Source of the DNA: Pseudomonadota bacterium
Lineage (GTDB): Bacteria; Desulfobacterota; Desulfobacteria; Desulfobacterales; JBDRRP01
Length of the DNA: 64,000 nucleotides
Direction of reading: 5' to 3'
Assembly (NCBI GenBank): GCA_043825735.1
Contig: JBDRRP010000107.1
Span: forward strand, 186,001-250,000
Shown: positions 1-64,000 of the stretch, piece after piece
How the letters are laid out: the number at the start of each line of letters is the position of its first letter
How positions within the stretch are numbered: position 1 is the first letter of the stretch
Translations under genes and position numbers: made by a program
Notes under the pieces: model-generated
Databases searched by the model: none
What the model saw: the letters and a program-made list of their open reading frames with translations, nothing else
What the model was told of the DNA's origin: nothing

Positions 1-129
1 AAAACCAAAGATGGATCGCGCAGAGACGCTGAGGCGCAGAGAAAAGCAAATAGAATGGTGAAGACTTGAAGGGGCGGAGCGTGAGGGCGGATGGCGGATT
101 GCAAAGAACAGGAAACGCGGGCGGCTATC

Positions 130-219
130 AACGCTCTTAACAAACCTAACGCTCTTAACAAACCTAACGCTCCTAACGAACCTAACGCTCCAAACGAACC
201 TAACGCTCTAAACGATCCC
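130..219. repeat. 18-bp tandem repeat, 5 copies (AACGCTCTTAACAAACCT, degenerating)
   Basis: Units start at 130, 148, 166, 184 and 202; no spacers; intergenic. Confidence 0.9.
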
Positions 220-255
220 AACGAATGTGGTGAATCGCAAAAAGGCTTTGCTTTT

Positions 256-300
256 AACCTCAAACCTTGAACTTTGAACCCGGAACGCGGCGCAGCCGCC
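256..300 (+). repeat. Heptamer array (AACYYTG-like x4) plus GCGGC-GCA-GCCGC hairpin
   Basis: aacctca aaccttg aactttg aacccgg aacgcggcgcagccgcc; same architecture recurs at 1350-1408. Confidence 0.75.
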
Positions 301-318
301 AACCACCAACCGACTTTT

Positions 319-1005
319 ATGAAAAACCGGAATCAAAAAGTTGTGATCCTTACCGGCGCATCGGTCATCGCCCTGTGCATGATCTGCGTCGGGGTGTGGA
401 TCATCAAAATGCTGGTAGCCGACGACAGCCAGAAGCGCCACCGGAGGATCCAGCAGATCACCATGCTCAAACCGCCGCCGCCGCCGAAGGTCAAGGAAAT
501 GCCGCCGCCGCCCGAGATCAAGAAGAAAGATGAGATCGTCGAGCAGCCGCCGGAGGAGACTCCGCCGGAAGACCAGCAGGATGCCAGCGACGAACCGCCG
601 CCGGGTGACGACCTCGGGCTCGACGCCGACGGGTCGGGCGGTGCGGACGGATTCGGGCTGCGTGCCAAGAAGGGTGGGCGGGCGCTCATCGGGGGGGGAC
701 TGGGGACGAACTCACTTCTCCGAAAATATGCCTGGTACACTGAAATTCTGCAGAGCGAGATTAGAAAGCGGGTGAGAAAGTACCTGGAAGAAAACGGGGG
801 CGTTCCCAGCGGCAGTCTCAATACCTACGTCAAGATCCGTATAGACGCGGCTGGACGCATCAACAACTTCAAAATATACGGATCTTCGGGAAATGCCTCC
901 ATGGATCAAGCGGTCACCGAGGCCATCAAGATCACCCAATTCGGTGAAACGCCGCCGGATGGGATGCCCCTTACCATGAAGCTGAAGATATCGTCGAAGG
1001 GATAG
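319..1005 (+). CDS. TonB/TolA-family energy transducer
   Basis: N-terminal TM helix, Pro-rich linker (KPPPPPKVKEMPPPP), C-terminal TonB-like domain (GSSGNASMDQAV); ATG 319 chosen over upstream TTG. Confidence 0.8.
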   Translation: MKNRNQKVVILTGASVIALCMICVGVWIIKMLVADDSQKRHRRIQQITMLKPPPPPKVKEMPPPPEIKKKDEIVEQPPEETPPEDQQDASDEPPPGDDLGLDADGSGGADGFGLRAKKGGRALIGGGLGTNSLLRKYAWYTEILQSEIRKRVRKYLEENGGVPSGSLNTYVKIRIDAAGRINNFKIYGSSGNASMDQAVTEAIKITQFGETPPDGMPLTMKLKISSKG

Positions 1006-1185
1006 AAGGGCAGGGGACAGACGGAAAGACAGTGGGCAGAGAACAGGGGGAAGAAAATTCCGGCTATTGGTTATGCACCATTCTCCAGTGACTGGGCATG
1101 CGTTGCCTGGAAAGATGATATTCTTCGCTGCAACGAGAGCGCCTGGCGTGGGATCCCAAACGGGCGGCCCGGACCACGAGATAAT

Positions 1186-1280
1186 GTAGGGTGCGGGGTT
1201 TATCCCCGCCCGTACTCGGGTAACCGGAGACGATTGGGTCATCTTCGCCAATCGTGGGAGGGGATAATCCCCTCCCCCAC
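1186..1280. repeat. Inverted pair of REP-like palindromes
   Basis: GTAG-GGTGCGGGG-TTTAT-CCCCGCCC at 1186-1212; on the minus strand GTGG-GGGAGGGG-ATTAT-CCCCTCCC at 1253-1280. Confidence 0.7.
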
Positions 1281-1349
1281 AAAAGTGCATAACCGGATTC
1301 CGGATTAAGGCTATGTCACCACAGAAGAGCGGGGAAAACGGAGTTTTTA

Positions 1350-1408
1350 AACCTTAAATCTTGAACCTTGAACTTCGAACCCTGAACCCTGAACGCGGCG
1401 ACGCCGCC
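1350..1408 (+). repeat. Heptamer array (AACCYTG-like x6) plus GC-rich inverted repeat
   Basis: aacctta aatcttg aaccttg aacttcg aaccctg aaccctg aacgcggcgacgccgcc. Confidence 0.75.
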
Positions 1409-1440
1409 TACCAGAAACGTTTTTTGTCGGGAGTTTACCT

Positions 1441-3174
1441 TTGAGAAAACAACGAACTTTGATCGCGGCACTCGTTATCGCCGGCATGCTGCTGGTGTCG
1501 CCGTGTATCGGATTTCCCGAAAGTCAGCAGGACGCCGGAAAGGGGTTCGAAGGTACCGAAGCACTCATTGAACTCCTTAAGGAAAAAGGCGTCATCACGG
1601 AAAAAGAGGCTGAGCGGTTCGTTGACCGGTATCGCACCAATGAACGGCGGCAGCCGTCTCAGGTGATCACCATCGTCCCCCGGGAACAGTCCGACGAAAT
1701 GGTGACACGCATGACCCGGCAGGTCACCGACCAGGTGACCAATGACCTTCAGAATGTCCAGCAGGACCTGGACGGAATGAGCGAAGAATTGCTGCGGCGT
1801 TCACGGCTCCAGGAGAAAAAAATCGAAGATCTCGAACGGGTGCTCAAGGATGACCACGGCACCAAGCTTTTCAATTCGAGCTGGGCCCAGCGCATCCGGT
1901 TCGGAGGAGACGTCAGGCTTCGTCACCGCAGGGATTTTTATGCCAAGGACAATGCGAGATTCGTTCCCAAAGTCGGCAGCCTGACCGAATATAAAGACAT
2001 CACCAATGACAACCAGGTCTCTCAGGTCAGGGCGCGTCTGGGTGTTGTCGCACAGATCACCGATCCACGGGACACCAATGTCGGCAAGGTGGAAACCGGT
2101 CTGCGGGTTGCAACGGGGAGCTTGACCAATCCTGTTTCGACCAACTACACCATCGACAATACCTCGCAGAGCCGATCCGACATCGTATTGGATCTGGCTT
2201 ACATCAAGTGGGCCTATGAGCCGCTGGAGCCCCCCTGGGGGGAGAGCATCCCCAAGGTGACGCTCTCCGGGGGTATTTTCCAGAACCCGTGGTTTCACAC
2301 CAACCTTGTCTGGGACGGGGATCTCTCCTTTGGCGGTGTGGCCGCCGATTTCCGGTCGGACACCCTGCAGCAAAACCCCTTCAAGGCGTTTTTGACAGTA
2401 GGTTACTTTCCGTTGGAATCATACCAATACACCCATGACGACAAGTACCTGATTGCCGGTCAGGTGGGGTTTTCCCACCAGGCCACTTTCGACCTCGGAT
2501 ATCAGATCGGCGTGGCGTTTTATGATTACAAGAACGTGACGGCCGAGATCGTCGACGTGAATACAGTTGGCCCCACCACGGCATCCGAGAAACTGGCCCG
2601 AAACAAGCCCAAGTTCACCCAGCAAGGCAATACCACCTTCATCACCAATCCCACCGCGGCCGGTCTTCCCGGTTCGGCGGTACTGGGGCTTGCCGGCGAA
2701 TACCGGCTTCTGAATCTCACCGCAAAAATGGATTACACCGCCTTTTTCCCGATTACGATCACCTTCTGGGGGGACTACGTGAATAATATTGGGTGGGATC
2801 CGGCCGAAGTGGCGCGGCTCACCGGCACGACCATCGATCTGGTGAAAGATTATTCCGGAAACATAGGATATCAGTTGGGTTTCCGCGTTGGATACCCGAG
2901 GCCCCGGTCTTTCGGGGAATGGAACACATCGATTTTCTACCGTTACCTGGAAAGCGATTCCGTGTACGCAGCCTTTACCGATTCGGATTTTCATGACGGC
3001 GGTACCAATGCGAAAGGGTGGGGCCTGGGCACCGAAGTGGGCCTCTACAAGGATGTCTGGCTAAACGCCCGCTGGATGTCCACCCAGGAAATCACGGATG
3101 TGGAACTCATCGATCTTCAGGATGAAGACTATGCGGTGGACCATTTCTTCATCGACGTGAACGCTGAATTTTAA
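1441..3174 (+). CDS. Putative porin (outer-membrane beta-barrel with N-terminal coiled coil)
   Basis: Signal peptide; LIELLKEKGVIT motif; IRFGGDVRLR, LVWDGDL and FTDSDFHDGGTNAKGW motifs; terminal Phe (DVNAEF). Confidence 0.8.
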   Translation: MRKQRTLIAALVIAGMLLVSPCIGFPESQQDAGKGFEGTEALIELLKEKGVITEKEAERFVDRYRTNERRQPSQVITIVPREQSDEMVTRMTRQVTDQVTNDLQNVQQDLDGMSEELLRRSRLQEKKIEDLERVLKDDHGTKLFNSSWAQRIRFGGDVRLRHRRDFYAKDNARFVPKVGSLTEYKDITNDNQVSQVRARLGVVAQITDPRDTNVGKVETGLRVATGSLTNPVSTNYTIDNTSQSRSDIVLDLAYIKWAYEPLEPPWGESIPKVTLSGGIFQNPWFHTNLVWDGDLSFGGVAADFRSDTLQQNPFKAFLTVGYFPLESYQYTHDDKYLIAGQVGFSHQATFDLGYQIGVAFYDYKNVTAEIVDVNTVGPTTASEKLARNKPKFTQQGNTTFITNPTAAGLPGSAVLGLAGEYRLLNLTAKMDYTAFFPITITFWGDYVNNIGWDPAEVARLTGTTIDLVKDYSGNIGYQLGFRVGYPRPRSFGEWNTSIFYRYLESDSVYAAFTDSDFHDGGTNAKGWGLGTEVGLYKDVWLNARWMSTQEITDVELIDLQDEDYAVDHFFIDVNAEF

Positions 3175-3203
3175 TCCGCTGTGTCGGTGTCGGGAGAAAA
3201 GGG

Positions 3204-3923
3204 TTGATTAAAAAAATCATTTTTCGGGCGGCGGCGGCGTTGGTCATCCTCGGATTGGCCGGTGCAGCCGGTTTTTTCGGATACGAACGGCATCGGCAGC
3301 AGAAGGCGCTCGCCGAGTCGACCCGATCGCTCGATACCAGTGAGCGAAGGAATAAGGCGCTTCAACGAAAGATCGCAGAAGATAACGCCAAGGGCGTTGT
3401 CCTGCTGCGGTCCAAGCTGGCCGTCGATCAGGAAAACACCCTACTCAAAGAAGATTTGGCCGCTGCCCTGGATAACAACAGCGCCCTGATCGCTGCGTTA
3501 GAAGAAGAAAAGAGCAAAAAGGGTCTGACCGTCGCCGGTCTTGAAAAAAAGATAAAAACCCTAAACGACGACAACGACGCGTTGAGTGCCGCTATTCTGG
3601 AAATTAAAGGTCGCCTGGCCGATGCCGATGCTACGATCAAGGAAAAGGATGAAAAGATCGAATCGCTCGAGACACGGCAATCTGACTTGGCTGCCCGGCT
3701 GGGCGATGCCGAGCAGGGGCTCGACCGGTGCATCGGCAACAATCGAAAGCTCAGTCAGCTTGCCGGGGAATTGGTCGAAAAATACAAGGGGAAAACGCTT
3801 GGAGAGACCCTGGCAGAGACGGAGCCGTTCACCCAGATCCAGCGGGTCGAGTTGGAACACCTGATTCAGGAGTACCAGGAAAGCATCGACGATGAAACCA
3901 TCACGGACAGGAATCGGAGTTGA
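3204..3923 (+). CDS. Membrane-anchored coiled-coil protein, unknown function
   Basis: N-terminal TM, heptad-rich body, C-terminal CxxNNxxL...EPFTQIQRVELE motif. Confidence 0.75.
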   Translation: MIKKIIFRAAAALVILGLAGAAGFFGYERHRQQKALAESTRSLDTSERRNKALQRKIAEDNAKGVVLLRSKLAVDQENTLLKEDLAAALDNNSALIAALEEEKSKKGLTVAGLEKKIKTLNDDNDALSAAILEIKGRLADADATIKEKDEKIESLETRQSDLAARLGDAEQGLDRCIGNNRKLSQLAGELVEKYKGKTLGETLAETEPFTQIQRVELEHLIQEYQESIDDETITDRNRS

Positions 3924-3941
3924 TGCTCCGGTGACCGGCTA

Positions 3942-6182
3942 ATGATGGCACGAATCGATATCGACAAGGATTCCCCCCGCCGAATCCCTTCGCCACTGAT
4001 CGCGCTGATCATTATCGCCGCCACCGTGCTCGCCTACAGCCCCGTTTACCAGGCAGATTTCATCTGGGACGACGACCAGTATGTGGTCGAAAACCAACAC
4101 CTGAAATCGGCCGACGGGCTCAAGCGCATCTGGTTCGAACCGGGTGCCACCCCTCAGTATTACCCGCTGGTGTTCAGCACTTTTTGGATCGAAGAAAAGC
4201 TCTGGGGCCTCTCACCAATCGGCTATCACGCGGTGAATGTGTTTTTGCACGCCCTGGGTGCCCTCCTGCTCTGGATGGTGTTGATGCGGCTCAAGGTGCC
4301 GTGGGCGTGGGCCTTCGGAGCGGGGTTGGTGTTTGCCCTGCATCCGGTGCACGTGGAGTCGGTGGCCTGGATCACTGAACGGAAAAATGTGCTTTCGGGC
4401 GTGTTTTACCTGGCTTCGGCCTTGGCGATGATCGCATGGTTGCGCGTTGAGGCGCCGGACTCGGAAAAATTTGGACCCCGGCCGCTCTACGCCCTTGGGT
4501 TTTTCTTATTCATGGGCGCACTCATGAGCAAGACCGTGACCTGCTCGCTGCCGGCGGCCTTGCTGTTGATCGTCTGGTGGCAGCAGGGACGGGTTGGGCT
4601 AAAGACGATCATCGCCCTTACGCCGTTTTTTTTCGCAGGAATCGTCTTTGGCTTGATGACCGTCTGGCTCGAGCGGGCGCATGTGGGCGCGGAAGGCGCC
4701 GAATGGAGCTTCACGATTCTTGAACGGTGCCTCATCGCCGGCCGGGCCATTTGGTTTTATGCGGGAAAGCTCATTTGGCCCCATCCGCTGGTGTTCAATT
4801 ACCCGGCCTGGACCATCGACGCCACGGCCTTGTGGCAATACCTCTATCCGACTGGCGTGATCGCGCTCATCGGGGCGCTGTGGCTTTTGCGCCGCCGGTT
4901 GGGCCGCGGACCGCTGGCCGGGGTATTGTTTTTTTGCGGCACGTTGTTTCCGGCATTGGGATTTTTCAATGTCTACCCGTTTCGATTCTCCTTTGTCGCC
5001 GATCATTTTCAGTACCACGCCAGCATCGGCCTGATCGTTCTGGGTGTCATGGCGCTGAACAGCGCTGCCGTCCGTCCGGGAAAGACTTTTAGGGCATTTC
5101 CTGCCGGCATCCTGGCCCTGTTCATCGCGGCATTCGGCTGGCAGACCTATCGACAGTGCCCGGTTTATCAGGACCTTGAAACCTTGTGGACGGCGACGAT
5201 CCAAAGAAATCCCTCCGCATGGCTCGCCCATAACAATCTTGCCAATCTGATGACCAGGCAGGGACGTTTCGATGCGGCGGCAATACACCACATAGCTGCG
5301 CTGAAATACAGACCGGATCCTGAGGTATCCCATAACAACCTGGCCGACACCCTGGTCAAAGGCGGCAAGGTCGCGGAAGCGGAGCCGCATTTTCAAACGG
5401 CGCTTCGGATTCGGCCTGATTATGCGCTGGCCATGCTCAATTACGGTTTTCTGAAAGAGGCTCAAGGAGATGTGGAAGCGGCCCGGCATCTTTATGAACA
5501 AGCCATTACCGTTGCCCCCGAGTACGCCGAAGCCCATCTCAACCTGGGGCAGATTCATGATCGACAGGGGCGGCCGCAGGAAGCGGAGCGCCATTTCAGA
5601 GCCGCCCTGCGATATCGACCGGCCATGGTTGAAGCCTATATCGCGTTGGGTGGCGTCTTAGCCCGCCGGGGTGATCTCGAAGACGCCAGGGATGCCTTCG
5701 CCGAAGCGCTGCAACGGCGCAGCGACGCTATCGAAGCGCATTACAACCTGGGATTGACACTGACCCGGATGGGAAACAGCGAGGATGCGCTCGGTCATTT
5801 CTCGGAAGCCCTGCGCATCAATCCGCGGTTTTCTGACGCCCACCTGCAGGTTGGCAAACTGATGGCCGGTAGCGGCAAACTCGATGCTGCCCGGCAGCGG
5901 TTTTCCGCGGTGCTTCGAATCGACCCGGAAAACGCCGAGGCTCATTTACATTTGGGGCTTGTCGAGGGCCTTGGCGGCCGGTTCGATGAGGCAATCGGCC
6001 ACCTGCAGCGATCCGTCCAACTCGAACCGACATCGGTCATGGCCCGATTCCGCCTCGCGCAAAGCTACTGGCTGGCTGGCCGCCATGAGGAAGCCAGGGT
6101 GGAACTCGAGCGATTAAAACCGATGAACGCCGCCAAGGCCGAAGCGTTGGCGGCATTCATGAAGGATAATGGCGCATCATAG
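3942..6182 (+). CDS. TMTC-like GT-C membrane glycosyltransferase with C-terminal TPR array
   Basis: FIWDDDQY acidic loop after TM1, HPVHVESVAWITERKN and ADHFQY motifs, multiple TM helices, then many TPRs. Confidence 0.8.
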   Translation: MMARIDIDKDSPRRIPSPLIALIIIAATVLAYSPVYQADFIWDDDQYVVENQHLKSADGLKRIWFEPGATPQYYPLVFSTFWIEEKLWGLSPIGYHAVNVFLHALGALLLWMVLMRLKVPWAWAFGAGLVFALHPVHVESVAWITERKNVLSGVFYLASALAMIAWLRVEAPDSEKFGPRPLYALGFFLFMGALMSKTVTCSLPAALLLIVWWQQGRVGLKTIIALTPFFFAGIVFGLMTVWLERAHVGAEGAEWSFTILERCLIAGRAIWFYAGKLIWPHPLVFNYPAWTIDATALWQYLYPTGVIALIGALWLLRRRLGRGPLAGVLFFCGTLFPALGFFNVYPFRFSFVADHFQYHASIGLIVLGVMALNSAAVRPGKTFRAFPAGILALFIAAFGWQTYRQCPVYQDLETLWTATIQRNPSAWLAHNNLANLMTRQGRFDAAAIHHIAALKYRPDPEVSHNNLADTLVKGGKVAEAEPHFQTALRIRPDYALAMLNYGFLKEAQGDVEAARHLYEQAITVAPEYAEAHLNLGQIHDRQGRPQEAERHFRAALRYRPAMVEAYIALGGVLARRGDLEDARDAFAEALQRRSDAIEAHYNLGLTLTRMGNSEDALGHFSEALRINPRFSDAHLQVGKLMAGSGKLDAARQRFSAVLRIDPENAEAHLHLGLVEGLGGRFDEAIGHLQRSVQLEPTSVMARFRLAQSYWLAGRHEEARVELERLKPMNAAKAEALAAFMKDNGAS

Positions 6183-6204
6183 TCGGTTCCTGATCCTGCC
6201 AGTC

Positions 6205-8550
6205 CTATCGACTGTTTTTCATCAGATGCGCTACCGATGACGCTGCCGCCGGGTTGATGGCCGACAAGGCCGTGTATGCTTCAGCCGCGGCTGATGGATT
6301 GCCTGAAACGAGATAGGCCTTGATGAGATTGAGCCTTGCTTCCGCCCCTTCGGGTTGGATCTCGACCGCCTTTTGAAACTGCGCCGTCGCCCGGTCGAGG
6401 TCCCCGGCCATGGCCTGGGCGATCCCGATCCGGATCCGTGCCTCGTAGTAATCGGGATTCAGGGCGATGCTTTTTTCATAGTGGGCCATGGCCTGATCAT
6501 GGTTCCCCCGTCTGGCCTCCGCGGTGCCGAGATGGAGATAGGCTTCGGCGCCTTCCGGGTTTTGCCGGATGGCCTTCCGGAACCAGTCGATGGCTTCCTC
6601 GCTTGATGGGTCTTGCTTGCTCAGCGCCAGCCCCAGGTTGACGAGGGCCGTGTAGTTGTCCGCATCCATGTCCAGCACCCGGCGAAACGTCGCGGCGGCC
6701 GCGGTCAGATCGCCGGTGCTCGCCTGAAGCTTTCCCAACCCCTCATAGGCCGGCAGCAATCCATCGTCTTCTTCGATGGCCGCCGCAAACTGCCGGCGTG
6801 CGGCGGCCAAATCGCCGTCTTCCATGAGCAGATGGGCGAGGTTGACACGCGCTTCGGCCAGATTGGGAGAAATATCCAGGGCGGTCTCATAATGTCTCCG
6901 GGCGTCTTCCTTCCGGCCCAGAAGGTCGAGGGCTTTTCCCATGTTGTAATGGGCCACCGCATACCGGGGGTCGATGGCCAGTGCCTTTTGCAGGTTTTGG
7001 ATACCCAGGGGTATGTCGCCCCGCTCAACATGGAGCTGGCCCAGGTTGTTGTAAGGGGCCGCCGCAGCGGGGTCCGTCTCGATGGCTTTGCTGAGGTAAG
7101 CGGTCGCCTTTTCGCTGTCGCCGGATCGGATATACACCATGGCCAGATTGTTGAAGTGGGTGCCTGCGGGATTGCCCTGGTCGAGGGCCTTGAAGTCGTA
7201 ATTGACCAGAAGAAAGAAGGCCGCCAGTGCCGCCAATGCTCCCGCCGCGGTCTTACGACCGTGGTTGACCGCAGTGGCGACGCGCCAACCCGCCCACGCC
7301 GCCAACATGATGGTGAAGGGCTCGGCGGGCAGGCGGTAGCGGTCGGAGATGAAAAACAGGATGATCGATCCGCTGCAAGCCAGATAGAAGCTCAACACCA
7401 GTGCCTTTTTGTCATCCATGGCGCGAAGGGCCAGGAAAACCCCGATAAATGCCAGCGGCGACACAAGCCCATAACTGATGAACGGCAGGTTGAAGAGCGG
7501 AACCAGCCTCCGGCTCAGTGGGTAGTCGATGTTGAGGCTGATCTCTTCCTTCCGGATAAACAGCAACGTCTTTTTCGCATAGAGTGTTGCGGCATCGAAG
7601 GGATGGCTGGCGAGATAGGAAAGCCCTTTGCGCAGCCAGAAGCGCGAGGCTTCATAAGGCGACAGGGGCTTGCCGGTTTCCATGGATGCCAGGCGGATTG
7701 ATGTCTTGATCTGGGAAGCCGGGTTGCTCGAAACCCCGCTGGGAGACATAAAGATGCCTTCGGCCGCCGGGTTGTTGCCGATGTAGAAATTAAACCCCCC
7801 GTGAGCGGCAAACGGGGACGCCGAGCTGAAATAATGGTAGTGGCGGACGGCGGAGGCTGCCAGCATGATCCCTGCGGCGATCGAAAAGACTGCCAGCAAC
7901 CCGGCTGTGCGTCTGGCGGTGAAACGGCTCCGGGCAAGAAAGATCCCATAAACCGGCAGCAAGGGGAAAAACAGCACCACATTGGGCCGCGCCAGCAGCA
8001 GCAATCCGAAAGCAAGCCCGGCGGCGGCGAAGTACCCGATAGGGTGTCTTCTCTCGCTGCCGAAAATCAGCAGACTGATAAAGGAGAGTTCCAGGAATAT
8101 CGAGACCGTCGTATCGAGCACGAGCCCGCTGTAAAAAATGGCGATGCCGTAAAAGGCGTACAGAAAACCGGCGGCGATACCCACTGTGCGATTGAATGTT
8201 TGCCATGCGATGTAGCAGACCAGAAGGCTGCTGGCGGCATCCAGCAACGCCTGGAGTCCCAACACCACAGTCTGATCGAGCCCGGCCACCGCATAGACGG
8301 CGGCCAGGAAAAACTGGTAGAACTCGTTGAGAAAAATGGAATCCTTGTACCCCCAATCTCCGTTGACGATGCGCATGGCCAGTGCATCAAAGAGGCTGGA
8401 ATCCATGGACAGCCCGTGTCGAAGCGGCGTATCCGCGGCCTGGATCAGATAAACAGCGCGCACCGCAATAGCGCTGACAAACAGAGTGGTCAATACGCTG
8501 CGCGCAGAAAAAGCGGTTGTGTATTTGGTGAAGATCGCTGACCGGTTCAT
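6205..8550 (-). CDS. ArnT/PMT-like (GT-C) membrane glycosyltransferase with C-terminal TPR array
   Basis: Multi-TM N-terminal half (MDSSLFD, LARPN, NFYIGNN, DRYRLP); TPR repeats in the C-terminal half. Confidence 0.75.
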   Translation of the reverse strand: MNRSAIFTKYTTAFSARSVLTTLFVSAIAVRAVYLIQAADTPLRHGLSMDSSLFDALAMRIVNGDWGYKDSIFLNEFYQFFLAAVYAVAGLDQTVVLGLQALLDAASSLLVCYIAWQTFNRTVGIAAGFLYAFYGIAIFYSGLVLDTTVSIFLELSFISLLIFGSERRHPIGYFAAAGLAFGLLLLARPNVVLFFPLLPVYGIFLARSRFTARRTAGLLAVFSIAAGIMLAASAVRHYHYFSSASPFAAHGGFNFYIGNNPAAEGIFMSPSGVSSNPASQIKTSIRLASMETGKPLSPYEASRFWLRKGLSYLASHPFDAATLYAKKTLLFIRKEEISLNIDYPLSRRLVPLFNLPFISYGLVSPLAFIGVFLALRAMDDKKALVLSFYLACSGSIILFFISDRYRLPAEPFTIMLAAWAGWRVATAVNHGRKTAAGALAALAAFFLLVNYDFKALDQGNPAGTHFNNLAMVYIRSGDSEKATAYLSKAIETDPAAAAPYNNLGQLHVERGDIPLGIQNLQKALAIDPRYAVAHYNMGKALDLLGRKEDARRHYETALDISPNLAEARVNLAHLLMEDGDLAAARRQFAAAIEEDDGLLPAYEGLGKLQASTGDLTAAAATFRRVLDMDADNYTALVNLGLALSKQDPSSEEAIDWFRKAIRQNPEGAEAYLHLGTAEARRGNHDQAMAHYEKSIALNPDYYEARIRIGIAQAMAGDLDRATAQFQKAVEIQPEGAEARLNLIKAYLVSGNPSAAAEAYTALSAINPAAASSVAHLMKNSR

Positions 8551-10283
8551 TGATTGTACACATACATGGCGTTAGCGATGACGGCCTCCGGGGGCCGGCG
8601 CAATAGTGGTTTCAAATCCTGTTTTCCTGCCCCGAATATTCCGCCCATGGGAAAATAGCCGACAAGGTGGTTGGCACTGACGGCCGCCGGGCCGAGGGTT
8701 TGCCCCATCCGGTATGGGCGCCACCGGATACCGTAGGTCCGGGGGTCGATCGGTCCGCTGTACGAAAGTGCGATCTCCTCGATGTGGTGTTGATCCATAT
8801 AGCGTTTCAGCTCCTTGAGTTGTTGCCCCCAGTCGAGATTGGAGTCAGCCAGAATGCGCATGCCGCCTTGAGAACCTCCGGCGACTTCGTTGAAGTAGGC
8901 AAGATAAAAGGGACCGCTGCGAAGCGTTCCCGCCGCGTGCCAGGTCAACAGGACAATGATTCCGTAACGGGCCCATCGTTTATTAAAGGCGCGCCAAACG
9001 GCGCCGGACAAAACGAACAGCAAGGGAAAGCATGGCAGCAGGTAGCGGATTCCGTAGTTGGTACTGGTCATCAGGATAAATGACGATAGAAACAGTAACG
9101 GCGTTAAAAAAAGCGCTACGCCTGCAGGCCAGTGCTCCGGATGCCTGAAATGACCGACAGCGGTGATGGCTGCGACACTCCACATCATCAACACTGGGAT
9201 TGGCACTTTGGTAGCCACGGCGATCGGAAAATACGCGTACCATCCGGTATGGGACAGTTCGCCGTTTAAATAGAAAATACCCAAGCGGTAGTGCGCCCTG
9301 GCCAGTTCACTGTCGATTCCCATGATGGCGGCATAGGGCAGTGGGATGGGAAGCCAAGCGGGAAGAACCCCCTGAAATGTGGTGAACAGCGGCGCATGAA
9401 ACACCTGTCCCCCCAACGGGCGAAGCATGTCCGAAAACAGATAGCCGCTGCAAAAAACCAAGTAAGCGATTAGAACAACGGCGGCGCAATTCTTCAGCAA
9501 ACGTCCTAATCGGATGGCTTGGCTGACATTTTGCTGCGACATGGCTTGAAGCCCAATAATGAGAAACACGGGCACCAGCAGTAGACCGTTGGTAAACTTG
9601 GTGAGCAGGGCGGCACCCAGGGCGATCGCTGCGATGATGAGCCAATAAAATCGATTGCTTTGGCTCCATTGAATATGCGCATACAGTGTGAGCGTCGCAA
9701 AAAACGCTGTGGCCACATCAGTCGTGGCCAGACTCGCATGGGCCAACACGGTGGGGCTCAGGCAATACAGCGCCAGGGATATCAATGCCCCGGCATCGCC
9801 ATACAGAGACCGGCTCCAGCCATATACGATGATACCTAAAAGCGCCCCCAGCAACAGGATCGCCATGCGACAGCGAAAGATCATCCTGTCGTAGCGCGTA
9901 CCGGGTGTTGTGGTTTCGGCATCCCCGGCAGGCGTCAAATTGGCGAACATGAAATCTTCGGCAAATCGCCACCGGTACTCGGGATCCCGAGCGGCCTCTG
10001 CGTCGATGGCCGGCAGCCGGCAATCGGCAAGAATCGGCAGGGTCGAGATCAGCCTCGCCAGCGGCGGGTTGTGAGGGTAGATGGTGAATGACTGCTGTCT
10101 CCAATAGGCCACACCGGCCGGCACATGGGCGAATTCGTCAAAAGTGACGGATGCGCGGATAGCCGAGGCGATCCCCATGCAGACAAATACTACCAGCAGC
10201 AACGCGGCGGCCGCAGTCTGCCACGACACCATCCTTATGGCAGTGCGCGGCTTCATGGTGCGGATGGCCGTCTTGGTTTCCAT
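8547..10283 (-). CDS. ArnT/PMT-like (GT-C) lipid-carrier-dependent glycosyltransferase
   Basis: TFDEFAH, NPPL, LATTD, LLTKFT, RYLLP and LADSNLDWGQ motifs; 4-bp overlap with the next gene. Confidence 0.8.
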   Translation of the reverse strand: METKTAIRTMKPRTAIRMVSWQTAAAALLLVVFVCMGIASAIRASVTFDEFAHVPAGVAYWRQQSFTIYPHNPPLARLISTLPILADCRLPAIDAEAARDPEYRWRFAEDFMFANLTPAGDAETTTPGTRYDRMIFRCRMAILLLGALLGIIVYGWSRSLYGDAGALISLALYCLSPTVLAHASLATTDVATAFFATLTLYAHIQWSQSNRFYWLIIAAIALGAALLTKFTNGLLLVPVFLIIGLQAMSQQNVSQAIRLGRLLKNCAAVVLIAYLVFCSGYLFSDMLRPLGGQVFHAPLFTTFQGVLPAWLPIPLPYAAIMGIDSELARAHYRLGIFYLNGELSHTGWYAYFPIAVATKVPIPVLMMWSVAAITAVGHFRHPEHWPAGVALFLTPLLFLSSFILMTSTNYGIRYLLPCFPLLFVLSGAVWRAFNKRWARYGIIVLLTWHAAGTLRSGPFYLAYFNEVAGGSQGGMRILADSNLDWGQQLKELKRYMDQHHIEEIALSYSGPIDPRTYGIRWRPYRMGQTLGPAAVSANHLVGYFPMGGIFGAGKQDLKPLLRRPPEAVIANAMYVYNQ

Positions 10284-11419
10284 CGGCTGCTCGGGGCTTC
10301 ATAGAAGACGAAATACTTGCGTCCCAAGAAGTTGAATAGAAAAGCCATGGCTGAGGCGAGCATTTTAGCGTAGCCAGCAGTCAGACCGTGTCGGATGAGA
10401 AAGTGGGTGGCGAAGACGTCGAGAGATCCCACTATAATGACCACCAGCAGGTATACACCCCATTCCGTGAATTTTTTCCACATGGCCTGGTGCTTGAACA
10501 GGAGAATGATGCACAGCAGGTAGTTGATGACTGCGGCCAGCGAAAATGAAACCATGGCGGCCGGTTTCACTGAGATGCCGTTGTCATGCAGTATGGCAAA
10601 GGCTGCCCAGTTCAGGAGCGCCGAAAAACCGCCGATCAGCAGGTAGAGCATCAGTTGCAGGGGCAGCGGCGCATAGCGGGCATTGTACCGAACGATGCAG
10701 TACAGGGCACGAAACCCGTCCTTGGCTCCGATTTTTTTCCCTTCCTCGTAAGTCCGGCCGTGATAGGAAACGCCTATTTCATAAATTCTCAGCCGGAGAT
10801 GCGCCAGTTTGGCCACAATTTCAGGCTCGAAACCGAAACGGTTCTCCTGAATATCAATGCTTTGGATGATTTCCCGGCGGAACACCTTGTAGCAGGTTTC
10901 CATGTCTGTGAGGTTGAGGTCGGTGAACATGTTTGAAAGAAAGGTGAGAAACCGGTTCCCCAAGGAGTGCCAGAAATAGAGCACCCGATGCCGTCCGCTG
11001 CTGAGAAACCGGGATCCGATCACGGCATCCGCTTCGCCATCGATGAGGGGGCCGAGCAGGCGGATAAGGTCTCTTGGATCATACTCGAGGTCAGCGTCCT
11101 GGACCGCGACGTAATCGCCGGTGGCCTCCATAAAACCGGTGCGCAGGGCCGCGCCCTTACCCTGGTTGACCGGATGGGACAGAACCCGGACGTTGACATG
11201 CGCGTCAGCGAGCCTTCGGGCGATCGCCAGACTGCTGTCCCTGGAGCAGTCGTCGACGATGATCAGTTCCAGGTTCAGGCGTTCGTTTTCAATGTTAAGC
11301 ACCCGCTGGACGCATGATTCGAGGTAGTTTGCCTCATTGTAGCAGGGGATCACGACGCTGAGCACAGGGAGGAATTCGGGTAGTCGGGACTGCTGTTCCA
11401 TTGAGTCCATCGGGTTCAT
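10253..11419 (-). CDS. GT2 polyprenol-phosphate glycosyltransferase fused to GtrA-like flippase domain
   Basis: VVIPCYNE, VDDCS, NQGKGAA, QDADLEY, DMETCYK, FGFEPE; C-terminal 4-TM GtrA-like domain; start uncertain (11419/11410/11401). Confidence 0.85.
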   Translation of the reverse strand: MNPMDSMEQQSRLPEFLPVLSVVIPCYNEANYLESCVQRVLNIENERLNLELIIVDDCSRDSSLAIARRLADAHVNVRVLSHPVNQGKGAALRTGFMEATGDYVAVQDADLEYDPRDLIRLLGPLIDGEADAVIGSRFLSSGRHRVLYFWHSLGNRFLTFLSNMFTDLNLTDMETCYKVFRREIIQSIDIQENRFGFEPEIVAKLAHLRLRIYEIGVSYHGRTYEEGKKIGAKDGFRALYCIVRYNARYAPLPLQLMLYLLIGGFSALLNWAAFAILHDNGISVKPAAMVSFSLAAVINYLLCIILLFKHQAMWKKFTEWGVYLLVVIIVGSLDVFATHFLIRHGLTAGYAKMLASAMAFLFNFLGRKYFVFYEAPSSRWKPRRPSAP

Positions 11420-11576
11420 TGATCGTTGTTGAATGTGAGGCCGCACGATACCGACATTTCAGGTCGGCGCGGGTGGGTGGCGACGTCCCAATGGAATCGA
11501 CCCATCCCCGAAAACCTTTATAACCGGGCAACGTTAGTGATGTGTTTCGATATGATGCAGCGACGGTCATTATAGG

Positions 11577-11608
11577 CCATAGGCCTCCAGTACATCGAAG
11601 GCCTATGG
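11577..11608. terminator. Stem-loop downstream of the VPLPA-CTERM gene, possible terminator
   Basis: CCATAGGCCT-N12-AGGCCTATGG perfect 10-bp stem; no clear U-tract. Confidence 0.35.
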
Positions 11609-11663
11609 TTGCATGAGTCTTTTTTTTATAAAACGAAGGGCGGGGCGGATCGGGACAGGATGT

Positions 11664-12182
11664 TCAGGATCGCTTCCGCAGTCCGATCATGGCCAGAAGG
11701 CCCGAGCCCAGAAGCCATGCTGCGGCAGGCACCGGGACCGGGGTGGGGTAAAACGACACGCCGAAGAAAGAGGCCTTGTCGGTAGTATTGTCGGTATACA
11801 GGCTGAACCATGCCGTATCGCCAACGCCTATCGGGCTGCCATAAAACTCGAAATCCACTGCGTGTCCATCGACGGAGATCGATCCATTGCCTTTTTCGCT
11901 CGACTGAACCCCAGTGAAAAAAGCATTGGCGATCGAAATATCCTGCCACTGGAACAGTGCGAAGTGAAAATCCCCCCACGGCTCGCTGCCGGTGTTTTTG
12001 ACCGAAAGATTGATAAACCCCTTCCAGTCCGATGCATCCTCGTGCTGAATATCAACGGTAAAATCGGTTCCAACGCCGCTGATCAGAAAAGGATCGGTTA
12101 TAGTTACCGTATGGGAAAACGCCGGCGCCGGGGCAAAAAAGAAAAGCGCGCTCAACATCCATAGAAAGATCCATTTTTTCAA
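11664..12182 (-). CDS. VPLPA-CTERM (PEP-CTERM-class) exosortase substrate, 172 aa
   Basis: TTG start with AAGGAG RBS, signal peptide, C-terminal VPVPAAAWLLGSGLLAMIGLRKRS. Confidence 0.9.
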   Translation of the reverse strand: MKKWIFLWMLSALFFFAPAPAFSHTVTITDPFLISGVGTDFTVDIQHEDASDWKGFINLSVKNTGSEPWGDFHFALFQWQDISIANAFFTGVQSSEKGNGSISVDGHAVDFEFYGSPIGVGDTAWFSLYTDNTTDKASFFGVSFYPTPVPVPAAAWLLGSGLLAMIGLRKRS

Positions 12183-12415
12183 AGCGATATCTCCTTTCCA
12201 GTTGATAAAAAATAAGCCCGAATCGGTAGGCGTATCAGCCGTTGATCGATTCGGGCTTTCTGTTTCCTGCGTCAGGTCAGCAAAGTGCCCAGGATGAATT
12301 TTGTCATTTTTCATATATGGCCATCGATGATCCGTCAAGTTAGAGTTTTGTTGATCCGGTGAGTTTTCTCTTGGAGGGATCAGGGGGTGGTGATTTTGGA
12401 AAAGGGGAGAGAGAA

Positions 12416-12438
12416 TCCCCCCTTTTTCAAAGGGGGGA
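12416..12438. repeat. Intergenic palindrome TCCCCCCTTT-TTC-AAAGGGGGGA
   Basis: Perfect 10-bp inverted repeat between divergent genes. Confidence 0.6.
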
Positions 12439-12560
12439 GAGACTCTTTGTTCCAAAAGAAAACCCAGAGCTAACCGGAATCTGATTAATCGATAATCGTG
12501 CCAGAAGAACCTTCGGATACATCTTCGATCAATTTCACCCGGATATACGGTGCCAGGGCC

Positions 12561-14546
12561 ATGAAGCTAAGATGGGCAATCGCGGGAGCCTTGCTTCTCG
12601 TGTCGGGATACCAACTCCAATCGGCCTCCGCGGTCGATTACCGGGATGATATCGGATATTTTCAACTCTCGAGCGAACTCGGCGACCTAACGCCGTCAGG
12701 TGCCGGCATTCATTTTACCCACGTGGAAGCATTATCCGACAACAAGTGGATGCCCAACACAGCCGATGGCCAGTTTACGGGAAAGCAGTTTTTCGACCAA
12801 TCGACAGAGCACCCCGATGGCTACTCGGGCCATGCCAATGGCGTCGGGGGTCTGCTTTACGGCAACGCTTTATCGATAGCGAAGGGCGTCACCGAAATCG
12901 ACACTTATGTTGCCGGCCTAAACGAGAGTTATCCGGATCCATGGCCGCCCTATCCGCCGCCCTGGCAGTGGCTCCAGCGGGGATTTTTGTGGGCGGGATG
13001 GCTGGTGAACGGAAAACCTGTCCAACCCATTTACGGCATGCCTGAATACCCCAATTGCAGAAGTGCTGACAAGGCATCACCCAGTCGTTTGGCCAACCAC
13101 AGTTGGGTTGCAAGCATCAACAATTCAGATCTTCTCCGAAGAATCGATTGGGTCATCGACACGGATGAGTTCATTCAGGTGGTGGCGAGCCACACGTCGT
13201 CGGCACTGATGTCGGCGGCGTTCAATGTGATCGCCGTTGGCAGGACTTCCGGAGAGGCCGCCACCGGCACGCCGGCGCTGGATGCCGATTATCCGGCAGG
13301 TAGAACGCGACCTCATCTGGTGGCGCCTCAATCAACACTGAGTTCGGCGACGCCGATAGTTGCGTCTGCCGGTGCCATACTGCTGGAAACCGGGCGGCGG
13401 CCGGAACTATCCACCGATCCAGCCGTCAGCAGCACCACCAACCGCGACGGAGACATCATCTGGAACGCTGAGCGCTCGGAGGTGATCAAGGCAGCGCTGA
13501 TGGCCGGCGCTGACCGGTACACGGCCAATGAAATCACCACCGACGAAATCACCGCCTACCGGCAGCAGACCGGCGACCAGTCCGACAACGGGCTGGATCT
13601 TCGCTACGGCGCCGGCCAGGTGAATACCTATAACAGCTATCACATCCTGGCCGCCGGGGAGCAGAACGCAGCCGCGGAGGGTACCTGCGCCCCGGTCGGC
13701 TGGCGGGGCTTCGACTACCAGCCGTCATTCGGGATTTCGGGCGGGCAGCCCCAAACGGCCTGTTACGCGTTCACCACGGATGCCGCTCACAGCCGGCTGG
13801 CCGCCGCCTTGGTCTGGAACCTCAAGATCGACGGCGGGACATGCGCCAATTTCAACAGCAGTGCAATCTTTTTCGATTTCAATCTTTCCCTGGATGACGT
13901 CACCGACCCCGAAAACCCCATCCCCTTGGCGGTTTCCGACAGCTCAAACGAGAATACCGAAAACCTCTGGATCGCCCTGCCCGCCGGCAGACAGTACCGG
14001 ATTTCGGTTTCCGCCGCGCCCGGACAGGGGGAATTTCAGTGGGATTATGCCCTGGCCTGGCAGGTGATCGCCGACGGAGACCGGGACACAATGCCCGATG
14101 GGTGGGAACTCACCCACGGGCTGAACCCCGATGACCCGGCGGACGCCGTCCTCGATCCGGATCAAGACGATCTCGCCAACGCGCAGGAATTCATCACCGG
14201 AACCGATCCCAATGAAGCAGATTCAGATTCAGACGGCGTGCTCGATGGCGCCGAGAAGACTTTTTGGGTGGACCATTTCGGCACCTGGCTGGACGATTAC
14301 GACGGAGACGGCCAGGCCAACAACCTACTGGACGCCGATGCGGATGGCGATGGCGCGTTGGATGGGGTGGAAATCCTCCAGGGAACGGACCCGTCAGACC
14401 CTTTGGATTCTCCGGCCGCCATTGCGGTGCCTGCACTCGGGCCGATCGGCTTGATGGCTGCCGCATTTCTTTTGGCAGGGCTTGTCAGATCGATCCACCT
14501 TAGGATTCCGTCATCCCGTATCAGCATCAACTGCCGCCTTGGATGA
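12561..14546 (+). CDS. Secreted subtilase (S8)-like protein with Ca-binding DxDxDG repeats and C-terminal sorting-like TM tail
   Basis: Signal peptide MKLRWAIAG...ASA; HANGVG (His) and LSSATPIVA (Ser) motifs; IKAALMAGA and YGAGQVN; DGDRDTMPDGWE-type repeats; VPALGPIGLMAAAFLLAGL tail. Confidence 0.7.
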   Translation: MKLRWAIAGALLLVSGYQLQSASAVDYRDDIGYFQLSSELGDLTPSGAGIHFTHVEALSDNKWMPNTADGQFTGKQFFDQSTEHPDGYSGHANGVGGLLYGNALSIAKGVTEIDTYVAGLNESYPDPWPPYPPPWQWLQRGFLWAGWLVNGKPVQPIYGMPEYPNCRSADKASPSRLANHSWVASINNSDLLRRIDWVIDTDEFIQVVASHTSSALMSAAFNVIAVGRTSGEAATGTPALDADYPAGRTRPHLVAPQSTLSSATPIVASAGAILLETGRRPELSTDPAVSSTTNRDGDIIWNAERSEVIKAALMAGADRYTANEITTDEITAYRQQTGDQSDNGLDLRYGAGQVNTYNSYHILAAGEQNAAAEGTCAPVGWRGFDYQPSFGISGGQPQTACYAFTTDAAHSRLAAALVWNLKIDGGTCANFNSSAIFFDFNLSLDDVTDPENPIPLAVSDSSNENTENLWIALPAGRQYRISVSAAPGQGEFQWDYALAWQVIADGDRDTMPDGWELTHGLNPDDPADAVLDPDQDDLANAQEFITGTDPNEADSDSDGVLDGAEKTFWVDHFGTWLDDYDGDGQANNLLDADADGDGALDGVEILQGTDPSDPLDSPAAIAVPALGPIGLMAAAFLLAGLVRSIHLRIPSSRISINCRLG

Positions 14547-15011
14547 CATTGCACCCCCTGAATATCGATTGCCCCCGGGCGATTTGACAGGAAGACCGGA
14601 GGCAATACGCATGGTCCATGTCCTGGCGGGCCTGATCTCCAATTTGTAGCCGGCCGTTCGTTATCATAAGCACTCGTCATCGGCGATCTGGACCCGCAAT
14701 TGCACCGGGCATTGCGCCAACTGCGGATAAGTCGCTTCTCGCGTATGCAATTAACCGCCGGCTAACCCGTTTTAAATTTTCTTCGTCTACTGAATAGCAT
14801 TCCAACAGGCGATGGCTTTGTCGTTATGGCGCAGGCCGAACGGCGAGCACCGTCAGCGGCCGGTCGGAATATATAAAAATACAATGTTAACGAGATGTTG
14901 AACACGATGAGACCGTGTATGTCAAGGGGCGGAGCTGTAGCGTTTCATCCAAATCGGACGACAGCGCAAGCACGCTGATGAAGATATCCACCATCGCGCA
15001 GAGGGGCTGTG

Positions 15012-16019
15012 ATGAGTTTTAGAAACAAAGCAAACGTACTGGTGGCGGGCGGTGCCGGGTACATCGGTTCCCATGTGGTGCTCGAATTGGTCAAGCAGGG
15101 CTACGGCGTCGTCGTGCTGGACAACCTGTCAACCGGTCACCGTGAACTGACTCCCGGCGGCGCGTTCATCCACGGGGATATCGGCGACGCGAACCTGCTG
15201 GATGCCGTTTTCATGGAGAGAAAGATCGACGCGGTGATGCACTTCGCGGCAAAAAGCCTGGTGGGTGAATCCGTCGCGGAGCCGCTGGCGTATTACCGCA
15301 ACAACCTGGCATGCACCGTCTCACTGCTGGAAGTGATGGTCGACCACAGGGTCCGGCACTTTATCTTTTCATCGTCGGCGGCAGTCTACGGCGAGCCGCT
15401 CTCAACACCGATCCCTGAAGACCATCCCCGGCGGCCGGTCAACCCTTACGGGGCAACCAAGCATGCCGTGGAATTGGTTCTGGCGGACAGCCAACTGGCC
15501 TATGGATTGACGTTTGCGTGCCTGCGTTACTTCAACGCGGCCGGCGCCGACGAATCGGGCACCATCGGCGAGCGCCACAACCCGGAATCCCACCTGATCC
15601 CGCTGGTGATGAAGGTCGCCACCGGCGAGCGCGGATGCATCCAGGTGTTCGGCACGGACTACCCCACGGCCGACGGCACCTGCATCCGCGATTACGTGCA
15701 TGTGTCGGATCTGGCCAAGGCACATACCATATGCCTTGAAAGGCTCCTGAACGGCGGCAAAAGCATGATCTACAATCTCGGCAGCAGCAGGGGGTATTCG
15801 GTGAGAGAAGTCATCGAAACGGCCAGGCGGGTCACGGGTCACCCGATTCCTGTGGTCGGGGCAGACCGCCGGCCAGGCGACCCGGCGATTCTTGTCGCCG
15901 ATTCGGCTTTGATACGGAAAGAGCTGGCATGGAAGGCGGCCTATGGCGATCTCGAAACCATAATCGAGACCGCCTGGAAATGGCACCGATCAGATAAACG
16001 GTCTCTTAGGGCGGCATAA
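15012..16019 (+). CDS. galE: UDP-glucose 4-epimerase
   Basis: GGAGYIGSH, FSSSAAVYG, YGATK, LRYFNAAGA, DGTCIRDYVHV. Confidence 0.92.
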   Translation: MSFRNKANVLVAGGAGYIGSHVVLELVKQGYGVVVLDNLSTGHRELTPGGAFIHGDIGDANLLDAVFMERKIDAVMHFAAKSLVGESVAEPLAYYRNNLACTVSLLEVMVDHRVRHFIFSSSAAVYGEPLSTPIPEDHPRRPVNPYGATKHAVELVLADSQLAYGLTFACLRYFNAAGADESGTIGERHNPESHLIPLVMKVATGERGCIQVFGTDYPTADGTCIRDYVHVSDLAKAHTICLERLLNGGKSMIYNLGSSRGYSVREVIETARRVTGHPIPVVGADRRPGDPAILVADSALIRKELAWKAAYGDLETIIETAWKWHRSDKRSLRAA

Positions 16020-16040
16020 ATCGCTTATCGGGAAATCTAA

Positions 16041-17366
16041 ATGAAATCGCGGCCGCCGATAGGTTTGGATAGCGAAATGGATCGCAGAGATCCGCCCTCA
16101 CTTGCATTATGCGGCGGTATCGATCACCGGTTATGCATGGGATGCGGTATCTGTGCCGGCGTGTGCCCGCGTGAGGCGTTGCTTATGAATTTAGACGAAC
16201 GTCTCGGAGCATATCTTCCCGTTTACATATCGGACCGGTGCAACGGATGCGGGATCTGCAGGAAAGCATGCCCAGGATATGAAACGGACCTGGGCGGCGC
16301 CTGTAAATCTTTATGGGGCGAAAAACCCGAAGATCCGAGAGTCGGTCAGTTTCGCAGCGCGGTCATCGCATACTCTAACAACGATACCATTCGATACAAC
16401 GGCTCCTCCGGAGGTATGGTGACCGGCCTGTTAATTCACGCTCTTGAAGCCGGGATGATCAACGGCGCCTTGGTGACCCGCATGCGTGAAGATATCCCAT
16501 GGATGACAGAAGCGTTCATCGCGCATCACCCGGAAGAAATCCTGAGCGGCGTCGGTTCGAAGTATTGTCCGGTTTCCATGGATTCTGCAATACGACAGAT
16601 GATTCATTGTGACGGAAAATATGCGGTCGTGGGCTTGCCTTGCCATATATATGGAATTCGTAAAGCACAGGCTCTGGTTAAGTCGCTGCGTGAAAGGGTG
16701 GTATTCACATTCGGCCTGTTTTGCGCAACTGGCAGAAGCTACAAGGGGACGGAGGCATTTCTGCTGCAAGCGGGAATTCGCAGTAAGACTCTCAAATCAA
16801 TACGATACCGTGGTGCCGGATGGCCTGGAGTGACCAAAGTCGTGGATCTGTCCGGTCGATCAGTAAGGTGCAGCGTCGAAACGGCGTATCCATTCATGTG
16901 TTTTAACGACATACCCCGCTGTGCTGTTTGTCCGGACAAAACATCTGAACTGGCGGACATTTCCTTCGGAGATCTATGGCTTGGAGATGAAAGGCCGAAT
17001 ATGGGCACAGGGAAATCGGTTTGCCTTGTTCGCAGTCAACAAGGTGCCGTCTTGTTCGAACACGCCCAAGCAGCGCACTGCATTGCCGCCGTTGACCTGG
17101 ATCCATCACGTACCATAGAAGCTGTAGACAATGAAAACAAGAAAAGACGCGCCGCCGCAAGAATTGCCATCTTAAAATGGCTTGGCAGACCGGTCCCGGT
17201 TATAGCGAATGCGATTCGAGAGCCAATTCCCGTAGCGGATTTGATCCTGGGTTTGCAGTATTTTATCCTTCAGCGGGCCTGCCGTTACGCGTTTTTGCGT
17301 AGCATCTATTTTTTTGTGAGGCCGAATTATCGGAAACTGCGGGCGAAGATGTTAGAAAAAACCTGA
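16041..17366 (+). CDS. FrhB/FdhB-like (F420 hydrogenase beta subunit family) Fe-S protein
   Basis: Two ferredoxin motifs (CMGCGICAGVCP, CNGCGICRKACP), SSGG, GSKY, VGLPC, GLFC, ADISFGD. Confidence 0.85.
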   Translation: MKSRPPIGLDSEMDRRDPPSLALCGGIDHRLCMGCGICAGVCPREALLMNLDERLGAYLPVYISDRCNGCGICRKACPGYETDLGGACKSLWGEKPEDPRVGQFRSAVIAYSNNDTIRYNGSSGGMVTGLLIHALEAGMINGALVTRMREDIPWMTEAFIAHHPEEILSGVGSKYCPVSMDSAIRQMIHCDGKYAVVGLPCHIYGIRKAQALVKSLRERVVFTFGLFCATGRSYKGTEAFLLQAGIRSKTLKSIRYRGAGWPGVTKVVDLSGRSVRCSVETAYPFMCFNDIPRCAVCPDKTSELADISFGDLWLGDERPNMGTGKSVCLVRSQQGAVLFEHAQAAHCIAAVDLDPSRTIEAVDNENKKRRAAARIAILKWLGRPVPVIANAIREPIPVADLILGLQYFILQRACRYAFLRSIYFFVRPNYRKLRAKMLEKT

Positions 17367-17388
17367 ATGTCCATAATCGCGGGAATTA

Positions 17389-18375
17389 TTGAAACCAATG
17401 ACGAGTAATGTCTTGATTACCGGCGGTGCCGGATTCATCGGATCTCACTTGACCGAATCCCTTCTGATCAAAGGTTGCACTGTGACCGTTCTGGACAACC
17501 TTAGTACCGGAAGCCTTCTGAATCTTGCCGATGCCAGAGACCGCATCCGGTTTGTCGAAGGAGACATCACGCGCCTCTCTGACATAGAAACAGCGATCAC
17601 CGGTTGTGATACTCTGGTTCACCTGGCTGCTACGGTATTGGTACCAGAGACCATCGACGACCCTGTAGGCTCAGCCTTGGTCAATGAGATCGGCGCCCTA
17701 AACATGCTTGAGGCTGCCAGAAAAAGCGGCTGTCGGCGGATCGTTCTGGCAAGCTCGGCTGCCGTTTATGGCAACAGTCAAAACCAGTCCAAAAATGAGA
17801 ATATGGTCTTCGATCCGCAGAGTCCCTATGCGGTGCAAAAGCTGGCGATGGAGCATTACGCCAGCGTGTATCATTCCATTTACGGTCTTGAAACCGTTTG
17901 TCTGCGCTTTTTCAATGTATACGGTCCACGACAGGATCCATCTTCGCAGTACTCGGGGGTTATATCCATTTTCCTGGAAAAAGCTTGCAGGCGACTGGCG
18001 CCGGTGATCTTCGGAGACGGGCTGCAGACACGGGATTTTATCTATGTCGGAGACGTGGTCGATGCGTGCCGTTCAGCCATGACTGCCAGCGGCGTTGCAG
18101 GGCAGGTATTTAATATCGGTACTGGCCGGCCGATTGCGATCAACAGCTTGTGGGATGCCATTTCCATCATCGCTGAGGTGCCCTTACGGCCCGAGATCGC
18201 ATCCGAACGCTCCGGTGATATCAGACACTCCGTCGCCGATATCAAACGGGCCACCCATTTGCTCGGTTTCAGCCCAACGGTATCACTCGAAGATGGGCTA
18301 AGAATGACCTTAGAATGGTACAAAGGACAGATGAAAAATCGCTGGTGGCATAAGGTAGCGGCCATGGAATTGTAA
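17389..18375 (+). CDS. NAD-dependent nucleotide-sugar epimerase/dehydratase (SDR)
   Basis: TGGAGFIGSH, ASSAAVYG, YAVQK, LRFFNVYGPRQDP. Confidence 0.9.
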   Translation: MKPMTSNVLITGGAGFIGSHLTESLLIKGCTVTVLDNLSTGSLLNLADARDRIRFVEGDITRLSDIETAITGCDTLVHLAATVLVPETIDDPVGSALVNEIGALNMLEAARKSGCRRIVLASSAAVYGNSQNQSKNENMVFDPQSPYAVQKLAMEHYASVYHSIYGLETVCLRFFNVYGPRQDPSSQYSGVISIFLEKACRRLAPVIFGDGLQTRDFIYVGDVVDACRSAMTASGVAGQVFNIGTGRPIAINSLWDAISIIAEVPLRPEIASERSGDIRHSVADIKRATHLLGFSPTVSLEDGLRMTLEWYKGQMKNRWWHKVAAMEL

Positions 18376-18510
18376 ATTTGGGTGCACCAAAAAGTCAATC
18401 GAAGTCAGTAATAGTCGCAGCCTTGGTCCATCCGAAGGCTGCCATCCGAACAGGTAAAAACCGCTGGGGGAGGTATGCAAAGATCGTAATTTTCGCACAG
18501 CGGATTAGCA

Positions 18511-19842
18511 ATGTATAGACGTGTTTTTAAAACAGCGCCTAATACCCGAAAGAGCCAGATCGATTTTATCTTGGTCATCTTCGGGACCGCTGCCGGCCGT
18601 GCGGTAGCGTTTCTGAATGCCATCTTCATCGCCCGTGTTCTGGGACCTGAAGCATTCGGTGTATTCGCCTTTTTTTTTGCGGTCATGATGCTAACCTTGA
18701 TCATTCTATCTTCATTCGACACGGCCTATATCCGGCATGCCGCACTGGTAATCCATGAACGGGAAGGTCGGCAATACCTCTCGAGTAATCTGATTGCGAA
18801 AACTGCCATAGGGGCCTTTTGTCTCCTTTGTGTCCTGGCTGTTGATGCAAGTGTTCCGACACTGATATTCGGGAAGGATTATGCTCGCCGCCTGCTGGCG
18901 GCAGGTGTCGGGGCCGGGATATTTCTTAACTTCATCATGACACAGGCCACTCTTTACCGGGCAAAGGCGAAGTTCCATCTGTTTGCCATAGCCACGAACG
19001 TACATACGGTGCTTGTATTTATAGTGACCATCGGTTTGTGGTTGGCATTGAAGCAGTTCACCGTCGAGGCGGTTATCACGGGTTATATGGTTTCCTCGAT
19101 CACGGCCGGAACCGTTGCGCTCATCATGATCTTTATGGTTTCGCGTCCCTGTCTGCCTGCGATTACACTATTTTGGTCTTTTCTGTCCTGGGGGAAATGG
19201 ATGTTTCTGCTATCGTTCGTGGTTGCCGTGTTCGACCGTGTAGATTTCTTTTTTCTGACAAAGTACCTGCATCCCGGTGACATCGGCGTCTATGCCGCAG
19301 GTGCGCAGCTCATATCAATTATCTACCTGTCCACCGGGGCTTTGAACAATGTGTTTGTACCCAAAGCCGTGGTCGCGCTCTCGTCCCGAAGCGACTTGAA
19401 CTGCTATATCAAGGATTCTTTGACGCCGATACTTTTGGTGATGGCGATCGCCGCAATGCTGATCGCATCGGCGCCGTACCTGATAAACGGTTTTTACGGT
19501 AGCCAGTATGCCGCCGCCATTCCAGTCGTGAGAATCATTTCTTTCGGCTGGCTTGGCGCGTCCGTTTACCTGCCGTTCTCGTTTATCTTCTATGCACTGG
19601 ATGAACCGCACACACGGTTTTATCTGGAGCTGACCAAACTGATACTGGGGGGCTCGCTGCTATCGGTCTTGGTGCCTCGCTATGGTATGACAGGTGCCGC
19701 GCTGTCTATCGCACTCGCTCTTTTGATCAATGCTATCGTTTCCGGTCTGATCCTGTGGCGCAAATTAATAAGAAAAAGCCTGTTCGGAGAAGCGGCCGAA
19801 ACAACTGGGAACCTGTTGCCGGCGAGGAGCAACCGTGATTAA
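18511..19842 (+). CDS. wzx: Wzx-type oligosaccharide flippase
   Basis: ARVLGPEAFG, IGVYAAG, YGMTGAA; about 12 TM helices; polysaccharide locus context. Confidence 0.8.
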   Translation: MYRRVFKTAPNTRKSQIDFILVIFGTAAGRAVAFLNAIFIARVLGPEAFGVFAFFFAVMMLTLIILSSFDTAYIRHAALVIHEREGRQYLSSNLIAKTAIGAFCLLCVLAVDASVPTLIFGKDYARRLLAAGVGAGIFLNFIMTQATLYRAKAKFHLFAIATNVHTVLVFIVTIGLWLALKQFTVEAVITGYMVSSITAGTVALIMIFMVSRPCLPAITLFWSFLSWGKWMFLLSFVVAVFDRVDFFFLTKYLHPGDIGVYAAGAQLISIIYLSTGALNNVFVPKAVVALSSRSDLNCYIKDSLTPILLVMAIAAMLIASAPYLINGFYGSQYAAAIPVVRIISFGWLGASVYLPFSFIFYALDEPHTRFYLELTKLILGGSLLSVLVPRYGMTGAALSIALALLINAIVSGLILWRKLIRKSLFGEAAETTGNLLPARSNRD

Positions 19843-21145
19843 TATTTTGATCCCGGAAGATATTCCGAGTGCGAACAAGGGTGAGGCTGCCCTGTTTTTC
19901 GGTATTGCCAAATCATTGACCATTTTTAAGGATAGCCGGATCCATCTTTTTTCTATGAACCCTGAAGAGGACGGGCGAGCCTACGGCGGGCATGCCGAAA
20001 TCGTGGATGCACGCGGCCTCGTACCCGCCCACCTGTTGGACGGCAACGGGTCGTTTCTTCACAAGCTGATCAATTACTTCAAATTCATAGGAAAATGCGC
20101 CTCTTTTGGCCTGATGTACCGGCTGGCCGGCCCTTGGTGCCGAAGCTGCGTGAAACACGCCGCGTGGCGCCGCGGCATGGCGGCCGACATCGTGCTGATG
20201 TGCCACGACAGTTTCTATGCGCCGCTGTACCACGGACCGATGATGATGTTGTTCAAAATGCTCAAAAAACCGGTCATGCTCTACGGCAGTTCCATCATGC
20301 CGCCGGACCTTTCCGGCTCGTGGGTTGAAACCCGTGCCAGAGATGCCTTCAATCGCTTCATTCTGAACAAAGCTGACTGGATCACGCTTCGCGAACGCCA
20401 CTCGTATCATTACGTCCGGTTCCTGGGGGTCACGAGGGCGGATGTATATCCGGACCTGGCATTTATCGTGGATACCGCATCCGATGCGGAGATTGATTCG
20501 ATCTTCGAGGAGGAAGGCATTCCAGAGCATGCCCCGCTGTGCGGATTCGCCTTCAGTCAGAAGGAGCTCGATTTCGCCCATCCAAATCTGCCTCTGCCGC
20601 AGAGAAAAGAGACAGCCATCGAGGCCATCGTGGCGATGATGAATCATCTCACGGGCGTTCTGGGCATCCATGCGGTGTTTATCCCCCACGCCATCGGGCC
20701 GACGGCCCGGGTTGACGATCGCATCGCCGCCGACTGGATTCGGGATCGCTGCGCGAACAATGACATGATACACATCATCCGAAACGACTACGGCCAACGA
20801 CAGCTGAAAGGCATGGCCAGCCGACTCGATCTCACCGTCGGAACGCGGCTGCACTTCACTATCGATGCCGTCTGCCACCACGTCCCCTCGATGCTGATCA
20901 CGCACCGGGGGGAATTCCGGTGTCATGGCATCATCGGGGAGATGCTCGGACAGGCCCGATTTGTCTACAACATCGAGACCCTCTCCCCAGATGATCTCAT
21001 CGAACTGGTGACCGCCCTGTGGGAAAACCGGTTCGAGGTGCGGGAGGATCTTTCGAGAAGGCTGCCTGCCATCGTGGACTCGACGGCGGGACATGCCGCA
21101 CGGGTCAGGCGCATCCTGAAGCAGCATTCGGAGGGCGCCGCATGA
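19835..21145 (+). CDS. Polysaccharide pyruvyl transferase family protein (WcaK/AmsJ-like)
   Basis: NKGEAA, ITLRERHS, PDLAF, GTRLH motifs. Confidence 0.8.
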   Translation: MINILIPEDIPSANKGEAALFFGIAKSLTIFKDSRIHLFSMNPEEDGRAYGGHAEIVDARGLVPAHLLDGNGSFLHKLINYFKFIGKCASFGLMYRLAGPWCRSCVKHAAWRRGMAADIVLMCHDSFYAPLYHGPMMMLFKMLKKPVMLYGSSIMPPDLSGSWVETRARDAFNRFILNKADWITLRERHSYHYVRFLGVTRADVYPDLAFIVDTASDAEIDSIFEEEGIPEHAPLCGFAFSQKELDFAHPNLPLPQRKETAIEAIVAMMNHLTGVLGIHAVFIPHAIGPTARVDDRIAADWIRDRCANNDMIHIIRNDYGQRQLKGMASRLDLTVGTRLHFTIDAVCHHVPSMLITHRGEFRCHGIIGEMLGQARFVYNIETLSPDDLIELVTALWENRFEVREDLSRRLPAIVDSTAGHAARVRRILKQHSEGAA

Positions 21146-22368
21146 TCAGGGCCTCAGGGGGCGGCGGGTGGTCCTGCTGGATCCGGGGACTGGCCGCTTT
21201 CTTTGCGTCGGCTGCCTGTCTGTGCGCTGCCCCATCTCAGGCAGCGGCACTGAACCAAGACACCGGCGATGCGCAGTTGCTGTCCGGTGCCGTACTCTCT
21301 CGCTACGAGGTCCCGAGGCCAGGAGAAGAAAAGATCTACCAACTGCCCAAAGGCCTTTTCCTGGTCACCGAGGCGCTACGCCTTCCTTCCAACAGCAGTC
21401 TGCAGGGTGACGGGCCGGAAACTGTTCTGAAACCCGCTCCGCAGTTCACGGGGAGCCGGTTTATTACGAACGCCGATTTCGAACGGGGAAACACCGACAT
21501 CACCCTCAGTGGTTTCAAGGTCGTTTTCGGTGTCAAGGAACTGCCGGGAAGCCTGCCCGGCCTGATGCGGTTCGAAAATGTCGGCCGCCTGAGCATCCAC
21601 GACATCACCATCGAGGCCGATACCAAGTACTTTTGCATCGATCTTTCGGCGGCCGCAAGAAAGGCCACCATCAGATCGTGCCGTATCGTCAATCAGGGCT
21701 CGGGGGGGTGCATCCAGGTCCGCAACCGCCTGTCCCGCCCCGATCGCGGCAGCAGCGAAATTGTCATTTCCGGCAATCTTGTCGCATCCGCCGTGGATGA
21801 GCCCATCGCCGCATTCGGCTGGCTTGGCACGCTCTCCCGGGTCATTGTCGAGGACAACACGGTCAACGCCAGCGGCGCTGCCTTCGGAATCACCGCTTAC
21901 GGTATCGACAGCACCACACATACCGGGCACCTCGACCACGTCGCCATCCTCGGCAACGTGGTTACCGGCAGCAGAAATGGAGCGATTGCCGCCAAAGGCG
22001 GCGCCCGCCGCGTACAGATCAGGGACAACCGCATACGCCAGACACTCAACGACGGCATCTTCATCGACAGCGGGGGGGCGGGTCTGCCGGCCGTTCACAG
22101 CGTCGACGTCTCCGGGAACACCATCGAGGATGCGGGGCGGCACGGTGTTTACGCAAGGGGGCAGGCCGTCTCGATTCGCAACAATTGGATTCTGCGCAGC
22201 CGGGGCGCCGGGATTTTCATTTCAGGGAAAGGCGGCGGACGGGTCGATGCGCTCAACAACCGGATTTCCGCCGCAGGCCGGAGCATCATCATTTACGGGA
22301 CTGTCCTGGGAAACATCGAAGGCAATCACCCGTCAACACCCCTCGATATCCTTCGCCTCGAGGAATAG
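21142..22368 (+). CDS. Secreted right-handed parallel beta-helix protein (pectin-lyase-like fold)
   Basis: Signal-like N-terminus, LQGDGPETVLK, repeated I/V-x-G/D-N-x-I/V rungs; ATGA overlap at 21142. Confidence 0.75.
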   Translation: MIRASGGGGWSCWIRGLAAFFASAACLCAAPSQAAALNQDTGDAQLLSGAVLSRYEVPRPGEEKIYQLPKGLFLVTEALRLPSNSSLQGDGPETVLKPAPQFTGSRFITNADFERGNTDITLSGFKVVFGVKELPGSLPGLMRFENVGRLSIHDITIEADTKYFCIDLSAAARKATIRSCRIVNQGSGGCIQVRNRLSRPDRGSSEIVISGNLVASAVDEPIAAFGWLGTLSRVIVEDNTVNASGAAFGITAYGIDSTTHTGHLDHVAILGNVVTGSRNGAIAAKGGARRVQIRDNRIRQTLNDGIFIDSGGAGLPAVHSVDVSGNTIEDAGRHGVYARGQAVSIRNNWILRSRGAGIFISGKGGGRVDALNNRISAAGRSIIIYGTVLGNIEGNHPSTPLDILRLEE

Positions 22369-22380
22369 CCGGTCGAAACA

Positions 22381-23673
22381 GTGACGGACGATATCCCATT
22401 GCCTTCCTCGCGCCCGAAATCCGCCGCAGTGGATCCGTTCAGATGGAATGCCGTTCTTTACTTCTATGCCATCTACATCGGCGTAATGCTCGTCGGCGGA
22501 CTCACCGGCACTCACACATCCATATACGGCGCCGCTTTTTTTCTGTTTCTGCTGTACGCGCGCTACTGGCAGTACCTGATCCAGATAAAATTCGATTTTC
22601 TAGTGTATTGCGTGTTTTTGTGCATTCTCCTGCCTGTCATACCCCTCGTCTCCTTCGATGAAAAGACGCTGCTCGCAGCCCTGCAGGAATTGCTGAAATA
22701 TCTGGCGCTTCACCTCGTGATTCTACTGGGCCTGTCCATGCCCCTCACGCCGATCAGCAGGGCCGCAAAAACTTGGGTGCTCTATATCCCGATTCTCACA
22801 TTCCTCGCCGCCGGTTACTTCTGGGACATTGCCGGTGGCCGGCAAGCAATGCGGGTGCAGGGATTTTTACCCAATCCCAACGGGTTCGCCCTGACGGCCA
22901 TGATGCTGCTGTTTATCACCAATCAGGAATCGCCCCGGTTTTTTTTCAAGCATGCCAGCAAAACCGTCGTGCTGGTCATGGTGCTGCTCTCCCGGACCAG
23001 CGGGGCCCTGCTGGGGTACATGGTCGGCACGGTCCACTCGATTCTGTTTGCAGGGAAAGGCCACGGACTGGCCAGATTGACGGTACTCCTGTTTGCGGTC
23101 TTGCTGGGCGGCCTCTGCCTGACCATCATGCCCGTCGGGGCGATCAGTTCGGTGGACAGAACCCTGGAGAAGATGACGGTGGCCAAAGAGCACCTCGACC
23201 GCGTCGTTTCCGGAAAATCCATCGACTTCTACGGCATTATCGAAAAGGAAGGCGACGATGTCACCTCCGGCTTGTGGCGGATTTTCCAGTGGCACCGGAT
23301 CCTGACGCGGTTTGCACAGTCTGCGCCGGAGCAGATCCTTTTCGGGCATGGCATTGGCACGACGGATATCCTGTTCCAGCTCAAGGCCCACAACGACTAC
23401 CTGCGGCTGCTCCTGGAGACCGGCGTCTTCGGCCTCATGCTGAATCTGACCGTCTGGATCATAATTTACCGACGCATGGCCCCTCAATACCGATGGGTTG
23501 TCGTGATGATCGCCGTCTTCTGCATCACCGAAAACAATTACGACCACTTTCCCGCCATGAGCCTTCTGGTCTTCTACATGCTCGGGGCAGACCGATCCAG
23601 AGTGGACACCACGGATACGGCGAATGCGACCGGAGACCGCCGATCCATTCCCTGGGGGGCGACAGGCCGATGA
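22381..23673 (+). CDS. Wzy polymerase / O-antigen-ligase-family membrane protein
   Basis: RVQGFLPNPN, SRTSG, FGHGIG, AHNDYLRLLLETG. Confidence 0.8.
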   Translation: MTDDIPLPSSRPKSAAVDPFRWNAVLYFYAIYIGVMLVGGLTGTHTSIYGAAFFLFLLYARYWQYLIQIKFDFLVYCVFLCILLPVIPLVSFDEKTLLAALQELLKYLALHLVILLGLSMPLTPISRAAKTWVLYIPILTFLAAGYFWDIAGGRQAMRVQGFLPNPNGFALTAMMLLFITNQESPRFFFKHASKTVVLVMVLLSRTSGALLGYMVGTVHSILFAGKGHGLARLTVLLFAVLLGGLCLTIMPVGAISSVDRTLEKMTVAKEHLDRVVSGKSIDFYGIIEKEGDDVTSGLWRIFQWHRILTRFAQSAPEQILFGHGIGTTDILFQLKAHNDYLRLLLETGVFGLMLNLTVWIIIYRRMAPQYRWVVVMIAVFCITENNYDHFPAMSLLVFYMLGADRSRVDTTDTANATGDRRSIPWGATGR

Positions 23674-24296
23674 GGGCGATCCGGCGGCTGTTGCGGGAGG
23701 CCTGCTGGTTCTTGCGCTATCTGAAGTGCCGGTATTACCTGGGCATCGACCTTGACCGCAGCGTCCGTGTCGGTGCCAATGTCCTCTTTGACAGAACCTT
23801 TCCGCGGGGGATCCACCTCGGCAGCCGCACCTATGTGACCAATAATGTGACCATCCTTACCCATGACCATGCACGGTCGAACTGGTGCCAGCACACCCGA
23901 ATCGGGGGCCGGTGCTTCATCGGCAACCATACGATTATCATGCCGGGTCTGGTGATCGGAGACGAGGTCATCATCGGGGCGGGAACGGTGGTCACCAGGG
24001 ACATCCCCTCGAACTGCATCGTGGCGGGAAATCCCGGGAGGATCATCAGGACCGGAATACGCATGAATGAAGACGCCCGGTTGATCGTTGATCCCATCGG
24101 CGGGGGGGGGGGGCATGAAAGTCGTTTATTTGAACAATTACCATTATATCCGCGGCGGGTCGGAACGGGTGTTTTTCGGCGAGATGGACATGATGGAACG
24201 GGAAGGGCATCCGGTGGCGGGATATGCCCGCAGCCACCCACTGGATCTGCCTTCCGACCACAATCAGTATTTCCCGCCGGACATGGTGACCGATAA
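23670..24296 (+). CDS. Hexapeptide-repeat O-acyltransferase; C-terminus runs through a G12 tract and overlaps the next gene by 182 bp
   Basis: ATG 23670 (ATGA overlap), ILTHDH, IIGAGTVVTRDIPSNCIVAGNPGRII; recognisable domain ends near 24100. Confidence 0.8.
   Translation: MRAIRRLLREACWFLRYLKCRYYLGIDLDRSVRVGANVLFDRTFPRGIHLGSRTYVTNNVTILTHDHARSNWCQHTRIGGRCFIGNHTIIMPGLVIGDEVIIGAGTVVTRDIPSNCIVAGNPGRIIRTGIRMNEDARLIVDPIGGGGGHESRLFEQLPLYPRRVGTGVFRRDGHDGTGRASGGGICPQPPTGSAFRPQSVFPAGHGDR
24102..24113 (+). repeat. Poly-G homopolymer (G12)
   Basis: c-GGGGGGGGGGGG-c-ATG at the acyltransferase/GT4 junction. Confidence 0.95.
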
Positions 24297-25377
24297 AACC
24301 GGCCTGTCACGTGAAACGCTGCGGACACTGAGAGAGATATTCTATTCAATAAGCGCCAAAAACGGTTTGGGACGGCTGATATCCCGATTCGAACCGGACA
24401 TCGCGCATCTGCACAATATATACGGACGACTGACGACTTCCGTACTCGACCTGCTGGCACAACGCCGAATTCCGGTCGTCATGAGCCTGCACGATTACAA
24501 ACTGGCGTGCCCCAGTTATCTGTTCATGAACGATGGCACGGTCTGTGAAGACTGCCGGGGGGCGAAGTATTACATGGCTGTGAGGAACCGGTGCCACAAG
24601 AATAGTTATTCCGCCTCTGCCATCGTGGCGCTGGAGTCTTATCTGAACCACTGGCGCGGCACCTATCGGAAGAAGGTCGATTGCTTCATCGCCCCGAGCC
24701 GGTTCCTGAAAAACAAGCTCATCGAACACGGGTGGCCGGCGGACCGGATACGGCATGTCGCCAATTTCATCGATACCGCCGGATTCGAACCGAACTTCGA
24801 ACCGGGGGACTACTTCCTTTACCTCGGGCGCCTGTCGGAGGAAAAAGGGGTCGACGTACTGATTGAGGCGTTTATCCGCGCCGACACCGCGCGCGTCGGA
24901 CTCAAGATCGTGGGAGACGGGCCCTCGCGCACGCGCCTCGAAAAATCGGCCGGCAGCGGCACGGGCATCGCGTTCGCCGGATATCTTTCAGGGGCGAAGT
25001 TGAGAGACGTCACCCGCAATGCGCTGGCGGTCATCGTCCCCTCGGTCTGTTACGAAAACGCGCCGCTATCGGTGCTGGAGGCCATGGCCTACGGCAAACC
25101 GGTCATCGGCGCGCGGATCGGCGGGATACCGGAGCTGATAACGGAGGGGGTCACCGGCTTTTTGTTCGAGCCGGGCGATCGGCTGTCTCTCAAGATCGCC
25201 ATGGAGACGATCGCGGATCTGACGCCCGATGACATCCAATCCATGGGGATGACCGCTCGGCGGGCGGTTGAAGCGCATTACTCCACCACTGTGCACTGTC
25301 GGCAAATCGAAGCCATATACCGGCGCATCATTGACGAAAAGGGTATTCAGGGATGCATATCGTCTATCTCGCAGTGA
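24115..25377 (+). CDS. Glycosyltransferase family 4
   Basis: RGGSERV, HLHNIY, LHDYKLACP, GRLSEEKG, ENAPLSVLEAMAYGKP. Confidence 0.9.
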   Translation: MKVVYLNNYHYIRGGSERVFFGEMDMMEREGHPVAGYARSHPLDLPSDHNQYFPPDMVTDKTGLSRETLRTLREIFYSISAKNGLGRLISRFEPDIAHLHNIYGRLTTSVLDLLAQRRIPVVMSLHDYKLACPSYLFMNDGTVCEDCRGAKYYMAVRNRCHKNSYSASAIVALESYLNHWRGTYRKKVDCFIAPSRFLKNKLIEHGWPADRIRHVANFIDTAGFEPNFEPGDYFLYLGRLSEEKGVDVLIEAFIRADTARVGLKIVGDGPSRTRLEKSAGSGTGIAFAGYLSGAKLRDVTRNALAVIVPSVCYENAPLSVLEAMAYGKPVIGARIGGIPELITEGVTGFLFEPGDRLSLKIAMETIADLTPDDIQSMGMTARRAVEAHYSTTVHCRQIEAIYRRIIDEKGIQGCISSISQ

Positions 25378-26453
25378 AAGGCATGCCGATCGGCGGTGGC
25401 GTCGAAAGCGTGACCGAGCAACTCGGCACCCAGATGGTGGAACGCGGGCACTCGGTGACGGTCTATTCGAGCAGGGACTACGGGACCGCGGACGGCACCT
25501 ACAGGGGAATGCGCATCAAGACCGTCCCCTCCTATAATACCCGGGCCACCCACAAGCTTTCCATCTGCGGCAATGCCACGCTCGATGTATTGCGCCGGCG
25601 CACCGCGGATCTGGTTCATGTGCACGCGGTCGGCCCGTCGCTCTTTTCGATCTTTCCCCGCATGGTCGGGATCCCCACCGTGGTTCAGACCCACGGCCTG
25701 GAGTGGAAGCGGGACAAGTGGGGGGTTCTCGGGCGTACGTTTTTCAGGTTGGCCGATTACACGGCCGTCCATTTTCCCAACAAAACGACGGCCGTCTCCC
25801 TAGTACAGAAGGAATATTATGAGACGCGTTTCGGGAAAAGTGTCATTTATATCCCGAATGGGGTCAACCCGGTTTCAAAATGTGCCCCGGCTTGGCTGCT
25901 TGGACAGGGCATCCACCCCGACCGCTACATTCTGTTCGCCGCCCGGTTGGTCGAGGAAAAGGGCGCACATTTTCTGATCGACGCATTTCGTGGCATAGAC
26001 ACCGAAATGAAGCTGGTTATAGCCGGCGATGCCGCACACGCCGAGGCTTATAAGGCCAGTCTCCGGGAAAAAGCCGCCGATGATCCGCGCATCCTGTTTC
26101 CGGGTTTCGTCACCGGGCGTCCCTTGGCGGAACTCTTCAGCAACGCCTACCTCTTCTGCCTTCCGTCAACCCTGGAAGGGCTTCCAATCGCACTGCTGGA
26201 AGCCATGAGTTACGGCAACTGCTGCCTGGCCAGCGATATTCCCGAGAACCTCGAAGCGCTGGAGAACTATGGTTTTACTTTTAATAACAGGGATGTGTCC
26301 TCGTTGCGGCAGGTGCTTTCGGAACTTTTGAATCACCCCGAGAAGGTCCAACGCGTAAAAAACGCCGCCCGTGAGCACGTGTTAACAAAGTATTCATGGG
26401 ATGCCATTGCCGATCAAATGGAAGCCCTGTACCTGGAACTGATCCGAAACTGA
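25353..26453 (+). CDS. Glycosyltransferase family 4
   Basis: GGVE, HGLEWKRDKW, ARLVEEKG, EGLPIALLEAMSYG. Confidence 0.9.
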   Translation: MHIVYLAVKGMPIGGGVESVTEQLGTQMVERGHSVTVYSSRDYGTADGTYRGMRIKTVPSYNTRATHKLSICGNATLDVLRRRTADLVHVHAVGPSLFSIFPRMVGIPTVVQTHGLEWKRDKWGVLGRTFFRLADYTAVHFPNKTTAVSLVQKEYYETRFGKSVIYIPNGVNPVSKCAPAWLLGQGIHPDRYILFAARLVEEKGAHFLIDAFRGIDTEMKLVIAGDAAHAEAYKASLREKAADDPRILFPGFVTGRPLAELFSNAYLFCLPSTLEGLPIALLEAMSYGNCCLASDIPENLEALENYGFTFNNRDVSSLRQVLSELLNHPEKVQRVKNAAREHVLTKYSWDAIADQMEALYLELIRN

Positions 26454-26471
26454 TCAGGAGAGGACGCCGCA

Positions 26472-27515
26472 GTGGAAGCCTCAATCATCGTCACCTACAG
26501 ATGCCCGATGAGATGCCGGATGTGCAATATCTGGAAGCATCCATCTGATGAAGCGCGAGAATTCTCAGCGGTTGATCTAGAGAAAATGCCGGAGGTCAAC
26601 CTGACCAATATCACCGGCGGTGAGCCTACGGTAAGGGAGGATCTCGACGAAATCATCGAAGTCGTAGGGCGGCGCTCCAAAAGAATCTGCATTTCCACCA
26701 GCGGGTACTACGTTGACCGGATTTTGAAGCTGGCTGAGCGGTTCCCGCGCCTGGGGTTCAGAGTGAGCATCGAAGGACTCTCCCGGAAGAACGATGAGCT
26801 GAGGGGGCGCGACGGCGGGTTCGACCGGGGTTTACGCACGCTGCTGGAATTGCGCGCCATGGGGCGAAAGGACGTTGGGTTCGGCATTACCGTTTCCAAC
26901 AATAACTCCCGGGACATGCTCCAGCTCTATGAATTGGCCAAGCAGCTCGGCGTGGAGTTCGCTACGGCGGCATTTCACAACTCGTTCTACTTTCACAAGA
27001 ATGACAACGTCATTACCAACCAGGAGGTGGTGACCGGTGACTTCGAAGAACTGATCAACCGGCTGCTCAAGGAAAACAAACCCAAAAGCTGGTTTCGCGC
27101 CTATTTCAATTTGGGGCTGATCAATTACATCCGCGGCGGACGTCGCATGCTGCCATGTGAAGCTGGGTCCGAAAACTTTTTCATCGATCCATACGGCGAG
27201 GTGCTGCCCTGCAACGGCATGGAAGAGCGGTTCTGGTTCGAAAGCTTCGGAAACATCAGACAGGGCCACAGCTTCGAAGCGTTGTGGCATGGACCGAAGG
27301 CCGATATTGTCCGGCAGTGCGTGGCCAGATGTCCGAAAAACTGCTGGATGATCGGGTCCGCCTCTCCGGTCATGAAAAAATACATTTGTCATCCGTTGCG
27401 ATGGGTGGCGGTGAACAAGGTGAAAAGTATTTTAAAGCGGCCTGTCGACATCTCCTGCGTGCCGAATGTCGACGTCGGCAAGGACCCGCGGCAGGGCAAT
27501 CTTGACGTAGCATGA
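26472..27515 (+). CDS. Radical SAM protein with SPASM/twitch domain
   Basis: CPMRCRMC, ITGGEP, CEAG...IDPYGEVLPC, C-terminal CxxxCxxNC. Confidence 0.9.
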   Translation: MEASIIVTYRCPMRCRMCNIWKHPSDEAREFSAVDLEKMPEVNLTNITGGEPTVREDLDEIIEVVGRRSKRICISTSGYYVDRILKLAERFPRLGFRVSIEGLSRKNDELRGRDGGFDRGLRTLLELRAMGRKDVGFGITVSNNNSRDMLQLYELAKQLGVEFATAAFHNSFYFHKNDNVITNQEVVTGDFEELINRLLKENKPKSWFRAYFNLGLINYIRGGRRMLPCEAGSENFFIDPYGEVLPCNGMEERFWFESFGNIRQGHSFEALWHGPKADIVRQCVARCPKNCWMIGSASPVMKKYICHPLRWVAVNKVKSILKRPVDISCVPNVDVGKDPRQGNLDVA

Positions 27516-29206
27516 AGGATACCCATTCAGGAATCATGACCCATTCATCAACCCAGATCTCCGGTTGGCCAGCGATAGACCGCAGGATGATTCATGCTCT
27601 CGCCTGGCTTTGCATTCTCTCGGCTGCCTTCATCGCCGCTTTCTGGATACCGCTCAGCGGTATCGTCAACACCTGGGCATCCAACGATGACTACTCGTTC
27701 GGGTACCTGATACCCTTTATATCGATGTACCTTTTCTGGGACATGCGCCATCGTCTCAAAGACTCCGTCATATCCCCGTCCTGGGGCGTTCTTCCGGTGC
27801 TCGCTGCCGCTGCGGTGGTCAGCGTCTACGGCATCCTGGGCTCCTCGGGCAACGTCTCCAGACCGCTGGTTCCGATCGTCTTCATGTTGAGTTTCGCCTT
27901 GGTTTTCGGTCTGCCGGCGTTCAAAAGATTTTTCCTGCCGTTGGGATTTCTCGTGTTTATGGTGCCACTGCCGGCGCTGCTCGATCGAACCATCGGTGTG
28001 TTTTTAAAATCGGTATCCTCACAGTTGGGCGGGATGATCATTCGGGCCAGCGGGCTGTCGGTATTCGTCAACGGGAATGTCATCGATCTGGGGGTAACGC
28101 AGCTCCAGGTGGTCGATGCATGCAGCGGCCTGCGGTTCGTGTTTCCGCTAGTGGCCTTGGGCGTCATGTATGCATACCTGTTCGAAAGCGCGCGCTGGAA
28201 ACAGGCCGTCTGCGTGGCCGCCACCATCCCCATCGCCATACTGATGAACGCTGTGCGCATCGGCTTAACCGGCATTCTCACCCATTTTTACGGACCAAAG
28301 GTGGCCGAAGGGTTTTTCCACGACTTTTCAGGGTGGGTCGTTTTCATGGCGGCGTTCGCCGTCTTGTTCCTTCTTGGCCGCATACTGCGATGGTTTCCGA
28401 CCAAGATGCAGGCGCCGGTTTCGGTGACCTCATCCCGAGGCAAATCGGAAACGGCTGCCGGTGGTGTCGACAAGTGGAGCAAACCTGCGTTGGGGGCTGC
28501 CCTGGGTATCTTTCTGGTCGTCGGCGGTTTCAGCCTGTCCGCCGGCGCACTCCCCCCGGTAGTGTTGACCCATGGCATCGGAGCCTTCCCAATGACAATC
28601 AACGGCTGGCATGGCCATACAGTGGGCATTTCCCCCGAGATTATCGAAGCCTCCGGCGCCGAAGAGGCATTTTTTGCGGACTACTCCAACGGGACCGGCA
28701 ACAGCGTTTCGCTTTACGTCGGATACCGAAGCTCCGCGTTTCTGGAAAACGAGAATTTTTTCCACAGCCCTACCGTGTGCCTGCCATCTTCAGGATGGAA
28801 AACCACCGATACGGCAACCCGCGTCATCACTGATGTCCCTGGGTTCGGGAAATTGACGGTCACCCAGATGACCATCGAGAGCATGGGGGTGCGACAGCTC
28901 GTGTATTTCTGGTTCCAGACCAAGCGTTGGGCCACCCACAGCAAGAACATCAACCGGCTTCATCTGGCACTCCATGCCATTAAAAGGGACAACACCCACG
29001 ATCTGTTCATCCGCACCATCAGTAGAGTCTCTTCAACGGAGTCCGATGCGGATGCCGAAGCACGAATGGACGATTTTGTCAGAAGCACTCTTGCCTCCAT
29101 GGACCAGTTTTTGAAAACGAATATCGCATCGATATCGGTGCACGGCAGCAGACATCTCAGGGGTGCTCCGGATGGCAGGTCCGCCGCAGGCGTCGATCGC
29201 TCATGA
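27512..29206 (+). CDS. xrtD: Exosortase fused to EpsI-like domain, probably VPLPA-CTERM-specific exosortase D
   Basis: Catalytic triad motifs VVDACSGLR, NAVRI, FHDFSGW; HSPTVCLPSSGW and VYFWF in the EpsI part; two VPLPA-type substrates nearby (subtype is inference). Confidence 0.75.
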   Translation: MKDTHSGIMTHSSTQISGWPAIDRRMIHALAWLCILSAAFIAAFWIPLSGIVNTWASNDDYSFGYLIPFISMYLFWDMRHRLKDSVISPSWGVLPVLAAAAVVSVYGILGSSGNVSRPLVPIVFMLSFALVFGLPAFKRFFLPLGFLVFMVPLPALLDRTIGVFLKSVSSQLGGMIIRASGLSVFVNGNVIDLGVTQLQVVDACSGLRFVFPLVALGVMYAYLFESARWKQAVCVAATIPIAILMNAVRIGLTGILTHFYGPKVAEGFFHDFSGWVVFMAAFAVLFLLGRILRWFPTKMQAPVSVTSSRGKSETAAGGVDKWSKPALGAALGIFLVVGGFSLSAGALPPVVLTHGIGAFPMTINGWHGHTVGISPEIIEASGAEEAFFADYSNGTGNSVSLYVGYRSSAFLENENFFHSPTVCLPSSGWKTTDTATRVITDVPGFGKLTVTQMTIESMGVRQLVYFWFQTKRWATHSKNINRLHLALHAIKRDNTHDLFIRTISRVSSTESDADAEARMDDFVRSTLASMDQFLKTNIASISVHGSRHLRGAPDGRSAAGVDRS

Positions 29207-29264
29207 GCTGTAACCGGGTGTCCGCGGGTTGGGGCATCCTCTGGCGCAAGGACGCCTTTGAATA

Positions 29265-30908
29265 GTGATCTATTTTTCAACTCTGATGATGGCCCTGTTT
29301 GTGACCCTGTCGCTGATTCCGCCACTGAAAGCGATGGCCGTGCGGTGCCATGCGGTGGATCTGCCCAATGAACGCAAAGTCCACTGTACGCCCATACCTA
29401 AAATCGGTGGCATCGCCATGGCTATCGGCGCCGTGATGCCGGTGCTGCTGTGGGCCGTGGAAGGGGTCTTTGCCAAATCGATCATTGCCGGTGCATCGGT
29501 GATCGTCATCTTCGGCTTCCTGGACGATATCTTCGACCTGCCTTACTTGACCAAATTCGCGGCCCAGATAGTGTCCGCGCTGATCGTGGTGTTATTTGGC
29601 GGCCTCCAGATTCATTCACTCGGCAATCTCGCACCAGAAAATTTTTTGCTGCCGCAGTGGGGAGCCGTTCCTCTGACGGTTTTTGTAATTGTCGGCGTGA
29701 CCAACGCCATCAACCTATCAGATGGGCTGGACGGACTTGCCGGCGGCATTACACTGATGACGTTCGTATGCATAGGCTACCTCGCGTTCAGGAGCGGAGA
29801 CTTCTTCGGCCTAACCCTTTCGGCAGGGGTGATCGGGGCGATATTCGGCTTCCTCAGATTCAACACCCACCCAGCCATCATCTTTATGGGAGACACCGGT
29901 AGTCAGTTCTTGGGCTTTCTGGCAATTTGCCTTTCCATCGCGTTGACGCAGAGCAGCGTTCTTTACAGTCCGCTACTGCCTCTGATTCTGCTCGGATTTC
30001 CCATACTGGACACCTTGACGGTGATGGCCGAGCGCATCGCCCGGGGGCGGCCGCCGTTCGAAGCAGACAAGAACCACTTCCATCACAAGTTGATGCGTTT
30101 AGGGTTGTACCACTCCGAAGCGGTGATCGTCATATACTTCATCCAGACGTTTCTCGTGGCCTCGGCCTTTATCTTCAGGTATCAGACCGAGCGATTTTTG
30201 ATTTTCTATTACGGTCTATTTTCCGGGTGCATTCTTGCGTTCTTTCACAATGCCGTAAAAGACGGCTGGGTCGTTAGGCGCTACCCTTTGATCGATCACG
30301 TGATCAAGGGCAAGTTCCGCGTTCTTCGGGAAAAGCACCTACTGATCAAGGTCAGCCACAACATCGTTCGGTTTGGACTGCCGTCGCTGTTCGTGTTCTC
30401 AGCTGTCATGCCGGCGACCATACCCCGATATTTTGCCATCTTCGCGCTTGTCATGGCGATCGGACTGCTGGCCGTGATCGTTATGAAGGGGAGTGCTGCA
30501 TTGCGCGCGCTCCGCATTGCCACCTATCTGGTGATCCCTTACTTGGTGTTTCTATCGCAAACGGATCACGTCGGCTGGATGACCCTGCGCGCGGTGCTCG
30601 TCTATGACCTGTCCTACGGGATTCTGGTTTTTTTCGTTATCATAACGCTCAAGTTCACCCGCCGGAAAAAGGGCTTCAAGGCAACGCCGATGGATTACCT
30701 CATCCTGCTCATTGCCTTGGTCGTGCCGAACCTTTCCGGACTCGAGTTGCGTGATTTTTCCATGGGGCTGCTGGCGGTCAAGATCATCGTCATGCTGTTC
30801 AGCTACGAAGTGCTGGCCGGTGAGATGCGTCAGAACCTCGACACACTGGCCTATCCCACCATTGGTGGACTTTTGGTAATATTTGCTAGGGGGGTTTTGA
30901 GCTTCTGA
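29265..30908 (+). CDS. WecA/MraY-family polyprenyl-phosphate sugar-1-phosphate transferase with C-terminal membrane extension
   Basis: RKVHCTPIPKIGG, GFLDD, NAINLSDGLDGLAGG, FMGDTGS, DKNHFHH. Confidence 0.85.
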   Translation: MIYFSTLMMALFVTLSLIPPLKAMAVRCHAVDLPNERKVHCTPIPKIGGIAMAIGAVMPVLLWAVEGVFAKSIIAGASVIVIFGFLDDIFDLPYLTKFAAQIVSALIVVLFGGLQIHSLGNLAPENFLLPQWGAVPLTVFVIVGVTNAINLSDGLDGLAGGITLMTFVCIGYLAFRSGDFFGLTLSAGVIGAIFGFLRFNTHPAIIFMGDTGSQFLGFLAICLSIALTQSSVLYSPLLPLILLGFPILDTLTVMAERIARGRPPFEADKNHFHHKLMRLGLYHSEAVIVIYFIQTFLVASAFIFRYQTERFLIFYYGLFSGCILAFFHNAVKDGWVVRRYPLIDHVIKGKFRVLREKHLLIKVSHNIVRFGLPSLFVFSAVMPATIPRYFAIFALVMAIGLLAVIVMKGSAALRALRIATYLVIPYLVFLSQTDHVGWMTLRAVLVYDLSYGILVFFVIITLKFTRRKKGFKATPMDYLILLIALVVPNLSGLELRDFSMGLLAVKIIVMLFSYEVLAGEMRQNLDTLAYPTIGGLLVIFARGVLSF

Positions 30909-30948
30909 ACCGATGGCCGTTCACACTCCCGATGGAGGACATGACGAC

Positions 30949-33351
30949 ATGCGCAATTGGAAAAGAGCCACTGCGGTGACCCTTGTCACGATGTTGGTGT
31001 TGTCGAGTTGTGGCAGCAAGGAAGATAAAAAACTGAAGTTTTTAAAAAAAGGCAAAACGCTGATTGAGCAGGGCGATTACACGAGAGCACAGCTCGAATT
31101 CAAAAACGCCCTGCAGATCGATCCCAAGTTCGCCGACGCCTGGTACATGATGGGGTGGGTAGCCCTAAAGGAAAAGGAGTTTCAGGAGGCATTCCAGGCC
31201 TTCAACAAAGCCGTGGACCTCGATGCCGGACACCTGGAAGCCCAACTGGAGGTGGGCAAACTGTTGCTGGCCGGCAAGGCCCTTGACCGGGCCAGGGAAA
31301 AACGGGACCTGCTGCAGGCCAGAAAGCCCGAAGACCCCGATGTCAAGCTGTTTAACGCCGCGGTGCTGCGGGCCGACGGTGCCCCCGAGCAGGCCCGGAA
31401 GATCCTTCTGGCAATGCTCGATGACAAGGTGACGACACCGGACATCTATCTCATGCTCGCCGGTATTTACGTCCAGGAAAACAACAGCGATGAGACCCAT
31501 GCGGTTTTGACTCAGGGCATTGCCGCCAATCCTGACAATATCGGGCTTCGCCTCGTGCTCATGCGTTTTCATCTCGCCATGAAACATCCCGATGACGCCA
31601 TTGTGGTCATAAAGGAGATCATCGGTCTGGCACCGGACGAATACAAGCACCGGCTGGCATTGGCTTCGCTGTTTTTTGAGACCGGGCGCCTGGCTGAGGC
31701 GCTGGCTGCCGTTGATGCCGCGGTGCAGCTGGACCCTGCCGACGAAAACTGCATCGCAGACGCCGCCCGGTTGCTGATCAGTCGCGGCGCGGCGGAAAAA
31801 GCCGAAGCGATCACCCGGCAGGGCATCGCCGCCAAACCCGACAGTTTCAAGAACCGCTTTTTGTTGAGCGAGCTTTACATGGGGCAGAAAGAGGCGGACC
31901 GGGCCATGGCTGTTCTCAATGACTGCCTGGGCCTCAGCAAGGACCCGTCCCATCCGGGTATTCTGGAGGCGCGCAACAAAATGGCACGGGTGCACCTGGC
32001 GCTGGGCGATGCTTCGACGGCTGAAACATTTTTGGACCAGGTGCTCAAGGAAAACGCCAAAAATCTGGAGGCCATTTTTCTTAAGGCGCAACTGCTGATG
32101 CAAAAAGGCGAGGGCATACCGGCGGTGTCCATGCTCAGGACCGTGGTTGCCGAGCGGCCCAACCTGGTGCCGGCGCATCTTCGCCTGGCCGAGGCGCATC
32201 TGATGAACAAGGAGGTGCCGCTGGCCGTGGACACCCTGAACAAGGCCCTGGAAGCCAACCCGGATTCCCGCGACATCCGGCGCGCCCTGGCCAGGGTGTA
32301 TGCACTCAAAAAGGATTACGGCCTTGCCGAAGAACAACTCGAAAAGGTGCTGGATAAGCGCCCTGAAGACCTTCAGACGCGCGGTGATCTGGGGGATCTG
32401 CTGGCGGACATCAAGATGGATGACAAGGCCGTCGCCACTTACCGGCAGATCATTTCAACGGCACCGGAAAACCCATACGGATATATGAAACTGGCCCGCT
32501 ACCATGCCGCCGGCAAGGACGCCGCAGCCACCATGAGGATTCTCGAAGAGGGCTACGCCAAAAACCCCGCCTCACAGGAATTGGCCAGCATGCTGGTGAG
32601 CCTCTATCTTTCCAAAAAGCGCACGAAGGATGCGCTCGATCTTTGCGAGAAACGGTTGAAACAAAATCCCGACGACGCCTTTGCCTACCACCTGATGGGA
32701 CAGATCCAGGCCCTGGAGAAGCGCTGGCCTCAGGCCGAATCGGCGCTGAGCCAGGCCATCGCCCTCAAGCCCGACTGGGATGCCCCTTACATCATGCTGG
32801 CGCGCGTATACATCAGCCAGGGCAAGCGGGCCGAAGCCGTTTCACGCTTCGAGGCGGCCATTGAAAAAAATCCAGACGGCCAGATGGCCTACATGGCACT
32901 GGGGGTCCTCTACGAGCAGGCCGGCGAACACTCGAAGGCAAAAGCCATCTATCGCAAGGGGCTGAGTCAGAATCCCCGCCAGTGGCGTTTTGCCAATAAC
33001 CTGGCTTATCTGCTCAGCGAGCATTCCGAGGGTGCGGCGGACTATCAGGAAGCCGCTGAACTGGCCCGCGAGGCGCTCAAACAGCGCCCCAACGACCCGG
33101 TGGTCCTGGATACCCTGGGATGGGTCCATTACCGCAGGGGGGACTATACGCAAGCCCTGACGTATTTGGACAAGGCCGTCGGCGAATCGCCGGAAAGCCC
33201 GGTGCTGAACTACCACATGGCGATGGTGCTCGTGAAAAGCGACCGGGAGGCTGAGGCCATCGCGCATCTGAAGAAGGCGCTGGCCGGCGGTGACGCCTTC
33301 GAAGGCCATCAGGAAGCCGGGCAGATGCTGCAGACGCTTGAGCGTTCATAA
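30949..33351 (+). CDS. TPR-repeat lipoprotein, PrsT-like
   Basis: GGAGG RBS, lipobox LSSC, AQLEFKNALQIDP, NNLAYLL...DTLGWVHY; exosortase locus. Confidence 0.8.
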   Translation: MRNWKRATAVTLVTMLVLSSCGSKEDKKLKFLKKGKTLIEQGDYTRAQLEFKNALQIDPKFADAWYMMGWVALKEKEFQEAFQAFNKAVDLDAGHLEAQLEVGKLLLAGKALDRAREKRDLLQARKPEDPDVKLFNAAVLRADGAPEQARKILLAMLDDKVTTPDIYLMLAGIYVQENNSDETHAVLTQGIAANPDNIGLRLVLMRFHLAMKHPDDAIVVIKEIIGLAPDEYKHRLALASLFFETGRLAEALAAVDAAVQLDPADENCIADAARLLISRGAAEKAEAITRQGIAAKPDSFKNRFLLSELYMGQKEADRAMAVLNDCLGLSKDPSHPGILEARNKMARVHLALGDASTAETFLDQVLKENAKNLEAIFLKAQLLMQKGEGIPAVSMLRTVVAERPNLVPAHLRLAEAHLMNKEVPLAVDTLNKALEANPDSRDIRRALARVYALKKDYGLAEEQLEKVLDKRPEDLQTRGDLGDLLADIKMDDKAVATYRQIISTAPENPYGYMKLARYHAAGKDAAATMRILEEGYAKNPASQELASMLVSLYLSKKRTKDALDLCEKRLKQNPDDAFAYHLMGQIQALEKRWPQAESALSQAIALKPDWDAPYIMLARVYISQGKRAEAVSRFEAAIEKNPDGQMAYMALGVLYEQAGEHSKAKAIYRKGLSQNPRQWRFANNLAYLLSEHSEGAADYQEAAELAREALKQRPNDPVVLDTLGWVHYRRGDYTQALTYLDKAVGESPESPVLNYHMAMVLVKSDREAEAIAHLKKALAGGDAFEGHQEAGQMLQTLERS

Positions 33352-33380
33352 AAGAGGTCATCAGACAGTTTGCGCTTGAA

Positions 33381-33412
33381 ACGAACGGGCCGACAGGCCC
33401 GTTCGTGATTTT
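33381..33412 (+). terminator. Probable intrinsic terminator
   Basis: ACGAACGGGCC-GACA-GGCCCGTTCGT followed by GATTTT. Confidence 0.55.
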
Positions 33413-33574
33413 GAAACCGGGCCCGGCAAGACCCGGCCAGCGGCATGCCGGGGGTAATGATACCGATAACGGTGCCAGATTTAATGTTTGTCTAACACGA
33501 AGCCAACACATGTTGGGGTATTAAAAGCGTTTCAAAACGATTCGGACCTCAGGGGCTTTTCCAAGAGACAGTCT

Positions 33575-35434
33575 ATGACCAATCAGCGGCTTGTAGCGAT
33601 GTTGCGCCTTTTCATCCTCGGTGTGATCCTATCCGGTGTGCCGCAATCGGGGGCATTCCTCGCCGCCGGCACGTCCGGCAGCGGCCTCTATGTTTCCGGC
33701 AAATCCCAGCGGATCCAGAACAGCGCCGAGTATTGGCACACCGTTGACGACGGACATGCCGATGGCCCATCCCTTTGGCGGTTTTCAGATTCGGGTGTCA
33801 GCCAGGACAGCAATATTTACGGCGGAAACGGACTCACCCCGGAATTGCTCCAACTTGGAACGTATGCGCTGTCTCAGTCCCCGGTGCCCGCCGATATGAT
33901 CCTGTCCATGAAGATCCGTTCCACGGACAACGATACGCTGGGGGTCATGTTCAGGTACAAGGATGCGTGGAATTACTACCGTTTTTCATGGGACCGCCAG
34001 AGGGCATTTCGCCGGTTGGTGAAGGTCCAAGAGGGCAGGGCGGTACTGTTGGCGGAAGACCGTGTACCCTACGATATCGACACTGTCTATGACCTGACGG
34101 TGATCACTCTGGCCGAGCAGATCACCATCCGTATAGACGGCGCCGATGTCTTTTCGGTACGCGACGGTTCGTTTGCCGAGGGTGCCATCGCCCTCTACGC
34201 CTGGGGAAACGCCGCCAGTGAGTTTTCCGATATCGCTGTATCGCCCGTGATCCCCGCCGACCAGGCTTTTGACGACACCGCGCCGCCGCGGGTGGTTATT
34301 GCAGCGCCGTCGCAAGAAGAGGTCTTCAACACCACCGCCGAGCGGATGATCATCAGCGGCACGGCGGACGACAATGTCAGTGTGGCCGAAGTACGATGGA
34401 AACATGCCTCGGGTTTTTCCGGAAGGGCGAGCGGCAGCGATCACTGGTCGACTCCACCCATTGCCCTCGAGATGGGCGCTAACCGGATTGACATCGTGGC
34501 TGTGGACGCGGCGGGAAACGAGGCGACCGCCGTCATTGACATCATCCGCGCTCCTGAGCCAGTCCTCGAGGAGGCCATCGCCGCAAATTTTGCGACTGTA
34601 AAAGGGACCGACGCCGGCCCTGCGGCAGCGACTCATGTAGAAACCGCCCCCGAAACGACAATCACCGATGAAACTGTCCGAGCGCCGGAAAACAATCAGC
34701 TCGAAACCGCGGCTTCCGCTGATTCATCAACTGTGACCGTGGCGAGCGCCGCGCCCCAATCGGCGGCGGTGCCTTCCGGCGGCGAGCCGCTGGATCGGAC
34801 CGGAACCGCGGACGGAAATGAGATACCCATCGCAGCCGCGGCGGCATCGGACCGGCCAACGCCACCCGTCGCGGCCCCTGCGATGCCCGCCGTTGGCGCT
34901 AGTGGCGGGGGCGATGCCGTTTCGGCGCCGGTGGCGATGGCCCCCGTCGATGAGAACTACACTGTCGGCCCTGGCGATTTGCTGGAAATCTCTTTGTGGA
35001 AAGACGAGTCCCTGTCACGGGTTGTGACAGTGCTTCCGGACGGCACCGTCGGCTTTCCGCTGCTCGGCGCGCTTCAGGTCAGCGGCAAGACGGTCGCTGA
35101 GATCCGGCAAGAGACGACCGCACGCCTTGAGCAATACGCCCCGGATCCCGTGGTCACCGTTGCCGTTCAGCAGGTGAACAGCCTGGTGGTGTACGTCATC
35201 GGTCGTGTCAACCGGCCCGGGCACTATCTGCTCAACCGCACCGTCGATGTGCTGCAGGCGCTTACCATGGCCGGGGGGCTCACTCCCTTTGCCAAGGAAA
35301 CGGACATCAAGGTGTTCAGGAAAAAGAACGGGCAAAATACGGTATTCCGTTTCAACTACGATGAAGTGTCCAGTGGTGTGAAAATGGAGCAAAACATCGA
35401 ACTGCTGAGGGGAGACGTCGTCGTTGTGCCTTGA
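33575..35434 (+). CDS. Wza-like polysaccharide export protein with long N-terminal lectin-like, Ig-like and Ala/Pro/Thr-rich extension
   Basis: C-terminal YTVGPGDLLEISLW...PDGTVGFPLLG...VYVIGRVNRPG...LRGDVVVVP; start uncertain. Confidence 0.8.
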   Translation: MTNQRLVAMLRLFILGVILSGVPQSGAFLAAGTSGSGLYVSGKSQRIQNSAEYWHTVDDGHADGPSLWRFSDSGVSQDSNIYGGNGLTPELLQLGTYALSQSPVPADMILSMKIRSTDNDTLGVMFRYKDAWNYYRFSWDRQRAFRRLVKVQEGRAVLLAEDRVPYDIDTVYDLTVITLAEQITIRIDGADVFSVRDGSFAEGAIALYAWGNAASEFSDIAVSPVIPADQAFDDTAPPRVVIAAPSQEEVFNTTAERMIISGTADDNVSVAEVRWKHASGFSGRASGSDHWSTPPIALEMGANRIDIVAVDAAGNEATAVIDIIRAPEPVLEEAIAANFATVKGTDAGPAAATHVETAPETTITDETVRAPENNQLETAASADSSTVTVASAAPQSAAVPSGGEPLDRTGTADGNEIPIAAAAASDRPTPPVAAPAMPAVGASGGGDAVSAPVAMAPVDENYTVGPGDLLEISLWKDESLSRVVTVLPDGTVGFPLLGALQVSGKTVAEIRQETTARLEQYAPDPVVTVAVQQVNSLVVYVIGRVNRPGHYLLNRTVDVLQALTMAGGLTPFAKETDIKVFRKKNGQNTVFRFNYDEVSSGVKMEQNIELLRGDVVVVP

Positions 35435-36707
35435 ACCGGTGGCGGAAAACAGGCCATGCCCAAGACGGTTCCCACCCCGGCAGGACGCGCATCTGCGTGC
35501 TGTCATCGTGGCGCTGCATCTGCTGTGCTGGGCCGGCCGACCGGCGTCGGCCGAAGAAATCCAGGTGACACCGTTTTTCGGGCTGCGGCAGGAGTATAAT
35601 GACAACATCTTTTTCTCAGCGATCGATCCGATACGCGACGCCATTACCATCGCCTCTCCCGGCATCCGCCTCGGGAGGCGGACCGAACGGCTGGATGCCG
35701 GCCTTTCAGGTCGTCTGGATCAGCGCTACTATCGGGAATATTCGGAACTCGACCACCTGGACAAGGACATCACCGGGCAGGTGAACTACCGGTTGAGCGA
35801 GCGGTTTGAACTTGGCGCGGATGCCGGCTATTCACAGACGTCCAGTGCCGATCGCGACGTGATCGCCACGGGTCTGGTGGTCGGGGCCAACATACGCGAC
35901 CGCACCACTGCCGGGTGTTCCGGCAGCGCCCGCATTTCGGAGATCAGCAGCCTGTCGGCGGCCTATCACATCGTTCAGGACGACTGGGACAACCCGAGAC
36001 TGAACGATTCGATGGGGCACATCGTCAGCGTCGGGGTGGCGCGGGCACTGGACAGGCATATCGCCGCGACCACGGGCCGCTTCAATTTTTCCGGTCAGTA
36101 CTATCAATATGCCAGCGAATACACGCCAGCCGGTTTCAGTTCGACCGTCAGCCAGCGCACCCGGCTCTATTTCGCTTCGGTCACGGCCGGCATCGAAAAA
36201 CAGCTCAGCGAGACGTGGCAGCTGAGTCTTCAGGTCGGACCGGCCTATGCCGACACCCGGGAGTCGACACGCGTCATTTCCGAAACCATCAGGGCGGATG
36301 CCGGTTGGGGCGGAGTGTTCAATGCAGGCGTGAAGTATGCCGGTGAAAAAAACCGCTTTGAAGTCAACGGCGCCCATGATATCGGCGCGCCGAGCGCCAG
36401 CATCGGTGTGACCACCCGAACGACGCTAAGTGCATTGGTGAGCCGCCAGTTCTCCCATGAATGGCAGGCAAGTCTTTTGACCCGCTATTTCATCAACCGG
36501 GCGGATAACAAGAATCTGCTGTCACCGGACACGGATCAGGAGACCCTGACCATTCAGCCTCGGGCACGCTATGGCCTGACGGATGATATTTTCCTTGAAG
36601 CGGTCTACTCCTACTCGGTGATCAAAAACAACATCACTCACACCAGCGCCGGCAGAAATTACGTCTTTGCCGGCATCACCTGGCAATGGCCGCTGATCGA
36701 TCGGTAA
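35424..36707 (+). CDS. Outer-membrane beta-barrel protein of EPS export loci
   Basis: QEYNDNIF N-terminal motif, alternating beta-strand pattern, aromatic C-terminus; lies between wza and wzc; start uncertain. Confidence 0.7.
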   Translation: MCLEPVAENRPCPRRFPPRQDAHLRAVIVALHLLCWAGRPASAEEIQVTPFFGLRQEYNDNIFFSAIDPIRDAITIASPGIRLGRRTERLDAGLSGRLDQRYYREYSELDHLDKDITGQVNYRLSERFELGADAGYSQTSSADRDVIATGLVVGANIRDRTTAGCSGSARISEISSLSAAYHIVQDDWDNPRLNDSMGHIVSVGVARALDRHIAATTGRFNFSGQYYQYASEYTPAGFSSTVSQRTRLYFASVTAGIEKQLSETWQLSLQVGPAYADTRESTRVISETIRADAGWGGVFNAGVKYAGEKNRFEVNGAHDIGAPSASIGVTTRTTLSALVSRQFSHEWQASLLTRYFINRADNKNLLSPDTDQETLTIQPRARYGLTDDIFLEAVYSYSVIKNNITHTSAGRNYVFAGITWQWPLIDR

Positions 36708-36758
36708 GCAGGCGGCTGACGGCAGAAACGCGCCGGAAGCCCATCAAGGAGCGGGACG

Positions 36759-38336
36759 ATGGAGCAGGTCAATTCACTGAACGACTATATCGGTATTGCC
36801 CGGCGGCGGATCAAGAGTCTGTTGCTGCCGGCCCTGTCGGTGATGGTCATCGCCGCAGCGGTCGCATTGCTCCTGCCGTCCATTTTCCGATCGAGCGCCA
36901 CGATTCTCATCGAGGAACAGGAAATTCCCGCCGACTTTGTGATGGCCACGGTGACCAGTTTTGTCGAGCAGCGCATCCAGCAGATCAACCAGCGGATCAT
37001 GAGTACGACGCGGCTGCTGGAGGTCATCAACCAGTTCGGTCTCTACGCGGATCTCCGGGAAAAGTGGACCACCGAAGAGATCATCGAGAAGATGCGCGAA
37101 GACATCAAGCTCGACACGATCAGCGTGGACACCGTGGATCGCCGAACCGGCCGCCCCACCACGGCCACCATCGCATTCACCCTCTCCTATGAGGGCAAGG
37201 ACCCTTCGACGGTGCTCAAGGTGACTACCGTCCTGTCATCGCTCTTTCTGGAGGAAAACCTCAAGGTGCGCGAGCGGCAATCCTCAGAGACATCGCAGTT
37301 CATGGAGGACGAACTCCAGAAGGTGAAGGTCGCTCTGGCGTCGATGGAGGCGGACATCGCCGTTTTCAAGGAAAGCCATGTCCATGAGCTTCCGGAACTC
37401 GTGCAGGTGAACCTGCAGAGCCTCAACAACGCCGAGCAAAATCTTCAGCGGCTCAATGAAACCCTCAGATCCCTGAGAGAGCGCGAAGGATTTCTCGAGA
37501 CGCAACTGGCCAGTCTGCCGACGGATCTCGACACCCAGGACAAGGCGCGTCTGAGTGAGCTGGAACTCCAGTTGGTCCATCTCAAGACCCGTTATTCGCC
37601 GCTGCACCCGGATGTCATCAAGACCACGGCCGAGATCGCAGAGCTCAGAGACAAAATGATGCAGGACCGCGATCACGGCGACGGCACCACCAATCTGCCC
37701 GAGAATCCGGCCTACGTTACCACGGCCTCCCAACTGTCCAGCACCCGGGCTGAGATTGAGTCGATCCGAAAGCAGATGGCCGACCAGGATGCGACGGTCG
37801 CCAAGTATCGCCGCCGTATCGAGGCGACGCCGAAGGTGGAACAGGAGTACAACCTGCTGGTGAACGAACGGGCCAGCGCCCAGGCCAAAGTCAATGAACT
37901 GACCCAGAAGCTGATGTCAGCGCGGGTGGCCCAAGGGCTCGAACAGGGCAAAAAAGGCGAGCGGTTTACGCTGATCGATCCGGCCCGTATGCCGGAAAAA
38001 CCCGTCAGGCCCAACCGCTGGGCCATTTTGCTCATCGGGGTGGTGCTCGGCACCGGCGCCGGCGTGGGGGTGGCGGCGGTCAGGGAGTTCTCCGACCACG
38101 CAGTCCGTAATGCCGAAGCGCTGACCGTGGCCACCGGTGTGCCGGTGTTGGCCAGCATTCCGCGCATCATCACCCGGCAGGACCGGTTGCGGACCCGGCG
38201 GCGCCGAATCGCCTGGAGTGTCGGTTCCGTTGTCGTTCTCGCGACATGCATCGCCGTCTTTCACTTCTTTGTAATGGATCTCGATGTCTTCTGGGCCAAG
38301 CTGATTCGAAAAATTGACAAAACGGTGGTTTTTTAA
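36759..38336 (+). CDS. Polysaccharide co-polymerase / chain-length determinant (Wzc N-terminal, GumC-like)
   Basis: FRSSATILIE, YSPLHPDV, FTLIDPARMPEKPVRPNR, TM helices flanking a coiled coil. Confidence 0.88.
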   Translation: MEQVNSLNDYIGIARRRIKSLLLPALSVMVIAAAVALLLPSIFRSSATILIEEQEIPADFVMATVTSFVEQRIQQINQRIMSTTRLLEVINQFGLYADLREKWTTEEIIEKMREDIKLDTISVDTVDRRTGRPTTATIAFTLSYEGKDPSTVLKVTTVLSSLFLEENLKVRERQSSETSQFMEDELQKVKVALASMEADIAVFKESHVHELPELVQVNLQSLNNAEQNLQRLNETLRSLREREGFLETQLASLPTDLDTQDKARLSELELQLVHLKTRYSPLHPDVIKTTAEIAELRDKMMQDRDHGDGTTNLPENPAYVTTASQLSSTRAEIESIRKQMADQDATVAKYRRRIEATPKVEQEYNLLVNERASAQAKVNELTQKLMSARVAQGLEQGKKGERFTLIDPARMPEKPVRPNRWAILLIGVVLGTGAGVGVAAVREFSDHAVRNAEALTVATGVPVLASIPRIITRQDRLRTRRRRIAWSVGSVVVLATCIAVFHFFVMDLDVFWAKLIRKIDKTVVF

Positions 38337-38452
38337 ACGGCAGGCTCTAAAAGGATTCAGTCTGAAGGCTGAGGCAGATAACGGCAGACCGTCATGGGCA
38401 GCACACACTCACCACACATCGACTCCAGTCGCATACAAGGTCACGACATCCC

Positions 38453-39283
38453 ATGAATTTCCGAAAAACCATTGAATTGCTCAAGCATCCGAGACCCAAG
38501 GCGGCAGGGGGCACATCGTTGCCGGATGCCTTGGCGGCAGCACCCCCCAATGTCTGTGAGCCCCCGTTTAGACCCGGATGGTATTCCCCCGACTATTGCC
38601 ACTCGCGTCGGGTCGTTCTCGATCAGCAGCGGATGAGGGACAACCGGATCATCTCCGAGGCTACCGGCAGTATGGACAACGACACCTACAAGGTGCTCAA
38701 GACCCAGATCCAGCAGCGGACCGCCGCCAGAGGCTGGAACACCATCATGGTGACCAGCCCTAGCGGCGGCGAGGGGAAAACGCTGACCGCTATCAATCTG
38801 GCCATGGCTTTCGCCAAGGACTTCGACCGGACGGTGCTTCTGGTGGACTGCGATCTGAAGCGCCAGATGATCCATCGCTATCTGGGCATCGACGGAGACA
38901 TCGGCCTGATCGACTATCTTCTCGATGAGCATCCCATGAATGACCTAATCGTATGGCCCGGGATCGAGAAGCTCACCCTGATGTCCGGCGGCAGGCCCAT
39001 CGAGGACAGCACCGAACTGCTGGGGTCTCCGCAGATGCGGCTTCTGGTCGAAGAAATGAAGAGCCGATATGAAAATCGCTACATTATTTTCGACGTGCCG
39101 CCGATCCTGGACCGGTCGGAATCCATCGCCTTTACCCCCCTGGTTGACGGCGTCGTCATCGTTGTCGAGCATGGCAAGACAACGCTGCCCGACATTCGCC
39201 AGGCGCTGTCGCTGATTCCGCGAGAGAAAATTATCGGTTTTGTGCTCAATGCCGCCGACAACGGCAGGCCGTATGCCGTATAA
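38453..39283 (+). CDS. CpsD/CapB-family BY-kinase domain protein
   Basis: TSPSGGEGKT Walker A, LLVDCDL, IIFDVPP, GFVLN. Confidence 0.88.
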   Translation: MNFRKTIELLKHPRPKAAGGTSLPDALAAAPPNVCEPPFRPGWYSPDYCHSRRVVLDQQRMRDNRIISEATGSMDNDTYKVLKTQIQQRTAARGWNTIMVTSPSGGEGKTLTAINLAMAFAKDFDRTVLLVDCDLKRQMIHRYLGIDGDIGLIDYLLDEHPMNDLIVWPGIEKLTLMSGGRPIEDSTELLGSPQMRLLVEEMKSRYENRYIIFDVPPILDRSESIAFTPLVDGVVIVVEHGKTTLPDIRQALSLIPREKIIGFVLNAADNGRPYAV

Positions 39284-39313
39284 CCACTGCTGACCAGCAA
39301 AATCGCCACCGCT

Positions 39314-41008
39314 ATGAGTGCATCCTCGATGAAAGACATGCTGAAAAACCGTTTCGGCATTACGGAAGCGCAGCTTTCCGAGGCCGGATGGGACAACGGC
39401 GTTCCGGCCGGCGCGTTTCTCTGTCAGTTGGTCAAGCAACATCTGCTGAGCGAGACGCAGCGGGTGGATGTCCTGGCCGAGTTGACCGGCTGCCCCTTTT
39501 GGCCGGAGTTGCCAATCGCCGATGTCGACAACGCCTTCAGCCGGATCGTACCGATCCACTTCCTGAAAAAATACGGCATGGTCCCACTGATCAACGGTGG
39601 CGCGGAGCCGGTCATCGCCATAAACGACCCGGTCGACGTTCAGGCGGCCGACGATTTGGCCCGGATGCTCGGACTCGCGAGTTACCAGACCGTGCTGTCC
39701 ACAAGGGAAGCGATCCTGACGGTCATCCACATGTCCTATGATTTCGGGGGCGACTCGGCAGAACAACTCGTTCAGGACCTGGAGGAGACCGGCGCCACGG
39801 TGATCGATGACATGGAGGCCGCGGCGGACCTGATGGATGACGACAGCGAGGCGCCCATCATCCGGCTGGTGAACACCATTTTGTCACGCGCCATCAAGGC
39901 GCGGGCCAGCGACATTCATATCGAGACCTACCAGGCAAGCTTCAAGATCCGCTACCGGGTGGACGGGGTGCTCTACGACATGCTCACCCCGCCGCGCTGG
40001 ATCCAGCCGGCACTGATATCGCGCATCAAGGTAATGGCCAGCCTCGACATCGCCGAAAAACGTCTGCCGCAGGATGGTCGTTTCGAAGTGCGCGTCGGCA
40101 GCCACGCCATTGACGTGAGGGTGTCCACCCTGCCGACCTCTTTCGGTGAGCGGGTCGTAATGCGCCTGCTCAGCAAGAGCGCGGAGATATTCAATCTCAC
40201 GGAGCTGGGCATGGCGGACGATCTTCTGACCAAGTTCAACGAGCTGTGCCGGTCCCCCAACGGCATCATTCTGGTCACCGGCCCCACGGGCAGCGGGAAG
40301 ACCACCACCCTGTACGCCGTGCTGTCCACCATCAACACGCCGGACGTCAACATCATTACCATCGAGGATCCGGTGGAATACCAGATCATGGGAATCAGCC
40401 AGATCCAGGTCAACCCGAAGATCGATCTGACCTTTGCCCGCGGTCTGAGGGCCATTGTCCGTCAGGATCCGGACGTGATCCTGGTGGGGGAGATGCGCGA
40501 CCGGGAGACGGCGCAAATCGGCGTCCAATCCGCCCTCACGGGGCATCTGGTGTTTTCAACCTTGCACACCAACGATTCCGCCGGCGCTATCACGCGCCTG
40601 GTGGACATCGGTGTGGAGCCCTTCCTGATCGCGTCATCGGTGCTGGCGGTGGTGGCCCAGCGGCTCGTCCGGGTGCTCTGTAGCGGGTGCAAGGTTCCCC
40701 ACACGCCGGATGATGCGCTGCTGGAACAAATCGGCATAACCGCCGCAGAAGTGGCCGACGGCACGGTGTTCGAGGCCGGGCAGTGTGAGCGTTGCCTCAA
40801 GACAGGCTACCGGGGGCGTATCGGGGTCTTCGAAGTCATGGAGATGCGCGCCGCGCTGCGCTCCCTGGTGCTGAAGACCCACGATGCCAACGAAATCAAG
40901 GTGGCGGCTGTCCGGCAGGGGATGATCACCCTCAACCGGGACGGCGTTCGCAAGGTGCTCGCCGGGCAGACCACGGTGGCTGAGGTGATGCGCGCGACGC
41001 AACGGTGA
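39314..41008 (+). CDS. GspE/PilB-family secretion ATPase
   Basis: ASDIHIE, DIAEKRLPQDG, GPTGSGKTT, TIEDPVEY, RQDPDVILVGEMRD, STLHTND, CxxC...CxxC. Confidence 0.92.
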   Translation: MSASSMKDMLKNRFGITEAQLSEAGWDNGVPAGAFLCQLVKQHLLSETQRVDVLAELTGCPFWPELPIADVDNAFSRIVPIHFLKKYGMVPLINGGAEPVIAINDPVDVQAADDLARMLGLASYQTVLSTREAILTVIHMSYDFGGDSAEQLVQDLEETGATVIDDMEAAADLMDDDSEAPIIRLVNTILSRAIKARASDIHIETYQASFKIRYRVDGVLYDMLTPPRWIQPALISRIKVMASLDIAEKRLPQDGRFEVRVGSHAIDVRVSTLPTSFGERVVMRLLSKSAEIFNLTELGMADDLLTKFNELCRSPNGIILVTGPTGSGKTTTLYAVLSTINTPDVNIITIEDPVEYQIMGISQIQVNPKIDLTFARGLRAIVRQDPDVILVGEMRDRETAQIGVQSALTGHLVFSTLHTNDSAGAITRLVDIGVEPFLIASSVLAVVAQRLVRVLCSGCKVPHTPDDALLEQIGITAAEVADGTVFEAGQCERCLKTGYRGRIGVFEVMEMRAALRSLVLKTHDANEIKVAAVRQGMITLNRDGVRKVLAGQTTVAEVMRATQR

Positions 41009-41205
41009 AGGTCGACAGATGCGTGATTGTGAATTCAGAGGTTGAGAATAACTTCAAGGGTATCTTTGTGTGCTTGATAATCGGCGCGTAGGATGGGAGG
41101 AGCGCAAACGATATAGCTTGCTTCGAGATTGGATTTCCTCGATAGAAAAAGGCAGCAGTCTCAACAGCGCAGTCCTTCCCGCCAAAGACTGATTGATTGA
41201 ATTCA

Positions 41206-42969
41206 ATGATGAAATCCCATTTTTCTTTTCATGATCTGGCGATAGTGGTGATCGCTCTTTTCACCGCAATTTACGGCTGCTCGCCGGGCGGCGGCACGGC
41301 GCAGGAACTGTATCAAAAGGGGCTTCGGCTGCAACAGGACGGGGACCTCGCGAGGGCGGAAACCCTGCTGCTGAAAAGCATTCAAATGGCGCCGGGGTCG
41401 GCGGCGGTGGTCGCACTGGGCAATCTCTACCAGCAGCAGGGTAAAGTCACCGAAGCGCGCGCCGCCTATACCCGGTCACTGGAGCTGGATCCGGCCCTTT
41501 CCCATCCCCAGCTTCGCCTCGCCTACTACGATATCCTGGATAAACAGCCGGCTTCGGCCAGAAATCACATTCAGGCGGTTTTGGACAAGGACCCAGGCAA
41601 TCCGGACGCCCTTAGACTCCAGGCGAGCCTGTTCAGCGTTCAGAGGGACTGGGCGGCTGCGGAAAAGGCGTTTTCAACGCTGATCGTCGTCCATCCCGGT
41701 GACGTCCCGGCATACATGGGGATGGCACGGGTTCAGATTTACCAGAACAAGGCGGACGCCGCGAGCCATACGCTGTCGCGCGTCATCGCCGAAGTGCCCC
41801 GGGCGATCGAACCCCGATTATCGCTTATCCGCCTTCGTTTCCTGCTCAATGATTATGCCGGCGCGGAAAAGGCGGCGCGCGACGCACTCGAACACCACCC
41901 GCGAATGCCGCTGCTTCACATCATCCTCGGAGGCATTTACGCGGCTCAAACGCAGTGGGGTGAGGCCGATGAGTCCTACCAGGAGGCCATCTCCATCGAT
42001 GACGGAAATTTTTGGTCCTATCTTGCGGCCTCACGGTATTACAACGGCACCGGTCGGTCGCGGCAGGCCCTGGAAATCCTGCTCACCGCCAAGCGGCGTC
42101 TGCCGCAGGATGTTCGTGTGATCGATGCCTTGGCACGTCTTCATCTTCATCATGGCGACGTTCAAGCGGCCGAAGCGGCCATCGCAGCGGCGCTCGAACA
42201 GAGCCCCGGCTACGTGCCGGCCCTGATCATGAAGGCGGAAATCGATCTGGGCCTGAAACGCTGGGAGGCGGCCCTGGCCGCCGTCAACCGGCTGCTTCGG
42301 TTTCAGCCGGATTACTTCCATGCCCACTACCTAAAGGGGATGGCTTTTCTCGGCGGTGGACAGACCGATTTCGCGGAAAAGGAATTTCAACTCACCATCC
42401 ACCTGGAACCCAATTTCCAACCGCCGTATCGCGAGCTGGCCAATATCGCGCTGGCCCGAAAACAGATCGACGGGGCCATCTTCCAGTACCAGAAGCTGGT
42501 AGACCGTGACCCGGATCAGGTATCGGCGCACATGATGCTGGGGACCCTTTATTCCATCCAAAAAGACTACGAGCGTTCCGAACACCATTTCCGCCGGGCG
42601 CTGCGCATCCGGCCCGGACTGGTGGGGGCCGCCAACAACCTGGCCTATCTGCTGGCCCAGAAAGGTGAACACCTCGATGAAGCCCTCAGGCTGGCCCTGG
42701 CTGCCAGTGAGCGCCAGCCCGAGGACGCCAATGTCAAAGACACCCTGGGATGGGTTTACTACCGCAAGGGCATGCTGGACAGCGCCATTGCCCAGTTTCG
42801 CGCCAGCCTCGAGTTGAATCCGGACCCGGCCATTGTCCACTATCATCTGGGACTGGCCCTGATGGACCGGGGGAACGCGGAGAAAGGTCGCATCGCCATC
42901 GCCCGGGCGCTGGAGATCGACCCTCACTTCAGCGCGGCCGAAGACGCAAGAAGGGCGCTCGCACGATGA
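41206..42969 (+). CDS. Second TPR-repeat lipoprotein, PrsT-like
   Basis: Lipobox IYGC, TPRs, ANNLAYLL...DTLGWVYY, similar to the C-terminus of 30949-33351. Confidence 0.8.
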   Translation: MMKSHFSFHDLAIVVIALFTAIYGCSPGGGTAQELYQKGLRLQQDGDLARAETLLLKSIQMAPGSAAVVALGNLYQQQGKVTEARAAYTRSLELDPALSHPQLRLAYYDILDKQPASARNHIQAVLDKDPGNPDALRLQASLFSVQRDWAAAEKAFSTLIVVHPGDVPAYMGMARVQIYQNKADAASHTLSRVIAEVPRAIEPRLSLIRLRFLLNDYAGAEKAARDALEHHPRMPLLHIILGGIYAAQTQWGEADESYQEAISIDDGNFWSYLAASRYYNGTGRSRQALEILLTAKRRLPQDVRVIDALARLHLHHGDVQAAEAAIAAALEQSPGYVPALIMKAEIDLGLKRWEAALAAVNRLLRFQPDYFHAHYLKGMAFLGGGQTDFAEKEFQLTIHLEPNFQPPYRELANIALARKQIDGAIFQYQKLVDRDPDQVSAHMMLGTLYSIQKDYERSEHHFRRALRIRPGLVGAANNLAYLLAQKGEHLDEALRLALAASERQPEDANVKDTLGWVYYRKGMLDSAIAQFRASLELNPDPAIVHYHLGLALMDRGNAEKGRIAIARALEIDPHFSAAEDARRALAR

Positions 42970-44114
42970 AGTACCTTTCCTACCGATTCATCGCCGCGTG
43001 TATCCTGCTTCCGCCGTTGCTCTACATTCTCACCATTTACGGTATCGAGCGATACTGTTACTACCGCATCGCCGGCGCAGTGACGCGAATCGTTCCGGGG
43101 GATATGGGTGCGTTGCTCAACGGTACCGTTCGATTGAGCGATGCAGTCAGTGCCAACCTGACCCGGTTTTTGTCTGAAACCCCGTACCGGGAATGGGGTG
43201 CCAGGATCGATGTGACCGTCCTGACCCGGACCGGCAAGCTGATCTATCCCCAACCGGTGGAGGGGCGGCCCACGCCCTTGACCCAGAACGATCCGCTGAC
43301 GACCGCTTCCATCAATTTCGGGCTGCTCCAGGAGGGGCTGGTGACCCGGATCGACGTGAACCTCGATCCCGGGTCGTGGTTCTCCACGATCGTGCTGTGC
43401 CTCGACGTGATTGTGTTTCTGTTGCTTTTCGGATGGCACTACCGCCGCAGTCTTCGGCGCCTACGGATAGAGGACTGCCGCCGTGAAGAAGAGACACGTC
43501 GCCTCCAGGGGCTGCTGAGCTTCTTCTCGAAAGATCTGTCCGTTTTGGCCGACGAACGCCGGCGGCTGGAAGAAACGCTTCAGGCAGCGGAACAACGGTT
43601 TCAGTCGGAGAGGCATCGCGCCTCTGAAAACGAGCACGCCTGGGTGGCGGAGATCGAAAGCCTGGAACGGCAGCTCGCTGAGAATCAGGCTCGGCAGGCC
43701 GACCAGAAAACCGTGATCGACAGCCTCGGCGAGCGCCTGAAGAAGATGGAAACACCGGTCAAACGCAAGGAAAACGCCCATCGGCGGCAACTGGCGCTGA
43801 TCGAAAGGCGCTTTCGGACCCTGTACAAGAACATCGATCTCCACGAGCGGGCGCTTGACGGGCTCCAGGCGCTCAACGACGATCTGCAGCTCAAGGCCGA
43901 GGAACTCATCCACCAGCTCGACGCCGACAGCGGCCGGGTCGTCATTAAACGCAAAGTCTTTACCAAGAATAAGAAGGAGACCGTCTTCGAAGTGGCCTTC
44001 GGCAATCACGGTCGTGTATACTTCCGGGCAGGCGATGGCCGACGCCTAGACGTGGTGACCATCGGGACGAAGCACACCCAGCGGAAAGATCTCGAGTACA
44101 TTGAGAGACTTTAG
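42966..44114 (+). CDS. Hypothetical 2-TM protein with coiled coil and RelE/HigB-like C-terminal domain
   Basis: ATGA overlap at 42966; two TM helices, coiled coil, C-terminal FEV...GRVYF...TIGTKHTQRKDL. Confidence 0.65.
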   Translation: MKYLSYRFIAACILLPPLLYILTIYGIERYCYYRIAGAVTRIVPGDMGALLNGTVRLSDAVSANLTRFLSETPYREWGARIDVTVLTRTGKLIYPQPVEGRPTPLTQNDPLTTASINFGLLQEGLVTRIDVNLDPGSWFSTIVLCLDVIVFLLLFGWHYRRSLRRLRIEDCRREEETRRLQGLLSFFSKDLSVLADERRRLEETLQAAEQRFQSERHRASENEHAWVAEIESLERQLAENQARQADQKTVIDSLGERLKKMETPVKRKENAHRRQLALIERRFRTLYKNIDLHERALDGLQALNDDLQLKAEELIHQLDADSGRVVIKRKVFTKNKKETVFEVAFGNHGRVYFRAGDGRRLDVVTIGTKHTQRKDLEYIERL

Positions 44115-44574
44115 CATTAACGCTCGTCTAACTTGACATCATTGCCTCAGTGTTGGGATAAAGGCCCAACAATTCGATCTATGGGTACTTTGCTGCCCCG
44201 GTTCGAGGGAACCAGAAAGCCCGAACTGAGAGTCGATACCCTTGGTTCGGGCATTTTTATTCAAGCTGGGCTTGGTTGGTTTAAGAAATCGTTTACCCGC
44301 TCCGGAATCGGTCATCACCCTGTGCGCCGCATGGGCCTGGCAAGAAGATTTACCCATTGCTGTTACACCGGTCGTGCATGGAATCGATACCGGCGCGCGG
44401 TTTACAACCTCAGATCGTTGAAGTCCTCATAACATGCCGTAAGCCTTAATCTCTATTTCGACACCACCCTATCGTGGACAAGAGGAAAGGCCAGCTAAAA
44501 AATCGTGAATGTATCGGTTTAAGATGTCGGCTTTCTTGTGAGTACAACCGCTATCATGCTTGAAGGATGGGTGA

Positions 44575-45306
44575 ATGAAAAAGCTATTTTTTATCCTGTT
44601 TACTGCTGCATTGATTGCCGTTTCCACAAATGTGGCAAGTGCCGCGACTGTTACTCCAGGCTGGGATGCCGCAGCGGACCTATCTATAGCATCCCGCTTC
44701 AGGAATGTGCAGGATCTGAATGCACAGTCCTTGGACGGATGGGAACTGGCATTAGGCGCAGTCTCTGGATTTCCAACAGGGGCAGACAATGTCGACTTTG
44801 GATATAATCCGCATTGGGGTAATAGCAATCATTTCGAGATTGCCTACACCAAAAGTGATAATCAAGTCAGTGTCAGCATGGACGTTGATCCTTCTACCTC
44901 TAATGGTTTCGAGTATTCTCTGACATATGATAACTTCACACCTTCGAGTTTAAACTATATCCAGTTCGAAGTTGTCAGCAGAGATACCACTGGTTCGGTT
45001 TGGTTGACCGACCTGAAATTGAACGATGAAGATTTAGGTAGTTATGGCTCATCCAACCCCAACGATGGTTGGCACACATGGAATATTACCGGCGAAGACT
45101 GGACTAACGGATTCACGATCATGGGTACCATGAATATCGATGGCCCATTTGCAAAACTCAACTCAGAGCAGAACAAAATCGATTTTAAGTTCGGTAGCGC
45201 TCCTTTCGCCGTTCCCCTTCCCGCTGCCTTCTGGTTGCTGGGTCCAGGGCTGCTTGGCATGGTCTGCTTGAGAAGTCGCTCGACCACCAGCAGCAATCCT
45301 TCATAG
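44575..45306 (+). CDS. VPLPA-CTERM exosortase substrate
   Basis: Signal peptide MKKLFF...ASA; C-terminal VPLPAAFWLLGPGLLGMVCLRSR. Confidence 0.88.
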   Translation: MKKLFFILFTAALIAVSTNVASAATVTPGWDAAADLSIASRFRNVQDLNAQSLDGWELALGAVSGFPTGADNVDFGYNPHWGNSNHFEIAYTKSDNQVSVSMDVDPSTSNGFEYSLTYDNFTPSSLNYIQFEVVSRDTTGSVWLTDLKLNDEDLGSYGSSNPNDGWHTWNITGEDWTNGFTIMGTMNIDGPFAKLNSEQNKIDFKFGSAPFAVPLPAAFWLLGPGLLGMVCLRSRSTTSSNPS

Positions 45307-45685
45307 CCCCATGCGGCACATAGGGCCCCGGACGTAGCGAGACATAGGGCCGTTATTGCGGCTGTAGCTGGCCTTCGTCAGTGGCGATCGGTTACAGTCG
45401 CCGTGCGTTGGAACCGGGCGGGTCAGGATATACTGATATTAGGCGGGACAGCGCGTTTCAGGTACCTCGGCATCGTATTCCCGCAAACTAATCGATCTCT
45501 AACCGATTCGATACAAGCTCCAAAAACAATCCATCCAGAATAGCCTCTTAACAAATGCCTCGAGATATCCGACGGCATCATTTCGACGGATTCAAAGCGC
45601 AATTGACCGAAAAAACACAATCATGCAAGTTCAAGCAGACAATGGGAGAATGCGAACACGCTTCCCGTTTGTTTAGGAGAACGTT

Positions 45686-46129
45686 ATGAAACCAAAGATT
45701 CTATTCATTTGCCAGCACAACAGCGGACGCAGCCAGATGGCCGAGGCGTATTTGAGGAAGTTCGCCGGGGACTATTTCGAGATCGAGAGTGCCGGTCTGG
45801 TGCCGGCCGAAAAAGTGAACCCGCTGGTGGTCGAAGTGATGAAGGAAGAGGGCGTCGATCTATCTGAAAAGCGGCCACAGAGTGTTTTCGACCTGTTCAG
45901 GACGGGAAATATCTTCGCTCATGTCATCACCGTCTGTCATGATTCAGAAAACCAGTGCCCTGTCTTTCCCGGCATTACCTGCCGCTGGCATTGTCCATTT
46001 CCGGATCCAAACGCCGTATCGGGCTCGCAAAAGGAAAAGCTCGCAAAAGTCCGTCAAATCAGAGATCAAATCAAGCATTGGCTTTTGAATCCTGAAGCGG
46101 GCGGCTTTTCTCTCGAAGCCCTGAAATAG
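45686..46129 (+). CDS. arsC: Arsenate reductase ArsC (LMW-PTP fold)
   Basis: CQHNSGRSQMAE P-loop, ITVC...CPVFPG, FPDP; AGGAG RBS. Confidence 0.85.
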   Translation: MKPKILFICQHNSGRSQMAEAYLRKFAGDYFEIESAGLVPAEKVNPLVVEVMKEEGVDLSEKRPQSVFDLFRTGNIFAHVITVCHDSENQCPVFPGITCRWHCPFPDPNAVSGSQKEKLAKVRQIRDQIKHWLLNPEAGGFSLEALK

Positions 46130-46193
46130 CGGGTTTTTATGCCATTTCAATACGATGCAATCAGCAGCAAGTCCACGAAAGGGCCGAGATTGC

Positions 46194-47126
46194 ATGATCA
46201 CCGGTAGACGATTTGCGGCCATCGATATCGGCTCGAATGCCGTTCGGCTGCTGCTCTCACAGGTTTTCGAAACCGACAGTGGCCCTTATTTTCGCAAGAT
46301 TTCGCTGATCCGCATGCCGATCCGGTTAGGCAAGGATGTGTTTATCGATGGAATGATCTCCAAAGACAATGAAGATCAGTTGCTCAATACGATCCAGGGC
46401 TTCAAATCCCTGATCGCCTCCTACCGCCCCCTGGCGTATCGCGCCTGCGCCACCTCCGCCATGAGAGAGTCCAGCAATGGCGAAAAAATCCGAAAGCACA
46501 TTTTGGAAAAGACCGGCGTAGATATCCTCATTGTCAGCGGCAAACTGGAGGCCCGAATCATTTTTGCCAATAACCCATGGACCCGATTGGAAAACGGCAA
46601 TGCCTGCATGTTTGTGGATGTCGGCGGCGGCAGCACGGAAATCACCGTTTATTCCAACCGTAAAACCAGTTCCCATTCATTTGCCATCGGCACCATCCGG
46701 CTGATGGAAGGGATCGTGGATAAACCGCAATGGAAGGAGATGAAATCCTGGGTGCAGCACCACACCCGGAAATTTTCCGGTCTCACGGCCATCGGCAGCG
46801 GCGGCAACATCAACAAGATCATCAATTTGGCCCAATGTGGGGGCGGCAGGTCCATTGCTTATGAAAAGATGAAAAAAGTCAGGGACCATCTGAAATTTTT
46901 CTCTTATGACGATCGCATCACTAAACTCGGCCTGAAACCCGACCGTGCGGATGTCATCATGCCTGCCCTGAAGATCTACCTGTCGGTGATGAAATGGGGC
47001 GGCATCCCAACCATCGAGGTGCCGCAGATCGGGCTTGCGGACGGGTTGGTACGCCTGATGTATCGTCAGTATATTCAGTCCATCAAGCCCCTAAAATTTG
47101 GAAAGAAAGACCAAGTCGCGGCCTAG
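46194..47126 (+). CDS. ppx: Exopolyphosphatase Ppx/GppA family, short form
   Basis: AAIDIGSNAVR, ATSAMRE, DVGGGSTE, DRADVI, GLADG. Confidence 0.85.
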   Translation: MITGRRFAAIDIGSNAVRLLLSQVFETDSGPYFRKISLIRMPIRLGKDVFIDGMISKDNEDQLLNTIQGFKSLIASYRPLAYRACATSAMRESSNGEKIRKHILEKTGVDILIVSGKLEARIIFANNPWTRLENGNACMFVDVGGGSTEITVYSNRKTSSHSFAIGTIRLMEGIVDKPQWKEMKSWVQHHTRKFSGLTAIGSGGNINKIINLAQCGGGRSIAYEKMKKVRDHLKFFSYDDRITKLGLKPDRADVIMPALKIYLSVMKWGGIPTIEVPQIGLADGLVRLMYRQYIQSIKPLKFGKKDQVAA

Positions 47127-47519
47127 CTATTTTCTCCGTTTCTTGGCTTTCTTTTTTTTATCACTCTTCTTGTTCTTATCTTTCTTTGCCTTTTCTCTTT
47201 TCTGCTTGTCATTTTGGGTTTTATTTTTATCAGTCTTCTTTTTTTGCGGTTTATCCTTTTTGCTTTTCTCACGTGCTGCGGTCCCGGCAGGGGCGATATC
47301 GGCGGATTTGCTTCCACCGACCGACAAATCGGCGGCAGTCAGCTGTTGGCAGGCATCAGAGATGATCTGTTTTGCTCTGGATTCACCAAGACCGGGGACA
47401 GCCGAAACCTGATCGATGGTTGCGGCAGCTAAATCTTCGGCAGAGGCGAAACCTGCTGCTGAGAGTTTTTCGGCAGTGGCCGGACCAACTCCTTTAACTT
47501 GAAGAATTGAAGTAGGCAA
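47127..47519 (-). CDS. Helix-hairpin-helix protein with Lys-rich C-terminal tail
   Basis: VKGVGPATAEKL and VPGLGESRAK HhH motifs; tail of about 45 aa dominated by Lys; TTG start with AAGGA RBS. Confidence 0.8.
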   Translation of the reverse strand: MPTSILQVKGVGPATAEKLSAAGFASAEDLAAATIDQVSAVPGLGESRAKQIISDACQQLTAADLSVGGSKSADIAPAGTAAREKSKKDKPQKKKTDKNKTQNDKQKREKAKKDKNKKSDKKKKAKKRRK

Positions 47520-47681
47520 TGATCTATCCTTTCATTTGGTGTATCGACGTATTTATATGAAACGGGGGGCAGCCAAACGAAACAATCAATTCTCCTGGCG
47601 TTGAACGTGCCAGTTGGCGACTTCCCGATGAAGCGTTTGAACAATGTGCACCCAAATTGAGGATGAGTGACCCGGATTTAA

Positions 47682-47732
47682 CGTTATATTTATGCAAGGT
47701 AAATGTTAGATAAATATTAGGTTACTGTTAGC
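47682..47732 (-). promoter_or_regulatory. 11-bp-periodic direct repeats, possible PhoB/OmpR-family binding site
   Basis: Plus strand TGTTAGA/TATTAGG/TGTTAGC at 47704, 47715, 47726, with weaker units at 47682 and 47693. Confidence 0.45.
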
Positions 47733-47820
47733 GACATGAAATAGATAATTTGCGCACCATAGGAAAGAGAACCACTCAGTGCCGCGGTGTAGCCGGATAA
47801 AACACGATGAAGGGGAGCGT

Positions 47821-48990
47821 CTACGATCCGTCCGGCAGGGAATTTACGGATTCGTGGATGTGAATCTCGCGCCGTGCCAGTTCGGCGAAGACGTCGGCCG
47901 GCGCGAAGGCAAATTCCGGCATTATGACGCCCGGCGTCGGCACCCGTCCCTTGGCGATGAGCTGAGCGCCGATGGCCATGGGAATTCCAACGCAGCGCGT
48001 GTAGGCCCTGAGCCCTTCCCAGCCGTCCACTGACCCGTCCGACGGCGGGTGGGTGTGTGTCAGCACGTGCTCGACGGGACCGCCGCCTCGGGTGCCGATA
48101 ACCTGCACGTGGAGGGCGTACCCGTAAAGGTCGGTGGTTTGCCCTTCGGGCGCCTGCTGGAGGTAACGGCCGATGGCATCCATGATGCCGATGGTTTCCC
48201 CGCCCACACGGATGGGGTCGTTTCTCATAAAGCCCCAGTCGTAGAGCGCGCGGACCAGTTGCATGTTTTGGGGCGGCCAGGTGCCGCGCACCTCGATCAG
48301 TCGCACCCCTTTGTCCTTGAGGTAAGCATGAGCGGTGCGCGTTTCCGCGTGGGGTATGATCCACTGGGGATGGGTGCCATAAGGGCCGGGCAGGGTGATG
48401 ACCCGCTCCCGCGAGAACGGGGGCACCTGGACAAAGGCGTCGTCTTCGAAGACCACCCGTCCGGGAAGCACTGGGTCGTATTCGTAGGTGGTCGTCTCTG
48501 TTATTGACGGTGAAAAGGCGATGGGGCGAAAGGCGCCGTGGCTCACCCGGACGGTATCCACCGTGTCCAGTTGATCGGCCGCGTGGCGGACCATCATGTC
48601 GGTGATTCCGGGAGTCATGCCGAAACCCGGCACATGCACACGCTGGTGGGCTTTGAACGCTGCGTCGTACTGGTACTCTTCTCCGAACCCGTTGAGGTTG
48701 ATGCCATGGCATCCTGCCTCGGCGATGCAGGCCGTGGAGCGGTCGTTGAGGTGGATGGTGGTGCCGTCCATGACCACATCGTAACCGCGCATTAGCGAAA
48801 CGGCGGAGGCCGCATCGTTAATATCCACTCGCTGATAATCCACGCAGCTGCCCAGCGATTCGGCGAGTGCTTTGCCGGCGTCTGCGTTCAGGTCTCCGAT
48901 GGTGATGCATTCGAAGTCGGAAAATGCAGCGAGATCGCGCACCGCTTCACTGCAGATCTTGCCGGCGCCCCCCAGGCAGAGAATCTTCAT
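47821..48990 (-). CDS. Saccharopine dehydrogenase-family NAD(P)-dependent oxidoreductase
   Basis: CLGGAGKI Rossmann motif, [24 protein letters not shown]-coupled to phnW; AAGGAG RBS. Confidence 0.8.
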
Positions 48991-50117
48991 GTGTTCGTCT
49001 CCTTTGGCCAGTACATGGCGCTGGCGACCGCACCCAGCAGCCGGTCCATGTCGGCAGGCTGCACATCGCCGATGTTGCCGATGCGAAACGTGTCCACATC
49101 AGTGACTTTCCCCGGGTAGATGACAAACCCCTGCTCCTTGAGTTCACGGTAAAACCGCTTGAACTCAAACAACGGATGCTCCGGATAATGGAACGCCGTG
49201 ATGATGGGAGACTGGCACGACGCCGGTAGCAACGTGCGAAACCCCAGCCGCTTCATCCCTTCAATCAGCACCCGGTGGTTTTCAAGGTAGCGCAAGTGCC
49301 GCGCCGCGACGCCGCCTTCTGCCGCGAGTTCCTCCAGCGCGCGGGCAAAGGCCCGCACCGTATGGGTCGGCGAAGTGAAGCGCCATTTGCCCAGGCCCTC
49401 CTCCATGGTCTGCCATTGATCAAACAGATCGAGGCTGAGCGAGCGAGCCTGGCCTTCGGTGGTCTCAAGCGCCTGGCGCCGGGCGATCACGAAGCCGAAC
49501 CCCGGCACGCCCTGGATGCACTTGTTTGCGCTGCTGATGAGGTAGTCGGCGCCCATGGCGGCGACATCCATGGGCATGCCGCCGAAGCTGCTCATGGCAT
49601 CCACGATGTAGATTTTGCCGCCGGCCTTGACGCTGCGGCCGATGGCGTCGACGGGATTGAGCATCCCTGTGGTGGTTTCGCAATGGACCACCGCCACGTG
49701 CGTGATCTGCGGATCGCTGTCCATGGCGCGGGTGACGTCATCAGGGTTCGCTGGCGCCCGCTCGCCGGTGTCCAGGACCGTGTGCGCGATGCCGATGCGC
49801 CGGGCGATCTGGCCGATGCGCCGACCGTAGGCGCCGTTGGCCACAACCAGCAGTTTGCCTTCACGCGGCAGCGCAGTGGTCACCGTGGCTTCCACGCTGA
49901 AGGTGCCGCTGCCCTGCATCAGGACGCTGGTGTAGCCGCTCGCAGCGGTGGCCAGTCGCACGAGCCGGCGCCGGATATCCTGGACGATGCCATTGTAATC
50001 ATCGTCCCAGGTGCACCAGTCTCTGAGCATGGCGCTTTTGACCGACAAGGTCGTGGTCAGCGGTCCGGGGGTGAGCAGCAGGTAAGGGTTTTCAGGCAGA
50101 TTTCCATTCGGGTTCAT
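48987..50117 (-). CDS. phnW: 2-aminoethylphosphonate--pyruvate transaminase
   Basis: [57 protein letters not shown]; alternative start 50147. Confidence 0.92.
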
Positions 50118-50146
50118 GCGGCGCTCCGATTCAATGGGATAGGGCA

Positions 50147-51538
50147 TCAAAGATCCGCTTCGACCACGCTCAGGGACTGATCCAGAATGTCCAGTGCGTT
50201 GTCCAAGTCCTTTCTATCGATATTCAGGGGCGGCGACAGGGGGATGAAGCTCCCCTGGGAGGTCTTGAAACTGAGGCCCCGGTGAAGGCACTCGTACATC
50301 AGCCGGTTCGCGGCATCGACAGCCCTCACCTTGGTCTGTCGATCAGTGACCAGATCAATGCCCATGAGCAGACCCACCCCACGCACATCTCCGATGAGAG
50401 GGTGTTCCGTTTTCATCGATTCAAGTCGCGCCAAGGCAAAACGCCCAAGTTCGTCCGCGCGGGCCACCAGGCCCTCTGATTCGATGACGTCGATGGCGGC
50501 CAGCCCCGCAGCGGCGGCCACCGGGTTTTTCTCATGCGTGTAGTGCCCCAGGGCTTTTTCCGGTGCATCCACGAGGTCCTTTTTCACGATCATGGCAGCA
50601 AATGGAATCACGCCGCCGCCGAGGCCTTTCCCCAGCGTCAGGATATCGGGGACCACATCGAACCGCTCGCAGGCGAACATGCGTCCGGTGCGCCCCAGAC
50701 AAATGGCGGTTTCGTCCATGATGAGCAGGGCGCCGCGGCGGTCGCAGATGCGGCGAACCGCCTGCCAGTAACCCGGCGGCGGCGGGTTGACGGCAGTGTT
50801 TCGCACCGGTTCGGCAATAACGGCCCCCACGTCGCCCTCTTTTTCAAGGACGTAGTCGATGTAGGCCGCGCATTTGAGGCCGCAGCTGTCGCAGCGGCCT
50901 TCCGGATCCCACAGGCACCGGTAAGGTTCGGCTGGCGGCACCTGCTGGGCGCCGGGCAGCAGTGGGCCGACGCCCTGCCGGAACATGGTTTCGCCGCTGA
51001 TGGACATGGCATCCATGGAGGCACCGTGAAAGGCGTCCCACATCGACACGATTTTGAACCGCCCCGTGGCGGCGCGGGCGGCTTTCATGGCCATGCCCAC
51101 GGCGGTGGTGCCGCCCGGTGCGAACAGCGCCCGGCCGAGCGGCTCCGGCGTGATGGCGATAAGCTTTTCGGCGAGCCGGATCGCCGGCTGGTTGGTGTAT
51201 CGCCGGGTACAGAACGCCAGTCGGTCCAGCTGGTCTTTGATGGCCGCAATCACCCGGGGATGGGAAAACCCCACCTGGTGAACGCTGTTGCCGTGAAAAT
51301 CCAGAAAAGCTCTTCCCTGAAGGTCTTCGATGACACTCCCCCGGCAGGCGGAAAGCACGTTGAGGCACGGCGTCGACAGGGACTGGTGAACGAACGCGCG
51401 GGCGTCTCTCGCCAGCCACTGGCGTGTGTCGGCATCGATGGCCGTCTCGCTCCAGCGGCGCCGATGAGATGACAGATTGCTGTCGCCTTCGGACAGGTCC
51501 ACCGGGAGGCCGGTTGCCGGCGGTGCGGAGGTGGTCAT
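50147..51538 (-). CDS. pbfA: Class-III PLP enzyme, probable (R)-1-hydroxy-2-aminoethylphosphonate ammonia-lyase
   Basis: [41 protein letters not shown]; located between phnX and phnW; ATG 51538 with AAGGA RBS. Confidence 0.8.
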
Positions 51539-51617
51539 GGTGTCTGTTTCCTTTGTTCGATCGGCCGCCGCGGGCACGTTTGAAAAATGGACGTCCGGAC
51601 GCGGCCAGTCGCTAAGT

Positions 51618-52451
51618 TTATGGGCGCTCACCGCGTGCCAGGCGGGCCTGGATATCATCGATCAGCGGTAGCACTTCCCAAATGCCCTCGGCCACATAGT
51701 GCGCACCGGCCTCTTGGTAGCGCTTGCCGATGGCTGACAGCCGAACCGATAGCGCTGCGGGATTCAAGGCTTCAGAAGCCTCACGGCTCAAGCCCAGCTC
51801 GTTTCCCGAACGCGTCAGACCGATGGTCCACATGCCGGCGTTAAGGCCTTCCTGAATATCGGAGATCGTATCGCCGATCTTCACCATGGCCTCCATGGGG
51901 TAGACGCCCAGCTGCATGGCGTTGAGAAAGCACATCCAAGGATAGGGGCGGCCGGCGGGCACATCCGAGGAGCAGACGACGGCGTCGGGCGCATAACCCT
52001 TTTCGTGGGCTGCCGGGGCCAGCACGTCCATCATGGGCGCGGTGTAGCCGGTACAGGAACCGATCAAAATGCCTTGGCGCCGCAGGGCCTCAGCGGTTTT
52101 TAAAAGACCGGGGATGGGGTCTGCGTGGCGGGCGATGGTCTCGACCATCATGGTTTCCGTGGCCGCATAGAGCCGATCCACATCCGTGTGCATTGGCGGT
52201 TTGCCGTGGACCTGGCGCCACCGGTCGGCTACCGCCGGCAGCGCGCACATGCTTCTGACGTGGGTTTTCTTCTCAAGCCCCATGAACCGGCGGGCCTCGT
52301 CGAATGTGACTTCGACGTCGAAACGGGCAAAGACATCGACGAAAACGGCTGCCGGGCCCAGGCAGCCGTAATCCACAGCCGTGCCTGCCCAATCCAGAAC
52401 AACGGCTTTCACCGGCCCGGTGTAGGGGCCTTTTTTAATGTATATGTCCAA
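51618..52451 (-). CDS. phnX: Phosphonoacetaldehyde hydrolase
   Basis: LDWAGTAVDYG, MGLEKKTH (Schiff-base Lys), GRPYPWM, KIGDT, GLNAGMW. Confidence 0.95.
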   Translation of the reverse strand: MDIYIKKGPYTGPVKAVVLDWAGTAVDYGCLGPAAVFVDVFARFDVEVTFDEARRFMGLEKKTHVRSMCALPAVADRWRQVHGKPPMHTDVDRLYAATETMMVETIARHADPIPGLLKTAEALRRQGILIGSCTGYTAPMMDVLAPAAHEKGYAPDAVVCSSDVPAGRPYPWMCFLNAMQLGVYPMEAMVKIGDTISDIQEGLNAGMWTIGLTRSGNELGLSREASEALNPAALSVRLSAIGKRYQEAGAHYVAEGIWEVLPLIDDIQARLARGERP

Positions 52452-52520
52452 CGCGTGTCTCCTTTCTTAAACCCTATCAGCCACCAGCTAAGATAAGTCC
52501 GTAATAAGTCCCCATCCTGA

Positions 52521-52591
52521 CGTCATGCCGGCGTAGGCCGGCATCCAGAAGGTTTTGGATTTACTGGACCCCGGCATTCGCCCGGGTGTCG
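52521..52591. repeat. Composite palindromic intergenic element
   Basis: ATGCCGGC-GTAG-GCCGGCAT hairpin, TCCAG...CTGGA, CCCCGGC-ATTC-GCCCGGG. Confidence 0.7.
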
Positions 52592-52624
52592 AAAAAGGCA
52601 AACTTCCGGCATTTTTCGGTTTAA

Positions 52625-54985
52625 TCAACTCTGATGCCGCCAGGCTTGGGTCTTTTTCTTGTAGAAGTGGCTGCCCAGTTCGATGAGCCCCCGGACAGCC
52701 AGGTTGGTGATGACGATCAGCATGCACATGGCCGCGGCCGGTGCCGTGTCGCCGGCGTCGTCCATGTTGACGACGGCTACGGACGCCAGGGGCAGATCGC
52801 TGGTGTAGAGAAAAATCACCGCCGACACCGTCGCCATGGCGCTGACGAAGTAAAAGGCCCCGATTTCCAAAATCGCCGGAAAGCATACCGGTACGGTCAC
52901 GCGGAAAAAGGTCCGGTAAAAGGGAACGGACATGGATTCCGATACCGCTTCAAACTCCTTGTCCAGCTGCCGGAGCGCCGTTGTGGCAGTCAGAAAGCTC
53001 ACCGTATAAAAGTGGATGATGTTTGAAATGACCAGAATCGCCATGGTGCCGTAAAGAAACAGGAAAGGGTTGGGCAGCCCGAAGCCGGTCAGTGGAATGG
53101 TAATGCGCGGGTTGTTGAAGAAAAAGATGTAGGCGATGCCGATGACCAGTCCGGGCAGGGCCAGCGGGATGATGGACAGAAAATAGGCCGTTCGTCGCAG
53201 CCACGCCACCCCCTTTGTCTTCTCGATGAGGTAGGCGCTGGAGAAGGTGATTACGGCGCCGAAAACGGCGGTCAGCGCGGCCATGGCGACGCTGTTGCCG
53301 AATGCCCGGTATCCGCCCCCGCCCACATCCGCGAAGTGGTAATGATGGAGCGTCCACAGCTGAGGGTAGGTCTCGGGGTTGGTAAAGGCGTAGGGCCATA
53401 TCTTCACGAAGGAAGCGATCCCCGCCATGAATACCATGATTAGGATGAAACCGGCGATTCCGGCGTTGACAGCGAAGAACGCCGCGTCCCGCGCTGTGTT
53501 GGTTTTGGGCATGAAGGGCACGCTGTTGGCCGTGACCACCACCACGGAGCGGCGCTGGACGATCCGGTCGGCGACAAAGGCCAGCACCGTCGGCACAAGC
53601 AGGATGATCGACACCGTGGCGCCCATGCCGAAGTTCTGCTGTCCGATGACCTGCTTGTAAATGTCCACGGCGAGGATGTTGAATTGTCCGCCCACGACTT
53701 TCGGGGCGCCGAAATCGGTGAACGACAGCGTGAAGCAGACGAACACCGCGCTCAGCAGACCGAACTTGATGCTGGGGACGGTCACCGTGAAAAAGGTGCG
53801 GATCTTGCCGGCGCCCAGGCTTTCCGCGGCTTCGTAGAGCCGCGCGTCGGTGTTGGACAGGGCCACCTGCAAGATCATAAACGCCGGCGGAAAGGTGAAC
53901 ACCACTTCGGCGATGGTGATGCCGTTGAACCCGTAAAGATCAATGTTCCAGGCGAGCCAAGGGTAGGTCTCGAAAAATCCGGTGGTGATGACGCCCTTGT
54001 TGCCGAAAAGATAGACCAGCGACAGGCCGTAGAGCATGGTGGGGGCGAACAGGGGCAGCATGGCGATGACGCGAAATAGTGATTTCCCGGGCATCTGCGT
54101 GCGCTGAATGCCATAGGCATAGCCGAAGGCCAGCGTCACGGACAGAGCCGTGCTCCAGAGCGCCACGCGGATGCTGTTCCACACGGACTGGGCCAGTCCG
54201 GTGTCCTCCATGTGGCCTACCAGAAAATCGATCGCACCTGCCGCCTGTAAGACGAGCAAAAACAGCACCGCGATGGTGAGCATACCGGTCTGGTTGAACG
54301 GCAGCGCCGGACGAACCAGCGTAAAGACGAAAAAGGCGATCAGCATCCCGGAAGCGGCGATGTAGCCCAGCGTCAGCAGGGTTCTCACCTGGGAAAGCCC
54401 ATGAATGCCGAAATAATCGAAAAAATTGACCAGCCCGATGAACCGTTTGATCAACACGAGGTTGTCGCCCAGCGGCAGAGGCTCACCGTCAACGGCCCAG
54501 CGCTGCCCGGCGGTTCGGTGGACGCTGATGGGGCGGATATCGAGCCGGTTGCGGATGGTGGCCTGAGGCCGGGCGTGAGAGCAGACCACCGCTTCGATGC
54601 GATCCCCATCGACAGTGACGACAATGCCGTCGGCATCTGCCCGGCCCATGTGAAGGGGCGTTTCGGTGTTGTCGATGAAGAGCTTCGGGCGACCGTTTTC
54701 CATCATGAGGACGACGGCGCGTCCGGCCACATCGATTTGCCCGCGAAAGTCATCATCAATCTTTTCCTGCTCGGTAGGCTCTTCGATCTTAACAGGCAGT
54801 TCGACATTTACGGCCCGACGGACCACCTCCATCAGTGGCAGCACGACGCCGCCCAGCAGCCAGAGACAGGCCAGACCGATAAAGGCGCGCCTGACCCAGT
54901 CTTCGGGGCTCGCTTTTTTGGATACACTCCGGCCGCGGAGGGCGGTATTGAGCGCCAGAGCTTCAATGCTGTCGGATGGGGTCAC
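52625..54985 (-). CDS. 2-aminoethylphosphonate ABC transporter permease (two BPD domains) with N-terminal insertions
   Basis: LYEAAESLGA and EFEAVSESM EAA motifs, TDFGAPKVVGG, VVNMDDAGD. Confidence 0.85.
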   Translation of the reverse strand: MTPSDSIEALALNTALRGRSVSKKASPEDWVRRAFIGLACLWLLGGVVLPLMEVVRRAVNVELPVKIEEPTEQEKIDDDFRGQIDVAGRAVVLMMENGRPKLFIDNTETPLHMGRADADGIVVTVDGDRIEAVVCSHARPQATIRNRLDIRPISVHRTAGQRWAVDGEPLPLGDNLVLIKRFIGLVNFFDYFGIHGLSQVRTLLTLGYIAASGMLIAFFVFTLVRPALPFNQTGMLTIAVLFLLVLQAAGAIDFLVGHMEDTGLAQSVWNSIRVALWSTALSVTLAFGYAYGIQRTQMPGKSLFRVIAMLPLFAPTMLYGLSLVYLFGNKGVITTGFFETYPWLAWNIDLYGFNGITIAEVVFTFPPAFMILQVALSNTDARLYEAAESLGAGKIRTFFTVTVPSIKFGLLSAVFVCFTLSFTDFGAPKVVGGQFNILAVDIYKQVIGQQNFGMGATVSIILLVPTVLAFVADRIVQRRSVVVVTANSVPFMPKTNTARDAAFFAVNAGIAGFILIMVFMAGIASFVKIWPYAFTNPETYPQLWTLHHYHFADVGGGGYRAFGNSVAMAALTAVFGAVITFSSAYLIEKTKGVAWLRRTAYFLSIIPLALPGLVIGIAYIFFFNNPRITIPLTGFGLPNPFLFLYGTMAILVISNIIHFYTVSFLTATTALRQLDKEFEAVSESMSVPFYRTFFRVTVPVCFPAILEIGAFYFVSAMATVSAVIFLYTSDLPLASVAVVNMDDAGDTAPAAAMCMLIVITNLAVRGLIELGSHFYKKKTQAWRHQS

Positions 54986-55022
54986 GGTCTACCGTTGGTT
55001 GATGGGTTCTCACTATCTGTTT

Positions 55023-56150
55023 TCAGGCCGCTGTTTCGCGAAAGAGCAGTATTTTATCCGGCGGCAGATGAATCGGCAGCTCTACGGTCTCTTTCAGGGC
55101 CATCTCTTCGACGGCCTCCGACTGAAGATCCATCTTCAGCGTCTGGTCGGTGACCCCGCCGGCCGGATGCAGCACCTGGAGATACACCCGGTAAAGGGAC
55201 CCTCGGAACATAATGGCCTGGACCTTGGCGTTGACGACGTTTTGATCATGGGTTTCGCCGTTTCTAATCACGCGGATGTCTTCGGGTCGCACGGCCATGG
55301 TCACGGCCCGTCCCTGATGTTCAGCTGCACGGCCGGGCGCCAAGCTTAGAGTGTAGTCTCCGAAAAGGACCGTGTCGGGATCTTTTCCCCGGCAGTTGGG
55401 GATGAAATTCATGGACCCGATGAAGCCGGCCACGAAACTGTTGCTGGGCAGGCGGTACAGCTCATGGGGGGAGGCAAACTGCATCAAGCACCCGTCTTTG
55501 ATGACCACGACGCGGTCGGCCATGGTCAATGCCTCCTCCTGGTCATGGGTGACCATGATGGTGGTGATCCCCAGGGTCTCCTGGATGCGGCGGATTTCCA
55601 TTCTCAAATGCACCCGAACCCTGGCGTCCAGCGCCGAGAGCGGCTCGTCGAGCAGCAGCAGAGATGGCTCCGGGGCCAGGGCCCGCGCCAGGGCGACCCG
55701 CTGTTTCTGGCCGCCGGAAAGCTGGGCCGGGTATTTGAACGCCTGATCGGAAAGCCCCACCAGGGAGAGCATCTGCAGGGCGCGGGATCGGCGCTGGGCG
55801 GCCGTCTGGTGGCCTTTTCGGATGCCGTACATCACATTGCCCAGCACACTGATGTTGGGAAAGAGCGCATACGACTGAAACACGATCCCAAATCGCCGCT
55901 TGGCCACAGGCTCACGGGAGACGTCCCGATCGTCGAGCCAGACGGCCCCGGTGTTTTGCTCCTCCAGGCCGGCGATCACGCGCAGCAGTGTGGTTTTTCC
56001 GCAGCCGCTGGGGCCGAGAATGGAGACGAACTCGCCTTTTCTCACGCCTAGACTGACATTGTTGAGGGCAATGAAATCACCAAATGTTTTGGTGACGCCC
56101 CGGACTTCGATGAAGTACTCGCCTGGATCGATGTTTCTGACGGCTTCCAT
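55023..56150 (-). CDS. 2-aminoethylphosphonate ABC transporter ATP-binding protein
   Basis: GPSGCGKTT, LSGGQKQR, LLDEP, VTHDQEEA; ATG 56150 with GGAG RBS. Confidence 0.9.
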   Translation of the reverse strand: MEAVRNIDPGEYFIEVRGVTKTFGDFIALNNVSLGVRKGEFVSILGPSGCGKTTLLRVIAGLEEQNTGAVWLDDRDVSREPVAKRRFGIVFQSYALFPNISVLGNVMYGIRKGHQTAAQRRSRALQMLSLVGLSDQAFKYPAQLSGGQKQRVALARALAPEPSLLLLDEPLSALDARVRVHLRMEIRRIQETLGITTIMVTHDQEEALTMADRVVVIKDGCLMQFASPHELYRLPSNSFVAGFIGSMNFIPNCRGKDPDTVLFGDYTLSLAPGRAAEHQGRAVTMAVRPEDIRVIRNGETHDQNVVNAKVQAIMFRGSLYRVYLQVLHPAGGVTDQTLKMDLQSEAVEEMALKETVELPIHLPPDKILLFRETAA

Positions 56151-56280
56151 GAGGGTCTCCAAGAGAAAGGGTCCGAGGCCTGGTCCGCCATTTTTGTGTG
56201 GCGGATACAAGGGGGCAAGGATTCGATTGAAAACCCACTGCACCAAACATGAATCCTTGAACCCCCGAATCCTGGTTTGT

Positions 56281-57312
56281 CTATTTTTTTGGTTCGCTCT
56301 TTTGATCGTACCGCTTGGTCCATTCGGCGAGGATGGCCTTGCGATTCTTGGCGGCCCAGTTCAGATCGTTCTTGATGAGCACGGACGTGGGATCCGCCGG
56401 CCACCCCTTGGGGGCGTCCACCTTGATGTCCGTGGCTACGATGGGGTAGACCTTGGCATACATGGCCATGGCCGCGTCGCTGATGGCCCAGTCCAAAAAG
56501 ACCTTGGCGTCTTTGTTGATTCTGGGCTTCTTGATGAGGGCGTTGGCCTCAACGTCGTAGCCGGAGCCTTCCTTGGGGAACACCACTTCGACCGGCTCCC
56601 CCTTGCTGCGCTGCATGAAGCCGCGGTAGGCAAAGGAAATCCCGATCGGGAACTCGCCCTTGCCGGCCAACTTGGCCGGTTTGGATCCGGAGTGGGTGTA
56701 GAGGGCCATGTTCTTGTCGAGCTGGTCCAGGTAATTCCAGCCGGCTTCTTCCCCCATGAGCTGAAGGATGGCCGACACAGTGAGAAAACCAGTCCCGGAA
56801 GATGCCGGGTTGGGCATGACCAGATACCCCTTGTATTCGGGCTTGAGCAGGTTGGCATAGGACTGGGGCATGTCCAGGTTGTGCTTTTTCATTTCGATGG
56901 TGTTGCCCACAAAACCTGTCACCCAGGCCTTGATGCCGACCCAATGCGCTTCTTTGTTGGTCGTGTCCTTCATACCGGTTTTGACCTTATTAACCCCTTT
57001 GGGGTTGTAGCCTTTGAGCATGCCCAGGTCGTCGCAAACCAGCAGGCTCGTGGCTGCGGTCCCCCACACCACATCGGCGACCGGGTTGTCTTTTTCAGCC
57101 AGCAGTTTGGCCGTCACGATGCCCGTGGAATCGCGCACGATGTTGAGCTTGATGTCCGGGTGGGCCTTTTGGAAGGCCGGGACGTACACTGCCAGTTCAT
57201 CGTCTTCCAGGGCGGTGTAGACCGATAGTTCTCCCGCCCAGGCGCTGCAGCACATCCCGGTTACGATGATGGCGAGCAGCGCCGCCCCAATTACTTTCAT
57301 GGTCGATTTCAT
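56281..57312 (-). CDS. 2-aminoethylphosphonate ABC transporter substrate-binding protein
   Basis: Signal peptide, VYTALE, VRDSTGIVTAKLLAEKDNP, MPNPASSGTG, YTHSGSKP. Confidence 0.9.
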   Translation of the reverse strand: MKSTMKVIGAALLAIIVTGMCCSAWAGELSVYTALEDDELAVYVPAFQKAHPDIKLNIVRDSTGIVTAKLLAEKDNPVADVVWGTAATSLLVCDDLGMLKGYNPKGVNKVKTGMKDTTNKEAHWVGIKAWVTGFVGNTIEMKKHNLDMPQSYANLLKPEYKGYLVMPNPASSGTGFLTVSAILQLMGEEAGWNYLDQLDKNMALYTHSGSKPAKLAGKGEFPIGISFAYRGFMQRSKGEPVEVVFPKEGSGYDVEANALIKKPRINKDAKVFLDWAISDAAMAMYAKVYPIVATDIKVDAPKGWPADPTSVLIKNDLNWAAKNRKAILAEWTKRYDQKSEPKK

Positions 57313-57339
57313 CTGTCGCTTTCTCCTTTTACTATTTGG

Positions 57340-58248
57340 TTATGGATAGACGGCGGAAGGGTGATTTCCTTCCGGTGTTGATGGACGGACACTTTCGAGC
57401 AAGTCGAAAAAGGCGCTCACCGTCCTCAGACGGCGAAATTCAGGAAGGCAGATAAAATACTGAGACGCCCGCATGTCTGTCCCGTCAATGCGGATTTTAA
57501 ACAACCGCTCGTCTGTGGTGTATTCGTCTTCAAGCGCAATGCCAAAACCGATTCCTTCCACCACCGCATCGCGAAGGGTTTCCCAGCTATCGAGTTCAAG
57601 CACGATGTCGGGGACCACACCGAATGTCTTCAGCCGGGCCATAAAGATTTGCCGGGTCATGGATGTGGGGTGCAGCGCCACCATGCGCTGGTCATGTAGC
57701 GCCGGGATCTGAAGGGACTGAGTGCCGGCCCATTCGTGACCGCGGCCGACGAAAAGCACGATTTCCTGATTGCCATAAAGAGAGCAGTGGACCCTGGGAT
57801 CCGGCAGGGACCCGGTGATCTCGGCGATATCCAAACGACAGGCCAGCACCTCATCCAGCAGATTCATGGAATCATCGACCCGCGCCTTCACTTGAATTTC
57901 CGGGTACCGGTTCATGAACGCAGCCAGGACTTCCATGACCAGGTAATTACAACTCATCCCTACGCTGAGACTCCCTTTCTTCAGCTGACTGGCAGAATCC
58001 AGGATCGACTCGATATCGTCGACGATGCTGATGACCTTGCGGGCCTTGAGAACCAGGTCCTTGCCTATCGTGCTGAATTGGACCGCCTTGCCATGGCGCC
58101 AGAAAAGCTTCACACCATGGGTGCCCTGGAGTTTTCGCATCTGCATGGAAACCGCCGGCTGGCTGATGCCCAGAAAGCTGGCGGCTTTGGAAAAACTTCG
58201 CTCCCGCTCCAGCGCATCCAGCACTCGCAGCTGTCCAATGTTCATCAT
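57340..58248 (-). CDS. LysR-family regulator of the phosphonate operon
   Basis: SFSKAASFLGISQPAVS HTH; co-oriented upstream of the transporter. Confidence 0.9.
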   Translation of the reverse strand: MMNIGQLRVLDALERERSFSKAASFLGISQPAVSMQMRKLQGTHGVKLFWRHGKAVQFSTIGKDLVLKARKVISIVDDIESILDSASQLKKGSLSVGMSCNYLVMEVLAAFMNRYPEIQVKARVDDSMNLLDEVLACRLDIAEITGSLPDPRVHCSLYGNQEIVLFVGRGHEWAGTQSLQIPALHDQRMVALHPTSMTRQIFMARLKTFGVVPDIVLELDSWETLRDAVVEGIGFGIALEDEYTTDERLFKIRIDGTDMRASQYFICLPEFRRLRTVSAFFDLLESVRPSTPEGNHPSAVYP

Positions 58249-58374
58249 AAAGGGGTATCCTGCAAGGGGACAAAATTGAGGTCCGATTGGTGGGAAAGCT
58301 ATAGGAGCACTTTTAGCAGCGCATTGGACCCTTGTTAGGATTTTACAAGGCTTTGTTATAGATACTTGGGGGAT

Positions 58375-58391
58375 TATAAGTGGGGGTTATA
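58375..58391. promoter_or_regulatory. Candidate LysR box
   Basis: TATAA-GTGGGGG-TTATA inverted repeat containing T-N11-A, about 130 bp upstream of the LysR gene. Confidence 0.45.
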
Positions 58392-58436
58392 TAGGGCCGA
58401 GCATTGTATGCGAGGCAGGCAGAGGGCAAAAATGAG

Positions 58437-58616
58437 ATGATGAAGGAAGAGCGCGCCGATCTATCCGAAAAGTAGCCATAGAGCGTTTTCGATCTATTCA
58501 AAGCGGAAAATATCTACGCATATGTCATGGTCGTCTGCCATGATTCAGAAAGCCAATGTTCTGTCTTTTCAGGCATCGCGCATCGTTGGCATTGCCCGTT
58601 CCCGGATCCGGGCGCC
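58437..58616 (+). pseudogene. arsC: arsC pseudogene fragment
   Basis: Colinear with 45836-46015 (MKEE.ADLSEK*P*SVFDLFK...VCHDSESQC.VF.GI..RWHCPFPDP); in-frame TAGs at 58473 and 58479; N-terminal P-loop missing. Confidence 0.9.
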
Positions 58617-58905
58617 TGTGGGGTCACGACGCGGGAGGGTCGCGACCCGTGGTTTCGATGTCGCCCACTGCTGGCTGGAGCTTACTGTAAAACCGCATTT
58701 TTGAATTTCGCCAGGCGCCATGATTCGAACGAACGGAAAGGAACGCCCGGATAACGGGCGCAGTGGCTTTTGGCGGTATGCTTGTGCTATATCGATAGGC
58801 AAAATGTTTTTTGCCAACGGCCATTCCGCTCTGTGGCCACAACGGCCGGAGATGACACAAGACCACGCTTTTCGAGTCATTTTTATACCGACTAAGGAGT
58901 ACGCC

Positions 58906-59787
58906 ATGACAGACAACGCGATCGCCGCAGAGCCGCTCAAATCCAAGTGCATCGTCATGCCGTTGCGCCCGGAAGCAGGGCAGTCCTTCAGCGGCGTGGG
59001 CATGGGGCTTCATTTCATGCTGGGCAACATCATCGTCCTTCACAGTGGGTTTGAGGAGATGTGGTTCGGTTGGCGATACAAGAAGGTTTTTCCGGACGTG
59101 GGCGTCTTTTCCGATTATGTCCACCGGCCCGATGCACCGCTTGATATCGTCGCAACGGGAAAGACCCAGAAGGTCCGCTATTGGATCGAAGGCTGGTACC
59201 GCATTACCGGCGATGTCGTCAGCACGCGTCTGATCTTCACCGATGCCGAAACCGGTAGACGCATCGGAGATGACCGCCTCACGGCGGATCCGACGGACCA
59301 GTACATCGGCTACCGGGTGGATGTCATGAACTGGATGGCCTCCTGCGGCCTGGCGTTTCCCGATGTCCAGGCGGCGCGGGTCCTCTGGTCGGAAGAACTG
59401 CCACTGCCGGCGCTGGAAGTTTTTGGCCGGGGTCTTGAGGCCTATTATATTCACACCGGGTTCGGCGGTATCGGGCCCGTGGACCTCTCACTGCTGGACC
59501 GAGCCGTTGCGCAGGCGCCCCATGCCTACCTGCCCCAGGACATGAGGGGTTGGGTGCTTTATAAGAACCAGGACTACCCCGCAGCCGCGGCGGCGTTTCG
59601 CGCCGCAGTGGACATCAATCCCCACGGGGCCGGGGCGATGGCCGGTCTCATGTGGCTGGGCGTTGTGGCCGGCAATGCACGGGAGGCGTATGCCTGGGCC
59701 GAAGCCAAGGCCGAAGCCTGCGGGACATCCATACAGGACGCCCGGGAGAAGACCACCCGGTTGTTGAAGAAGCAGGCCGGTAAGTGA
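58906..59787 (+). CDS. Hypothetical protein with C-terminal TPR-like helices
   Basis: AAGGAG RBS before ATG 58906; RGWVLYKNQDYPAAAAAFRAAVDINP. Confidence 0.7.
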   Translation: MTDNAIAAEPLKSKCIVMPLRPEAGQSFSGVGMGLHFMLGNIIVLHSGFEEMWFGWRYKKVFPDVGVFSDYVHRPDAPLDIVATGKTQKVRYWIEGWYRITGDVVSTRLIFTDAETGRRIGDDRLTADPTDQYIGYRVDVMNWMASCGLAFPDVQAARVLWSEELPLPALEVFGRGLEAYYIHTGFGGIGPVDLSLLDRAVAQAPHAYLPQDMRGWVLYKNQDYPAAAAAFRAAVDINPHGAGAMAGLMWLGVVAGNAREAYAWAEAKAEACGTSIQDAREKTTRLLKKQAGK

Positions 59788-59834
59788 ACGCCGATAAAAG
59801 CCGGAATCTCCCGCAAAGCCGCCGTTCGTTTTTT

Positions 59835-59876
59835 CATTCATCATTCGACGTTGGATGTTCGATGTTCGACGTTCGC
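59835..59876. repeat. Heptamer tandem repeat (YRTTCGA-like x6)
   Basis: cattcat cattcga cgttgga tgttcga tgttcga cgttcgc. Confidence 0.75.
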
Positions 59877-59984
59877 TTTTCTCGGCGTACTTGGCGTCTT
59901 TGAGAGAGAATTGCTTTTCCACGCCTCTGCGGCGCTCCGCCCGCATCTGGACTTCCACCGCATTTCCAGTGGAATCATGGTGCC

Positions 59985-60005
59985 TGTTAACCTGTAAAGT
60001 TAACA
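59985..60005. promoter_or_regulatory. Palindrome, candidate enhancer (UAS) for a sigma54 activator
   Basis: TGTTAAC-N7-GTTAACA, about 105 bp upstream of the -24/-12 element. Confidence 0.55.
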
Positions 60006-60110
60006 CCTGTTAGCGCTTTCCCTTCGCAGTCCCTGCCACCATTGGCGCAAAAAAATTAAATATACAGTTATTATAGCCTGTTGTATGATTGCACCATCCG
60101 GCAGTGCCTA

Positions 60111-60126
60111 TGGCACGTCCTTTGCT
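60111..60126 (+). promoter_or_regulatory. Sigma54 (-24/-12) promoter
   Basis: TGGCAC-GTCCT-TTGCT matches TGGCAC-N5-TTGCW exactly; AT-rich tract upstream. Confidence 0.8.
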
Positions 60127-60244
60127 TTATATAGCGCAATGCATCATCCCTGTCGCCGACTCTCTGGCAAGATCGACGGCTGAAATGGCGGATGTGTATT
60201 AAAGCCGGGTAGTTAAACACTTTACTGCACCAACGGAGGGTACC

Positions 60245-60589
60245 ATGATCAGAAAAACGTTTGCGCTGCTGTTAGCCGTCCTGTTAACCGCAGCATGGGC
60301 CGGGCCCGCCCTGTCCATGGAACTCGGAAACAAGAGGAAGGGAAAGTACACCTATCGCAAGGTCTATCAGGCCTGCTTCGACCGGGGAGCGGTGGATTCA
60401 AAGACGCCGTTTCTCAGCCCTGCCGACAAGACCATGGCCGAATGGGAAACCATTTACACCGGCAAGGACTATTCCATGTTCAAGTGTGCCGATGAATGGA
60501 AGGCGCTCAGCGATGAAGATGTTCTGGACATTTTCAGCTATCTGTATTCCTTCGGATCCGATTCGCCCACGCCGGCCAAATGCAAGTAG
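60245..60589 (+). CDS. Small secreted cytochrome-c-like protein lacking CxxCH
   Basis: Signal peptide, GNKRKGKYTYRK start typical of class I cytochrome c, YQACF at the heme-motif position, LSDEDVLDIFSYL end; GGAGG RBS. Confidence 0.65.
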   Translation: MIRKTFALLLAVLLTAAWAGPALSMELGNKRKGKYTYRKVYQACFDRGAVDSKTPFLSPADKTMAEWETIYTGKDYSMFKCADEWKALSDEDVLDIFSYLYSFGSDSPTPAKCK

Positions 60590-60734
60590 TGTCCGTCCAT
60601 AAGCGGCATCTTTTGGCCCCTGGCGGCGTACTCGCACCTTTTGTCATCCTCAACGTAGCTGCCGCTACGCCTGCGGTGCCAAAAGTGCTCGGGCCTTGCC
60701 AGGAACCAAAACCTACCGCTTCTGAACGGACACT
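60588..60734. mobile_element. MITE-like long palindromic element (about 147 bp)
   Basis: Terminal inverted repeats AGTGTCCGT/ACGGACACT with nested pairings (AAGCGG/CCGCTT, TTTTGG/CCAAAA, CCTGGC/GCCAGG, CTTTTG/CAAAAG, CGTAGC/GCTACG). Confidence 0.65.
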
Positions 60735-60789
60735 TTTCCATAAGCGGCATCTTTTGTCACAGAATGGAACCACTTTTAAGGAGAAATTT

Positions 60790-61881
60790 ATGAGACTGCA
60801 TAAGCTTTACACCCTGGTCGCGATGACTGTACTGCTCGCGGTCGCCGGCACCCTGTACGCCGCAGATGGTGTTGAAAACCCCTTTCACAGCATCGTCGAC
60901 GCCGCGTTTGTCAAGCAGCACGTCACGATTCCCATGGACGAAGCGGTTATGATCATTGATTCTCGGCCCAAACGTGCCCAGTACAACAAAGGGCACATCC
61001 CCATGGCCGTCAGCATTCCCGACTCCGAATTTGACAAGCTCATTGACAAATTGCCCGCGAGCAAGGACGCTCTGCTGATTTTCTACTGCGGCGGCCTGAA
61101 GTGCCCCCTCAGCCATAAGTCGGCCTGGAAGGCCGAAAAACTCGGCTACAAGAACGTCAAGGTTTTCGCCGAAGGCTTCCCCGGATGGACAAAGGTCGCG
61201 GGCAACTATTCCGATGTTTCGGTGGAATGGGTCAAAAGCCAGATCGACGGTGCCGCGGATCTGATTCTGGTCGACTCCCGGCCCAGGCGCCCAATGTACG
61301 AAAAGGGCCACATCCCCACGGCCATCAGCATTCCCACCTCCGAGTTCGACAAACACCTGACCGAGCTGCCCGCCGACAAGGCCAAAACCCTGGTATTCTA
61401 CTGCGGCGGCTTTAAATGCCCCTTGAGCCACAAAGCGGCAGAAAAAGCCCTGGCCCTGGGCTACACGGACGTCAAGGTGTTTTCCGCCGGCTATCCGGCC
61501 TGGAAGGAAGCTTACGGCGACGCACCCGCGGGTTCTGCCATCAAGGCCGGGGGAGAGGAAGGCAGCATCGACATCGAGCAGTTCAAGGACCTTTTGGCCA
61601 ATAAACCCGAAAGCATCCTGCTCATCGATGTCCGGGATCCCGGTGAATACGCGGCCGGCCATTTCAAGACAGCGGTCAACATGCCCACGGACACCCTCGA
61701 AGCCAAGATCCCCACCCTGCCTTCCGACAAGCCCATCGTTTTCGTATGCAGCACGGGCGCCCGCAGCGGTGAGGGCTACTACATGCTCAAGGACCTCAGG
61801 CCGGAGTTGAAAACGGTTTACTATCTGGATGCCGAAGTCGATATCAAAAAGGACGGCGCCTTCACTATCGTTAAGCACTGA
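60790..61881 (+). CDS. Periplasmic triple-rhodanese-domain sulfurtransferase
   Basis: Signal peptide; IDSRP..GHIP..FYCGGLKC, VDSRP..GHIP..FYCGGFKC, IDVR..GHF..FVCSTGARS. Confidence 0.88.
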   Translation: MRLHKLYTLVAMTVLLAVAGTLYAADGVENPFHSIVDAAFVKQHVTIPMDEAVMIIDSRPKRAQYNKGHIPMAVSIPDSEFDKLIDKLPASKDALLIFYCGGLKCPLSHKSAWKAEKLGYKNVKVFAEGFPGWTKVAGNYSDVSVEWVKSQIDGAADLILVDSRPRRPMYEKGHIPTAISIPTSEFDKHLTELPADKAKTLVFYCGGFKCPLSHKAAEKALALGYTDVKVFSAGYPAWKEAYGDAPAGSAIKAGGEEGSIDIEQFKDLLANKPESILLIDVRDPGEYAAGHFKTAVNMPTDTLEAKIPTLPSDKPIVFVCSTGARSGEGYYMLKDLRPELKTVYYLDAEVDIKKDGAFTIVKH

Positions 61882-62003
61882 TACCGGATCGATATCGGTT
61901 TCGAGACGCTGCCGTTGGCCGCCACCGGAGAAACCTTGCGGTGGCGGTCCGCAGCGGCAGACCATCTGGGATTGCCGCTACGATGGAGGGACAAATCATC
62001 ATC

Positions 62004-63647
62004 ATGAATACCCATATGCGCATCAGATATCCCGTACTTCTCGTCCTGCCCGTCTTGATCGTTCTCGGGTGCTGTCTGTTTCAGCCCGCCGCTGATGCCA
62101 GCGACGAGGAGCAGGCCCCGGGACGCACCATGGCTCAGCAGGCCGTCAAGGAAGTCAAACACTGGAATACGACGAACCATGCCAAGCACACCGCGCTTCA
62201 GCAGGATTTCAAGAGCGGGGCGGAAGTCACCGCGGCCTGCCTGAGCTGTCATTCGGAGGCGGCCGACCAGTTCCATAAGACGATTCACTGGACATGGCTG
62301 GTATCAGCGGAGGGCCGCAAATACGGCAAAGCCGGCAATTCCGTCAACAATTTCTGCATTTCGGCCAACGCCGGCGCCGACAAAGGCTGCTATTCATGCC
62401 ACCCGGGCTGGGGCAACGACACCACCGGTGGCATCAACTGCCTCAACTGCCACAGCAGCAAAGCCATGAACTGGGAGGAGGCCTTCACCGACATCAACGC
62501 CTTCTTGAAGGAGGCAGACCCCGAATCGCATGATCTCGCCAAAGAGCTCATCGCCGAAGTCCAGGCCTCCGCCCAGGCGGTGACCCTGCCTGCCCGCCAG
62601 AACTGCGGCGAGTGCCACTTCAAGGGTGGCGGTGGTGACGGCGTCAAGCACGGGGATCTCGACACCTCGCTGGTCAAACCGAGCAAGGCGCTGGATGTGC
62701 ACATGAGTGCCGAGGGGCAGAATTTCACCTGCGTCCGATGCCACACCACCTCGCTGCACAACATCTCCGGGCGGATTTACACCAACCCGGCGTTCAAGGA
62801 CAGAAAGAGCCTCATCGAAGATGATCTGGCTCCGAAGATCACCTGTGAGTCCTGTCACAGCGCCACTCCGCACAAGGCCAATTCCAAGGCCAACGACCAC
62901 ACGGATCGGGTCGCCTGCCAGAGCTGCCATATCCCCGCCTTTGCCAGAGAGCTGCCCACAAAGATGTCCTGGGATTGGGAAAAGTCGGGGAAACTCGAAA
63001 ACGGCAAGAAGGTCAAGCACAAAGGCGCCTTCGGCAAGGAAGACTATCTGACCATCAAGGGGGAGATGCGGTGGGAAAAAGACGTGACACCGGAATACTT
63101 CTGGTTCAACGGCGCCATCCGATCCACCACCGTCGCCGATACCATCGACCCCAGCGGTGTGGTTAAAGTCTCATGGCCCGATGGAGATCGCAGTGACCCG
63201 AACGCGCGGATCTTTCCCTTCAAAGTGCACCAGGGCAACCAGCCCTACGACAAGGTCAACAAGACCCTGTTGGCGCCGCTGCTGAGCGGTAAGGACGGCT
63301 ACTGGAACACGCTCGATTGGTCCGATGCCCTGGGGCGCGGGCAAAATGCTCTGGGGCTGCCTTTCTCCGGAGATTTCGGATTCGTGAAAACGACCTACGT
63401 ATTTCCCACCACCCACATGGTGGCGCCCAAAGAAAACGTCGTTGCCTGCACCGAGTGCCACACCCGCCAGGGGAGCCGGCTGGTGAACCTGGCTGGTTTT
63501 TACATGCCGGCACGCGATCGCTGGAATGCACTGGACGCCATTGGCTGGGTGGCCGTGCTGGGCGCACTGGTGGGCGTGACCCTCCATGGGCTTGGCCGCG
63601 TGTTCACCCGCTCGGCGAACGGCCACGGCCGCCGGAAGGAGGACTGA
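62004..63647 (+). CDS. Octaheme c-type cytochrome, tetrathionate reductase (OTR) family
   Basis: Eight CxxCH (CLSCH, CYSCH, CLNCH, CGECH, CVRCH, CESCH, CQSCH, CTECH), NNFC, GGGGDGVKHGDLD, C-terminal TM; start uncertain. Confidence 0.9.
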   Translation: MNTHMRIRYPVLLVLPVLIVLGCCLFQPAADASDEEQAPGRTMAQQAVKEVKHWNTTNHAKHTALQQDFKSGAEVTAACLSCHSEAADQFHKTIHWTWLVSAEGRKYGKAGNSVNNFCISANAGADKGCYSCHPGWGNDTTGGINCLNCHSSKAMNWEEAFTDINAFLKEADPESHDLAKELIAEVQASAQAVTLPARQNCGECHFKGGGGDGVKHGDLDTSLVKPSKALDVHMSAEGQNFTCVRCHTTSLHNISGRIYTNPAFKDRKSLIEDDLAPKITCESCHSATPHKANSKANDHTDRVACQSCHIPAFARELPTKMSWDWEKSGKLENGKKVKHKGAFGKEDYLTIKGEMRWEKDVTPEYFWFNGAIRSTTVADTIDPSGVVKVSWPDGDRSDPNARIFPFKVHQGNQPYDKVNKTLLAPLLSGKDGYWNTLDWSDALGRGQNALGLPFSGDFGFVKTTYVFPTTHMVAPKENVVACTECHTRQGSRLVNLAGFYMPARDRWNALDAIGWVAVLGALVGVTLHGLGRVFTRSANGHGRRKED

Positions 63648-63650
63648 CCC

Positions 63651-64000
63651 ATGAGCAAAGAAATGATCAATGTTTATCTGTACACCCGCTACGAACGGCT
63701 TTGGCACTGGCTGCAGGCCGCGTTCATCATCATCCTTCTGGTTACCGGATTCGAGGTGCACGGGACATTCAGTCTGCTGGGGTTCCAGAGGGCCGTCACC
63801 GTTCACAATGCCGTTGGACTGACCTGGCTGGTGTCCTTCTTTTTCTTCGTGTTCTGGCTGTTCACCACCGGTGAGTGGAAACAGTACATCCCCACGACCA
63901 AAAAAATGATTTCGGTCATCCGCTATTACGCCTACGGCATTTTCCGGGGAGAGGACCATCCGGTGCCCAAGCGAAAGGACGCCAAGCACAACCCGCTGCA
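63651..64000 (+). CDS. Cytochrome b/b6-domain membrane subunit (truncated by window end)
   Basis: MSKEMINVYLYTRYERLWHWLQA...TGFEVHG...VHNAVG...KHNPL; AGGAGG RBS. Confidence 0.85.
   Translation, partial: MSKEMINVYLYTRYERLWHWLQAAFIIILLVTGFEVHGTFSLLGFQRAVTVHNAVGLTWLVSFFFFVFWLFTTGEWKQYIPTTKKMISVIRYYAYGIFRGEDHPVPKRKDAKHNPL

Follow-up and report, generated by a model that had tools for sequence, protein, structure and literature searches.

A saccharopine-dehydrogenase-like gene at the end of an aminophosphonate operon encodes a candidate NAD+-dependent N-methyl-AEP dehydrogenase

The last gene of an aminophosphonate operon in a sulfate-reducing bacterium encodes a protein of the carboxyspermidine/saccharopine-dehydrogenase fold, which is very probably a C-N oxidoreductase of some phosphonate pathway. 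It may well be an NAD+-dependent N-methyl-AEP dehydrogenase that converts its presumed substrate, N-methyl-2-aminoethylphosphonate (M1AEP; the N-methylated form of AEP, the commonest natural phosphonate), to phosphonoacetaldehyde and methylamine. Such a dehydrogenase would serve substrate entry into the hydrolytic aminophosphonate pathway as an accessory enzyme, and would be a fourth way, without flavin, of doing what PbfB, PbfC and PbfD do.

The operon and its last gene

The window (the whole stretch of DNA analysed, 64,000 nucleotides) contains the following features:

47821..48990, minus strand: candidate N-methyl-AEP:NAD+ oxidoreductase, 389 aa, carboxyspermidine/saccharopine-dehydrogenase fold (PF03435 + PF16653)
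48987..48990, minus strand: ATGA overlap of the phnW stop and the dehydrogenase start, with AGGAG upstream (from the sequence)
48987..50150, minus strand: phnW, AEP:pyruvate transaminase, ORF (TIGR02326, 584 bits, cut-off 400.8)
50147..51658, minus strand: pbfA, (R)-HAEP ammonia-lyase, ORF (NF049939, 666 bits, cut-off 525)
51618..52451, minus strand: phnX, phosphonoacetaldehyde hydrolase (TIGR01422, 331 bits, cut-off 220)
52625..54985, minus strand: phnU2-type ABC permease (TIGR03262, 689 bits, cut-off 593)
55023..56246, minus strand: phnT2-type ABC ATPase (TIGR03265, 446 bits, slightly below the cut-off of 457.7)
56281..57312, minus strand: phnS2, AEP-type substrate-binding protein (TIGR03261, 464 bits, cut-off 393)
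57340..58248, plus strand: divergent LysR regulator (best match TIGR03339 phn_lysR, 211 bits, under the cut-off of 341)

PhnW, PhnX and PbfA score above curated cut-offs and are clustered with an AEP-type importer, which identifies a PhnWX hydrolytic AEP operon with PbfA. A preliminary description had given the order phnX-pbfA-phnW-dehydrogenase with an ATGA overlap, and all four genes were indeed found so arranged on the minus strand. The operon reaches past the span described there, taking in phnS2-T2-U2 (52625-57312) and the divergent lysR (57340-58248), so that the full minus-strand order is phnS2T2U2-phnX-pbfA-phnW, followed by the dehydrogenase. An AGGAG site lies 8 nt upstream of the dehydrogenase start, and the GC content (0.63) and GC3 (0.76) of the gene are in line with those of phnW, pbfA and phnX. 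To judge from the sequence, the true starts of phnW (50117) and pbfA (51538) are likely internal to the longest ORFs. Scans for promoters (2 versus 3.8 expected) and terminators (14 versus 11.0 expected) were at chance level. PEP mutase (TIGR02320) has no match in the source genome, which is 100% complete, and the operon is thus catabolic rather than biosynthetic; the dehydrogenase presumably works in the catabolic direction as well.

Phosphonate linkage and natural gene loss

The subfamily to which the dehydrogenase belongs is tight, at 60-76% identity, and is present in at least 347 species-level GTDB loci. Its recurrent linkage to phnW and phnX, as claimed in the preliminary description, was borne out in a neighbourhood check that also included pbfA. 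PhnW, PbfA or PhnX is encoded within 8 kb of the dehydrogenase in 38 of 80 GTDB genome loci, and near it in 27 of the 47 GTDB loci whose flanks reach 10 kb or more, as well as in 21 of 80 metagenome loci, most of them short. The other 42 GTDB loci have no core phn gene in the DNA examined (many are short), and some loci have phnX farther off, 13-26 kb away. This linkage spans several gene orders and the whole subfamily tree, across phyla; the tree and alignment comprise 132 sequences after identical ones were merged and 10 of 161 loci were excluded because of a stop within the naive translation. PhnW is present in 15 of the 16 loci that hold PhnX, the remaining one ending at a contig edge, and 8 of the 80 loci are WX-only, i.e. 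without pbfA. No PhnW-like match was obtained in 11 of 50 carrier genomes, incomplete MAGs among them. An even sample of the source phylum (230 genomes) contains no carrier, and therefore served only as background, with PhnX over the cut-off in 3/230 genomes and PhnW in 0/230.

The dehydrogenase is carried by 27 of 61 Brevibacillus-family genomes, and PhnX is found in all 27 carriers versus 3 of 34 non-carriers. Two of these three PhnX-only genomes have clear remnants of a deleted dehydrogenase gene between intact phnW and deoR, and the third keeps a 36-nt trace. The dehydrogenase is thus an accessory gene, which has been lost in Brevibacillus while phnW was retained. The Brevibacillus family consists largely of aerobes, as do Verrucomicrobiales, Terracidiphilus and Planctomycetaceae, in whose loci the dehydrogenase adjoins phnW; the enzyme, earlier suggested to suit an anaerobe, is thus not anaerobe-specific.

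Fold, active site and proposed reaction

The only Pfam domains of the dehydrogenase are PF03435 and PF16653, both above cut-off; the FAD-type PF01266 is absent. It has no NCBIfam family match, including to NF043000 (carboxy(nor)spermidine dehydrogenase), its ESM Atlas relatives carry automatic saccharopine-dehydrogenase names only, and the names in a sister family at about 30% identity are uninformative. The literature searched, a scope outside of which the PMC10590968 supplement (cluster lists and Table S1) lies, yielded no description of the subfamily, in agreement with the earlier remark that none was known from phn clusters; no mention of the dehydrogenase was matched in the supplement of PMC13576164. 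A search of PDB chains with the single sequence gave no match, and a profile was required. The AF2 model (pLDDT 86) has the three-domain fold of the saccharopine-dehydrogenase-like superfamily, and the nearest solved fold is that of carboxyspermidine/carboxyaminopropylagmatine dehydrogenase (CASDH; 8deb, 8h52; PMC10413350, PMC13683441), with Z 40.3 and an rmsd of 2.8-2.9 A over 362-365 aligned residues at 17-18% identity.

The proposed catalytic residues of BfCASDH, His228, Glu230, Ser144 and Glu188 (PMC10413350), correspond in a profile alignment to H214, E216, T130 and E170, which are invariant in 132 of 132 subfamily sequences; the His-x-Glu pair, the Ser/Thr relay and the Glu188 equivalent are all kept. 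In contrast, Glu229, which is proposed to hold the semialdehyde substrate of CASDH (PMC10413350), is replaced by Ala (55) or Ser (77) in all 132 sequences, and the His228-Glu229-Glu230 triad is therefore absent. The NADP-selecting Ser34-Arg35-Thr36 motif of CASDH is likewise absent; its place is taken by Asp33 (D in 127, E in 4 and a gap in 1 of the 132 sequences), and this Asp at the nucleotide-selectivity site makes NAD+ the likely cofactor. Furthermore, compared with CASDH, about 10 residues are missing from the acidic loop that is proposed to bind polyamine there (PMC13683441), in keeping with a small amine as substrate. Four other residues, H151, R155, R235 and R332, are also invariant across the 132 sequences and, at a guess from conservation, might bind the phosphonate.

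L-lysine 6-dehydrogenase (3abi, Z 37) and Glu-forming saccharopine dehydrogenase (1e5l, 2axq, Z about 30) have the fold in common with the operon-end dehydrogenase, and use NAD(P) to oxidize a C-N bond to an aldehyde, as is proposed here. However, they lack the His-Glu-Glu of CASDH (PMC10413350), of which our protein keeps the His and the second Glu, identities are 13-19%, and the gene context is not one of lysine metabolism. The earlier proposal of NAD(P)-dependent C-N chemistry stands in that imine-chemistry residues are kept and an NAD+ site is likely, but not as regards an anaerobe-specific role or plain AEP as the main substrate.

In the reaction we favour, a hydride would pass from C2 of M1AEP to NAD+, the iminium would be handled by a His214-Glu216-Thr130 relay, and its hydrolysis would release phosphonoacetaldehyde and methylamine, the C-N bond presumably being cleaved on that side of the nitrogen. 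Removal of the aldehyde by PhnX would pull the uphill redox step. M1AEP occurs commonly as a natural product, and PhnW cannot process it (PMC10590968). The same reaction is performed by PbfB, PbfC and PbfD, which are also encoded by accessory genes of phnWX clusters (PMC10590968); they are, however, PF01266 flavoproteins that use O2 or an unknown acceptor, whereas the dehydrogenase is an unrelated, probably NAD-linked Rossmann enzyme. As PbfC is already a dehydrogenase, with poor use of O2 and none of NAD(P)+ (PMC10590968), the oxygen-independent entry put forward in the preliminary description is not itself new; the NAD-linked, non-flavin scaffold is. The dehydrogenase occurs where probes for PbfC/D-type flavoproteins gave nothing: a PbfD1-type probe and two TIGR03329-like probes had no match in 160 dehydrogenase loci. 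Over-cut-off matches in 50 carrier genomes numbered 1/50 for TIGR03364 and 0/50 for TIGR03329, which we take to be PbfC. The PbfF racemase and the PbfG/PhpC HEP dehydrogenases (PMC12366243, PMC13576164) are also NAD-dependent accessory enzymes found via phn context, but have other folds (PF02826, PF00107, PF00465) and act on C-OH rather than C-N. Since a PbfG-like gene shares a cluster with the dehydrogenase at one locus (L063), the two are not substitutes for each other.

In closely related Syntrophales-type loci, the dehydrogenase adjoins methyl-transfer cassettes that are absent from the source genome. These cassettes are complete in L123/L125 (two MtmB homologues, a corrinoid protein and a methyl-THF transferase) and partial in L021/L126, L129 and L134. 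The MtmB homologues point to N-methylated substrates, but not specifically to methylamine release. Their reading as methylamine demethylases was dropped, since no amber codon interrupts their frames (pyrrolysine-free); the sole tested pyrrolysine-free enzyme of MtmB type acts on quaternary amines, not methylamine, according to PMC13044021.

Competing reactions and biological meaning

Some relatives have eutAB(C) or MtmB/corrinoid cassettes of the pyrrolysine-free kind as neighbours, which leaves room for a different chemistry, namely a redox-neutral amine exchange in which NAD is recycled, or C-N cleavage on the opposite side of the nitrogen. An N-methylated compound would then give AEP, HAEP or ethanolamine, and this primary amine would feed PhnW, PbfA or ethanolamine ammonia-lyase. 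We consider this unlikely, though worth serious attention, as it would provide a single mechanism for all contexts, among them the eut subclade, whose context direct oxidation does not explain. It would also accord with the retention of PhnW in PhnX loci, with a second PbfA-family lyase directly upstream of the dehydrogenase in many Syntrophales loci, and with L038 and L060, where eutA-eutB comes immediately downstream, and by avoiding net NADH production it might suit anaerobes. The model for amine exchange, homospermidine synthase (4plp, 6y87), belongs to the same fold family, but at Z about 26 it is far more distant than CASDH (Z 40), and it is a bigger protein with 11-13% identity and a polyamine substrate. 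PhnW and PbfA are, moreover, required for their own substrates regardless. The eut subclade is well supported but comprises just three genes from two genomes, two of them directly before eutA-eutB and one with an ethanolamine-permease-like gene. It differs at positions 169, 175, 228, 256 and 268 (two of these, 169 and 256, are also changed in sequences beyond the subclade) and may thus have switched substrate. No new eut-linked member was found in 81 genomes of that family, which yielded two new full loci, phnX-phnW-dehydrogenase and pbfA-phnW-dehydrogenase. Comparably doubtful is a more general version, in which the subfamily would be an NAD-recycling 'de-methylaminase' performing a methylamine/ammonia swap on N-methyl-2-aminoethyl phosphonate, hydroxyphosphonate or alcohol, to feed PhnW, PbfA and ethanolamine ammonia-lyase. 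Together with the pyrrolysine-free MtmB/corrinoid demethylases upstream, it would allow N,N,N-trimethyl-AEP to be used without O2; the only route that part of a review gives for this compound is the O2-dependent one by TmpA/TmpB.

It is less probable still that the dehydrogenase performs the chemistry we favour on another N-substituted aminophosphonate, such as N,N-dimethyl-AEP, N-methyl-HAEP or an N-carboxyalkyl (opine-like) AEP. The known substrates of the fold are bulky secondary amines, demethylase cassettes lie close by, and coupling to PbfA-family genes is tight in Syntrophales; on the other hand, the amine-entry loop is shortened, many clusters lack pbfA (the WX-only loci), and the same part of the review names no natural opine-type AEP. 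Plain AEP, which the preliminary description listed as one possible substrate, is improbable as the main one because PhnW, already O2-independent, is nearly always kept; it adjoins in 15 of 16 PhnX loci, the exception being cut by a contig end, and Brevibacillus loses the dehydrogenase rather than phnW. A dehydrogenase replacing PhnW would have a precedent in PbfD2, lysine 6-dehydrogenase deaminates a primary amine with the same fold, and in one clade of carriers all three genomes checked (G238, G240, G243) are without a PhnW match.

Acetaldehyde is a product common to PhnX and EutBC, the enzymes of the two main contexts, and microcompartment genes flank the dehydrogenase in Bacillales. We nevertheless regard a downstream role in reductive amination of this acetaldehyde, as detoxification or electron sink, as very improbable, since six Syntrophales-type carriers (G236, G237, G246, G003, G247 and G004; incomplete MAGs) have PhnW but no PhnX match, and an acylating aldehyde dehydrogenase is already encoded in those Bacillales clusters that have shell genes. 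Finally, that it is an ordinary enzyme of polyamine, lysine or saccharopine metabolism present by chance, as automatic database names and the nearest structures (CASDH) could suggest, or a biosynthetic N-alkylating step, is largely refuted by context: NF043000 does not match, the true CASDH of the source genome is a separate gene paired with nspC on another contig (C57) while the operon-end gene has no nspC neighbour and a catabolic phn context, phn linkage holds across phyla, and PEP mutase is missing.

Aminoethylphosphonates with N-methyl groups are common among natural phosphonates. The described entry enzymes for M1AEP are flavoproteins, mainly from Proteobacteria and the FCB and PVC groups (PMC10590968). 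If the dehydrogenase indeed oxidizes M1AEP, the step would have a fourth independent origin and the carboxyspermidine-dehydrogenase fold a new reaction, and an NAD dehydrogenase for small amines would be of interest for biocatalysis. The subfamily's loci include those of sulfate reducers, syntrophs, gut Clostridia and Bacillales, and a conserved NAD-dependent enzyme in them would then close the gap in M1AEP entry for sediments, digesters, guts and soil.

The aminophosphonate operon and its genome

The preliminary description of a gene order phnX-pbfA-phnW, followed by an ATGA-coupled gene of the saccharopine dehydrogenase family (hereafter the dehydrogenase), was upheld by open reading frames, Pfam and NCBIfam profiles and the sequence itself.

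Genes of the operon in the window
56281-57312, minus strand: phnS2, passes the NCBIfam cut-off
between phnS2 and phnU2, minus strand: phnT2, below the NCBIfam cut-off
52625-54985, minus strand: phnU2, passes the NCBIfam cut-off
51618-52451, minus strand: phnX, passes the NCBIfam cut-off
50147-51658, minus strand: pbfA, passes the NCBIfam cut-off
48987-50150, minus strand: phnW, passes the NCBIfam cut-off
47821-48990, minus strand: dehydrogenase, 389 aa, PF03435 and PF16653 matches
divergent from the operon: lysR, below the NCBIfam cut-off

The dehydrogenase matched no NCBIfam family in a profile scan of the window proteins. The gene starts within an ATGA overlap with the phnW stop, preceded by an AGGAG site, and resembles its neighbours in GC and GC3. 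The PhnU2 permease frame encodes 786 aa, of which the family match begins at residue 249; the long N-terminal region is missing from shorter relatives. On the opposite strand, 3′ of the operon (45686-47519), lie arsenate-reductase-like and exopolyphosphatase-like genes, followed by a small helix-hairpin-helix protein whose tail is rich in lysine.

The genome is 100% complete and carries dsrA, so the organism is likely a sulfate reducer. A profile search of this complete genome found no PEP mutase, and no MtmB was found in it. Its two PF01266 genes both lie on contigs other than the operon's, and a separate carboxynorspermidine dehydrogenase-like gene precedes nspC on contig C57.

Distribution and linkage to phn genes

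The best 120 of 1487 protein matches have 65-76% identity to the dehydrogenase, and full-length scores in a 50%-identity protein library drop from 586 bits to 299 and lower; the homologues therefore form a discrete subfamily. Among 185,579 GTDB species genomes scanned, 347 loci were confirmed; we analysed the best 80 of these together with 80 of 319 metagenome loci, both sets being skewed to the query's closest relatives.

A gene-neighbourhood search had been proposed in the preliminary description, and it revealed recurrent linkage. A core gene (tblastn thresholds 45% for PhnW and PbfA, 40% for PhnX) lies within 8 kb in 38/80 GTDB and 21/80 metagenome loci, or in 27/47 and 8/22 of those with at least 10 kb of flank. 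Including weaker phn markers raises linkage to 51/80 and 45/80; to be set against this, about half of the loci have no core phn gene within the retrieved DNA. Of 109 proteins scanned with NCBIfam, the full-length core matches were over the cut-offs. The phn-linked loci are spread over every main branch of the dehydrogenase tree, with labels comprising Desulfobacterales, Syntrophales, Desulfovibrio, SAR324, Spirochaetia, Bacillales, Planctomycetaceae, Verrucomicrobiales and Terracidiphilus. Placement varies: 3′ of phnW, 5′ of phnX or phnW, divergent from phnS, convergent with phnW, or 3′ of a second PbfA-family gene. Among 50 carrier genomes (from 50 of the 80 loci, picked to include unlinked ones, and many incomplete), PhnW is over cut-off in 23 and PhnX in 24, and one or the other is present in 15 of the 25 with deltaproteobacterial labels, against 3/230 (PhnX) and 0/230 (PhnW) in a background sample of the phylum.

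Among individual loci, L210:2219-10008 (Bacillus sp. N5-665) has phnS-T-U-X-W, a dehydrogenase homologue (60% identity) and deoR; it belongs to a 5.5-Mb record filed as a plasmid, though chromosome-like in size. Natural fusions are PbfA-PhnW (874 aa; L078:5295-7919) and PhnX-PhnW (648 aa; L206:8592-10538); PhnX lies within open frames of 643-671 codons in three genomes (G276, G401, G412), which suggests that the latter fusion recurs.

Distribution of the dehydrogenase is patchy: 0/230 other genomes sampled in its phylum versus 27/61 in the Brevibacillus reuszeri family, where counts are of kin and hence not independent. All 27 of these carriers have PhnX, which lies on the same strand within about 1.2 kb of the dehydrogenase homologue in 18, 5-26 kb away in 7 and on a separate contig in 2. 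Non-carriers comprise 31 genomes with neither gene and three with PhnX alone; in two of the three, clear remnants of a deleted dehydrogenase gene lie between phnW and deoR, both intact, and a 36-nt trace is left in the third. The dehydrogenase is therefore an old yet dispensable operon member, as expected for an alternative-substrate enzyme.

Active site and probable substrate

An AlphaFold2 model (pLDDT 86) best matches carboxyspermidine dehydrogenase (CASDH; 8deb and 8h52, Z 40.3, 17-18% identity), followed by lysine 6-dehydrogenase (Z 37.4), saccharopine dehydrogenases (29-31) and homospermidine synthases (25-26). The accessible parts of the CASDH reports propose His228 as base, Glu230-Ser144 as relay, Glu188 and Glu229 as aspartate semialdehyde holders (PMC10413350) and acidic loop 101-120 as polyamine binder (PMC13683441). 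By profile alignment, numbered by hand count, CASDH His228, Glu230, Ser144, Glu188 and Glu229 correspond to H214, E216, T130, E170 and A215; the loop equivalent is about 10 residues shorter. All 132 distinct sequences of the family keep the first four unchanged and have Ala or Ser at position 215. H151, R155, R235 and R332, also invariant, could on conservation grounds bind the phosphonate. Asp33 (127/132) replaces the NADP motif Ser34-Arg35-Thr36 given in the accessible CASDH text. Asp at this nucleotide-selectivity site is the usual mark of NAD+ preference. The picture is of an enzyme for the reaction aldehyde plus small amine to secondary amine, with the aldehyde site altered; it would work like CASDH run in reverse, although it fails the tests that define the CASDH family.

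Our best guess, to which we give an even chance, is an NAD+-dependent dehydrogenase of N-methyl-2-aminoethylphosphonate (M1AEP). NAD-linked oxidation to an aldehyde is uphill. PhnX could pull this step, as it does a similar PbfG/PhpC reaction (accessible text of PMC13576164). Of the known flavoprotein oxidoreductases, PbfD1-type and TIGR03329-like proteins were probed for and matched nothing in 160 loci. TIGR03329, presumably the PbfC family, is over cut-off in 0/50 carrier genomes, and TIGR03364 in 1/50. The available sections of PMC10590968 tie PbfD1 to TIGR03364, describe M1AEP as a natural phosphonate beyond the reach of PhnW, and give phosphonoacetaldehyde and methylamine as the products that PbfB/C/D form from it.

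The main rival, to which we give a small chance, is amine exchange, the whole family handing on a primary amine. A subclade of three loci in two genomes (support 1.0) adjoins ethanolamine genes, two members lying directly 5′ of eutA-eutB; this subclade may instead have changed substrate, having substitutions near the active-site Glu. Its loci are L038:6270-14436 and L060:692-4214, beside eutA-eutB(-eutC), and L030, beside ethanolamine-permease-like and corrinoid genes; one genome has two dehydrogenase copies. That the substrate is an N-substituted compound other than M1AEP seems hardly probable. Plain 2-aminoethylphosphonate (AEP), proposed earlier alongside N-alkyl forms, is unlikely because PhnW accompanies PhnX in 15/16 loci. 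The suggested suitability to an anaerobe is likewise weak, since carriers include Brevibacillus and other mainly aerobic groups, and since PbfC is active without O2.

Gene sets in related loci

Methyl-transfer cassettes, although the loci are near kin, point to N-methylated substrates. In two Syntrophales-type loci (L123, L125) the dehydrogenase homologue comes after genes for a binding protein, a pair of full-length MtmB homologues, a corrinoid protein and a methyl-THF transferase; partial cassettes occur in L021/L126, L129 and L134. No amber codon interrupts the MtmB homologue frames, and the only tested amber-free MtmB-type enzyme demethylates quaternary amines (accessible text of PMC13044021); the N-methylated substrates possibly include trimethyl-AEP. 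The complete pyrrolysine-free set at L123:367-6852, with DUF1638 and a PhnS2-like binding protein, is a candidate anaerobic demethylase for methylated aminophosphonates.

Clusters in L016:2-5000, L019:995-5008, L028 and L052:2810-8210 combine a SauS-like acylating aldehyde dehydrogenase (483-487 bits, cut-off 600), citryl-CoA-lyase-like genes and a PhnA-like hydrolase (200-223 bits, cut-off 408), plus two CoA-transferase subunits in L052; they occur in Syntrophales-type loci, and in genomes that yielded PhnW without PhnX. This gene content suggests an undescribed anaerobic route via phosphonoacetyl-CoA. Two divergently transcribed genes for PbfA-family lyases, each scoring above the NF049939 cut-off, occur in L016:4990-7982, L019:4998-7983, L020, L022, L023, L028, L031, L034 and L048; the one co-oriented with the dehydrogenase has only 47-49% identity to the window PbfA and may use a different substrate. 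Bacillales phnWX clusters (L051:9270-15892, L076, L205) include microcompartment shell genes, acylating acetaldehyde dehydrogenase, PduL and EutN; together these could form an acetaldehyde microcompartment linked to phosphonate use. In the clade of L006:2-9158, L014, L090-L107 and L130, the homologue ends another operon type, with a PhnX-like HAD protein (TIGR03351-like, below cut-off), a PRK06062 class-III aminotransferase, a glutamate-semialdehyde-aminomutase-like gene and an ABC importer; three genomes of this clade that were checked had no canonical PhnW or PhnX.

In the literature searched, which excludes most subscription papers, no prior description of the family in phn clusters came to light: no work was found that links saccharopine dehydrogenase to aminophosphonates or phnW, and the isolated co-mentions (saccharopine with phosphonoacetaldehyde, or its dehydrogenase with aminoethylphosphonate) were, by their titles, in unrelated works. 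'Saccharopine' is absent from the main text of the PbfB/C/D, PbfF and PbfG papers. The dehydrogenase is a real, widespread and uncharacterised accessory enzyme of aminophosphonate catabolism.
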